DNA of 64,000 nt from Eledone cirrhosa (Eukaryota): the NCBI GenBank assembly GCA_964016885.1, contig OZ024745.1, forward strand, positions 27,218,001-27,282,000. Reading direction: 5' to 3'. Position numbers and translations under genes: made by a program. The notes beneath the pieces are model-generated. The model was not told the origin of the DNA and searched no databases. It saw only the letters and a program-made list of their open reading frames with translations. Positions 1-64,000 of this stretch are shown here, piece after piece. Position 1 is the first letter of the stretch; each line of letters starts with the position of its first letter.

Positions 1-277
1 AAACACAGAGTTCAATTCTCAGTAGTGGCTGTTGGTCACTTTTTCCTGTCCTTAAAAATATTACACCCAATTTTCTCATGCTATTATCATTATAGAGATT
101 TTGGAGTAGGATTTCAAAGTTCCAAATCATCAAAACACCTCAATAAATTGTAAGATTTGTTTACTTCCAGTTTTAGTCAACTTTGTTTCCTTCTCCAAGA
201 AAAGGCTAAAATAAACAACAACAACAAACAAAACAAGAACAATAGTAGAATAGATGAAATTTGTGAGTGTACTTTAC

Positions 278-466
278 TTCTTCAATTTCTTGGACATAGT
301 CAACCTTCGGAAGAAGTAGTGTCTGTGGGAGACGTGAAGCAGTGAGCAGTTGTCGCAGATCTTTCTCAGCCATTCCAGTACTCATTGCATTGATACGTAC
401 AGTACAATCAGCTTCACCAAAGTCAATTTCTCCGATCATCTTGGAAATATTCACCCTGGCATCTTC
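278..466 (-). CDS. CLYBL: CLYBL internal coding exon (63 codons; HpcH/HpaI aldolase-citrate lyase beta family)
   Basis: Translates EDARVNISKMIGEIDFGEADCTVRINAMSTGMAEKDLRQLLTASRLPQTLLLPKVDYVQEIEE (VRIN and LLLPKV motifs). Acceptor ...tttcatccaaAG at 468-467, donor GTAAAG after 278, phase 0, in frame with the upstream exon. The gene continues beyond the left edge. Confidence 0.9.
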
Positions 467-927
467 CTTTGGATGAAAGAAAAATAAACAATATATATAT
501 ATTTTTTGTCAATGATATTTATGTTAATTTTATTTCTCAATTAGAATTAATTTATTTCAGACATATATGATAAAAGCAAGATGCCTCCCTCCCCATTTCT
601 AGCATCCACTACCCCATCCCCCATGCTTCATCTATGTAAATGTACCATGGCCTGCACTGACCCCTTCGCATTCTACACGATCTCTCTTTAGTCATCACTG
701 CACCCCCCACCACCACCACTTTATTCAAGATCACTCCTCCTACCCATTTACCTTGTTAAATCCCACCACACTTGTCATAGCGCTTTAGTAATTATTCTCT
801 TCATCATTACCCCCCTTGCCCTATCCATGATCAGTCTCATTCTTTGTCTACTTCACTATATATCCCTATCCGAGACCACTCTTACCTCTTGTCTTCCTCA
901 TTTCACTGTACCCCTATTTGGGATCAC

Positions 928-974
<47 letters not shown>

Positions 975-1032
975 AAAATGAAAAATATATATAATGATAA
1001 AATGAATGATATGTATATATATATATATATAT

Positions 1033-1686
<654 letters not shown>

Positions 1687-1877
1687 ACAGGGAGAAAGAG
1701 ACGATTATGAGGAAGAAAAATTTTTTTCTTTCCTCTTTTGTTTCTGTTTCTCTTTTTTCTGGGTTAGAAAATGATTAAATCGAAATGTTTTACTTTGTGT
1801 GAAGTGTTAAGGTATTAGTTGATTTATTTATTATTTAACAATGGCATTTATTTATCTATTTATATATTTAATTATTG

Positions 1878-1920
1878 CCTATTACCGGTTTCAGCATTTA
1901 TATGCATTATCAAATGATAG
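1878..1920 (-). ncRNA. Candidate minimal hammerhead motif, U3-A8 core, weak stem I
   Basis: Minus strand: TTGATAA-tGCAT ataa ATGCt-GAAAC CG GTA. Palindromic stem III (ACCGGT). Stem I pairing is poor. Confidence 0.4.
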
Positions 1921-2130
1921 TGAAATGTATTAGTGTGGTGTCACACGTGTGTGTATATATATATATATATATATAGTGGTGAAACACTGGAAGGTAATAT
2001 CCGTAGTGGTAGAGCACTCAGTCCAAGGGACGAGTTAGGTAGAAGTGGTTACACAACAGTTAGTGAAGTGACCGGGTTTCTGCGCATGCGCGTTCGTACA
2101 GTTGTCCTTCCTGTTCCTATAATCATGCCC

Positions 2131-2172
2131 ATTGAGCTGAAGATCCGCTAAGGTGAAACAATTGTTCTCGGT
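2131..2172 (+). ncRNA. Minimal type I hammerhead motif in a Penelope pLTR-like fragment
   Basis: attgag-CTGAAGA-tccgctaaggt-GAAAC AATT GTT-ctcggt. Stem I 6 bp with GU pairs, palindromic stem III. The surrounding 2064-2204 is homologous to 17975-18097 next to the GIY-YIG remnant. Confidence 0.6.
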
Positions 2173-2226
2173 ATGGTGAACTAACTGTTGTGTAACCACT
2201 TCTATATATATATATATATATATATA

Positions 2227-2357
2227 TTTATTAAAATAACAGATTAAAGTTTAAGCAAAGAATCGCTGCTTTCACCCTTAACGGGATCTTCTGAAGATCC
2301 CGTTAAGGGTGAAAGCAGCGATTCTTTGCTTAAACTTTAATCTGTTATTTTAATAAA
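2227..2357. repeat. Perfect palindrome, 65-bp arms with 1-nt spacer
   Basis: ...cccttaacgggatcttc T gaagatcccgttaaggg... centred on 2292, on a CTGAAGA...GAAA hammerhead-like core. Confidence 0.9.
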
Positions 2358-2443
2358 TATTTGCTCTACGGTTCTTATATATTTGATATATATTTATCCT
2401 TATCGAGCCCTCTTTGGATTTTAGTCTTCAAATTTATTATTAT

Positions 2444-2506
<63 letters not shown>

Positions 2507-2949
2507 GTGGAAAGAGATATAAGGCTAAACAATGCAAAGTAAGTTACCAGGTAATTTTTTTAATTTTTTTTTTGTTGTTGCTGTTGTTTCTTCTGACCTA
2601 ATATTTCGAGACCTAAAATTCCCTTCTTCAGAGTTTAAGGAACTTTCAGAGAATAATGTTCCGGTTTAATTTTGATTTAAATTTCTTAAGTCGTTTCCAA
2701 GTGTTTTTTTAATGGTTATTTTGCTATTCGCAAGAATGATGTCAATTGCCAATGTAATATTTCACGAAATCAATTTTCTTTTTTGTAGGAGATGTTGTTT
2801 AATTTGTATGCATGTGGGTGTGTCTTTTTACGTTAAGTATTAAGTGCTGAGTTCTAATCTATTATTTATTTGCGGGTTGAGTCTACTATATAAGTTATAT
2901 TTAAATGGCCGTGTGTGTGTATATTTATATATAAGTAAATGTAACTTAC

Positions 2950-3195
2950 CTTCTTATTATAAGCTACTCCATCTTCACAGTCTAATACAATACAGTCAGC
3001 TTTAAGGGAAGGGATCTTGTTCAGCTTTTTAATGTCACTTCCAGGGACATAGAGCACTGCTTTCCTTGGAATGTAATTGGTTTTTAGCACATCATTTATC
3101 TTTGTAGACAAATTGCTTTGTGTTGCTTTTAGATGAAGCTTTTGGTTTAGACTTGTTGTAAGCCGAAGACACTTTGGTACCGAACTTTGTATCAT
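2950..3195 (-). CDS. CLYBL: CLYBL first coding exon (mitochondrial presequence-like N-terminus plus start of the catalytic barrel)
   Basis: MIQSSVPKCLRLTTSLNQKLHLKATQSNLSTKINDVLKTNYIPRKAVLYVPGSDIKKLNKIPSLKADCIVLDCEDGVAYNKK, with the YIPR-AVLYVPG and LDCEDGVA signatures. Donor AAG|GTAAGT at 2949. A pyrimidine-rich acceptor at 3205-3204 implies a further upstream exon. Confidence 0.92.
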
Positions 3196-3517
3196 TGTGT
3201 TGACTATAATAGAAAGTGAGATAAATGAAAATAATAATAGTTTAGTGTGAGTACAAAAATATTCTAATAGTTTCTTCTCTTGCACATTTTGACTATGCAA
3301 TTCTCTTCCAGCTTCTTGTTTTCTTGACCACTACAATTTGAAAAGAATGCAAAGCCTCATCTGTTGTCATGTTCTCTCTGTCTAGTCATTTTCCCTTCTC
3401 AGTAATCCCTCACATTTTAGTGGGTTTATTGCTTAGTTTAGGATGAGTAAATTGAAAAAAAAATTTTTTTTATATTGAATTAATAGAAATTTACTTATTT
3501 TGGTCAATATGGTAAAT

Positions 3518-3690
3518 AATTGTTTCTACGTTTGGCACAAGACCAATAATTATCCAAATGCATTACTGGTACTTTATTTTATCGACCCCATAAGGATGAA
3601 AGGCAAAGTTAACCTCGGCGGAATTTGAACACAGACCATAAAGGGCCGTAACTCTTTGCTGCAAAGCATGGTGTCCGACACCCTTATGGT
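3518..3690 (-). mobile_element. SINE family B
   Basis: Matches the recurrent consensus GAGTTCAAATCCCGCCGAGGTTAACTTTGCCTTTCATCCTTACGGGGTCGATAAAATAAAGTACCAGT. Confidence 0.8.
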
Positions 3691-4796
3691 AAATCCACCA
3701 ATATGGTAAATAATAAATCACATTTGAATCATCTGAGATAAGAAGTATTGGCATATTGCTGGGGATGCAGCTACCCTCGAAAAAATTGTCGGAAAATTTA
3801 GTTTTCTCAAAAAATTCTGAAATTTTCAAAAATTATTGTATACTTTGCTCGTTTATTTTAATTACATGAAACATGAAATATGTACAATAATGAATAAAGA
3901 TGTCACAATAATGATTAGTGTGTATAAAACTGACCCTTGACCTATTATATTATATACCTGTCATCTTATATAGCACATTTCTTGTTTAAACAAAATAAGT
4001 TTGTATTTTTTTTTGCGTATTATCATATATCAAATTATTTCTCTTTCTCTATCGATTTCTTTTTCTTTTATTTTCCACCACTGTCAATATATTTATGTAT
4101 ATGTGTATATATATATATATACATAGTACACCCAGTAAATTGTTAGTGTTGCTGCCTTCATAGAATATACCTTGCCAACATGTAAAGTGGTTGTGCTGGT
4201 GACGCAAAAAATGCACCCATTTACTCTCTAAAATTTTTGTCGGAAAATTATGAACGCTTCCACCCCAAAAATGTTAGGAGCAACAGGCTTATGACACACT
4301 GGATAATGTAGTCATAAATATAGATTGTTTGAGAAAATAATTAAATGATACAAAAAAAACGGCATGGTCATGGTTGAAATCCTTTTTATCATAAGTCTAT
4401 TAAATTAGAACGAAACTTGGACTAAACAACTATAACAATTAGTACACGGGCGAGAATAGGTAAGACAGCAGACAAAATACCTTGGAGTAAAGAGTTGTGT
4501 CTCTTTACGACCTTCTAAATCAAGTGAGACTTTACTTTCTGAAACTACCAGTAAAATACTAAGGTCGATTAAATACACTATATGACCTCTACCTTAATTT
4601 ATGGCCTTGTGATTATGTTATAAACCATTATTTATAGCAATTGACTGTTATTACTGTCATTTTATGTGTTTGCTATTCCAACAGTCGAGTTCTACATATT
4701 ATATAATAGCTTAGAAAATCAAGTAAAATACCTCTATAGACGGGAAAACAGGCTAGCCATCCTTACACACGCACACAAATCCCGATCTCTCTCTCT

Positions 4797-4932
<136 letters not shown>

Positions 4933-5002
4933 AGAAAAAAAGATGAAATCGAAAATGCAACTGGAGTCTTATTTTTTAAAAAATATATATATTTATTTGG
5001 TT

Positions 5003-5040
5003 CCTTTACCGGTTTCGCAGTTCTTCTGCTTTTCAAAAGT
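5003..5040 (-). ncRNA. Candidate minimal hammerhead motif, U3-A8 core
   Basis: Minus strand: ctt-TTGAAAA-GCAG aagaa CTGC-GAAAC CG GTA-aag. Stem II 4 bp, palindromic stem III, stem I only 3 bp. Confidence 0.5.
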
Positions 5041-5149
5041 AGAGTTGAGATGGAGGGTCTGTGGTTTTTCTCACAGATGTGAGAAAAATCACAGGTAAAG
5101 GAACCAAATAAAGTTTGTAATCGAACCTGTATCAGTAGAGACTTTTGTG

Positions 5150-5420
5150 GGAGGTGCTTGGCCTAGTGGTAAGGGTGTTGAACTTATGATCATAATATCG
5201 TGGGTTCGATTCCTGGGCTGGGTTGTGTATTGTGTTCTTGAGCAAAACACTTCATTTCACGTTGCTCCAGTATACTCAGCTGAAAATGAGTACCAGCAAT
5301 AGCTGGAGGTTTAACCCTGCGATGGACTGGCGTTTTGTCCAGGGAGGAGCCTTCTACTCAGTCGCTTCACAAAACCGTGATAAGCACCGGCCCGAAGAGC
5401 CTCATACAGTTTAAAGCCTG
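5150..5420 (+). mobile_element. tRNA-derived SINE, family C
   Basis: A box TGGCCTAGTGG, B box GGTTCGATTCC, central block shared with family A, different 3' part. A related split copy lies at 52130-52855. Confidence 0.8.
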
Positions 5421-5594
5421 AAACTAAAATAAGGGTTACATCGGAGACATAAACAAACAGTTCCCAATTGACAGGCAATGTTGTAGCGAATCGATTAGTT
5501 TACGTTGATAATTATATGTTTAGTATGTGATCAATATTATTATAGTAATGTACTTTAGTCTACCTCTACATCAACAGGTTCTATATATACTGTA

Positions 5595-5663
<69 letters not shown>

Positions 5664-5689
5664 AATAAGTAGTAACGAAGATTGAAATT

Positions 5690-5768
5690 AAATTGAATGA
5701 CAATCGTTTCATTAAAATAACTGGAATAATCCATACCTGTTATAATAATCTCATCAGAATCGATTAAA
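5690..5768 (-). ncRNA. Degenerate type I hammerhead with long stem II
   Basis: Minus strand: CTGATGA-gattattataac...gttattttaat-GAAAC GATT GTC. Stem I has several mismatches. Confidence 0.45.
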
Positions 5769-6136
5769 TACAAATAATACTTACCACTACATGTCCATAA
5801 AATTACACAGAGGTCCGGGAAAAAGTATATATGCGTGTGTGTATGTATGTATGTATGTGTCTGCGAGTACGTGCGTGCATGTGAATATATAAGTTCGTTT
5901 GGGTTTACTAAGAAGATAAAAAGAGTTTTCAAGTTGAGTAGCTTATACTGCGGGAGACACCTTTAACCAGCTGTCCACTAGAGACCACAACAATTTCGGA
6001 AACCTAACAGTAAAGGCCGAGCAGCATCGATTCTTTAATTGTGTTGTTTTGGTCCATGTTCTAGAACGTTCTTACCAGCTAATATCTATACAGTCCCCTT
6101 CAACACCTAACAATCTAGATAGACTGTATACAGGAA

Positions 6137-6319
6137 TTGGCAGTATCGGTAGAGGGTCGGACCCTATGCTTTCGAGCATAGTTACGCCCCTTTACGGTCT
6201 GAGTTCAAATCACGTCGAGGTTAACTTTGCCTTTCATCCTTACGGGGTCGATAAAATAAAGTACCAGTAATGTACTGGGTAATTGCTGGCATTGTGCCAA
6301 AAAGTAGAAACAATTATTA
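6137..6319 (+). mobile_element. SINE family B
   Basis: Family B consensus match. Further minus-strand copies at about 6745-6903 and 8331-8512. Confidence 0.8.
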
Positions 6320-7049
6320 GTTTAGGCGTTTTTTTTATCCAACATACTCATGATATAGTAGTTTGTTGTTTGTGTTCGTTCAAGCCTGGTAACAAATACA
6401 GAGAGAAAACACAAATATGTACTCATACTATGTATGCAAAAAGTAGACGGAAAACAACAACACAGGGAAACGATACAGTACAATAAAGATATATATTAGT
6501 TTAATGTTGATATAGTACGAAACAATTGCTAAGATTTCGGGTGTTAGCCCGTCATCAGAAGATAGAATGAGATAAATGAAGAAATAGAAGGATAGACGAG
6601 AGGATGACAAGAAAGAAACGGAAACGTATTATTGAGAGAAAACGTGTGTGTTTAGTCAACAAGTTTTGGGGAATAGGAGCCCCTGTCTGCAGTTGTACAA
6701 CCTGATAGTTGTCAAATCTTCCAATAGCAACCTTATATCTAAATAGTTGTTTCTACTTTAGGCACAAGGCCAGCAATTACCCAGTACATTACTGGTACTT
6801 TATTTTATCGACCCCCGTAAGGATGAAAGGCAAAGTCAACCTCGGCGGGATTTGAACTCAGATCGTAAAGGGACGTAACTATGCTGGAAAGCATGGCGTC
6901 CGACTTAAATAATGAATGGGCTTATTGGATAATGTAGTTCAAGATACACAGAAGCCGAAAAAAAAATTGAAAGGTGACAGACGGTTGCGAATAAAATGCC
7001 TAGGTATGTATGTCATACCTTGACCCATGGATTTTGCTTAAGGCTGTAT

Positions 7050-7242
7050 CAGACCTACCAACCTCTAAAAACCCAAACGGAAAGTACCATGAAAAAAAGT
7101 GCCTCATAATGGGGAGAAATGAGGCAAAATGGAAAGATTTACATAATGAAAGCTATACCTATTTTCACAAGAGAAGACATCTCTCACCACCCCAAAGTGG
7201 GTGGGTAATCTTCCTGTTGGACAGGGAGAACCGACAGGTCTG
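7050..7242. mobile_element. Non-autonomous DNA transposon (MITE) with 6-bp TSD
   Basis: Termini CAGACCT.../...AGGTCTG, flanked by perfect CTGTAT duplication. Relatives at 40549-40744 and 48110-48303. Confidence 0.8.
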
Positions 7243-7740
7243 CTGTATGGTAGGAAAGACGGAAGAGCTCTTACTTCTTGATAGAGCTGTAGGAATGCCG
7301 TACTGATACATGGCATGTCTTGGGCATTTTATACTTGGTGGAGCTCATCTCTCTCTAGGTAGGAACACAGCTAATTTCTCCTTTCCAGAGAAAGAAAGAA
7401 ACAAACAAACAAACAAAGGGAGAAAGAAAGAAGGAAAGAAAGAAAGAAGGAAGGAAAGAAAGGAATAAAAACAAAATGATAAAGAGAGATAGAAGAAAAA
7501 CCAATTCTAGTGGTGGAAAAATGAGCATAGAGCATCCTAAGCTGTACTTGAGGATTAATGTGAAACTACCATGAAAGAGTTCTGTATTGATGAAGGGAAG
7601 TGGGAAGAGTGATCAGAAGACTGTGGCTATTGGAGACCAACTGTACATAGAGGAGCCAAAGCATTTGAAAATTCATGCATCCAACATGTTGATGATAGAA
7701 GACAAAGACAGAAGTTTCCACCTTGGTAGACACTATTGCC

Positions 7741-7894
7741 CAGTGCCAGATTTACCATTGTTCTTAGGTGTGTAGAGTGGGGCATCTTCCTGCCCCAAAT
7801 TTTTTTTTTAACGTGCCTACCTCCTTCAGGGCCCAAGTAAGGGGTCTCATAACTTAACTAGTACAGGGCCTCATTTGTCCTAAATCCGACACTG
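7741..7894. mobile_element. hAT-type MITE
   Basis: TIRs CAGTGCCAGATTTA / TAAATCCGACACTG with perfect 8-bp TSD CTATTGCC. Relative at 38581-38747. Confidence 0.85.
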
Positions 7895-8755
7895 CTATTG
7901 CCTCAATATTGCTATACTGTGGATATTGTGAAAGACCATGTCGAACACATGTAAGACTAATCAGTCACAAAAGGTGCTGTTCGAAAAGAAGTCGGTGGGG
8001 AAGAATTAAATAATTGCTGTCTCTGCAAAGACAGTCAATCACTGATGAAAAAAAGACAAAGTGAAGGATTGGTTTTTTTATTTATCGACCTCGAAATATT
8101 GAAAAATAAATTTAGATTTTGGCGAGATTTGAACAAAGATCAGTGAGCCGGAACAAATGAAGCATTTTTAATCCAACGCCTCTGATGGCTCTACCAATTC
8201 AATAGCTGTTGCATGATAACAACAGCAATAAGATGAATAGTCTAGAGTTAGCTTTTCTTTATCTCGTCTCTTCCCCTCCTCATTGCTGGGGGTTGGGGAC
8301 TATGGACAATTGCACCAATGCTAATCTATATAATTGTTTCTACTTTTTGTCACAAGGCCAGAAATTACCCCAGTGCATTACTGGTACTTTATTTTATCGA
8401 CCCCGTAAGGATGAAAGATAAAGCTAACCTTGGCAGGATTTGAACTCACAACGCAAAGGGCCATAACTCTGTGCTGCAAAGCATGGTGTCTGGCACTCTA
8501 CCAATACTGCCAATAATGCAGTATGTTCATAATTTTCATTGGTGGGGAAAAAAGTGACTGGTAAGTCCAGAAGCACGCCTGACCATAACCCAGAAGCTGC
8601 AGTTCATTTGTCTTCATCATAAGGATGAAGCTATTGACCACATGAAAGGTTGTCACCAAGGTGACTAAGGAGTCCCAGAAATCTCACTTTTGAAATCAAA
8701 GCGCGGTCCCCCTCCTAGACTGACTGCCAACCATATATATACATATATATATATA

Positions 8756-9068
8756 TGGCCTCGCAATCGAAAGGTTGTGAGTTCAATTCTCAGACCGGGT
8801 GATGCGTTGTTTCCTTGAGCAAGACACTTTATTTCACATTGCTCCAGTTTACTCATCTGTAGAAATGAGATGATAGGGACTGGGGTCCATATCATTCCAC
8901 TGCAAAGTGGTCGTGGAGGTGCCACGGCAAAAAAGCACCCAGCCCACACTGTAAATGAGGTTGGTGTTAGGAAGAGCATCCAGCTGTAGAAATCAAGCCA
9001 GAATCAGTTCCCATCCCACCCTTGCAAGTAGGCAAAAGCAGACGTAAAATGATGATGATGATGATGAT
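8756..9068 (+). mobile_element. SINE family A, 5'-truncated
   Basis: Reverse complement of the 1033-1363 copy, ending in (ATG)n. Confidence 0.85.
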
Positions 9069-9205
9069 ATATATGAGTGTGTGTGTATATATATGAGGAA
9101 TCAAAATATATCATTTTAGTGCTTCTCAATAAACAAACTTAATAGACTTTGTCCAGAGCCATAATAATTTAAATGTAAAAGATATATCTACAGAGAGAGA
9201 GAGAC

Positions 9206-9484
<279 letters not shown>

Positions 9485-10145
9485 TTTTTCTGACTTAAAT
9501 CAAAGTGGAAATTAAAGTCCTTACTTTATAGGGAAACACATTATAACAAAGCAGACCGCACCACATTAAACTACACCAAACAACACTATACTACATCACA
9601 CCATGGTATTGATCTCAGTGTGAAAAATGTTCTTCCTGTTTCTTTTTGTGTGTGCTTACCATCCAATCTGACATTAAAGGTGCTCCCAATTGACTATTTT
9701 TTTCACATATTATCAATGAATATGCCTTTGAAACCTGTCGAAAATTACTAGATTTGTAGAAAAGAAGGCGGAAAGTGGTTGGAAATACCATTCACAAAGC
9801 TAGTCGTTTTTGATTGCAGTGGAAGTCTTATTTTTAGTTAATATGCTAAAATATTGTTGACTGCGAGCATCCTGGAGGTTGGAGTAGTTTATAGCACATG
9901 GAAAAACGGAGAAAAATTTCTTTTTCTGACCTGTTCTAATGAAAGATGTATGGGAGTGTGGGATGGGGTGGTGCATACTGTATATATGCTTCAGCCTTGG
10001 CCTGGACCTTTGGGAAGTTGGGTTTTCCATATTACCTCATAACACCAGAGATCTCGGTCCTGTGTCATTGCCTTTCAGGGGTGCAACTGGGCAAGGTTGG
10101 CTTTTATCACCTCATCTCAAGTCTTCCTTAGACTTTATGTAGCTG

Positions 10146-11045
10146 TTATCCTTCATATGCATCACATGTCCATACCAATGTAATCTCCTCTCTTGCACAC
10201 AGCATTTGATTTCTCTTATGCTTAGATTCTCTCTGTTTGTTCATGCTTTCCCATTCACATATATTACTAATACAAATCCATCGGAGCTTGCAAGCTTCAA
10301 GTCTTTCCAATTTACGCAAGTCTCCGGCACACAGCGTCCAGGTCTCACTACCATGCAACATTGCCATTCATATGCACGCATCATACAGTCTGCCTTTCAT
10401 TCTAAGGGAAAAGCCTTTTGTAGCCACCAGTGATAGTACCTCCCTCAACTTCTTCCATCCCATTCTTACTCTGGCTACTGTACTTTCAGAACACCCACCT
10501 CCACTACTAATTCTGTCACCCAGGTAGCAGAAGCTGTCTAGTGTTTCTACCGAGCCCTCCCAGACTTTGATGGGGCTTGTTTCCTGTGATCATTTGCTGC
10601 TTACTGTCCCGGTGCAACTGCTACATGTAAAGCCTACATTCTTAACTAAACTTCCTGAGATCCCACTACATCTCTTGTGTACCTTTAGTTCGCGTATGAG
10701 GCAGAGGATGGAGTTTCTACCTACACCTTTCCTACATACTGAGCAAGGCCATTTCCCTGAGGGGATCTGGGCTCTGCTTTCTCATCTACTTACTAGGACC
10801 TTAGTCTTTCTCATGTTGACTTTAAGACTCCTTCTTTCAAGGCCCTGTTTCCATGTTTGGAACTTCTTCTCTAGTTCCGCCATGGATTCAGCTATGAGTG
10901 TAAGATCATCAGTGTACAGGAGTTCCTGTGGGCAGCAGGTCTTAAACTCCTCTATTATAGCCTGCAGTACGATAATAAACAGGAGAAGTGCTAAGGACAG
11001 AGCTTTGGTGGATTCCTACTTGTACGCTAAATTCCTTGCTCTAGT
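10146..11045 (-). mobile_element. RTE/RTE-X-type LINE fragment (degenerate RT, Cys-rich finger, C-terminus)
   Basis: Minus-strand peptides LLFIIVLQAIIEEFKTCCPQELLYTDDLTLIAES (YADD-equivalent), PCSVCRKGVGRNSILC...VHKRCSGI and MLHGSETW. Frameshifted. Confidence 0.85.
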
Positions 11046-11087
11046 TTTCTAAGAGCCCACCAGATTATGGCACGTAGAAATGCCAGG

Positions 11088-11119
11088 TAGAGACATGGGT
11101 TCGAATCTCACCGCTGCCA
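11088..11119 (+). pseudogene. 3' half of a tRNA-Leu gene
   Basis: AGACATGGGTTCGAATCTCACCGCTGCCA matches the tRNA-Leu T-arm and acceptor strand. Its downstream flank TTTTGTAAATAGAC is shared with the 12660 copy. Confidence 0.65.
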
Positions 11120-11250
11120 ATGTTATTTAAATATATATTTTGTAAATAGACGTAATGGTCTTTTAGAGAAACAATTTACTGTGTGTATTTATACGTAGTA
11201 AGTTGCTCCATTCCTACTAAATATTTTTAAGTTCTTCCATATGTATATAT

Positions 11251-11582
11251 ATCATCATCATCATCATCATTTTACATCCGCTTTTCCCTGCTTGCAAGGG
11301 TGGGACGGGAACTGATTCTGGCTTGATTTCTACAGCTGGATGCCCTTCCTAACACCAACCTCATTTACAGTGAGTGCTGGGTGCTTTTTTGCCGTGGCAC
11401 CTCCACGACCACTTTGCAGTGGAATGATAGGGACCCCGGTCCTATCATCTCATTTCTACAGCTGAGTAAACTGGAGCAATGTGAAATAAAGTGTCTTGCT
11501 CAAGGAAACAACACATCACCCGGTCTGAGAATTGAACTCACAACCTTTCGATTGCAAGGCCAATGCTCTAACCACTAAGCCC
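11251..11582 (-). mobile_element. SINE family A
   Basis: Near-identical to 1033-1363. Confidence 0.85.
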
Positions 11583-12055
11583 TGTGCCTCCATTATATAC
11601 ACATATATACGTCAGGACCCTGACGGCTGAGCTCCGGCCGTTTCCACAGCTGTCAAAATGGTTGGAGCTCAGCCGTCGGGGTCCCGACTCTTTTCATATT
11701 ACCCACTCTACTACGCTAAGTATTGAGTACTCTGGTACGTTATGGTCCACCTGGTATCTTACCACACCCCCTTTCTATACATATTTATATATATTGTTTT
11801 ACTTTGAGGCGGTCATGCTACCGATTAAAACACACGCACTTGTTGGTTCTCCCTTCAGTTTATTATAAACTCCCTGTAGGTTTGTTTGATAACAGGATGG
11901 TTGTTTAGTTGCTGATTGTCAAAGCTCATTTGTCACACATTCTGTGACCTCCTCAGTGTCTAGCTTTGTTGACATTTTGTGTCTCTCCTATGTTCTGTAC
12001 TGCACCATCTTGATTTTGTGTTCACAATGCTATAACTGGATGCCAGCTTTATCGT

Positions 12056-12137
12056 GTTAGTGTGGCCAAGCGGGCTAAAGTGCTGGTTTAAGGCACCAGT
12101 CTCTTAGGAGGCGTTTGTTTGAATCCCACCACTGCCA
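12056..12137 (+). tRNA. tRNA-Leu(AAG), probably a pseudogene
   Basis: 82 nt colinear with the eukaryotic tRNA-Leu consensus. Anticodon arm CTGGT-TT AAG GC-ACCAG, long variable arm, downstream T-run. B box mutated (GTTTGAATC) and T-stem disrupted. Confidence 0.75.
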
Positions 12138-12659
12138 ATTATCTTTTTTTTTTTTTATATAAGATGAAACTGACATTTAGGGACACTGGTGATTGTCTGT
12201 ACACATACATTGTACTGTTCCTACCAATTATATAGAAGATATTTTAAAGGTTCTGTAAGAAATAAAGAGCATTTAAAAAATATATATCTGATGTCCTTGA
12301 CTGTAGCGTTTTCTCAGAACCTGAAAAGAAAACAAACTCACACAAAAACAGAAACACACACACAACCATATACACACACACATAGAAACATACACAGATT
12401 CACACTCATGGTACTGTTAGAATAACAAAAGTTCTAATTGAAATTTAACCCATTGTAAGAAATTATTGGTGTTAAAACTTTTGATAATGGCAATTATTTT
12501 CAAGTAACATAAGGGAGACAACTTCTGATTTAAAAATTAACAATTAAATGAGTCTTTCAACATTTTCCAATATCAACTAATTTTAATTGTCTTAACAGTG
12601 AAATATTTTCAAACAAGAAATATTATTAAAAGTACAATACAATAGCTGAGTTATCATAT

Positions 12660-12741
12660 GGTAGTGTGGATGAGTGGTCTAAGGTGCTGGTTTTAGGCAC
12701 CAGTCTCTCCGGAGACGTGGGTTCGAATCCTGCCAATGCTG
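12660..12741 (+). tRNA. tRNA-Leu(TAG), probably a pseudogene
   Basis: GGTAGTGTGGATGAGTGGTCTAAGGTGCTGGTTTTAGGCACCAGTCTCTCCGGAGACGTGGGTTCGAATCCTGCCAATGCTG followed by T6. Intact B box, mismatches in the D arm and acceptor stem. Confidence 0.75.
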
Positions 12742-13039
12742 TTTTTTGTAAATAGACATAACCAGTGGTGGACTGGCCAGGTTGCCCAATGGCAGGGGAC
12801 CCACAGTAGCATTGCGGAAGCCCATTGTAGTATTTTAAAGGTCAATGATTTGCTTTCAAAAAATATCTTTAAAAGAAAGTCTTAGAGAAAGAATAAATAA
12901 AAAAATAAATAAACAAACAAATAAGCAAAGCATTTGGTCAAACAATTCCCTAGGGAACTAATAGAAACCAACATTTATGATAGTGCTAACAATTGGAATC
13001 ACTGGTTGTCTAAATGTATAGCTTACTGTATTCATTCAT

Positions 13040-13199
13040 GCATGCATACATACTTGGATACACACACACACATATATATATATACATACAGACATATATA
13101 TATATACATACATATATATATACATACATATATATATACATATATATATATACATATATATATATACATATATATATATACATACATATATATATATAC

Positions 13200-13230
<31 letters not shown>

Positions 13231-13395
13231 CATATATATATATATACATACATATATATATACATACATATATATATACATATATACATATATATATATA
13301 CATATATACATATATATATATATATACATACATATATATATACATATATACATGATGGCTGCCCCCTCGTTATCGAGTATGGCCATTGCACGAGA

Positions 13396-13434
<39 letters not shown>

Positions 13435-13590
13435 TATATATACACATACATACACATACACATATATTAATAACAATAATAATAATAATAATAACAATAA
13501 TAATAACGACAACAACAACAATAATAATATACATATATATATACACACACACATAAACATATCTATACACACACACACACACGATAGCAA
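13040..13590. repeat. Compound TA/TACA/AAT/CA microsatellite region
   Basis: Seen directly. Confidence 0.9.
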
Positions 13591-13707
13591 CTAACAGCGC
13601 TGCGATCGAATGTGGCTTTTTAGCCCAGCCAATGATCTAAAATGTCTTGCACAGAGTCGGCAACCAAAACATTCACTGGGAATATATATATACATACATA
13701 TATATAC

Positions 13708-13740
<33 letters not shown>

Positions 13741-14852
13741 CTTACACATACACACGAGCTGCTGACCAAATAATTTTTGTACAAGTTGAAAACATGTATG
13801 TATATATATATAAATCTATATATACATATGTACACCCCCAGATGTATATATTGAGAGAGTGTGAAAGACATACACCATTTATGTATATATGTATGTATAC
13901 ACACACATATCACAGAACATTATGTTTATATATATATAGAGAGAGAGTATAATATACATATACATGCAGCACAGAATTATTTACTCGCAAGAAGCTAAAG
14001 TATTCCACCGACAGTTGTCATCGATTACATATCAGCAGGCAGAACTAGTGTAAAAGTTCTTTAATAAAGTTGACATACGTACTTATATAATTATTTACAT
14101 ATAGACACATACGCATTCATAAGGCCACCAACTTTGCTGATTCTGAGCGTCAGGTGTAAATTCCATTATTATGTGACGCAATGATCTTTAATTTTACAAT
14201 AATTCTTTTAACACCGAATATGTTTTTATACTTTAGCGGGGTCAAACTTATTGAGGTGTTACAGAGGGGGTATGGAGCCCCTCCCACTCTAAATGGGTTA
14301 AGAACTACTGCTTTGTATTGCATTATATACATGAAATGAGATTGGCGTAAAAACAGGATGTTTCAATGTTTAAACGAGAGTCGGTGATGTAAGTAAACAA
14401 ACAAGGAAGTACACTAACAGTAAAAGATGTAAGCTGTTTCTATTTCCGATCATGTTACATAATCATGTTCATTATATTATCATTAATGGAAAGGAAAGTG
14501 TAGGTGTAGGTGTAGCTTTAGTGAACAGTAAAAATTACCTGGAATAATCTTAAGTCGATCAGCTGTAAAATATCGGATAACAAAATATTATATAAGGTTA
14601 ATTGTCGGTGTAAGACCAAAATAGACTGCTGTGTAAATAGTTCCGTCAAGCTTATAATCGATAATTATTGATCTCTTTCTTAAGTGCATGACAATGCGTT
14701 TACATATGATAGGGAAGGTGAACTTGAAGCGGTGGCGTTCATACCTTTATCTTGAGTGTTGTCGCCGTTAGACAAGTATATTGAGAACCGGTTCAACGGG
14801 AGCTAACTTTAAACTGCGTACTTTGGTGCTGTTTGTTGTTGTTATCAGAATA

Positions 14853-15033
14853 TAATTATTTCTACTATTGGCACAAGGCCAGAAAATTACCCAGTACATT
14901 ACTGGTACTTTATTTTATCGACCCCGTAAGGATGAAAGGCAAAGTTAACCTCGGCGGGATTTGAACTCAGAATGGCAAGGGCCGTAACTCTATGCGTCAA
15001 AGCATGGCGTCCGAACCTCTACCGATACTGCCA
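14853..15033 (-). mobile_element. SINE family B
   Basis: Family B consensus match. Confidence 0.8.
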
Positions 15034-15250
15034 CGAACAGATATGTAGCACGAGGTAGAATCAGTGGCGTGTGTGGGTGTAGTGATGCTCGGGGATTAAC
15101 TCCTTGGTTGTATACCCCTAAATTGCAATTATTGAGAAATGTGAGCAAGGAAGGCATTTTAAATAAACACTTCAAACTGATTTAAAATTATCCTCATAAG
15201 TTTTGTCCGAACATAAGCATCGAATTTCACGTTAATACATTTCTCAGTTT

Positions 15251-15734
15251 TTTTAGGAAGAGTCATTAAAGTCCCACCTTCCATTTAGGAGCTCTGTTTC
15301 CAGAGTTAGAATACCAGCAACCGAGAGTAATTTCACTTTGATGAAATTGAAGAAGCAAGCCCCCACCCTTTCTTATATATATATATATAACTTGTGGATA
15401 GTGCAGTTTTAAATCAACATATCTGTTGATTTAAAACTGCACTATCCACAAGTGTTTTTTAGCCTTCATATCATGTCCTCCTGTTTTATCTGATGAAAAC
15501 ACAAATATTATTGCATGATGATGTTTGTTTTTGAAATGCGCATAATAAAATACATGGAACTCCTTTAACCATCTTCTGTTCTTATATATTATATATATAT
15601 ATATATATATAAGAAAGGGTGGGGGCTTGCTTCTTCAATTTCATCAAAGTGAAATTACTCTCGGTTGCTGGTATTCTAACTCTGGAAACAGAGCTCCTAA
15701 ATGGAAGGTGCGACTTTAATGACTCTTCCTAAAA
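15251..15734. repeat. Nested inverted repeats: ~128-bp outer arms (15251-15378 / 15607-15734) and an inner palindrome (15390-15453)
   Basis: Outer arms differ by about one base. Inner element acttgtggatagtgcagttttaaatcaaca tatc tgttgatttaaaactgcactatccacaagt. Confidence 0.9.
15483..15551 (+). ncRNA. Type I hammerhead ribozyme, canonical core
   Basis: gttttat-CTGATGA-long stem II (caaatattatt gcat gatgatgtttg)-GAAA T GCGC ATA-ataaaat. Palindromic stem III ATGCGCAT. Predicted cut after 15544. Confidence 0.72.
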
Positions 15735-15748
15735 TATATATATATATT

Positions 15749-15806
<58 letters not shown>

Positions 15807-15842
15807 TATAAATATTAATAAAATAGATGTTCTTTTGATCAA

Positions 15843-15903
15843 TTACATTTTATTATACATATTTCGGATGTACAACAGTACGTCCTCATCAGACAAAATA
15901 TAA
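15843..15903 (-). ncRNA. Type I hammerhead ribozyme, canonical core
   Basis: Minus strand: ttatattttgt-CTGATGA-GGACGTAC tgtt GTACATCC-GAAA T ATGT ATA-ataaaatgtaa. Stem I 11 bp including GU pairs. Confidence 0.78.
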
Positions 15904-16689
15904 TGATATATGACATACCCTGAGATGTTAAATGGTTAAGATTTAATCATAATTTGATTTGACATAATCATTGAATATCGTTTAACACTTTAATATATAT
16001 ATATATATATATTGTGTTGCCGCATCCAGGTCATGGCTTCTGCTGACATTTATCCATTCAGATATCAAAGACTTGTGTATTTAAACTGTATGAAGATTGT
16101 TGACATGATTTAGCTGGAGCTCTTCTCTGTTGCCCCTGCTTTTAGTATCACAGTGGAAATAAAAAAAAACTCTCCTCTTTGACCTTGGCATACTTCTCAG
16201 TAGAAATTCCAACAACCAAAGTTTAAACTGAATTAATTCACTTGAGCCGAGTCATTTGATATCATGAATATTCATCATTCTAACTGAGATACAATTAATA
16301 ACATCTTTCACTTATTGATTAATCTATCATGCACATATCCTCACCAACATCAAATCATCTTGGTAGCTATTTGTAGATATTGTTACAAATATATGTTCAA
16401 ACCACACTATATCATGATCCATGAGCAAAACAAAGTGCAAGCTTCAGAGATATAGAAAAATCCTCATGAGAAAACTAAAAACACTTAATAAAAAAACATG
16501 AACCAATGAAATATTGCCGGGGACAACAACCTCAGTTATAAGATTGTTTGAATCTAAAAAATATAATCTTCAAAACTGTATGAAGACTATCATCAACAAC
16601 CAGAGAACAGCTGAAGTGGTTTGGACTATTGAGAACATTAAACTCAATCTCAAAGGGATTTCCTCAGGTTGTCATTTCAATCTCCCCAT

Positions 16690-17110
16690 TTTCCCTACTT
16701 TCCAACTATTTCTCCCCTTTTTCATCTTCCTCACACCCTCATCCTGCTCACAATTCACTGCTTCCTCCCTTTCCTATAACTGCTCTCCATCCTCCTTTTA
16801 CTATCACCCCATCCCCTTACTCCCCTTCCCTCCTCCTCCCCTTCATTTCCTTCCTCCCATTCCCTCGACTCACTCTTCTCATCCTCCTCCCTCTACCCAG
16901 TCTCCTCCCCCCCTCTCCTTATTCTCCTCCCTTTCCTCAGTCTCCTCACTCTGTTCACCCTCCTCACACCCCTCTCCTTACTCACCTCACCCTCCTCTCT
17001 CTTCTCACCCTCCTCTTTCTCTTCACCCTCCTCACTCTCCTCCCTCTCCAACAACAATAGAAAAAGTAATTGTGCTAATAGAAACATGTTTGCCTTCCCC
17101 CCCTCCCTCC
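16690..17110. repeat. Low-complexity polypyrimidine (CT-rich) tract
   Basis: Seen directly. It explains the Pro/Ser-rich ORFs. Confidence 0.85.
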
Positions 17111-18092
17111 TATCTCACTCAACGTTAAAACTAATGTAAGTAAAAGATTTTTAGCTCTCTTAGATAGGCACTTCCCCATAGGTCATAAATACCGCTCCAT
17201 CTTTAACAGGATATGAAGGCCCACATCACCAACAGCGTTAAGAGTAGAACCCCACCAGGGTGCTCTTGCCGAAGGCCTGAAGCTTGTCTCCTTCAACAAC
17301 ACTCTCGCTGTAATTTACGAAGCTGTGGTCACTTCTAACCGACCAAATCAACAACAAAAGGTCAAATCCTTTGTAGGTATGGCGGAGGGCCAGTTTAAAG
17401 AACGCTTCCTGAATCATCTATCGATATTCAGACAAACGATCGTTTTCGAAGCTCGCGAGCCACATATGGTCCCTCAAGGACGCAAGCGTGTATTACTCCA
17501 TTCAATGGGAAGTTATTATTAAGTCTAGGCGATACGGAAATGGGAATCCGTCTTGTGGGCTGTGCATTGAAGAAAGAATCAATATCCTGAGGAAATGGCG
17601 CAAGAACGCTTCTCTAAATTCAAGGAATAGTAATTACAAAGCTTCAGACTGACTAACATGAATAATCTATAATATTCTGTACTGAATAACATGAATAATC
17701 TATTATTATCTGAGTTTGGCAGTATCGATAGAGGGTCGGACGCCATGCTTTGACGCATAGAGTTACGGCCCTTGCCATTCTGAGTTCAAATCACGCCGAG
17801 GTTAACTCTACCTTTCATCCTTACGTGGTCGATAAAATAAAGTACCAGTAATATACTGGTAATTGCTGGCCTTGTACCAATAGTTGAAACAATTATTCTG
17901 ACTTTTCACAGTTGTCTCCCTCGCACCGAATTAATGTGGGTTACTTTCCCTTTGGCAAGTGACTTCTTCTGCACATGCGTATTCGTACAATTGCTTTTCC
18001 TTTTCTGTACAATCTCACTTAAACCGTGCTGATGATCCGACTAAGGTGAAACAATTTTTCTCAGAAATGGTGAATTAATTGTTATGGAACTA

Positions 18093-18097
<5 letters not shown>
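17095..18097 (+). mobile_element. Penelope-like element 3' remnant (RT thumb/linker, GIY-YIG endonuclease, pLTR), interrupted by a SINE B at ~17716-17897
   Basis: Peptides [50 protein letters not shown]...FVGMAEGQFKERFLNH and SCGLCIEE, followed by a degenerate hammerhead core CTGATGA(18029)...GAAAC(18048). Confidence 0.8.
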
Positions 18098-18148
<51 letters not shown>

Positions 18149-18155
18149 GAATGAT

Positions 18156-18202
<47 letters not shown>

Positions 18203-18307
18203 ATATACATATATATATATAGAATGATATTCTATCATACTCTGCTCTGTAAGTGCATAGAGTGCTCAACCGGCATACCGCCTATGGAAGCATCTTAGCT
18301 ACCATCA

Positions 18308-18427
<120 letters not shown>

Positions 18428-18494
18428 ATTCGCTTTTGGATTTGTTTTGCGAGATTTCTTATCTGAAAACGTGTGTTGAAACAGATATTGTTGA

Positions 18495-18601
18495 TCATGT
18501 TGCCAATAAAAACACACGCACCTGTCTGTAGATTTTCACTCCAATTTATTATAAATTGAAGTGAAAACCAACAGGTGCGTGTGTTTTTATTGGCAACATG
18601 A
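18495..18601. repeat. Fold-back inverted repeat
   Basis: tcatgttgccaataaaaacacacgcacctgt ... acaggtgcgtgtgtttttattggcaacatga. Confidence 0.85.
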
Positions 18602-18806
18602 CCCTCCCAAAGTATAACAATATATATGTATATATATGTGTGTGTATGTCTGTGTGTGTGTGTATGTAAGTGTAAGTGTATCGACCTAGACAAACTGGGT
18701 TTGTGTTAGTACGCCAAAATTTCTCACTGAGCTCTTACCGTTTCGACAACAAATGCTAGTCTGGAATTTGCTGTCAAAATGGCAAGAGCTCAGCCGTTGG
18801 GCGCTG

Positions 18807-18853
<47 letters not shown>

Positions 18854-19019
18854 ATACACACACACACATAAGAGTAAACAATTTGACCAAAAATACAAAC
18901 TAACAAAAGAAAATTGATTTTTAAAGGAAAAAGGAACTCCATTTGTATGAAGCACAGTATTGAGTGAGTACTAACATAATAAGCAAAACATGTTTGAACC
19001 AGATAATTTAATCTCTATA

Positions 19020-19200
19020 ATAATTGTTTCTACTTTTGGCACAAGGCCAGCAATATCCCAATGTATTACTGGTACTTTATTTTATCGATTCCGTAAGGAT
19101 GAAAGGCAAAGTTAACCTCGGCGGGATTTGAACTCAGGTCATAAAGGGTCGTAAATCTTTGCTGCAAAGCATGGCGTTCGACCCTCTACCGATACTGCCA
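19020..19200 (-). mobile_element. SINE family B flanked by a ~55-bp direct duplication
   Basis: Family B match. gagtactaacataataa...catgtttgaaccagataatttaatct occurs at ~18967 and ~19202. Confidence 0.8.
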
Positions 19201-19362
19201 AGAGTACTAACATAATAAACAAAAACATGTTTGAACCAGATAATTTAATCTTTATAATGATGACAGGGGAAACGGGCTTTAATATATATTGTTCATCGGT
19301 GTAGGCGAACCTTCAGAAATTTTAGTATCTTTATAAAATTTTGCTATTGACATTTCATTTAA

Positions 19363-19583
19363 CCCTTTAGCATTTAAGCCGGCTGTATCCGGTCAGAATT
19401 CTCTCACCTCTTTCTGTTCAAACCAGCTGTCACTGGCCCCTCATACTGATGTTATGATATTGTTCTCAAAATAAATAACAGTAAAATCTCATAGATTTGA
19501 TATTATGTAAGATATTTATATAAGATAAAGCCTTTAATGTGAAAATGCAATAGTAAATATATAATAATGTAAATGCTAAAGGG
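19363..19583. mobile_element. piggyBac-type MITE
   Basis: TTAA|CCCTTTAGCATTTA ... TAAATGCTAAAGGG|TTAA: perfect 14-bp TIRs, CCC/GGG ends and TTAA target duplication. Confidence 0.85.
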
Positions 19584-19796
19584 TTAAATGTAAAATATAA
19601 AACTATTTAGATTTCTTTGAAAATGTAGAAAACCCAAACATTGAAAATGACTACAATAACAGCCGATAGCTTAAAGAGAGAATTGGGTAAAATACTCCAA
19701 AAAGAAAAAAAAACTCTCTTGCAAGGGAAATAACTCTGTGATGTAACGAGTAGTATACCTTTTACTGCGACATAAATATAAATCTTATCAGCAGAA

Positions 19797-19837
<41 letters not shown>

Positions 19838-20157
19838 TATGTATGAATGGGCCCACGATGTTATGCGCAACGTCGTCTACACAGCGAAGAGGAAAAGGCC
19901 TAAGGTGTCGCCTAGTTTGACTCCGGGGGAGGATGAAAGAACATTATCCACGGCGAAGAGCAAACTTAGGAACCCATATGAGACATAGTCCAAGTGGTAG
20001 ACAGACGAGTTTGACTGAGGCAACTCCAAGCAAGTAGTCACTGTGCAGACAATTAAGTGTGTTTCTGCGATCAAACTTAACGATGAGATGCCTAGAATCT
20101 ATCGATACTGGCTCGAGTGGTCAGTTCTTAGTAAATTGTCTAACGGCATCTCTCACC

Positions 20158-21550
20158 CGTAGTGTAGTGTAGTGTAGTGTAATGTAGTGTAGTATAGTAT
20201 TGTGTAGTGTAGTGTAGTGTAGTATAGTGTAGTGTAGTGTAGTGTAGTGTAGTGTAGTAGTGTAATGTAATGAAGAGTATTGTAATGTAGTGTAGTGTAG
20301 TATAGTGTAGTGTAGTGTAATGTAGTGTAGTGTAGTATAGTGTAGTGTAGTGTAGTGTAGTGTAATGTAGTATAGTATTGTGTAGTGTAGTGTAGTGTAG
20401 TGTAATGTAGTGTAGTGTAGTGTAGTGTAGTGTAGTGTAATGTAGTGTAGTATAGTATTGTGTAGTGTAGTGTAGTATAGTGTAGTGTAGTGTAGTGTAG
20501 TAGTGTAATGTAATGAAGAGTATTGTAATGTAGTGTAGTGTAGTATAGTGTAGTGTAGTGTAGTGTAGTGTAGTGTAGTGTAGTGTAGTGTAATGTAGTG
20601 TAGTATAGTGTAGTGTAATGTAGTGTAGTATAGTGTAGTGTAGTGTAGTGTAGTGTAATGTAGTATAGTGTAGTGTAGTGTAGTGTAGTGTAGTGTAGTG
20701 TAGTGTAGTGTAGTGTAATGTAGTATAGTGTAGTGTAGTGTAATGTAGTGTAGTATAGTATAGTATTGTGTAGTGTAGTGTAATGTAGTGTAGTATAGTG
20801 TAGTGTAGTGTAGTGTAATGTAGTATAGTGTAGTGTAGTGTAATGTAGTGTAGTATAGTGTAGTGTAATGTAGTGTAGTGTAATGTAGTATAGTGTAGTG
20901 TAGTGTAATGTAGTGTAGTGTAATGTAGTGAAGTGTAGTGTAGTGTAATGTAATGTAATGTAGTGTAGTGTAATGTAGTGTAGTATATTGTAAAGTAGTG
21001 AAGTGCAGTGCAGTGTAGTGTAGTGTAATGTAGTGTAGTGTATTGTAATGTAGTGTAGTGTAGTGTAATGTAGTGTAGTGTAAACTAGTATAGTGCAGTG
21101 TAGTGTAGTGTAGTGAAGTGAAGTGTAGTGAAGTGTAGTGAAGTGAAGTGAAGCGTAGTGTAGTGAAGTGAAGTGAAGCGTAGTGAAGTGAAGCGTAGTG
21201 AAGTGTAGTGTAGTGTAGCGTAGTGTAGTGAAGCGTAGTGAAGTGTAGTGTAGTGTAGTGAAGTGCAGTGCAGTGTAGTGTAGTGTAATGTAGTATAGTG
21301 TATTGTAATGTAGTGTAGTGTAGTGTAATGTAGTGTAGTGTAAACTAGTGTAGTGCAGTGTAGTGTAGTGTAGTGAAGTGAAGTGTAGTGAAGTGTAGTG
21401 AAGTGAAGTGAAGCGTAGTGAAGTGAAGCGTAGTGAAGTGTAGTGTAGTGTAGTGTAGTGAAGTGAAGCGTAGTGTAGTGAAGTGAAGTGTAGTGTAGTG
21501 TAGTGTAGTGAAGTGAAGCGTAGTGAAGTGTAGTGCGGTGTAGTGTAATG
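20158..21550. repeat. (GTAGT)n pentanucleotide satellite, ~1.4 kb
   Basis: Seen directly. It drifts to GAAGT/GAAGC variants after ~21100. Confidence 0.95.
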
Positions 21551-22073
21551 TGTTATTCAATGTATTGCAACGTAATGTAGTATTAAGTACATTTGAGTAT
21601 AATAGAGTTTAGTGCAGTGTTACCTAGTGTAGTACAGTATATAGAGTAGTATTAAGTACAATTCAGCTGAGATGTAGTGTAGTATTGTGTTTAATCTGAT
21701 AACAGTTTTCTCAATTTAAACATGAAGGCCACACGATAACATGATAACAATATTCACATACTTCAAGTAGATATTATAGCAAGGCCACCAATAATCCGAT
21801 AAATCATTGACGCAGTGGACGAATTTCCTTGAGAGGATCTGATCCAGCTCACTGCACTCTGAGTTCGAATCCTGTCCGAGCCAATTTTTCCCTCGTAAAT
21901 AAATAAATAATATTTAGAAAATATACGAAACCCAACCGTAGAAAATAACTGAAAACAGAGTCGACTGCTACAAATAATAGCTTAGAAAATCAGGTAAAAT
22001 ATCCCGTGAAAAGTGGTTAGCAGCTGCTCGAAAGATCGATCTTTTTGTTATAGCAATCAACTGTGGTTAGATT

Positions 22074-22145
<72 letters not shown>

Positions 22146-22206
22146 TGCTTCTAATCTATTGTAATATTGTATTCGTTGAGTAATCAACGAACCATACTAA
22201 TCTTTG

Positions 22207-22263
<57 letters not shown>

Positions 22264-22396
22264 GTAATCTGAGTTTTTCGAATATTAATAATAATATTCA
22301 ATTCGTTTGCAATTATGCAAACAAGCCTCATTTTTAAAGCCATGTCAGTAGAATGAGCCCCCCCCCCATTCTTGCTCTTGTGTTGGCATGTAAACA

Positions 22397-22446
22397 GAAC
22401 TACAGACACTAATGTTTCTGGGTATTACCCTTCATCAGTAGAGTTC
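22397..22446 (-). ncRNA. Type I hammerhead ribozyme, canonical core
   Basis: Minus strand: gaactcta-CTGATGA-aGGGT aat ACCCa-GAAAC A ttag T GTC-tgtagttc. Stem I 8 bp with one mismatch, GUC site. Confidence 0.72.
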
Positions 22447-22498
22447 ACTGTTCACCTACCAACTGTCAGAGCTAGTGAAAATATATGATATTTTCTAA

Positions 22499-22579
<81 letters not shown>

Positions 22580-22648
22580 TATGAAGAGAGAAGAAACATT
22601 TAGATATAATTAGTAATAAAATGTATCATACCTAAACTGCTCCTAAAT

Positions 22649-22738
22649 TCCTCGACTACGTAGTTTCGTGGCATAAACAAAAACAATATATCATAAAGAC
22701 ATAGAGTCCCTGCGAGGTCTGCCGACTTATCAAGAGGA
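22649..22738 (-). ncRNA. Variant type I hammerhead (U3-A8), inverted copy
   Basis: Reverse complement of 23492-23581. Confidence 0.72.
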
Positions 22739-23491
22739 TACCTCATTTTACTAGTCTCAAGAACGCGTCTACACGACGTGAGAAAGAATCCCAAAAGGCG
22801 GAGGGGGAGATAGTCACGCGATATAACGGTCGAGAAACAGAGCTAAGCCTCCTATAACCACGAAGAAAATACCACGGAGGCGGAGGGGGTATTCATATCG
22901 AGGCCGCAGAAGAGGTGGTGAAGAAGGCTAGAAGTATGAGTAATGGAAGCTTTCCAGTTGTCCCCACACTGCAAAGATTGCTCGACCAGAGGGAGTTATT
23001 AACAATATATTTAGAAACACATATGAATACCCCCTCCGCCTCCGTGGTATTTTCTTCGTGGTTATAGGAGGCTTAGCTCTGTTTCTCGACCGTTATATCG
23101 CGTGACTATCTCCCCCTCCGCCTTTTGGGATTCATTGAGCAACATCGGTGAAGTTGGCACCCTTAACTCACAGTTGGGTGCGGATGCATTCATGTATATA
23201 TGTGTGTGTCCGCATGTATCTGTGTGTTTCTAAATATATTGTTAATAACTCCCTCTGGTCGAGCAATCTTTGAAGTGTGGGGACAACTGGAAAGCTTCCA
23301 TTACTCATACTTCTAGCCTTCTTCACCACCTCTTCTGCGGCCTCGATATGAATATCCCCTCCGCCTCCGTGGTTATAGGAGGCTTAGCTCTGTTTCTCGA
23401 CCGTTATATCGCGTGACTATCTCCCCCTCCGCCTTTTGGGATTCTTTCTCACGTCGTGTAGACGCGTTCTTGAGACTAGTAAAATGAGGTA

Positions 23492-23581
23492 TCCTCTTGA
23501 TAAGTCGGCAGACCTCGCAGGGACTCTATGTCTTTATGATATATTGTTTTTGTTTATGCCACGAAACTACGTAGTCGAGGA
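23492..23581 (+). ncRNA. Variant type I hammerhead (U3-A8), copy 1
   Basis: TCCTC-TTGATAA-GTcGGCA...TGCCAC-GAAAC TACGTA GTC-GAGGA. Predicted cut after 23576. Confidence 0.75.
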
Positions 23582-24072
23582 ATTTAGGAGCAGTTTAGGT
23601 ATGATACATTTTATTACTAATTATATCTAAATGTTTCTTCTCTCTTCATAATGTATTTTTAACTCTGATACTGGTTCAGTCTAGTTCAACTGAATTGGTC
23701 TGTCCCGGTCATTCATTGAGCAACATCGGTGAAGTTGGCACCCTTAACTCACAGTTGGGTGCGGATGCATTCATGTATATATGTGTGTCCCCGCATGTAT
23801 CTGTGTGTTTCTAAATATATTGTTAATAACCCCCTCTGGTCGAGCAATCTTTGAAGTGTGGGGACAACTGGAAAGCTTCCATTACTCATACTTCTAGCCT
23901 TCTTCACCACCTCTTCTGCGGCCTCGATATGAATATCCCCTCCGCCTCCGTGGTTATAGGAGGCTTAGCTCTGTTTCTCGACCGTTATATCGCGTGACTA
24001 TCTCCCCCTCCGCCTTTTGGGATTCTTTCTCACGTCGTGTAGACGCGTTCTTGAGACTAGTAAAATGAGGTA

Positions 24073-24162
24073 TCCTCTTGATAAGTCGGCAGACCTCGCA
24101 GGGACTCTATGTCTTTATGATATATTGTTTTTGTTTATGCCACGAAACTACGTAGTCGAGGA
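24073..24162 (+). ncRNA. Variant type I hammerhead (U3-A8), copy 2
   Basis: Same motif 581 bp downstream. Predicted cut after 24157. Confidence 0.75.
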
Positions 24163-24667
24163 ATTTAGGAGCAGTTTAGGTATGATACATTTTATTACTA
24201 ATTATATCTAAATGTTTCTTCTCTCTTCATAATGTATTTTTAACTCTGATACTGGTTCAGTCTAGTTCAACTGAATTGGTCTGTCCCGGTCATTCATTGA
24301 GCAACATCGGTGAAGTTGGCACCCTTAACTCACAGTTGGGTGCGGATGCATTCATGTATATATGTGTGTCCCCGCATGTATCTGTGTGTTTCTAAATATA
24401 TTGTTAATAACCCCCTCTGGTCGAGCAATCTTTGAAGTGTGGGGACAACTGGAAAGCTTCCATTACTCATACTTCTAGCCTTCTTCACCACCTCTTCTGC
24501 GGCCTCGATATGAATACCCCCTCCGCCTCCGTGGTATTTTCTTCGTGGTTATAGGAGGCTTAGCTCTGTTTCTCGACCGTTATATCGCGTGACTATCTCC
24601 CCCTCCGCCTTTTGGGATTCTTTCTCACGTCGTGTAGACGCGTTCTTGAGACTAGTAAAATGAGGTA

Positions 24668-24757
24668 TCCTCTTGATAAGTCGGCAGACCTCGCAGGGAC
24701 TCTATGTCTTTATGATATATTGTTTTTGTTTATGCCACGAAACTACGTAGTCGAGGA
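24668..24757 (+). ncRNA. Variant type I hammerhead (U3-A8), copy 3
   Basis: Same motif a further 595 bp downstream. Predicted cut after 24752. Confidence 0.75.
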
Positions 24758-25624
24758 ATTTAGGAGCAGTTTAGGTATGATACATTTTATTACTAATTAT
24801 ATCTAAATGTTTCTTCTCTCTTCATAATGTATTTTTAACTCTGATACTGGTTCAGTCTAGTTCAACTGAATTGGTCTGTCCCGGTCATTCATTGAGCAAC
24901 ATCGGTGAAATTGGCACCCTTAACTCACAGTTGGGTGCGGATGCATTCATGTATATATGTGTGTGTCCGCATGTATCTGTGTGTTTCTAAATATATATAT
25001 ATATATATATATATATAATCGAGATGTCTTTATTTCGATATACTTCTGCCTGTTTTATATATATAAAGAAATTAAATATGGCGACGCACATGGATAGAAT
25101 TGTAAATATGTGAGCTGGAAAAGACATACCACAATACATGTCATAATAACGAAAACAAATGCTCGGTCAAAAATCTGAGGTACATGTGCATTTTCAAGCT
25201 CATCGCCAGGTTTTGGTGCTCGGTGGAAGGGACAGGTGTAGGGAAGCTTGGGAACTTAAGTTTGCAATAAATCTAAGGTGAAGTTTCAGAACAAGTATAT
25301 ATCACCGTAAATTTGTTCTAAATCTGAGAGTGAACCCTTGAAAACGAGTGTGTGGGCGAGTGGGTATGTGTGTGTACGTGTGTACGTGTGTATGTGTGTG
25401 TGGGGGTGGGTGTATACATCACTAAAATGAAGGCGCGTGGCTTAGTGGTTAGAGCTATATCGGTCTTTGCTTTTTCCTAGGACAACATCGATGGTGTGGA
25501 GAGGGGAGACTGATATGCATGGGCAACTGTTGATCTTCCAGAAAAAAATAATAATAAAAAATAATAATAAATAGAGGAAAACTGTCTGCCCTTCCCAGCC
25601 AAAAGAAGGCTGAGGGCTGATCTT

Positions 25625-25945
25625 CACGATGGAGTCGGCGTATAGCCTGATGCGTTATACACGGGATAATGGCTGTTCGACAAAACTCCACAAGTCAGTA
25701 ATGTTCGGATACTGGATGAGTGCATGCACAATGGTTTCATCACTCTACGCACTTCTCGGACAGCTTCGTCTGACAGCACTTGTAGGGTTTGTCTCGAACC
25801 GGCAGTGCTCCCCGGTAACACTACCAAGCCAGAGATTTCCTACCAAGCCAGAGACGTCCTCCAGAACAGACTGGTCAGTTCGTTCTCGTCGACGCCGAGA
25901 GTCTCCCTGAGAACGTCATCGTACTTGCTTGTCACCAGTCCGCTT
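25625..25945 (-). mobile_element. L1/Tx1-like LINE fragment (degenerate zinc-knuckle region)
   Basis: Minus-strand RSCPRSA*SDETIVHALIQYPNITDLWSFVEQPLSRV resembles the C-x-x-C...ET-x-x-H region. GC-rich island. Confidence 0.5.
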
Positions 25946-26419
25946 AGGTGAAATTGCTCAATTGGTACAATAGATAAATAAATAAACAAAAAGGATTTTT
26001 CTTCAAGGGCAACTAAGTATTTACTAACAATATTGTCATACCTAAATTGACTATTAATCAAGGTTACAAGGCCATAATGATAAACAAAATGTAAGTCATT
26101 GACGTAATATTTTCTTCTCCACACCGCATAAACATCGTTTTTTTTATTTCATAGTATGTTCTCTGCACCCACTAAATTAAGTACGAAAGCACTAACTTAA
26201 CTAAAACGTTTGATCCGCCATCGGTTTCGACGATGAGCGCTCAGTTGTTCGATCAACTGAAAGACCGACTCGATAATTAATCGTTTGAAAGCCCGTCAGT
26301 GTTCATGCCAACCCTTACCTATGGTCGTAAATCTGAAAGAATACGATCGTGAATGTGAAGGGTCGAAATAAGGTTCCCCCCAAGGGTCTTTGGATTTGGA
26401 GTAAAGTTACTCGTTAGTG

Positions 26420-26723
26420 TGTGTAGCTCGGAGATCAGAGAGTGGCTCCAAGTAGAGTCGCTACTTCTCAGCATCGAGAGATCAAAGTTCCGATACTACG
26501 GACATGTGGTCAGAATGTCTAAGGAAAGAATTGCTGGACAGGCAAAATTAACCGGTAGGAGACTTACAGGTTGACCCCGAGCAACATCTATGAGCCTGAC
26601 TGGTCTTGCTTGGGGCATCCAGCCGGATCAATAGGTAACGGTTGCTTTTGATAGGATCCTCTGGAAGGCGTGCTTGAAAACTCTTCCCTCAAGAAGAAGA
26701 AGAAGAAGAAGAAGAAGAAGAAG

Positions 26724-26755
<32 letters not shown>

Positions 26756-26757
26756 GA
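26420..26757 (+). mobile_element. RTE-type LINE 3' end with (AAG)n tail
   Basis: VESLLLSIERSKFRYYGHVVRMSKERIA resembles the RTE C-terminal LRWxGHVxRM motif and is followed by a long (AGA)n run. Confidence 0.7.
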
Positions 26758-27229
26758 AGGTCAAGCATTAAGGTTACCCACCTTTTTGGAATGCTCAGAC
26801 ACTTGCCCATTAACTCTAACGTAATTCCCAAATCGAATCAGCGTGACACTGTGACAAAGTGTCTGAGCTGGGTAGTGAGGTTAGCTACTGCTGGCCTACA
26901 AAATAGCTCAAATAGGTTGTGTTTATCACCTCTGTCGGCCAAACTTCCCCCATGCGTCCCCGTTGCGGCACTAGCTCCTCCAAATTGGGTTGGGCGCAAA
27001 AGCAAGAGCTCGGCGTTATAATCGATGCAGAGCTTGGATTGCATTATCCTAAAGTCTATATAGTTGCAGCTGGGCGCCGCTTATGAAACCAATCGCCCGA
27101 AGAAACTCCATTGAAATGAACTTACACCTTGAATTCCTTCGATGGAGCCGGCTCCCCTCACCCTGGGTGAACGCCGCCACACGTACAAGTAAGTAATATG
27201 TGATAAAACCGAACCTTTGAATTACAAAT

Positions 27230-27410
27230 TCTGATGATGTTTCCCCCTGTATTGCCACGTTTCCACGAGTTTAAACATAGAACTAGATTAGCGACTAGGC
27301 TTCATTCGTTTACAGTTGGAGTTCCTAAATGTTATCACAAATTCTATTCTGATAGTTTCTTCCCTCATACATCTCACTCAATGAATTCTCTATGTGTTTC
27401 TTGCTTTCAT
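27230..27410 (+). mobile_element. CR1/Jockey-group LINE C-terminal remnant
   Basis: RTRLATRLHSFTVGVPKCYHKFYSDSFFPHTSHSMNSL resembles the SFFPRT..LWNSLP motif. Confidence 0.55.
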
Positions 27411-28219
27411 CACCACTACAATAACAACAATTTGAAGACGACTGAAACGTCAGTCATCTTCTTTCTCCTTGTAATTATATTCTCAGTATCTTGTCCTTTT
27501 CCCTTCTCAGTAACCTCTTGCATTTTATTGCCTAGTTTGAGATGAGTAAATAAGTATTTATATTCAAAAGCAACACCAATCGTCACCTTCTCTCTCCTTA
27601 AATTATGTTCTCTCTGTCTTGTCCTTTGGATTGCTTGAAGTGAGTAAATTTAAAACAAATCGTGCAATCCTTCCGGGGGGCTTCTCCGCAGTTTCGATCT
27701 TTTTATTCATTTATCCATTTTTTCTTTTTACTATTTAGTTAGGGATTAAAGGACAGTGCATATAGCCCTTTTAGGGCCTCTGAGGCAGATGGCAAGGGGG
27801 GAGGCATCTTCAAACTCGAAACCTTGTTTAAATGCTTGCAACAGAGTAGACTCCGCTAAAGTCACCCAAGGGTCTGGTGATAGTGTTAAACCTGCGACAG
27901 ATAAGTCTACTACTCAAATAAGCCACAACGGATTTTGAACACAGAACATACGGGCCGTAGCAAATACAGAAAGGTATCTCATCCTGTGTTCTAACCATCT
28001 TTTTCCAATTTGTCCACCCAAATTCACTGACAAACCTCGAATCGATCAGGCTATTGTAAAAAGACACATTTGTCTCAAGATGCCACACAGTAAGAAAGGA
28101 ACCCCAAACCTCATGGCTGCAAAATGAACTTATTAACCTCTCTGCCATAGAATGAGTACAATATGCTTTCCGTAGAACTTTCCGTAGAAGCATAATGTTT
28201 GTTTTTCTTGTAAACAATT

Positions 28220-28220
28220 A

Positions 28221-28276
<56 letters not shown>

Positions 28277-30075
28277 ACGGTGGGGTGGGGGTGGTAATGA
28301 TGATATTGGTGTTGTTGAAGGTAGAGGTATTTGTGGTGGTGTTTGCGGTGGTGTTGGTGGTAGTGGCGATAGTGGTGGTGGTGGTGGTGGTGGTAGTGGT
28401 CGTGGTAGTAGTAGTAGTAGTGCGATGGTGGTGGTGGTGGTGGTGGTGGTGGTGGCGATGATGATGATGTTGTTTACCCTGCTCGAATTCTCCATAGCCT
28501 TTGCTGACGTAAGAAACATATTTTATGATATTCTCAGGTAAAAAACATTTTTTTTTGTTTTTCAACATTTTTGTTTACCACCTGTCTGGCTGAAATACCT
28601 GGAGAGAGAGAGACGGAGAGAGAGAGCGAGAGAGAGAGATAGGGAGTGACAGAGAGGGGGGGGGGGGGTAAACATGGCGCGAGAACGAAAGAAGTGTGGT
28701 GATGATGATGATGGTGGAAGTGGTAGTTGTGGTGTTGATAGTGATGGTGGTGTTGTTGGTGATGGTGGTGGTGATAATGGTGGTGGTGGTGGTGGTGGTG
28801 ATGTTGGTGGTGTTGGTGATGGTTGTTAATGTAGTATCGGTGGTGGTAGTAGTGGTGATGGTGATATTGATGGTGGGGGTGGGGGTGTTGGTGGTATTGG
28901 TGGTGTTGGTGGTGGTGGTGGTGGTGGTGATGGGGGTTATGGCGGTATTGGTGGTTATGGTGGGGATGATGGTGATATTGGTGGTGATGGTGGTGGTGGT
29001 TGTGTGAGTGGAGAAGAGAGAGAGAGGGAGAGAGAAAGCGAGAGAGAGAGAGGGGGGAGAGAGGAAGAGAGAGACTTAGTATGAAACACCATCAAGCAAT
29101 GAGATCTTAACACAGTGTGGTAAATAAGTAATATAACACCACCACCAACAACAACAACAACAAGGTTATGACGTCAGAACTGATAAAGGTGAACATTGAA
29201 GATGTTAATAATTTAGACGACTGAATGTAATAGGGTGGTGTGGTGGTGGTGGTGGGAGGGGGGGGGGGGCGATTTGGGGTAAGGCGATTATGATGGTGTT
29301 GTTGTTGGTGGTTGTGGTGATTGTGTTGTTGTTGGTAGTGGTGTTGATGGTGGTGGGGGTTATTGCGATGGTGGTGTTGGTGGTGGTGATTTTGGTGGTA
29401 GTCGTGGGAAGGTTGGGGTTGTGATAATGATGGTGGTAGTGGTGAGACTTGGTGGATTGTGGTGATGGTGTTGGTGGTGATGGTGGTGTTGGTGGTGATG
29501 GTGGTCATGGTGGCGGTGTTGGTGGTGGTTGTGTTGGTGGATTGTGGTGATGGTGTTGGTGGTGGTGGTGATGGTGGTTGTGATGGTGGTGATGGTGGCG
29601 GTGTTGGTGGTGGTTGTGTTGGTGGATTGTGGTGATGGTGGTAGTGGTGGTGGTGGTGGTGATGGAAGTGGTGGTGGTGGTGGTGGTGATGGAAGTGATG
29701 GTGGTGGTGGTGGTGATGGTGGTAGTGGTGGTTGTGGTGGTGGTAGTGGTGGTGGTGGTGGTGGTGGTGGTGGTAGTGGTGGTGGTGGTGGTGATGGAAG
29801 TGGTGGTGGTGGTGGTGGTGGTGGTGGTGGTGGTGGTGGTGGTGGTGGTGGTGGTGGTGGTGGTGATGGAAGTGATGGTGGTGGTGGTGGTGGTGGTGAT
29901 GGAAGTGATGGTGGTGGTGGTGATGGAAGTGGTGGTGGTGGTGGTAGTGGTGGTGGTGGTGGTGGTGGTGGTGGTGGTGGTGGAAGTGGTGGTGGTGGTG
30001 GTGGTGGTCATGGTCGTGGTAGTGGTGGTGGTGGTGGTGGTGATGGTGGTGGTGGAAGTGGTGGTGGTGGTGGTG
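28220..30075. repeat. Degenerate (GGT)n/(AGT)n triplet tracts interspersed with GA tracts
   Basis: Seen directly. Confidence 0.9.
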
Positions 30076-30218
30076 CTGGGAACTTCTGTTACTATCACAC
30101 AGGTTGTACGTTGTTATCGTTGTCAGTATTGTCAGTCCTGTTTATGTCAAACAAATGTCTGTTTTCAGGGTCTTAAACTGTGACTGGTTTTCTCACTATA
30201 TTGTTTGTTTTGGTGTCA

Positions 30219-30420
30219 TTGGATTGGCAGAATCGGTAGAGTGTCGGACGACATGCTTAGTGGCAGAGAGTTAGGGTTCTTTACGTCCTGGGTTCAAATT
30301 CTGCCGAGGTTAACTTTACCTTTCCTCCTTACTGAATCGATAAAATAAAGTACCAGTAACACACTGGAGTCGATTAATCGATCTTCCCTTCCCCTTCAAA
30401 TTGCTGGCCTTGTGCCTAAA
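30219..30420 (+). mobile_element. SINE family B (older variant)
   Basis: Family B consensus match. Confidence 0.7.
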
Positions 30421-31111
30421 GTATTATTATTTGTTTATCGTTATTCTTTTTTTATTTCGTTTTTGGTGTTTTCGAAAATTAATTTTAAAATTAAGATTTC
30501 GTGGGTGTCCTTCCTTTTGGGGGATTAATTGTCTCCCTATTTAACGAAGTTATATTGAAAAATGTTAATATAAGAAAAGGTTTTCAGGTGTCGGTTTACC
30601 TGAAAAGAAACAGTGTAATTATTAATAAGAAAAGTTGAAATTAATGATAGAAAGATCTGCCAGCTCTAACATCACTCCTTCATAATCAGCCTATGAACTT
30701 TTCAGCCGACCATCGTAATCTCTAAGACAGACTTTTTTCTACTTCCAGGTATTTAGATAGAAGTTCCCACGTCCAATGTTTACAAAATAATAATAAAAAT
30801 AATACTCATCTAATTAAACTTCGGAAAAATGCAGTTTTCTCGAAAGACGCCCCCCCCCCCCCTCCACTAATACCAACACCACAAACACCACCGTCACCAC
30901 AAACACCACCACCATCACCACAAACACCACCACCACCATCACCACAAACACCACCGCCACCACCATCATCACCACCACCACCACCACCACCACAACCACC
31001 AGCAACACCACCACCACCATTACCACAATCATCCACCACCCTACCAATACCCTCATTAACACTATCAACCTCATCAAGTGTTATTCCCTCAACCTCATCC
31101 CAGCTGTTATT

Positions 31112-32226
31112 CCATGGCCCCTCTCTCTACATGTTAAACAGACCACTTCCCACAGTCCATACTTACCTTTCTCACTTCAATGGCCCCTCTCTCTACATGT
31201 TAAACAGACCACTTCCCACAGACCATACTTACCTTTCTCACTTCCATGGCCCCTCTCTCTACATGTTAAACAGACCACTTCTCACAGACCTTACTTACCT
31301 TTCTCACTTCCATGGCCCCTCTCTCTACATGTTAAACAGACCACTTCCCACAGACCTTACTTACCTTTCTCACTTCCATGGCCCCTCTCTCTACATGTTA
31401 AACAGACCACTTCCCACAGACCATACTTACCTTTCTCACTTCATGGCCCCTCTCTCTACATGTTAAACAGACCACTTCCCACAGACCATACTTACCTTTC
31501 TCACTTCCATGGCCCCTCTCTCTACATGTTAAACAGACCACTTCCCACAGGCCATACTTACTTTTCTCACTTCATGGCCCCTCTCTCTACATGTTAAACA
31601 GACCACTTCCCACAGACCATACTTACCTTTCTCACTTCCATGGCCCCTCTCTGTACATGTTAAACAGACCACTTCCCACAGACCATACTTACCTTTCTCA
31701 CTTCCATGGCCCCTCTCTCTACATGTTAAACAGACCACTTCCCACAGACCATACTTACCTTTCTCACTTCCATGGCCCCTCTCTGTACATGTTAAATAGA
31801 CCACTTCCCGCAGACCATACTTACCTTTCTCACTTCCATGGCCCCTCTCTCTACATGTTAAACAGACCACTTCCCACAGGCCATACTTACTTTTCTCACT
31901 TCATGGCCCCTCTCTCTACATGTTAAACAGACCACTTCCCACAGGCCATACTTACTTTTCTCACTTCATGGCCCCTCTCTCTACATGTTAAACAGACCAC
32001 TTCCCACAGTCCATACTTACCTTTCTCACTTCCATGGCCCCTCTCTCTACATGTTAAACAGACCACTTCCCACAGGCCATACTTACTTTTCTCACTTCAT
32101 GGCCCCTCTCTCTACATGTTAAACAGACCACTTCCCACAGACCATACTTTCCTTTTTCACTTCATGGCCCCTCTCTCTACATGTTAAACAGACCACTTTC
32201 CACAGGCCATACTTACTTTTCTCACT
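31112..32226. repeat. 66-bp minisatellite, about 17 copies
   Basis: Unit catggcccctctctctacatgttaaacagaccacttcccacagaccatacttacctttctcacttc, with some 65-bp variants. Confidence 0.95.
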
Positions 32227-32242
32227 CACACTTGCAAAATGC

Positions 32243-32456
32243 AAGGGTCCACTGAAACGCCCATAAGCTAAAAAGTTCATAGGCTGACCAAGATACTCTC
32301 ATGGAATGACCAAATGATGTTTATTTTTCAACATAGTCACTGGAAAGAAACAATGTAGTTATAAATAAAGAAGAGTTGAAATTAATGCATGCAAGATTCC
32401 ACAGCTCTAGCACCACCCCTTTTAGTTAGCCTATAAACTTTCATATAGACCCCTAT
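32243..32456. mobile_element. Mariner-derived MITE (relatives at ~30600-30718 and ~41561-41740)
   Basis: Family terminus TA|CGAGGGTCGGCTGAAAAGTTCATAGGCTGA, best seen at 41561 and reverse-complemented at 30686-30718. It resembles Hsmar2/irritans-type TIRs. Internal sequence is shared among the copies. Confidence 0.65.
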
Positions 32457-32857
32457 GTTAGTGTCACCTCTAATTACTTCCGTCTCACCAGACAAGTTTG
32501 CATATTATGCAAATGAGCATCGCTAGCCACTGTTTTACACGGAAAAACTTGCTCGTGAAATTGATATCTAAGTGACTGAGCATTCCACAAACACGTGTAC
32601 ACATAACGTAGTTCGCAGGGAGATCGTGACACAGACTGGCATTTGAAGTACAGATACAACTCATTTTTGCCAGCTGAATGCCAGCAACGAGAAATGAAGT
32701 ATCTTGCTCAAGGACAAAACGCACGTTGGCAGGTAACTCATCTAACCTTATGATCGTGACTCTAACACTCTAAACACTAACTCACCTACCTTTATTGTGT
32801 ATATAATACTGACGATTATATCACGCTCAGTACTTGTTTAAAACTAAGTAGGTGTAC

Positions 32858-35800
32858 ACCACCAACAACACTACCACTACCACCATCACCACCACCACCA
32901 CCAACACTACCACTACCACCATCACCACCACCACCAACAACACTACCACTACCACCATCACCACCACCACCAACAACACTACCACTACCACCATCACCAC
33001 CACCACCAACAACACTACCACTACCACCATCACCACCACCAACAACAACACTACCACTACCACCATCACCACCACCACCAACAACACTACCACTACCACC
33101 ATCACCACCACCACCAACAACACTACCACTACCACCATCACCACCACCACCAACAACACTACCACTACCACCATCACCACCATCACCAACACTAACACCA
33201 CCACTACCACTACCACCATCACCAACAGGGTCGCTACTACCACCACCAACACTAACACCACTACTACCACTACCACCACCAACACCACCACCACTACCAC
33301 TACCACCATCACCAACAGGGTCGCTACTACCACCACCAACACTAACACCACTACTACCACTACCACCACCAACACCACCACCACTACCACTACCACCATC
33401 ACCAACAGGGTCGCTACTACCACCACCAACACTAACACCACTACTACCACCATCACCACCACCACCAACACTAACACCGTCGCTACTACCATCACCGACA
33501 CTAGCACCACTACTACCACTACCACCACCACCACCATCACCAACACTAACACCACCACTACCACCACCACCAACACTAACACCGTCGCTACTACCACCAC
33601 CAACACTAACACCACTACTACCACCATCACCACCACCACCAACACCAACACCACCACCAACACTAACACCACCACTACCACCATCACCACCACCACCAAC
33701 ACCACCACCACCACCAACACTAACACCACCACTACCACCATCACCACCACCACCAACACCACCACCACCACCAACACTAACACCACCACTACCACCATCA
33801 CCACCACCACCAACACCACCACCACCACCAACACTAACACCACCACTACCACCACCACCAACACTAACACCGTCGCTACTACCACCACCAACACTAACAC
33901 CACTACTACCACCATCACCACCACCACCAACACCAACACCACCACCAACACTAACACCACCACTACCACCATCACCACCACCACCAACACCACCACCACC
34001 ACCAACACTAACACCACCACTACCACCATCACCACCACCACCAACACCACCACCACCACCAACACTAACACCACCACTACCACCATCACCACCACCACCA
34101 ACACCACCACCACCACCAACACTAACACCACTACTACCACCATCACCACCACCACCAACACCAACACCACCACCAACACTAACACCACCACTACCACCAT
34201 CACCACCACCACCAACACCACCACCACCACCAACACTAACACCACCACTACCACCATCACCACCACCACCAACACCACCACCACCACCAACACTAACACC
34301 ACCACTACCACCATCACCACCACCACCAACACCACCACCACCACCAACACTAACACCACCACTACCACCATCACCACCACCACCAACACCACCACCACCA
34401 CCAACACTAACACCACCACTACCACCACCACCAACACTAACACCGTCGCTACTACCACCACCAACACTAACACCACTACTACCACCATCACCACCACCAC
34501 CAACACCAACACCACCACCAACACTAACACCACCACTACCACCATCACCACCACCACCAACACCACCACCACCACCAACACTAACACCACCACTACCACC
34601 ATCACCACCACCACCAACACCACCACCACCACCAACACTAACACCACCACTACCACCATCACCACCACCACCAACACCACCACCACCACCAACACTAACA
34701 CCACTACTACCACCATCACCACCACCACCAACACCAACACCACCACCAACACTAACACCACCACTACCACCATCACCACCACCACCAACACCACCACCAC
34801 CACCAACACTAACACCACCACTACCACCATCACCACCACCACCAACACCACCACCACCACCAACACTAACACCACCACTACCACCATCACCACCACCACC
34901 AACACCACCACCACCACCAACACTAACACCACCACTACCACCACCACCAACACTAACACCGTCGCTACTACCACCACCAACACTAACACCACTACTACCA
35001 CCATCACCACCACCACCAACACCAACACCACCACCAACACTAACACCACCACTACCACCATCACCACCACCACCAACACCACCACCACCACCAACACTAA
35101 CACCACCACTACCACCATCACCACCACCACCAACACCACCACCACCACCAACACTAACACCACCACTACCACCATCACCACCACCACCAACACCACCACC
35201 ACCACCAACACTAACACCACCACTACCACCATCACCACCACCACTAACACCGTCGCTACTACCATCACCGACACTAGCACCACTACTACCACTACCACCA
35301 CCACCACCATCACCAACACTAACACCACCACTACCACCACCACCACCACTAACACCGTCGCTACTACCATCACCGACACTAGCACCACTACTACCACTAC
35401 CACCACCACTAACACCGTCGCTACTACCATCACCGACACTAGCACCACTACTACCACTACCACCACCACCACCATCACCAACACTAACACCACCACTACC
35501 ACCACCACCAACACTAACACCGTCGCTACTACCACCACCACCACTAACACCACTACTACCAACACCACCACCAACACTAACACTACCACTACCACTACTA
35601 CCACCACCAACACTAACACCGTCGCTACTACCATCACCAACACTAGCACCACTACCACTACCACCACCACCACCAACACTAACACCGCCGCTACTAGCAT
35701 CACCAACACTACCACTACCACCATCACCACCACCACCAACAACACTACCACTACCACCATCACCACCACCACCAACAACACTACCACTACCACCATCACC

Positions 35801-38207
35801 ACCACCACCAACAACACTACCACTACCACCATCACCACCATCACCAACACTAACACCACCACTACCACTACCACCATCACCAACAGGGTCGCTACTACCA
35901 CCACCAACACTAACACCACTACTACCACTACCACCACCAACACCACCACCACTACCACTACCACCATCACCAACAGGGTCGCTACTACCACCACCAACAC
36001 TAACACCACTACTACCACCATCACCACCACCACCACCACTAACACCGTCGCTACTACCATCACCGACACTAGCACCACTACTACCACTACCACCACCACC
36101 ACCATCACCAACACTAACACCACCACCAACACTAACACCACCACTACCACCACCACCAACACTAACACCGTCGCTACTACCACCACCAACACTAACACCA
36201 CTACTACCACCATCACCACCACCACCAACACCAACACCACCACCAACACTAACACCACCACTACCACCATCACCACCACCACCACCACTAACACCGTCGC
36301 TACTACCATCACCGACACTAGCACCACTACTACCACTACCACCACCACCACCATCACCAACACTAACACCACCACCAACACTAACACCACCACTACCACT
36401 ACCACCATCACCAACAGGGTCGCTACTACCACCACCAACACTAACACCACTACTACCACCATCACCACCACCACCAACACCAACACCACCACCAACACTA
36501 ACACCACCACTACCACCATCACCACCACCACCAACACCACCACCACCACCAACACTAACACCACCACTACCACCATCACCACCACCACCAACACCACCAC
36601 CACCACCAACACCACCACCACCACTACCACCACCACCAACACTAACACCGTCGCTACTACCACCACCAACACTAACACCACTACTACCACCATCACCACC
36701 ACCACCAACACCAACACCACCACCAACACTAACACCACCACTACCACCACCACCAACACTAACACCACCACTACCACCATCACCACCACCACCAACACCA
36801 CCACCACCACCAACACTAACACCACCACTACCACCATCACCACCACCACCAACACCACCACCACCACCAACACTAACACCACCACTACCACCATCACCAC
36901 CACCACCAACACCACCACCACCACCAACACTAACACCACCACTACCACCATCACCACCACCACCACCACCACCACCACCACCAACACTAACACCACCACT
37001 ACCACCATCACCACCACCACTAACACCGTCGCTACTACCATCACCAACACTAACACCACTACTACCACCATCACCACCACCACCAACACCAACACTAACA
37101 CCACCACTACCACCACCACCACCACTAACACCGTCGCTACTACCATCACCGACACTAGCACCACTACTACCACTACCACCACCACCAACACTAACACCGT
37201 CGCTACTACCATCACCGACACTAGCACCACTACTGCCACTACCACCACCACCACCATCACCAACACTAACACCACCACTACCACCACCACCAACACTAAC
37301 ACCGTCGCTACTACCACCACCACCACTAACACCACTACTACCAACACCACCACCAACACTAACACTACCACTACCACTACTACCACCACCAACACTAACA
37401 CCGTCGCTACTACCATCACCAACACTAGCACCACTACCACTACCACCACCACCACCACCACCAACACTAACACCGCCGCTACTAGCATCACCAACACTAC
37501 CACTACCACCACCAACACCACCACCAACACTAACACCGCCGCTACTAGCATCACCAACACTACCACTACCACCACCAACACCACCACCAACACTAACACC
37601 GTCGCTACTACCACCACCACCACTAACACCACTACTACCAACACCACCACCAACACTAACACCGTCGCTACTACCACCACCACCACTAACACCACTACTA
37701 CCAACACCACCACCAACACTAACACCGTCGCTACTACCACCACCACCACTAACACCACTACTACCAACACCACCACTAACACCACTACTACCAACACCAC
37801 CACCAACACTAACACCGTCGCTACTACCACCACCACCACTAACACCACTACTACCAACACCACCACCAACACTAACACCACTACTACCAACACCACCACC
37901 AACACTAACACCGTCGCTACTACCACCACCACCACTAACACCACTACTACCAACACCACCACCAACACTAACACCGTCGCTACTACCACCACCACCACTA
38001 ACACCACTACTACCAACACCACCACCAACACTAACACCACTACTACCAACACCACCACCAACACTAACACCGTCGCTACTACCACCACCACCACTAACAC
38101 CACTACTACCAACACCATCACCAACACTACCACCAGCACTACCACCAGGAACAATACCATCACCACGACTATTACCACCGACACCGACAATAACACACCA
38201 CCACCGT
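32858..38207. repeat. 5.3-kb ACC-based triplet satellite with higher-order blocks
   Basis: ACC/ACT/AAC/ATC triplets with recurrent GTCGCT and AGGGTC markers. Confidence 0.93.
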
Positions 38208-38232
38208 GATCTCTATTAACGCTGCAAAAGTC

Positions 38233-38271
<39 letters not shown>

Positions 38272-39156
38272 TGAGAGGGAGCAGTAGCGAGAAGGAAGGA
38301 GAGAGAGAGAGAGAGGGGGTAAATGTCACAGTGACAAGATACGTGTACTTTATATCAGTTCAACATTTAGTGGGGAATAGGTTTTTGTTTCGACGAAGTT
38401 GTTTATACAAAAATAAAACACAATAAGAGGGAAGAAAAAGAAGGAAACAAAAAAAAAAGAAAAGGAAAAAGAGAAAAAAGAATTAAATAAGGGAAGAAAG
38501 GGAGAGTGGGGAGGACAGACACTACACCAGGGTAGTGCCTCAGTCGCGCCGCGCGGACAAAATGGCAAAGGTATTATTACTAGTGCCTATTTACCATTGT
38601 GCTTAGTTGTGCTTAAGTACAAGGCCCTGTTGGTTAGGGAGGGGGACATCTTCCTGCTCCAAAACATTTTTTACCTCTTTCAGGGCCTAAGAGGAGGCCT
38701 CATAACTTATCTAGCACAGGGCCTTATTTGTCTTAAATCCGGCTCTGATTACCGCAGAGAATGGCCAGAGACACCCGCTGCAACGCCACCGCACCTAAAG
38801 GGGCTCTCTCCTCAAGTGGGCGATAGTCGTTCCGATTTTACGGAGGAAATTAGTAGTATGGGCACCAAGGACACCAGATGATTCAACGGAGACCGCTACA
38901 AAGCGAAAGCAGTCGGTCAGGCCTCGGTATTTAACTATCTACCACTACTCTGCATTGCGGGCAGCGGAGCCTGAGTTTGAGGCGGAGAACGAGTCGCAGC
39001 ACGTCGCTTCACAAATTAGGGATTTGCCTCCATCGAAAGTGAAGAGGGTTAATCCGTCGGGTTGCTTGCCACGGTCGAGGACAGCCAGCTCCAATTTCGA
39101 CGGGAAACCGGCTGCCTCGAGGCTCGATGATGTCGTTGAGAGCTGTTTTTAACTTT

Positions 39157-39198
<42 letters not shown>

Positions 39199-39203
<5 letters not shown>

Positions 39204-39382
39204 GTTTCTACTTTTGGCACAAGGCCAGCAATTACTCAGTGCATTACTGGTACTTTATTTTATCGACTTCGTAAGGATGAAAGGCAAAGTTAACCTGGCG
39301 GGATTTGAACTCAGATCCTAAAGGGACGTAACTCTATGCTGCAAAACATGGTGTCCGACTCTCTACTGATACTGTCAATCCA
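39199..39382 (-). mobile_element. SINE family B
   Basis: Family B consensus match. Confidence 0.8.
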
Positions 39383-39420
39383 ATATTAATAAATGGAAAT
39401 TATCTTTATAAAACCATATT

Positions 39421-39482
39421 TATTTTATTATATATATTTCAAGGGTACCAACATTTTTGGTACGCCCTCATCAGATAAAATA
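39421..39482 (-). ncRNA. Type I hammerhead ribozyme, canonical core
   Basis: Minus strand: tattttat-CTGATGA-gggcGTACCAA aaatg TTGGTACcctt-GAAA T ATAT ATA-ataaaata. Stem I 8 bp. Same family as 15843-15903. Confidence 0.75.
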
Positions 39483-39635
39483 CAAAAGTTGTTTTATAGA
39501 TAGTGACATATCCAAAAACAAGAACTTATCGTTTTAAGTTCTGTTTGATATTATACTCCAGAAGAATCTTGTAGAGTGCTTTGAATCTGTTATAAATAAA
39601 TTTGTTGAATAACCAACAAATTAAATAACTCTTTG

Positions 39636-39733
<98 letters not shown>

Positions 39734-39985
39734 ACATTCATGTATATACTTACATACAAAACGTGTGTGTGTGTGTGTTGAACACTGAAAATAAAGCAAA
39801 CGTCGAAGATAGGTTCTTAATCAGTTCATTGTTTTACGATTGTTTCAGAGGGTTAATTTATCATGCAAGATCGATATATTGACTAACAGCTAGCAGTTAT
39901 GTCACTGCCTGTTTCTAGTCTCAAAATCCCTGACCCATCACACCGTCTTCCTCAGATTGCTTCAGAGGAAGACAATTTAATAAAG

Positions 39986-40407
39986 AAATGTGTTATTCAC
40001 GACTAGAGCACATTTGATCATATATCTGCCTTGTCAATAACATGTACACAGTCTGATGACGTCATACTACTTCATACCATTCATTTCCCATACATAACTT
40101 GTTGTTTGTTGGTAAACACCTCGTGTTTGGGCGATGTATCAACTATATGACCTATCACCCACTCTATAGCCCCACACATTGTGTGTGTGTGTGTGTGTGT
40201 GTATGTATAAACTTAAAAGAAGGAGAAATGTGTGGGACTGTAGAGTAGGTATTAGGTTATATGGTTGATACATCGCCGAAAAACTAAATTTTTACCAACA
40301 AACAAGTTAAGTATGAGTATTAATGGTATGACGTCATCAGACTGTGTACACGTTGTTGACAAGGCAGACATATGATCAAATGTACTCTAGTCGTGAATAA
40401 CACATTT
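39986..40407. repeat. Long diverged inverted repeat, ~190-bp arms (fold-back element)
   Basis: aaatgtgttattcacgactagag... at 39986 versus ...ctctagtcgtgaataacacattt at 40407. The spacer contains (TG)n. Confidence 0.85.
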
Positions 40408-40548
40408 TTTTAAATTATGAGTGTTCTTTCTGTTTATATATAAGGAAAGTTGGGTGTGAATCTGTGGCTGTTATTTCTTGCAGGCTGGCCAACCACCGAG
40501 GTGCTATCCTCTTAGCACACTGTGTAAATCACCTTGAGAATTACATTA

Positions 40549-40744
40549 CAGACCTGTCAGCTCTCCCCGTCCGACGGGGAGATCTCCCACCCACTTTTGG
40601 GGTGGGTGAGAAATGTCTTCTCTTGTGAAAATGTGTATAGCTTTCATTTATGTAAAATCTCCCCATTTTACCTCATTTCTCCCCGTTTTGGGGTACTTTT
40701 TTCATGGTACTCCTCGTTTGGGGTTTTAGAGGTTGGCAGGTCTG
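40549..40744. mobile_element. MITE of the 6-bp-TSD family
   Basis: CAGACCTGTCAG...GTTGGCAGGTCTG, flanks ACATTA/ACATTG. Confidence 0.78.
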
Positions 40745-41159
40745 ACATTGTGAGTGCACGTGTCTGTGGAATACTCAGCCACTTAGATTATAATATTATA
40801 AAGGCTGTACCTGTAAATCTAAGGAGTCAGCCTTATCACACATTATGTGAATCTGAATCTCCCTGAGAATTACATTTACAGTACACGCATTTGTGGAATG
40901 CTTAGTCATTTGCACTTTAATTTCACTAGCAGGCTGTTCTGTTGATTGAACAACTGGAACACTCATCATCGAAATCAACGGAGATCCATTTGTGTCATTA
41001 TTGAGTATTTACCAATTGTTATTTGGTTGCTATTTCTAGCTGGTCGAGAGAATTCTTTAATGGCTTCTAATGCATAAGCCAACTGCGACCCCTTCGGCTT
41101 TCTGAATGGCACTCCTAATTTCAAAATGACCTTCAATTTTCTTTTTAGTAGTATGTCAC

Positions 41160-41438
41160 GTCTTATGATGAGCCGTATCCTATGCAGCCCGTCTTATGAT
41201 GAGCCGTATCTTATGCGGCTCGTCTTATGATGAGCTGTATCTTATGCGGCCCGTCTTATGATGAGCCGTATCCTGTGCGGCCCGCCTTATGATGAGCCGT
41301 ATCCTATGCGGCCCGTCTTATGATGCGCCTTATCCTATGCGGCCCACCTTATCATGTGCCTTATCCTATGCAGCCTGCCTTATGATGTGCCTTAACCTAT
41401 GCGGCCCGCCTTATGATGTGCCTTATCCTATGCGGCCC
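41160..41438. repeat. 31-bp minisatellite, about 9 copies
   Basis: Unit gtcttatgatgagccgtatcctatgcggccc. Confidence 0.9.
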
Positions 41439-43054
41439 ACTGCTCGAAAATGTTTGGCCATGCCTACAAGTATTGTAAATGATTTATTGGAGTGTAACAA
41501 GGTCCTCTTTACAAGAATGGGAGAAATGATGAGTTCTTTCAGCACGTCATTCTGGTAAATTACGAGGGTCGGCTGAAAAGTTCATAGGCTGACCAAGATA
41601 CTCTCATGGTATGAGCAAATGAAGTTCATTTTTCAACATAGTCCTTGGAAAGACGCAATGCAGTTATTAATAAGAGTTGAAATTAACGCATGCAAGATTT
41701 CATAGCTCTAACATCACTCCTTCATTGTCAGGTTCTAAATGTTTCGTTGTCGTATTCAACAGACTATCGCGTGACATATTGGTCACGTGGTATTCAACAG
41801 ACTACCACGTGACAGATTGGTCACGTGTTATTTACCATAGTTTTGTGAGAGAAACTTTGGAAGGCAGAAACCGTTGATTATTTCAACCTGGCGAGAAGAT
41901 GGGCCCCACCAGGTTATAAATGTCCAAGAAACGATGAATGTCATTACGGTGACCTTATGACTCCATCGGGAGTTACGGGTCTATACATACATTCGGACAA
42001 CTGGCATCTTTGAAATACAAGCACAAACCATCCGACAGTCTTCCGCACAGTTCCCGCCGACCAAAGTTTCACTCACATTATGTTTTTTCGTAGAGAATTA
42101 CAAAAACAAGGATCCTTGCACTCCGATAAGTGGCACAAACTCTATCTACTCCACTGAACGGCTTCTTATAAGGTTGTATTTCGTAGGGGAGGGTCTCTTG
42201 GGTGTTTTATTGATGAGTGCCGCAGTCCAAACATTTTAACATTTTTGTGGTAACAGGGAATTGGATTTGAACTCAGAAAGTACATACAAAATACTGCAAG
42301 ACAACCAGCGCTCTAAAAATTCTGGTAAGCACACCCCTCACGTGCTGATACTTTATATATAGAAGTCGATATATGATGGGCAAATATGATCTCGATGTGA
42401 TTTGAACTTGGGGTATAGTGAAGCGGAAGCTATTTCGCAAGGTAGTTAGTTAATGCGTCGTTCTAACTACAGTCAATTTGCTGTCTGGATAAGTTGTTAG
42501 ATAATGTTTGGCATAATGGGCAACAATTTCTGACAGAAGAGAGCAACAATCCCACAGACAAGATATACTTGTCACTTGCTATCTCTACAAACTTATCGAT
42601 CTCATCTCTTCGTCTCGCCCTTTGTCTTCTCCAGCTCTGTGAATCTGCCACCTCCTCCATTTAATCTCCGTTTTTCTTTGTAGGATTATAGAGACTAACT
42701 TTAAACGCGTTTACTCTCTTGGTGGGTGTAGCAGTAGTTGATGCTGTTAATATATGCTAATATATGTTAATATATACACAGTATATATTATGTCACTGCT
42801 TGTTTTTTCTGGTTTTTGTCAGGTAAATATCTTTACCAGTTTTATTTATATATTTACTACTGCTTTGAATTAATATTCAAAATAATGCATACTTTTTAAA
42901 ATATATTTATGCAAAGTAACATAGGTTTAGTCCTTAAGTTAAATTATTCTAAAACTATTTTTAGAAATATATTTATTCCTGCAGTTCGGTTTGGTAACTA
43001 ATAAAGACAACAATGCTACACTGGAGTTAATAAATATTATTAATTTTTAAAATA

Positions 43055-43480
43055 GGGACAAGGGCAGCAATTTTGGGGACGGAGAAAGTAGATTATATCG
43101 ACCCCAATACGTAACTGGTACTTTATCTTATCGATCCCGGAAGGGTGAAAAACAAAATCGACCTCGGTGGGATTTGAACTCAGAAGGTAGAAAGCCATAA
43201 CTAAATACCGCAAAGCACTTTATCCGACGCTCTGTCGATTCTACCAAATCACCGCCCTGGAGTAAATATCTCCAGGACTGAGGATTGGCAAAATCGGTAG
43301 AGCATCGAACGAAATGCTTTGTGATATTTGTTCCGGCTCCTTATATTCTGAGTTCAAATCCGACAAGAGTCAACTTCGTTTTTCATCCTTCCGAGATCGA
43401 TAAAATAAGGCACAAATCAGACCGAAATCGATAAAATAAAGTACCTGTCAGACCGAGATCGATAAAATAAAGCACTAGTC
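43055..43480. mobile_element. Two older SINE B-related copies arranged head-to-head
   Basis: Minus copy ~43055-43256 and plus copy ~43282-43480, each with the GAGTTCAAATCC B-box. Confidence 0.65.
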
Positions 43481-44045
43481 GGATACTGAGGTTGATTTAA
43501 CTTAGTCATTCTCCCAATTTGCGGGTCTCGTGTCTTGTAGAACTGGAGGCCTTGCTGGAAGTATAAGGGTCAATGGCACCATGAGACTGGAGGACCTTGT
43601 CGGAAGCAGGAGGGCGAGTAACATCACGTAAAGGGGAAGTAGGAAGTTGCAGGAGTGTGGTCTGTCTTTTTCGCTATTGTTCGGTATATGAGAAGCACGT
43701 GTTTCTGCTACGTGTGCTGGGGGTTATACGTTTTGGTGGGTAGGGCACTCACGGACAGGGATGTACACCATTCTAGATAAGCTGAACCAATGAGACATCC
43801 CGAGAGGTAGATGAGCTACGTTTCCCCCACCCCACCCTCCTCAGTACAACATGCCTAATTAGAAACAATTATTAATGCCATGTCAGAATTGGGAAAACAT
43901 CTAAAATGCTATTCGTGTGGAACTGTCACGTAACAACTGCTAGGAATACCCAGTGTCACCTTCGCTAAAATAAACGTAAAACAAGGACATAAATATGTAC
44001 GGGAGACAAATGATTAAATACACACACACACATACACACAGATAA

Positions 44046-44094
<49 letters not shown>

Positions 44095-44122
44095 TAAATA
44101 TATATATATATATACACACATG

Positions 44123-44154
<32 letters not shown>

Positions 44155-44167
44155 ATTTTACAATATA

Positions 44168-44306
<139 letters not shown>

Positions 44307-44353
44307 ACAATATATGTGTGTGTATATATATATATATATAATTTTACAATATA

Positions 44354-44429
<76 letters not shown>

Positions 44430-44539
44430 TAGTTTTACAATGTATGTGTGCATATATATTAATATATATATATATATATATATATATTTAAATCGTATTT
44501 TAATTTATTTAAAAGATTGTTTAATGTTTACTTGTTCCG

Positions 44540-44715
<176 letters not shown>

Positions 44716-45270
44716 ATAAAACAACCGTTTATGATATATGCGCTTTATTATGTAAATCACGTTTGAGGCCATGTGTCAGTTTATAATCTGAGCTCTCCTG
44801 TTTGTTTTCACTTAAAATTAAATTCAATGTGAAATAAGAAGGTCAAAAATCTATTTACGTTTGTGGTAAAGCATGTTCTTTTCTTATCTCGCAATATATA
44901 ATTAACTTCTATTTTCTTTCTTTCGCCTTTAAAATAAAACGATGTGCTCTTGTCCAAAAGGGCGTAACATTAATTATAAATAAAATGTCTCTGTTCGTAC
45001 CCAAATCCTGCGAAAACATGTCATTTTATAACAATATATATTTTGTTGGTAACTACATAAAGATTAATGAAAAGTAGAAAATATCTGTAGAATATAAATA
45101 TTTGTATATCCAACTGTTTGCGCCCCCCCCCCCCCCACTTCATACATACATACATACATACATACATACATACATACATACATACATACATACATACATA
45201 CATACATACATACGTACGTACATGCATACATACATACATACATGCATACATACGTACGTACATACATATA

Positions 45271-45670
45271 TGGTGGCTGCCAACTCGTTTTCGTGTACGG
45301 CCACTACTTTATATCCATGTAGGAGAACCCCTACCGATGCGCTGAACGAGTGTGACTTTTCAGTCCAGCCAGCGACTTGAAAACTCTGGTACAAACACTA
45401 CACTTGTGACAATTATTGACACATAGTGCTAGGCCTATGGTATCATGTGACGACAAGTGCAGAGAGATCTCCAGATATAAAGCAATGCCTGTGCCGTGAA
45501 GCTTTTATAGTGTGCAAAGGCACTGCACAAAGCCAGTCCCACTCTCTTAACCAAGATGATATTTACCAAAAAGAAGAACAAGTCAACATCATTGGATACC
45601 ATCAGGGTTGCAGGTGTTATACCAGAGTTTTCCTTCTAGAATTCTGCCTTGACAAAGGCTAAGGGGTCAT
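45271..45670. repeat. ~400-bp direct repeat, second copy at 46525-46928
   Basis: tggtggctgccaactcg...ggctaaggggtcat. Both copies start immediately after (TACA)n. Confidence 0.9.
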
Positions 45671-45820
45671 ATTAATATATATACATACATACATACACAC
45701 ATAGTACATACATACATACGTACGTACATACATAGATACATACATACATACATACATACATACATACATACATACATACATACATACATACATACATACA
45801 TACATACATACATACATACA

Positions 45821-46496
45821 TGGGGAGGGCCATCAGCTGACAATAAATGTAGGCTATGTAAAACAAAGATCGAGGATGTAAGCCACATTGTTGCCAGCTG
45901 CGAAAGAATGTGATCTCGCTGCTACTTCCCCATGAAACACGATGGGATAGCTAGAACCATCTGGAACGTACTTCGGAAAACAAAATTAACAACAAACGAG
46001 GAAGAATATATTGAGACAGATGACACTAAGGAATACTGGTGGAACCTGAAAATAAAAACTGCCAGCAAATTAAAGCACAACCAGCCTGATATTGTTGTTT
46101 GGAACCACACATTGAAAACGTGTTCTGTTGTGGAGATCAGCTGCCCACTTGATGTAAACGTTGTCAGAAAAATACAGGAGAAGGAGGACATCTACAGACC
46201 ATTGATGAGGAGTTTACAAATCCAGTATCCAAGATACACCTTTAGCTTCATACCCATTATTATTGGAGCTACGGGTTATATACCAACCCGCTTGGACCAA
46301 AGTATGACTGAACTTGGATTTGCAGACAGAGAGCGCAGCTCCCTAATTCATAGTCTACAAATGACTGCGATAGCTGGCACCTTCAAAATTTGCAAAACAT
46401 TCTTGCGATTCAAGGGATGACAATTTCTTTTCTTTTACAACCTTGCCACCAGGAAGGTGGCCGGTCAAAAAAATATACTCGAAATTAAGAGAAAGA
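45821..46496 (+). mobile_element. 5'-truncated restriction-like-endonuclease non-LTR retrotransposon (R4/Dong-like)
   Basis: CRLCKTKIEDVSHIVASC (CCHC knuckle), KHD, then NQPDIVVWN...VVEISCP (PD..E catalytic motif), one stop codon. Flanked by (TACA)n on both sides. Confidence 0.85.
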
Positions 46497-47219
46497 TACA
46501 TACATACATACATACATACATACATGGTGGCTGCCAACTCGTTTTCGAGTACGGCCACTACTTTACATCCATGTAGGAGAACCCCTACCGATGCGCTGAA
46601 CGAGTGTGACTTTTTAGTCCAGCCAGCGACTTGAAAACTCTGGTACAAACACTACACTTGTGACAATTATTGACACATAGTGCTGGGCCCATGGTACCAT
46701 GTGACGACAATTGCAGAGAGATCTCCAGATATAAAGCAATGCCTGTGCCGTGAAGCTTTTATAGTGAGCAAAGGCACTGCACAAAGCCAGTCCCACTCTC
46801 TTAACCAAGATGATATTTACCAAAAAGAAGAACAAGTCAACATCATTGGATACCATCAGGGTTGCAGGTGTTATATCAGAGTTTTCCTTCTCCTAGAATT
46901 CTGCCTTGACAAAGGCTAAGGGGTCATCCCTCCCGGATATACATGCGTACATACATGCATGCGTACATACATACATGCGTACATACATACATACATATAT
47001 ACATACATATGTATACATCTGCATATACATAAATACATGTATTCATATATACATATACATACACACGTACGTACGTAGATACATACATACGTATGTACAT
47101 ACACACATACGTACACACATATATACATACATACATACATATGTATACGTCTGCATATACATAAATACATGTATGCATATATACATATACATACATACAA
47201 AAATGCATACACACACACA

Positions 47220-47346
<127 letters not shown>

Positions 47347-48109
47347 AACTTCTTTTAATATTCTCTTTTTTAACTACTTTTAATATTCTCCGTTATGTAG
47401 AGAACAAATCTGTTGTTCTATTTAGCTGCTATTTTTAGTAGCGAGATAGACAATACGTCTATGTTTACTTCCGCTTCTACTAAGGGCTGGTTCATGCATA
47501 GGTCAAATTTTCGGCCCCATTCGATCCTGTGCTAGCTGGCAGATGGCAATATATTTTGCCGTTCCCGGGACTTTTTGTCCTAAGAAAGGAAAATGCTTTC
47601 TGATGATCTAAACTTTTCTATTGGAGGTCCCTAGGGATCTCCAATCTTTTGTGAAGTGAAACCGATTGGTAAAAGCAATTGGAATAGGTAAATATTTAAA
47701 TTATATTTTTTAATTTATTTTAAAAAATTGTTTGAATCTTGCTTGCTCCGCTTATCTCAATTTTATATATATATATATATATATATGATGATTGCTTTAT
47801 CTTGTCAGATGGTAGTCGTTTCAACATCAGCTCAGTCATTCTTGCTAGTCTACAACTTCTCATGTGCAAGGAGGTGACTTCTCAATCCAGTAACAAAAGG
47901 CAAGACCAACACCCAACACCAGACATTGGCAACTCTCCAACATAAAACACACCAGCATACGTGACTTGAGAACCGTGACTGCTCACGCCTATACTACATC
48001 TCTCGAGCTGATGCAACTACAGATGTGATGGTATTTCAAATTTTGTGGCACCCCAATAAATGCAGCAATAGATCCGATGTCTACATGGTGCTAAGAGTTC
48101 AGTGCCTTG

Positions 48110-48303
48110 CAGATCTATCAACTCTCCCCGTCCGACGGGGAGATCTCCCCCTCAGTTGGAGGTGGGTGAGAGATATCTTGTTTTGAGAAAATTAGTATAG
48201 CCTTCTTTATGTAAAATTTACCCATTTTGCCTCATTTCTCCCCACTTTGGAGCACTTTTTTTATAGTACTCCCCGTTTGGGTTTTTAGGGGTTGGCATGT
48301 CTG
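48110..48303. mobile_element. MITE of the 6-bp-TSD family
   Basis: CAGATCTATCAAC...GTTGGCATGTCTG, flanks GCCTTG/GTCTTG. Confidence 0.75.
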
Positions 48304-49109
48304 GTCTTGGTTTGTATTGTCTGTAGAGATAGAATGACAGATGAGAAGATGCAAAAGAGACATCTGCACACCATAGATTATGGTGAGAAACGCGTGTACA
48401 ACACAAGTGCCACTATCTAATTCTCAGAGATTAATCTGATGACAAGTCTAAGCAAGATGACCAATAATAATCACGCAAACAACAGGTCTCACTTCAGAGT
48501 TTCCCTCTCTTAGAAGACTGTTGTAACAATAGATCGGTGTCTTTTACTCCCAGTGGACACACTGTGTACTCTGGCACCATCCTGGGAGATTTCTGAGTTC
48601 CCGTACACAGATGCGTTGTAAAATCTGTCCTGCGATTTTTTCCATCGACATTCTTTAACCTTTTGATTGAACCAGAGGCTTCTTTTGCAAACCGATGCCA
48701 CACCAAGCAGCTACCCCACCCCCTACACACACACCATTTAACATCTAAAGCGGAAACTCCCGAGCTGAACAATCTCCATTCTGTTTCGATGTCCGCAGTT
48801 TTTTCAAGGAGTTCTCTGAATTTAGATGCAATAGTTACGGATTCATCTGGACTGGCAATATGACTAAACCACGTGGATTGCATGTTAAATGTAGAAAGAA
48901 ACCGATCTGTTACCATATTTCTAATGAAAGATACTGCTTATGATTTTCAAGTAATTTTGAAACTTTTCAAGAATTTGAAAGTATTTAATTATATAATTAA
49001 CTTTCTCATAATTACGCTGATGTTTGAATCATAACTTAGCAAAGGTTCATTATAGAAGAAATTGAAATAGAAATAGAAGCGTCGCTGTAACAGTGACTAC
49101 AACACACAA

Positions 49110-49455
49110 TACCCATCTTTTTCTGTTCAGTGGGTTTATATGCCCCATTATTAGACTAAGGCGGTGGATTGGCAGTATCGGTAGAGGGTCGGACGCCATG
49201 CTTTGGAGCAAAGAGTTACGGCCCTTTATGATCTGAGTTCAAATCCCGCCGAGGTTAACTTTACCTTTCATCCTTACGGGGTCGATAAAATAAAGTACCA
49301 GTAATACACTAGGATAATTGCTGGCCTTGCGCCAAAAGTAGAAACAATTATTCGACTATATCACTTCTTCAATGATACAGCGAAGCTTCTATGTCTATTT
49401 CAATATATAGACACACACACACACACACACACACATACACACACACACACACACT
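49110..49455 (+). repeat. Local duplication (SINE B plus unique flanks and (CA)n); second copy ~50653-51018
   Basis: Shared upstream atacccatcttttt...attattagacta and downstream ttcgactatatcacttcttcaatgatacagcgaagc flanks. Confidence 0.85.
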
Positions 49456-50955
49456 GGAGCGAGGTCAGAGAGTTGGTAATAAAAATATTAAACAAAAACA
49501 ATCTAAAGCAGTTAAACAAAGGAGACATTTACAGACAACACATTCCGAGTGAAGAATATATTGATTTCTAATTTAGTTTCAAGGCCATCACATTTGGGGG
49601 AAAGAGTAAAGTTGATTAAATCAATGATACATTATTTTATGGACCCCGGAAGGGTGAAAAGCAAAGTTGACCTCGTTGGGATTTGAACTCAGAACGTAAA
49701 GAGCCTAAACAAATACCCCAATCATATTTTATCTGACGATCTACCGTACTAATTCTGCCAATCCACCAACCCAAGTGAAGGATATATTGAAATAATGTGT
49801 TTGGAAGTGAATCAAAGGAAAGCTACATTTTCGTCATTTATGTAAAAATTGTAAAAATGCTTTACTTCCATTGGTTATTGATTAACAAAAGTAGGTGAAG
49901 GACATACAAGTGCAGACGTTGTTAAAGTCTTTAGATTGAACAGTAGATAAATAATATGTCAAAGATATTAATAACATTTAACTTTCTAATGATAAATGTT
50001 CAGTGTCAAATGTTTGTGAAACTCGGTTAATATGATTTCAATATTTTCTCTTCAAATTGAAGAGTGAATAGACTTTGCTAGTTTAACAGTTTTACTTGTG
50101 CTTGTATGTTTGTATCTATAAATGTAGCATTGAAGAAGACTTATTAATCTGAAGGTCCTTGGAATGCCGTGCTACAGGGGAAGCAACGTTTCATTGAATT
50201 AAGTTATACCGAAATTCTGTGAAAATTTGTTCAAGTATTTGGACTTATGGTACTGAAAAATGTTTAGTTCTGTGGCAATAATAGTAATAATAATTATTAT
50301 TTCTTTATTTGCCACGAGGGCGAAAACATGAAGGACAATACAAAAATAGGAACAGTGGGGGTTTACATAAAATCAAGGAAAAAAAAGTAACCACAAAATA
50401 CATAACAAGAAAGATCCCCAATAGGCGGAGTACCACTCAGGGGTAACTTAGGAACGCCTAAAGGCTCCTAAGATGCCGCCACCAGGTAGAGGAAAGCGGA
50501 GCGATTGTCACGATGGACTCGGTCGATTGCCGGATCCATTCTACACGTAATAATAGCTATATAGGAAAAAGCAGGCTGGAAATTTGAGGAGAAAAAAAGG
50601 CTTATCAGGGTGGGTGAAGTGGGTAGGCAAATAGTCCAGGTATGGTGTGTTGATACCCATCTTTTTCCGTTCAGTAGATTTATACGCCCATTATTAGACT
50701 ATAAGGGCGGTGGATTGGCAGTATCGGTAGAGGGTCGGACGCCATGCTTTGCAGCAAAGAGTTACGGCCCTTTATGGTCTGAGTTCAAATCCCGCCGAGG
50801 TTAACTTTGCTTTTCATCCTTACGGGGTCGATAAAATAAAGTACCAGTAATACACTGGGATAATTGCTGGCCTTGCGCCAAAAGTAGAAACAATTATTCG
50901 ACTATATCACTTCTTCAATGATACAGCGAAGCTTCTATGTCTATTTCAATATATA

Positions 50956-51021
<66 letters not shown>

Positions 51022-51383
51022 AATGTATATGTGTGTGTGTGTGTTTGTGTATAACATAAAAGCAATTAAAATATAACATGAGAAAAATACAGTCAGCAGT
51101 TGCTGCCACACTTATGTCTTGAAACCTAAGGTAGTGTAATACATATTATATAATAATAAATTAGCTTTTTTCACTACACAGAGCGATCTTTTCTTTTTTC
51201 CTTCCCGCTGCAGCATAATACATACATGTGTGCGCACGCGCACACGCATATGTGTGTGTGTGTTTATATATATATATATATATATATATGCATATACCTA
51301 TATAATACACGTATATGCGTATGGCCTGTTATTTATTCTCGTTCACCCGATGTACAATCTCCTCTTGAAAAAGAAAGAAACAT

Positions 51384-51482
<99 letters not shown>

Positions 51483-52309
51483 CAAATATATATATATAAC
51501 AAGAGAAAAATACAAAAAATATCTAAAGTAATTTTTTCATTGACTTTCATTGTGTGAGCCAGAAACTACTTAACTGGTGAGAGTTATTAGAGCAAGCATG
51601 GTGGCCTTGAGGAGAAGAGAAGGAGAGAAGGAGATATTAACAGAGAGAGGGAGAGAAGAAGATATTAACAGAGAGAAGGAGGGATGGAGTGATATGATCA
51701 ATAGAGTAACAAAAGAACAGACCATGGTAACTGGAGACTAAATCGATACTGGAAGGAATAGTTAGCAACCTTTTTATGAATTCAATAAATGTTGTTGGCA
51801 TGCCCCAGCATGGTCGTAGTCTAATGATTAGAACATTCTGTTCTCTTTATACACAAGGAAGAAAAAACAATTTTTTTTCTTTTTTGCTTTGATTGAAAGT
51901 AATATCTAGCAACATTCAATGTATTATAAGTGTTTATAAGAGACAGAGGCAATTGAAGTGAAGGTATATATAATGCAGCCCACCCAAACACGGCTTAAAA
52001 GGGTCATTACATCCCGGAGAAGAGGCACAGTGGGCCAAAAGTGAGCCGAGGGTCGAGGTATTGATTTCCACCAGTTATAATGCTAATCTGCAATACAGCT
52101 GATAGGTTGAAATTTATTTATTCATTTTCATCAAAATGTCTAAAATCTTTCCTGAGCCCAGAAGCTCACCAGACCGGCGCTTATCCCGGTTTTTCGTGGC
52201 GTTAAGCGGCTGAGAGAACAAGACTACCCTCTGGATATGACACCAGTCCATCGCAGGGTTAAACTCCCACCTACTGCTGGTATTCATTTTCAGCTGAGTA
52301 TAATGAAAC

Positions 52310-52743
52310 TGTAACGAAAGGTATAGATAGTGGTTGTTAGATGAAACAACAAGAATAGCTTATTTACTTTATATATAAAAAGGTTTACTTCACTTCAGTC
52401 AAAAACAACAATAAACAAGTTACCACGAGTTGCGAAGGTTGACGATGGTATTTTGTTGTTGGTTCATGAGGCTGGTGTAGTCTGAGACCAGGAAAGAGAG
52501 AGTAATGGTCTGTGGTTGACTGTAGACCTCAGCGGCCTGTAGCAGGCGGTGAATCTTTCCCATAGCTATACGATCTCTGTTTAAAACGTGGGAAAATATA
52601 GGCTTTATATACTTGTCGTTTTCTGTCTCCCTACCTCGAGGAATCGCCCACGCATGAACATGTCCACGCCGAAAAGGATGGTGACCTAGAATTTGACTTT
52701 TAGGTGTCACCCATGGTTCAAGGCGTGGACAGATTTCGCTACA
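52310..52743 (-). mobile_element. Solo LTR inserted into a family C SINE
   Basis: TGTAACGAAA...TTTCGCTACA (TG..CA with short inverted ends), AAAC duplicated on both sides, TATA-like TATATAAA on minus. It splits SINE halves at ~52130-52309 and 52744-52855. Confidence 0.7.
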
Positions 52744-53154
52744 AAACAGCGTGAAATGAAGTGTTTTGTTCAAGAACACAACACACAACCCAGTCTAGGA
52801 ATCGAAGCCATGAGATTATGCTCGTATGTCCAACACCCTTACCACTTGCTTCCATAAAATTAATACACTTATAATAGTAATCGGGATATGTGAATAGGGG
52901 ACAAATTTTTCCTTAATTCTGTTTTTTAATTTTTGTAAGCCCCCCCCCCCCCCCCCCCCCCCTCCTTTTCACTTTTGATAAATTCCGTTTCTTCTATTTT
53001 ATTGTATTTCATGGGTGAATTACAATAAATTATATGATAGATGTTACTAAAGCAGGGAAAAATTACCAGGTTTTAGGAAAATATCAGTGACGAAAATTGT
53101 TCTGACGCAGTAGTGTGTAAGTCATGTGTTAAAGAACTCTAATATATATATCTA

Positions 53155-53575
53155 TAATTGTTTCTACTTTTGGCACAAGACACAAGGCACAAGGCCAGCA
53201 ATTACCCAGTGCATTACTGGTACTTTATTTTATCGACCCCATAAGGATGAAAGGCAAAGTTAACCTTAGAGGGATTTGAACTCAGATCATAAAGGGACGT
53301 AACTCTGCTGGAAAGCATGCCCGACCCTCTACCGATACTGCCAATTCACCTTCGTATAATATACAATATAATTGTTTCTACTTTAGGCACAAGGCCAGCA
53401 AATACCCAGTGTATTACTGGTACTTTATTTTATCGACCCCGTAAGGATGAATGGCAAAGTCAACTTCGGCGGGATTTGAACTCAGATCGTAAAGGGACGT
53501 AACTATGCTGAAAAGCATGGCGTCCGACTCTCTACCGATACTGCCAATTCACCTTCCTATAATATATAATATAAT
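53155..53575 (-). mobile_element. Tandem pair of SINE B copies
   Basis: Two consecutive copies sharing the flank aattcaccttc-tataatata. Confidence 0.8.
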
Positions 53576-53604
53576 ATAATATAAGTATATATACTGTAGA
53601 TGTA

Positions 53605-53900
53605 TCTTTCAGCCTAAGCTTCAAGAAGCAAATCCTCTTTCATAATTGGATCCAGTCCATACCACATTCCGACAGCCGGGAACTTGTGAGTATCCCCACT
53701 CCCACATGTACAGTCATTTCTAGCTCAACACATGAGTAGTGCAGTTTCCATCCTCCATCCAAATCTAAGGTATCAGAACGATGAAACTTTGTGAAAACCC
53801 GACTATATCTAGCCGGTAACATCTAGTCTCCCCCACTAGTTCCTGCTTCTTACCTGTAAGGACTGTTACATTCCAGTTGCCAATTGTTAAGAGTTGTTTC
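53605..53900 (-). mobile_element. RTE-type LINE 5' fragment (AP endonuclease N-terminus)
   Basis: NWNVTVLTGKKQELVGETRCYRLDIVGFS and LDGGWKLHYSCVE...VGVGILTS, typical of the APE WNV / DIVG / GVGIL motifs. Confidence 0.7.
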
Positions 53901-54231
53901 ATTCTGGGCTCACTTTATGATCTCGGGATACACAACCTTTGTGCGTCCATCCTGCGCCTCCCAGGACAGGTCGCAGGCCCATCTCCAGTTGTTGCAACGT
54001 TGGATGGAGACTGCAATCTACATCATCAAGCAGACCCCTCTACCTAAAGCCTCAACGCATCCCTTGTTACCTCACGCGAAAGACGATGTGGTATAAATGG
54101 TTTTATTGTATCTAACTATATTGTAGTTATGATGGTCTCAATCAAGCCAGTTAGAAATTTAGTACTTTTCTCAGATCCGCGAAGACTAGGCTTTTTGAGG
54201 GGTCCTTCACTCACCTCGTTATAGCTACATA

Positions 54232-54423
54232 GGGCGGTGGATTGGCAGTACCGGTAGAGGGTCGGACGCCATGCTTTGACGCAAAGAGTTACGGCCCTTT
54301 ATGGTCTGAGTTCAAATCCCGCCGAGGTTAACTTTGCCTTTCATCCTTACGGGGTCGATAAAATAAAGTACCAGTAATACACTGGGATAATTTCTGGCCT
54401 TGTGCCAAAAGTAGAAACAATTA
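54232..54423 (+). mobile_element. Full-length SINE family B with 12-bp TSD
   Basis: TTATAGCTACAT present at both flanks. Confidence 0.85.
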
Positions 54424-54599
54424 TAGCTACATTTTTGTTGGGTGTCACCCATTGGTCCATATCCCCTAGTAGTTTACCGCTGGTGGTCCGGTGTTGCTTA
54501 TTCGTCCGGTAGAAATCCGCTTATATAACCATTATATCTGATGGCCGTAGCGCTATCCGTTACATTCAGCCCGTTAAGCAACGACGCTTTAACTACTCC

Positions 54600-54780
54600 A
54601 CGTTTCTCTAGAAATATAGTAAAAATGAACGCAACAATGCTGGCTAATTATGTTTGGAGTATGAAAGCACAGACTTTGGATTTCAGTATCAACTAGAAGA
54701 TCATCGATAGATATAGAACCCTACAGAAATGGAGCGAATGGTTTAAAAGATCCTTATGTGCATTAGATAACAAATATTTA
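54600..54780 (+). mobile_element. Second Penelope-like GIY-YIG C-terminal remnant
   Basis: NATMLANYVWSMKAQTLDFSIN*KIIDR then PYRNG resembles the T-LS-Y-W...I-W-I motif. Confidence 0.55.
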
Positions 54781-55141
54781 CTAAAAACTGACATATCCAC
54801 ATGTACCTCCTGAAACATTGGAGGCTTATACCATTAGCTGTGAAAGAAGAACGAACTTAGTAACGCTACTTTGCCTTCGACATTCTACGTGAAGACAATG
54901 ACTCACATTATATTTGTGATAAAACTTATTTATGATAAGAATATAAAAAACATCTCTCCTTTCGTGTTTCATATGGACTTATTCCTGCCGTATCAGATAA
55001 CATCTCTCCCTCTCGCTTCTCTCTTTACCCCTCTCTCCATATATATATATATATATATATGGAGAGAGGGGTAAAGATAGGGAGAGAGAAAGAGCGGATA
55101 TATATATATATATATATATCCTCTCTTCTCTCTCTATCTCT

Positions 55142-55204
<63 letters not shown>

Positions 55205-55672
55205 ATGGTATGAGCAACCAGCCACTAACCTTTCACCTCCTGCATACATGTGACCTTCAGGCGACATTGTCGGCTATGTATGATATAAATCTGTCAAATC
55301 TGCCCTTCATGTGTCGCATGAAAGTCACTTCACACGGAGAACCAGTATATCATTTTATATCAGCAGCTGTTAACTACCGTTTCAATTTACAGTAAATATT
55401 TATTCACTAAGTAAGGTCAGATTCTGAACGACACTGTCGAAAACAACAACTTCAATGTTGCTGTTCATAAATAAATTTAAAATGTTTAAATCTAGACATA
55501 GATTCACTACAATGACACGAGCGTTAGAAAGTCGGATAAAATACACTTAAGGATAGAAAATAAGTGGCTAGCAGCCAGTACAGAGAATCGAACTCTGTAT
55601 CTTGAATTCTGACCAAGTACGTTAACCTTTATGCAAAGTAGACAACAGTTTCTGTCCAAATTAGGAACTATA

Positions 55673-56060
55673 TCTTTATATATATAAAAGCGAGGATGTG
55701 TGTGTGTCTGTGTACAACTTTGGATACCTAAGGCTTTTACAATTACCAAATTTGACCAAATTTTCTGTGCACGTTGCATAGGTCGCTAAGATGGTCACAT
55801 CACAGAAATTTTTCCAATCGACCCACGTTGAGCAATAAAAAATCGATATCTAAATTATCGGTAGCAAAATTGATGTAAGGGAGATAACCAACTTTATTGA
55901 CAATCCTTATTTAAAAAGGGAGATAACCAACTTTATTGACAATCATTATAAAGAGACTGCTTATTTTGACAGGTTGGGGACAAATAATGATCTTTTACTT
56001 CCTAGCTGTATATTCTTAGCATAATTTAAAACCCCGAGCAACGCCGGGTAAATCTGCTAG
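55673..56060 (+). mobile_element. Non-autonomous Helitron
   Basis: A|TCTTTATATATAAAAG start, subterminal hairpin CCCGAGCAACGCCGGG, CTAG|T end, no TSD. Confidence 0.8.
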
Positions 56061-56727
56061 TACTTGATAAAACTATATAACAATATATGTATGTATGGAC
56101 CCGTAACTCCTGGGTGAGTCGTAAGAGGGTCATATTGACATACGAGGTTTCTAGGGCATGTTTTAAAACCTGACGGAGCCCATCTCCTCTCCAGATCTGA
56201 ATACAGCAGATTCGTTCGAGATAAGGATAGAGAGCAAGAGAGAGAGGAAGTAAGAAAGAGATATAGAGGAAAAATCGACTCTAGTACGAGACTGGAACAT
56301 TTTTATTGACCTTGATAGAATGAAAAGTAAAGTTGATTTCGGTGGGATTTGAACTCAGAGAGCCGGAATGAATACTGGAAAGTATTCTATCCGACGTCCT
56401 AACGACTATGCAGAGTCACCACCCACATAACTAAATATAGCTTTAGCTATTATCATTGTAGTGAATTTGCGTTTGGGTTTCAACAATTCTAATTGCAAAT
56501 CTTCCAAACACCTCGATAAATTGTAAAATTAATTTAAATTTCAAAGTTTTCCTATTTTATTCAATTTATTTATTTTTATAGATTTCTCTGATGTTATGTA
56601 AGATTTAAAAGTCTAATGGCCGTCGTTATAATATGTACCATGTTTCCATTTAGGGTTTTGGTTGGCCAGGTAGTCGAAAGTCAACAAAAACACCCTCTCG
56701 ACTCTCCAATTCTTTTATAATAATAAT

Positions 56728-56998
56728 AATTGTTTCTACATTTGGCACAAGGCCAGCAATTACTCAGTACATTACTGGTACTTTAATTTATCGACCCCGT
56801 AAGGATGAAAGGCAAAGTGAACCTCGACGCGATTTGAACTCACACCGTAAATGGACATAACTATGCTAGAAAGCATGGTTACAACCCTTTACGGTCTGAG
56901 TTCAAATAATAATAATTGTTTCTACTTTTGGCACAAGGCCAGCAATTACCCAGTGCATTACTGGTACTTTATTTTATCGACCCCGTAAGGATGAAAGT
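56728..56998 (-). mobile_element. Two truncated SINE B copies
   Basis: Family B consensus match with (AAT)n spacers. Confidence 0.75.
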
Positions 56999-57002
56999 TC
57001 AA

Positions 57003-57440
57003 ATAATAATAATAATAATAATGAAACTATTGGGTACAGTGCTCAGGTGCACTACAACTCATCAAAGGTGCATGTATAGTACATAGAACAATGTACAAAT
57101 GTCAGGAAAGTGAACAGTGTACGAGTCATGATATACACGTGTGTGTGTGTATGAAGGGGGGGGGGTATCAGGTGTAGTGTTGGCGAATTTCAGGAAGCAT
57201 GGAAGTTTTAAAGGATGCAGTGTCCCAACAGCTAACAACTGATGCAGGTAGTTTGTTCCATGCTTCAGCAACTCCGAGCGTGAAAAAATGTTTCCGAAAG
57301 TCATGGGAACTGTGCTGTTTTCTGACTTTGTAGGCATGCCCACGTGTGTTAGACACATGGAAATCAAAAAGGTGCTCAGGGTTGTTTTTGGCAAGATGGT
57401 TAATAATTTTGTGGGTGTTTACCAATTCAGTTGCCTGACG
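57003..57440 (-). mobile_element. CR1-clade LINE 3' end
   Basis: NTRGHAYKVRKQHSSHDFRKHFFTLGVAEAWNKLPASVVSCWDTASFK (classic CR1 C-terminus), 3' UTR and (ATT)n tail. Confidence 0.85.
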
Positions 57441-57740
57441 TCAGAGCTTCAATGTAAGTTTCTTAACTTGCGGATCATCCAGAATGTTACAACTAGAAGA
57501 GAGGACTGCACGAACTCTCGACTGATTTCATTTATCTGGAAGGATCATAGGCAAAAATCTACTTCAACGGGATTGGGATTTGGACTTAGAACACAGAGAA
57601 AATTTTGCAACGCATTCTATCTAACATTCTATTAATTCTGTCAATTGACTGATTACGTCAGATTTAGATTAATTAAATCAATATAACAAACATTATACCT
57701 AAAATAGATTAATAAATGTATAAATATCAGTCATTATATT

Positions 57741-60700
57741 GACTGTTACACTAACGCAGTGTTTCACAGATGGTCTCAGAACTCTGGTTACACTAACGCA
57801 GTGTTTCACAGATGGTCTCAGAACTCTGGTTACACGAACGCAGTGTTTCACAGATGGTCTCAGAACTCTAGACACACTAAAGCAGTGTTTCACAGATGGT
57901 CTCAGAACTCTGGTTACACTAACACAGTGTTTCACAGATGGTCTAAGAACTCTGGTTACACTAACACAGTGTTTCACAGATGGTCTCAGAACTCTAGTCA
58001 CACTAAAGCAGTGTTTCACAGATGGTCTCAGAACTCTGGTTACACTAACACAGTGTTTCACAGATGGTCTCAGAACTCTGGTTACTCAAACACAGTGTTT
58101 CACAGATGGTCTCAGAACTCTGGTTACACTAACGCAGTGTTTCACAGATGGTCTCAGAACTCTGGTTACACTAACACAGTGTTTCACAGATGGTCTTAGA
58201 ACTCTGGTTACACTAACGCAGTGTTTCACAGATGGTCTCAGAACTCTGGTTACTCTAACACAGTGTTTCACAGATGGTCTCAGAACTCTGGTCACACTAA
58301 CACAGTGTTTCACAGATGGTCTTAGAACTCTGGTTACACTAACGCAGTGTTTCACAGATGGTCTCAGAACTCTGGTTACTCTAACACAGTGTTTCACAGA
58401 TGGTCTCAGAACTCTGGTTACACTAACACAGTGTTTCACAGATGGTCTTAGAACTCTGGTTACACTAACGCAGTGTTTCACAGATAGTCTCAGAACTCTA
58501 GTCACACTAACACAGTGTTTCACAGATGGTCTCAGAACTCTGGTTACTCTAACACAGTGTTTCACAGATGGTCTCAGAACTCTGGTTACTCTAACACAGT
58601 GTTTCACAGATGGTCTCAGAACTCTGGTTACACTAACACAGTGTTTCACAGATGGTCTCAGAACTCTGGTTACACTAACACAGTGTTTCACAGATGGTCT
58701 CAGAACTCTGGTTACACTAACACAGTGTTTCACAGATGGTCTCAGAACTCTGGTTACACTAACGCAGTGTTTCACAGATGGTCTCAGAACTCTGGTTACA
58801 CTAAAGCAGTGTTTCACAGATGGTCTCAGAACTCTGGTTACTCTAAAGCAGTGTTTCCCAGATGGTCTCAGAACTCTGGTTACTCTAACACAGTGTTTCA
58901 CAGATGGTCTCAGAACTCTGGTTACTCTAAAGCAGTGTTTCACAGATGGTCTCAGAACTCTGGTTACTCTAAAGCAGTGTTTCCCAGATGGTCTCAGAAC
59001 TCTGGTTACACTCACACAGTGTTTCACAGATGGTCTCAGAACTCTACACACTAAAACAGTGTTTCACAGATGGTCTCAGAACTCTGGTTACTCTAAAGCA
59101 GTGTTTCACAGATGGTCTCAGAACTCTGGTTACTCTAAAGCAGTGTTTCCCAGATGGTCTCAGAACTCTGGTTACACTAACACAGTGTTTCACAGATGGT
59201 CTCAGAACTCTGGTTACACTAACACAGTGTTTCACAGATGGTCTTAGAACTCTGGTTACTCTAAAGCAGTGTTTCACAGATGGTCTCAGAACTCTGGTTA
59301 CACTAACACAGTGTTTCACAGATGGTCTCAGAACACTGATTACTCTAACACAGTGTTTCACAGATGGTCTCAGAACTCTAGTTACTCTAAAGCAGTGTTT
59401 CACAGATGGTCTCAGAACTCTGGTTACTCTAAAGCAGTGTTTCCCAGATGGTCTCAGAACTCTGGTTACTCTAACACAGTGTTTCACAGATGGTCTCAGA
59501 ACTCTGGTTACACTAACACAGTGTTTCACAGATGGTCTCAGAACTCTGGTTACACTAACACAGTGTTTCACAGATGGTCTTAGAACTCTGGTTACTCTAA
59601 AGCAGTGTTTCCCAGATGGTCTCAGAACTCTGGTTACACTCACACAGTGTTTCACAGATGGTCTCAGAACTCTACACACTAAAACAGTGTTTCACAGATG
59701 GTCTCAGAACTCTGGTTACTCTAAAGCAGTGTTTCACAGATGGTCTCAGAACTCTGGTTACTCTAAAGCAGTGTTTCCCAGATGGTCTCAGAACTCTGGT
59801 TACACTAACACAGTGTTTCACAGATGGTCTCAGAACTCTGGTTACACTAACACAGTGTTTCACAGATGGTCTTAGAACTCTGGTTACTCTAAAGCAGTGT
59901 TTCACAGATGGTCTCAGAACTCTGGTTACACTAACACAGTGTTTCACAGATGGTCTCAGAACACTGATTACTCTAACACAGTGTTTCACAGATGGTCTCA
60001 GAACTCTGGTTACTCTAAAGCAGTGTTTCACAGATGGTCTCAGAACTCTGGTTACTCTAAAGCAGTGTTTCCCAGATGGTCTCAGAACTCTGGTTACTCT
60101 AACACAGTGTTTCACAGATGGTCTCAGAACTCTGGTTACACTAACACAGTGTTTCACAGATGGTCTCAGAACTCTGGTTACACTAACACAGTGTTTCACA
60201 GATGGTCTTAGAACTCTGGTTACTCTAAAGCAGTGTTTCACAGATGGTCTCAGAACTCTGGTTACACTAACACGGTGTTTCACAGATGGTCTTAGAACTC
60301 TGGTTACACTAACACAGTGTTTCACAGATGGACTCAGAACTCTGGTTACACTAACACAGTGTTTCACAGATGGTCTTAGAACTCTGGTTACACTAACACA
60401 GTGTTTCACAGATGGTCTCAGAACTCTGGTTACACTAACACAGTGTTTCACAGATGGTCTCAGAACTCTGGTTACACTAACACAGTGTTTCACAGATGGT
60501 CTTAGAACTCTGGTTACACTAACACAGTGTTTCACAGATGGTCTCAGAACTCTGGTTACACTAACACAGTGTTTCACAGATGGTCTTAGAACTCTGGTTA
60601 CACTAACACAGTGTTTCACAGATGGTCTTAGAACTCTGGTTACACTAACACAGTGTTTCACAGATGGTCTCAGATCTCTGGTTACACTAACATAGTGTTT

Positions 60701-63700
60701 CATAGATGGTCTCAGAACTCTGGTCACACTAACGCAGTGTTTCACAGATGGTCTCAGAACTCTGGTCACACTAACGCAGTATTTCACAGATTGTCTTAGA
60801 ACTCTGGTTACTCTAAAGCAGTGTTTCACAGATGCTCTTAGAACTCTGGTTACACTAACACAGTGTTTCACAGATGATCTCAGAACTCTACACACTAAAA
60901 CAGTGTTTCACAGATGGTCTCAGAACTCTGGTTACTCTAAAGCAGTGTTTCACAGATGGTCTCAGAACTCTGGTTACACTAACGCAGTGTTTCACAGATG
61001 GTCTCAGAACTCTGGTTACACTAAAGCAGTGTTTCACAGATGGTCTCAGAACTCTGGTTACTCTAAAGCAGTGTTTCACAGATGGTCTCAGAACTCTGAT
61101 TACTCTAACACAGTGTTTCACAGATGGTCTCAGAACTCTGGTTACTCTAAAGCAGTGTTTCACAGATGGTCTCAGAACTCTGGTTACTCAAACACAGTGT
61201 TTCACAGATGGTCTCAGAACTCTGGTTATTCTAAAGCAGTGTTTCACAGATGGTCTCAGAACTCTGGTTACTCAAACACAGTGTTTCACAGATGGTCTCA
61301 GAACTCTGGTTACACTAACGCAGTGTTTCACAGATGGTCTCAGAACTCTGGTTACACTAACACAGTGTTTCACAGATGGTCTTAGAACTCTGGTTACACT
61401 AACGCAGTGTTTCACAGATGGTCTCAGAACTCTGGTTACTCTAACACAGTGTTTCACAGATGGTCTCAGAACTCTGGTCACACTAACACAGTGTTTCACA
61501 GATGGTCTTAGAACTCTGGTTACACTAACGCAGTGTTTCACAGATGGTCTCAGAACTCTGGTTACTCTAACACAGTGTTTCACAGATGGTCTCAGAACTC
61601 TGGTTACACTAACACAGTGTTTCACAGATGGTCTTAGAACTCTGGTTACACTAACACAGTGTTTCACAGATGGTCTTAGAACTCTGGTTACACTAACACA
61701 GTGTTTCACAGATGGTCTCAGATCTCTGGGTACACTAACACAGTGTTTCATAGATGGTCTCAGCACTCAGGTCACACTAACGCAGTGTTTCACAGATGGT
61801 CTCAGAACTCTGGTCACACTAACGCAGTATTTCACAGATGGTCTTAGAACTCTGGTTACTCTAAAGCAGTGTTTCACAGATGGTCTCAGAACTCTGGTTA
61901 CACTAACACAGTGTTTCACAGATGGTCTCAGAACTCTGGTTACACTAACGCAGTGTTTCACAGATGGTCTCAGAACTCTGGTTACACTAACACAGTGTTT
62001 CACAGATGGTCTCAGAACTCTGGTTACTCTAAAGCAGTGTTTCATAGATGGTCTCAGAACTCTGGTTACACTAACGCAGTGTTTCACAGATGGTCTCAGA
62101 ACTCATGGGTCCACTAACACAGTGTTTCACAGATGGTCTTAGGACTCTGGTTACTCTAAAGCAGTGTTTCACAGATGGTCCCAGAACTCTGGTTACACTA
62201 ACGCAGTGTTTCACAGATGCTCTTAGAACTCTGGTTACACTAACACAGTGTTTCACAGATGGTCTCAGAACTCTACACACTAAAACAGTGTTTCACAGAT
62301 GGTCTCAGAACTCTGGTTAATCTAAAGCAGTGTTTCCCAGATGGTCTCAGAACTCTGGTTACACTAACACAGTGTTTCACAGATGGTCTCAGAACTCTGG
62401 TTACACTAACACAGTGTTTCACAGATGGTCTCAGAACACTGATTACTCTAACACAGTGTTTCACAGATGGTCTCAGAACTCTGGTTACTCTAAAGCAGTG
62501 TTTCACAGATGGTCTCAGAACTCTGGTTACTCTAAAGCAGTGTTTCCCAGATGGTCTCAGAACTCTGGTTACTCTAACACAGTGTTTCACAGATGGTCTC
62601 AGAACTCTGGTTACACTAACACAGTGTTTCACAGATGGTCTCAGAACTCTGGTTACACTAACACAGTGTTTCACAGATGGTCTTAGAACTCTGGTTACTC
62701 TAAAGCAGTGTTTCCCAGATGGTCTCAGAACTCTGGTTACACTCACACAGTGTTTCACAGATGGTCTCAGAACTCTACACACTAAAACAGTGTTTCACAG
62801 ATGGTCTCAGAACTCTGGTTACTCTAAAGCAGTGTTTCACAGATGGTCTCAGAACTCTGGTTACTCTAAAGCAGTGTTTCCCAGATGGTCTCAGAACTCT
62901 GGTTACACTAACACAGTGTTTCCCAGATGGTCTCAGAACTCTGGTTACACTAACACAGTGTTTCACAGATGGTCTCAGAACTCTGGTTACACTAACGCAG
63001 TGTTTCACAGATGGTCTCAGAACTCTGGTTACACTAAAGCAGTGTTTCACAGATGGTCTCAGAACTCTGGTTACTCTAAAGCAGTGTTTCACAGATGGTC
63101 TCAGAACTCTGATTACTCTAACACAGTGTTTCACAGATAGTCTCAGAACTCTGGTTACTCTAAAGCAGTGTTTCACAGATGGTCTCAGAACTCTGGTTAC
63201 TCAAACACAGTGTTTCACAGATGGTCTCAGAACTCTGGTTACACTAACGCAGTGTTTCACAGATGGTCTCAGAACTCTGGTTACACTAACACAGTGTTTC
63301 ACAGATGGTGTTAGAACTCTGGTTACACTAACGCAGTGTTTCACAGATGGTCTCAGAACTCTGGTTACTCTAACACAGTGTTTCACAGATGGTCTCAGAA
63401 CTCTGGTCACACTAACACAGTGTTTCACAGATGGTCTTAGAACTCTGGTTACACTAACACAGTGTTTCACAGATGGTCTCAGAACTCTGGTTACACTAAC
63501 ACAGTGTTTCACAGATGGTCTTAGAACTCTGTTTACACTAACACAGTGTTTCACAGATGGTCTCAGATCTCTGGTTACACTAACACAGTGTTTCATAGAT
63601 GGTCTCAGAACTCTGGTCACACTAACGCAGTGTTTCACAGATGGTCTCAGAACTCTGGTTACTCTAAAGCAGTGTTTCACAGATGGTCTCAGAACTCTGG

Positions 63701-64000
63701 TTACTCTAAAGCAGTGTTTCCCAGATGGTCTCAGAACTCTGGTTACACTAAAGCAGTGTTTCACAGAGGGTCTCAGAACTCTGGTTACACTAACACAGTG
63801 TTTCACAGATGGTCTCAGAACTCTGGTTACACTCACACAGTGTTTCACAGATGGTCTCAGAGCTCCTATCACACTAAAGCAGTGTTTCACAGATGGTCTT
63901 AGAACTCTGGTTACTCTAAAGCAGTGTTTCACAGATGGTCACAGAACTCTGGTTACACTAACACAGTGTTTCACAGATGGTCTTAGAACTCTGGTTACAC
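57741..64000. repeat. 42-bp satellite array, >6.2 kb (about 150 copies), running off the window
   Basis: Unit actctggttacactaacacagtgtttcacagatggtctcaga, with occasional 40-bp variants. Confidence 0.97.

Follow-up and report, generated by a model that had tools for sequence, protein, structure and literature searches.

The repeat array at positions 22574 to 24996 of the 64,000 nucleotides of Eledone cirrhosa DNA that were analysed as a whole (the window) is best read as one young insertion, likely of a retrozyme that uses the reverse transcriptase (RT) and endonuclease of a Penelope-like element (PLE) and likely copied from a circular monomer RNA, a reading to which we assign a probability of roughly 0.6. 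That the element is non-autonomous and was mobilised by a PLE is very likely. The original prediction of a retrozyme or Penelope pLTR-like element agrees with what was found: the unit is multi-copy and non-coding, and conservation is higher in its ribozyme than outside it.

Between two (TA)n tracts (22498-22576 and 24991-25017) lies a single insertion composed of an inverted arm, a short piece and a direct array. Unit positions are numbered q1 to q595, q1 being the base after the predicted cut, and the full cut-to-cut unit of 595 nt at 24158-24752 (plus strand) serves as reference. The left target tract proper (22498-22573) is followed by the inverted arm on the minus strand (22574-23021; q228-595, then q1-80), which is 99% complementary to the direct array and which has the 'short' fixed end, 80 nt beyond the cut, on its outer side. 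A short direct piece of 116 nt (23021-23136, plus strand, q351-466), with a few shared bases at its join to the array, stems either from a template jump or from a later rearrangement. The direct array, entirely on the plus strand, comprises a 5'-truncated unit (23130-23576, q135-595) with a locus-private 14-nt deletion, a full cut-to-cut unit of 581 nt (23577-24157), the 595-nt unit and a terminal piece (24753-24996, q1-244) that stops at the 'long' fixed end and in which q81-244 corresponds to the PLE 'tail'; the first bases of the right target tract (24991-25017) overlap the element's end. The 581- and 595-bp units embedded in (TA)n are therefore present as predicted, and the claim of a tandem array starting at 22574 holds for the direct array but not for 22574-23021, the inverted arm. 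The 14-nt deletion is common to two adjacent units of the window array and absent from all 56 other insertions examined (see below); the 581-nt monomer, previously taken as a form of the unit, is a local variant and not a form of the family. The unit has a GC content of 42.7%, and the longest stop-to-stop frame within the element has 80 aa, in line with the earlier statement that no credible ORF is present. Elsewhere, the window contains tandem arrays of a 5-bp unit (20159-21551, x279), a 66-bp unit (31110-32226, x17) and a 42-bp unit (57745-64000, x149, continuing past the window end) as well as a 5-kb ACC-rich tandem array (32857-38144).

A scan of the whole window on both strands for type I hammerheads, with any Y3-R8 pair allowed (C3-G8, U3-A8 or U3-G8), yielded seven motifs: three with U3-A8 on the plus strand, one with U3-A8 on the minus strand and three unrelated ones with C3-G8. 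The first three are those originally proposed, with predicted cuts after 23576, 24157 and 24752. Hammerhead 1 (23492-23581, plus strand) consists of stem I (23492-23496/23577-23581), the core with its U3-A8 pair (23497-23503), stem II (23504-23510/23557-23562) with an outer hairpin (23518-23552), and the palindromic stem III (23566-23575). Hammerheads 2 (24073-24162) and 3 (24668-24757) lie on the same strand, and the fourth U3-A8 motif (22649-22738) is on the minus strand with a predicted cut after 22654. All features of a type I hammerhead were found, i.e., paired positions 3 and 8, G5, A6, A9, G12, A13, A14, A15.1-U16.1, H17 and three stems. The earlier description is accurate for the stems, for the core UUGAUAA and for the 46 nt that stem II encloses; the fold predicted for this insert is an internal loop plus a long hairpin rather than a loop. 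A six-base strand 5' of stem I (23485-23490, plus strand) is complementary to 23512-23517, which lies in the internal loop of stem II; a pseudoknot between the two, either stabilising or acting as a switch, is predicted, or the strand could fold back on stem I. Stem III has a folding energy of 0 kcal/mol alone and of -12.9 kcal/mol when self-paired, as expected for a dimer-type motif. The 111-nt region did not fold better than shuffled sequences (z -0.55), and an Rfam search matched no hammerhead in these motifs; Rfam matches to mir-268 and mir-297 scored below gathering and were dropped.

Among the first 100 of 6,664 hammerhead motifs in the genome, the core pair 3/8 is U3-A8 in 99 cases, U3-G8 in one and C3-G8 in none. 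Alignment of 28 motifs resulted in 93.9% paired cells compared with 35-50% when the alignment was slid, the stems being mostly invariant. The covariation that had been suggested as a check was not significant in these 28 motifs (the score was reached by 37 of 500 shuffles), two pairs having changed on both sides in one sequence each and the 3' half being fixed by the search pattern. Outside that pattern, in the 5' half of the hammerhead, the young unit shares 97.1% identity with 20 copies from old subfamilies, compared with 78.7% for q6-500 and 67.0% for the outer hairpin of the same copies; the 40 nt before the short end are 92-94% identical between the young unit and old-subfamily copies. 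At the sequence level, the hammerhead exceeds the other parts of the unit in conservation, which we count as a sign of selection, and the modelled structure probably corresponds to a ribozyme that cleaves. As to the canonical minimal C3-G8 hammerheads in the window (15490, plus; 15892, minus; 39474, minus), they reside in short TA-flanked pieces that are likely truncated pLTRs of other PLE families; the piece at 15490 is a 97% match to a piece in locus L087.

Throughout the genome (3.0 Gb), 7,167 exact matches to the young motif across the cut site and 364 matches to variants of it were found, so that the copy-number search proposed at the outset reveals thousands of dispersed copies. Whole hammerhead motifs number 6,664 and reversed-pattern controls zero, which shows that the motifs in the window are no chance occurrence. 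As the first 100 young-motif matches fall into about 50 insertions, we extrapolate to roughly 3,500-4,000 insertions. Unit spacings of 587-598 nt occur, and older subfamilies, 72-83% identical, have kept unit size and ends. The family is thus dispersed and multi-copy, with a hammerhead in every tandem unit and at least two units in succession, and it has no coding capacity, as judged from frame length and tblastx, and apparently no LTR, PBS or PPT; tblastx of the unit against 46 GIY-YIG loci returned, among the matches listed, nothing besides an inserted copy of the unit itself. By its sequence, the element falls within the genomic definition of animal non-LTR retrozymes.

The unit is also present in six public sequencing runs from three studies, none of which is recorded as RNA among the matches listed. 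Runs X5 and X6 place it in two other organisms as well; in the relative in X6, changes are numerous in the stem II insert and none of those listed affects core or stems, and a 620-nt contig in X5 wraps with a 593-nt period, which is compatible with a circle and an array alike. The unique 5' flank of one insertion, L255 (G000:C4:245560868-245563889), is found in runs X1 and X2 on contigs whose depth (228-250) far exceeds that of another junction contig (about 10), and may mark either a transcribed source locus or a collapsed duplication. A loose end of 255 nt in two runs was discarded after it mapped to the flank of one ordinary insertion. Within the unit, an identical pair of C-rich 11-mers (24518-24528, q361-371, and 24599-24609, q442-452, also found in copies) lies 70-150 nt upstream of the hammerhead in stretches that are 88-91% conserved in old subfamilies, and these are possibly promoter or protein-binding boxes. 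Positions 24180-24259 (q23-q102) and their copies resemble an intron, with a GT donor, a branch-like motif, a pyrimidine tract, inside which the short end falls, and an AG; this 3' AG is not common to the old subfamilies. PLE pLTRs can carry introns.

The fixed ends together with the inverted arm are the best clue to the mechanism and had been missed before. We assembled 57 insertions, namely that in the window, 40 near-identical ones, 14 taken in positional order from the first 30 matches to the young cut-site motif and two young copies with variant motifs; duplicated loci, L125 (an array running off its stretch) and L069 were left out. Inverted insertions account for 37 of the 57 and single-arm insertions for 20. 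In 32 of the 37 inverted insertions, one end is short (q79-80) and the other long (q243-252); none has two short and none two long ends, and a non-standard end occurs in the remaining five. Each of the 20 insertions with a single arm stops at one or the other fixed site, and the either-end rule is kept in eight of nine inverted insertions when the 14 positional insertions are taken by themselves. The fixed ends lie 80 or about 244 nt past the cut, i.e., 164 nt apart, and abut (TA)n in 86 of 88 cases, while inner ends are scattered along the unit. This inverted two-ended layout resembles L1 twin priming, a term not mentioned among the matches listed in the literature searched. A fixed 3' end with an optional tail, variable 5' truncation, an inverted arm and a microsatellite target are features of PLE-type insertion. 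For PLEs, an inverted 5'-truncated copy, a tail on one end and a bias for (TA)n are described as hallmarks (PMC8557442), and the RT of the anole PLE is reported to start at two internal sites downstream of the hammerhead and to extend both target strands in vitro (PMC11167929).

With regard to a helper, the genome contains 10,595 GIY-YIG candidates, of which 150 were scored and 46 loci opened. The family comprising L074 (G000:C1:145869500-145877500) and its relatives encodes RT, a CxxxxCxxC motif and GIY-YIG, and its sequence fits the Neptune/Nematis type by the CxxxxCxxC motif as described in PMC8557442. It possesses a U3-A8 hammerhead of its own (11,632 exact matches genome-wide), and its copies terminate in (TA)n, either 82 or 150 nt beyond the cut. 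Eleven of 14 abutting inverted pairs have one end of each kind, and the other three combine a long with a damaged short end; L280/L281, a further pair of this family 3.5 kb apart, stands outside the 14. With mostly 91-97% identity between close copies, the family appears similar in age to the unit or slightly older. The ends of L074 and of the unit are no more similar than shuffled sequences (527, 726, 224 and 665 of 1000), blastn detected no parent PLE sharing sequence with the unit among the 46 GIY-YIG loci opened, and no intact copy of the L074 family was found among them. We regard L074 as a candidate helper on architecture and spacing alone, and rate the odds that this family or a close relative acts as the helper as about even. 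Many copies of the family (L259-L288), retrieved by a search that required the hammerhead, stop 60-72 nt upstream of the cut, which suggests a strong RT stop there. The window itself contains a 150-nt piece of an L074-family pLTR (4929-5075, minus strand, 91% identical) that spans the hammerhead and stops at the short end.

Linkage of the array to a Penelope RT-GIY ORF, another check proposed earlier, did not emerge: tblastn detected no RT-GIY-YIG ORF in the window, and in the loci inspected, part of them at the protein level, no RT-like frame is continuous with the unit. Several candidates for an autonomous parent were rejected. Copies 2,908 bp apart are a duplication that includes the flanks (L120); for copies 4.6-6.5 kb and 15 kb apart, no PLE frame was present in the stretches fetched; and the PLE adjoining L140 is a member of a different family, whose hammerhead is C3-G8. 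A pattern in which the unit's stem III was kept and stem II shortened had 32 matches; among the 30 listed, L212 is unrelated sequence and the others, judged by the matched strings, are rearranged copies of the family.

The template was addressed through variation within insertions, for which the long C2 array was set apart and two slippage-prone stretches were masked. Segments of one insertion differ by 0.50% within the same arm, by 0.50% between opposite arms at the same pass and by 0.45% at another pass; segments from different loci differ by 1.78%. At sites covered at least three times, the rare allele is confined to one segment at 60 of 66 variable sites. Twenty-three alleles are fixed across an insertion and seen in at most one other locus, and of 156 differences within insertions, 140 are rarely seen in other loci. 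Judging by the low divergence within as opposed to between loci and by the single-segment alleles, every insertion apparently goes back to one unit sequence that was read repeatedly, and the difference between 0.5% within and 1.8% between loci favours a monomer, likely circular, as template. A ligated circle would be the best account of single-unit descent combined with seamless junctions, and we consider a monomer circle the more plausible template. The rolling-circle idea of the original prediction gains from this variation, as far as sequence can tell, with regard to the monomer template; the mosaic structure of the window array, which holds three of the six sites with a rare allele in at least two segments, is not explained by a single circle.

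The most serious alternative, which we nevertheless regard as unlikely, retains mobilisation by the same PLE and assumes that the template is an uncleaved read-through multimer of the parent array, the hammerhead being weak or acting at another step. It draws strength from the scarcity of ends exactly at the cut, about 27 (15 independent matches corrected for the 9/16 visible to the pattern) against some 7,500 read-throughs of the cut site, from the mosaic window array and from the 16 of 156 within-insertion differences whose alleles are shared with at least three other loci. It is also favoured by the report that the main substrate of the anole PLE is unprocessed RNA (PMC11167929). This was counted against the circle model, as were the published findings that the anole PLE can insert in vitro without its hammerhead (PMC11167929), that PLE hammerheads cleave poorly in vitro (PMC4209133) and that eight of nine Xenopus retrozyme dimers did not cleave (bioRxiv 10.64898/2026.07.22.740005). 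Yet units of a linear lineage never coalesce, so that divergence within arrays should approach that between loci, contrary to the values given above; pairs from opposite arms at the same pass show no greater similarity than the others; and the hammerhead is conserved across subfamilies that are 72-83% identical.

Tandem copies could also have arisen at the DNA level, by slippage or unequal exchange after a PLE had inserted a pLTR-like monomer, a satellite route discussed by Li et al. (bioRxiv 10.64898/2026.07.22.740005). Processes of this kind have left traces: the 12.4-kb C2 array (L031-L032, G000:C2:334.19-334.20 Mb) with 21 hammerheads has higher-order repeats, unit variants recurring with periods of 5 and 4, which points to DNA-level growth there; at L120 (G000:C1:338973000-338982999), a whole insertion with its flank is triplicated with a period of 2,908 bp; and the 14-nt deletion is common to two adjacent units in the window. 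These periods, the shared deletion and the mosaic indicate that DNA-level events or template switches act too. As the general origin of the arrays, this route is improbable: 55 of 96 arms are longer than one unit, their lengths are continuous and their inner ends random, and duplication of DNA would share those rare alleles that are found in single segments.

Equally improbable is a scheme without a circle, in which the hammerhead releases linear monomers and the RT, on reaching the 5' end of one, jumps to the 3' end of another. It would likewise provide the monomer bottleneck, and ends exactly at the cut are mildly enriched, with 15 independent ends in 18 matches compared with six in seven at one control position (one-sided p 0.039). 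However, the cut junction is exact in all 7,167 + 364 matches, bearing in mind that the pattern counts exact ones alone, and jumping RTs, as in work on R2, usually add or lose bases at junctions. Since ends at the cut are rare and weakly enriched, cleaved linear RNA is not the main template. That the array is a duplication confined to one locus, or an artefact of assembly, and its ribozyme-like motif a product of chance is highly improbable and for the family already refuted by thousands of dispersed copies of the same anatomy on many contigs and by the unit in six public runs, the finding that no contig piece among the matches listed bridges the inner junctions of the locus carrying no weight.

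For the retrozyme copied from a circular monomer, we envisage the following cycle. An insertion with at least two hammerheads would be transcribed on the hammerhead strand, the hammerheads would cut after GUC, probably as dimers via the palindromic stem III, and the monomer is predicted to be ligated into a circle. A PLE protein would then nick (TA)n DNA and prime reverse transcription at one of two internal sites, seen as the fixed ends q80 and q244. If both target strands prime, one would use each site and the two cDNAs would join head to head, variable join points producing the inverted layout as in the window, and repeated passes round the circle could yield seamless arms longer than one unit. 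A more specific version is tentative and, in our estimation, rather doubtful: the family would be the genomic footprint of an animal retrozyme cycle in which a Neptune-type PLE dimer works on one self-cleaved, ligated circle of about 590 nt, the helper being recognised not by sequence but by structure and by spacing, with the start 80-82 nt beyond the hammerhead cut. The dimer would nick both (TA)n strands and prime each at a different site, 164 nt apart, two polymerases would roll round one circular template, and the pseudoknot that joins the internal loop of stem II to the six bases preceding stem I would switch the U3-A8 ribozyme.

The element shares features with several described systems. 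Like animal non-LTR retrozymes (PMC7229834; bioRxiv 10.64898/2026.07.22.740005), it has non-coding tandem units with one type I hammerhead each, a GC content under 45%, dimers to long multimers, indel length variants and co-occurring PLEs. Its hammerhead differs, being the PLE variant (U3-A8, long interrupted stem II) in place of their canonical motif, and circRNA, a feature of those retrozymes, is a predicted product here. The units are not longer than known metazoan retrozymes, as first supposed, since consensus lengths of 51-972 bp are given in the published text (bioRxiv 2026.07.22.740005), and the implied novelty of the U3-A8 core is superseded by about 1,300 hits published for Schistosoma PLE hammerheads (PMC4209133). 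The retrozyme main texts searched do not mention ends fixed at two sites, arms in inverted orientation or a (TA)n target as seen here: the words 'inverted' and 'target site' are absent from that of PMC7229834, and in that of bioRxiv 10.64898/2026.07.22.740005 'tail' is absent and 'inverted' occurs in a reference alone. It has been argued that retrozymes derive from PLE pLTRs (bioRxiv 10.64898/2026.07.22.740005), circle-templated PLE insertion was proposed in 2014 (PMC4209133), and according to PMC7761336 the helper could not be deduced.

With EN+ PLEs of the Neptune/Nematis type (PMC8557442; PMC11167929; PMC4209133), the element shares a pLTR-type hammerhead with palindromic stem III, partial tandems, an inverted 5'-truncated arm, a one-end tail, a (TA)n target and two RT start sites, and the U3-A8 core is also present in the Schistosoma PLE Cercyon (PMC4209133). 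In contrast to these PLEs, the unit has no RT-GIY-YIG ORF, and its two ends are 164 nt apart compared with the 30-40 bp tail described for EN+ PLEs and 68 nt in the L074 family. Non-autonomous Chlamys PLEs, e.g., MRC1 (PMC8557442), likewise form multicopy head-to-tail insertions of PLE derivatives, but are described as having no canonical hammerheads and a 3' end resembling an autonomous family, a parent of which no counterpart was found here. Neither an insertion signature on a retrozyme nor a template test based on within-insertion variation was found in the main texts cited, and no paper on octopus or other cephalopods reports the element by title or abstract start among the matches listed.

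The family supplies a naturally occurring U3-A8 hammerhead whose stem II is long, a type missed by Rfam, and its thousands of young copies provide exact start sites, an either-end rule and an abundant candidate helper in the same genome. With these start sites, this rule and this candidate helper, the published in vitro PLE assay could test a circular against a linear template directly.
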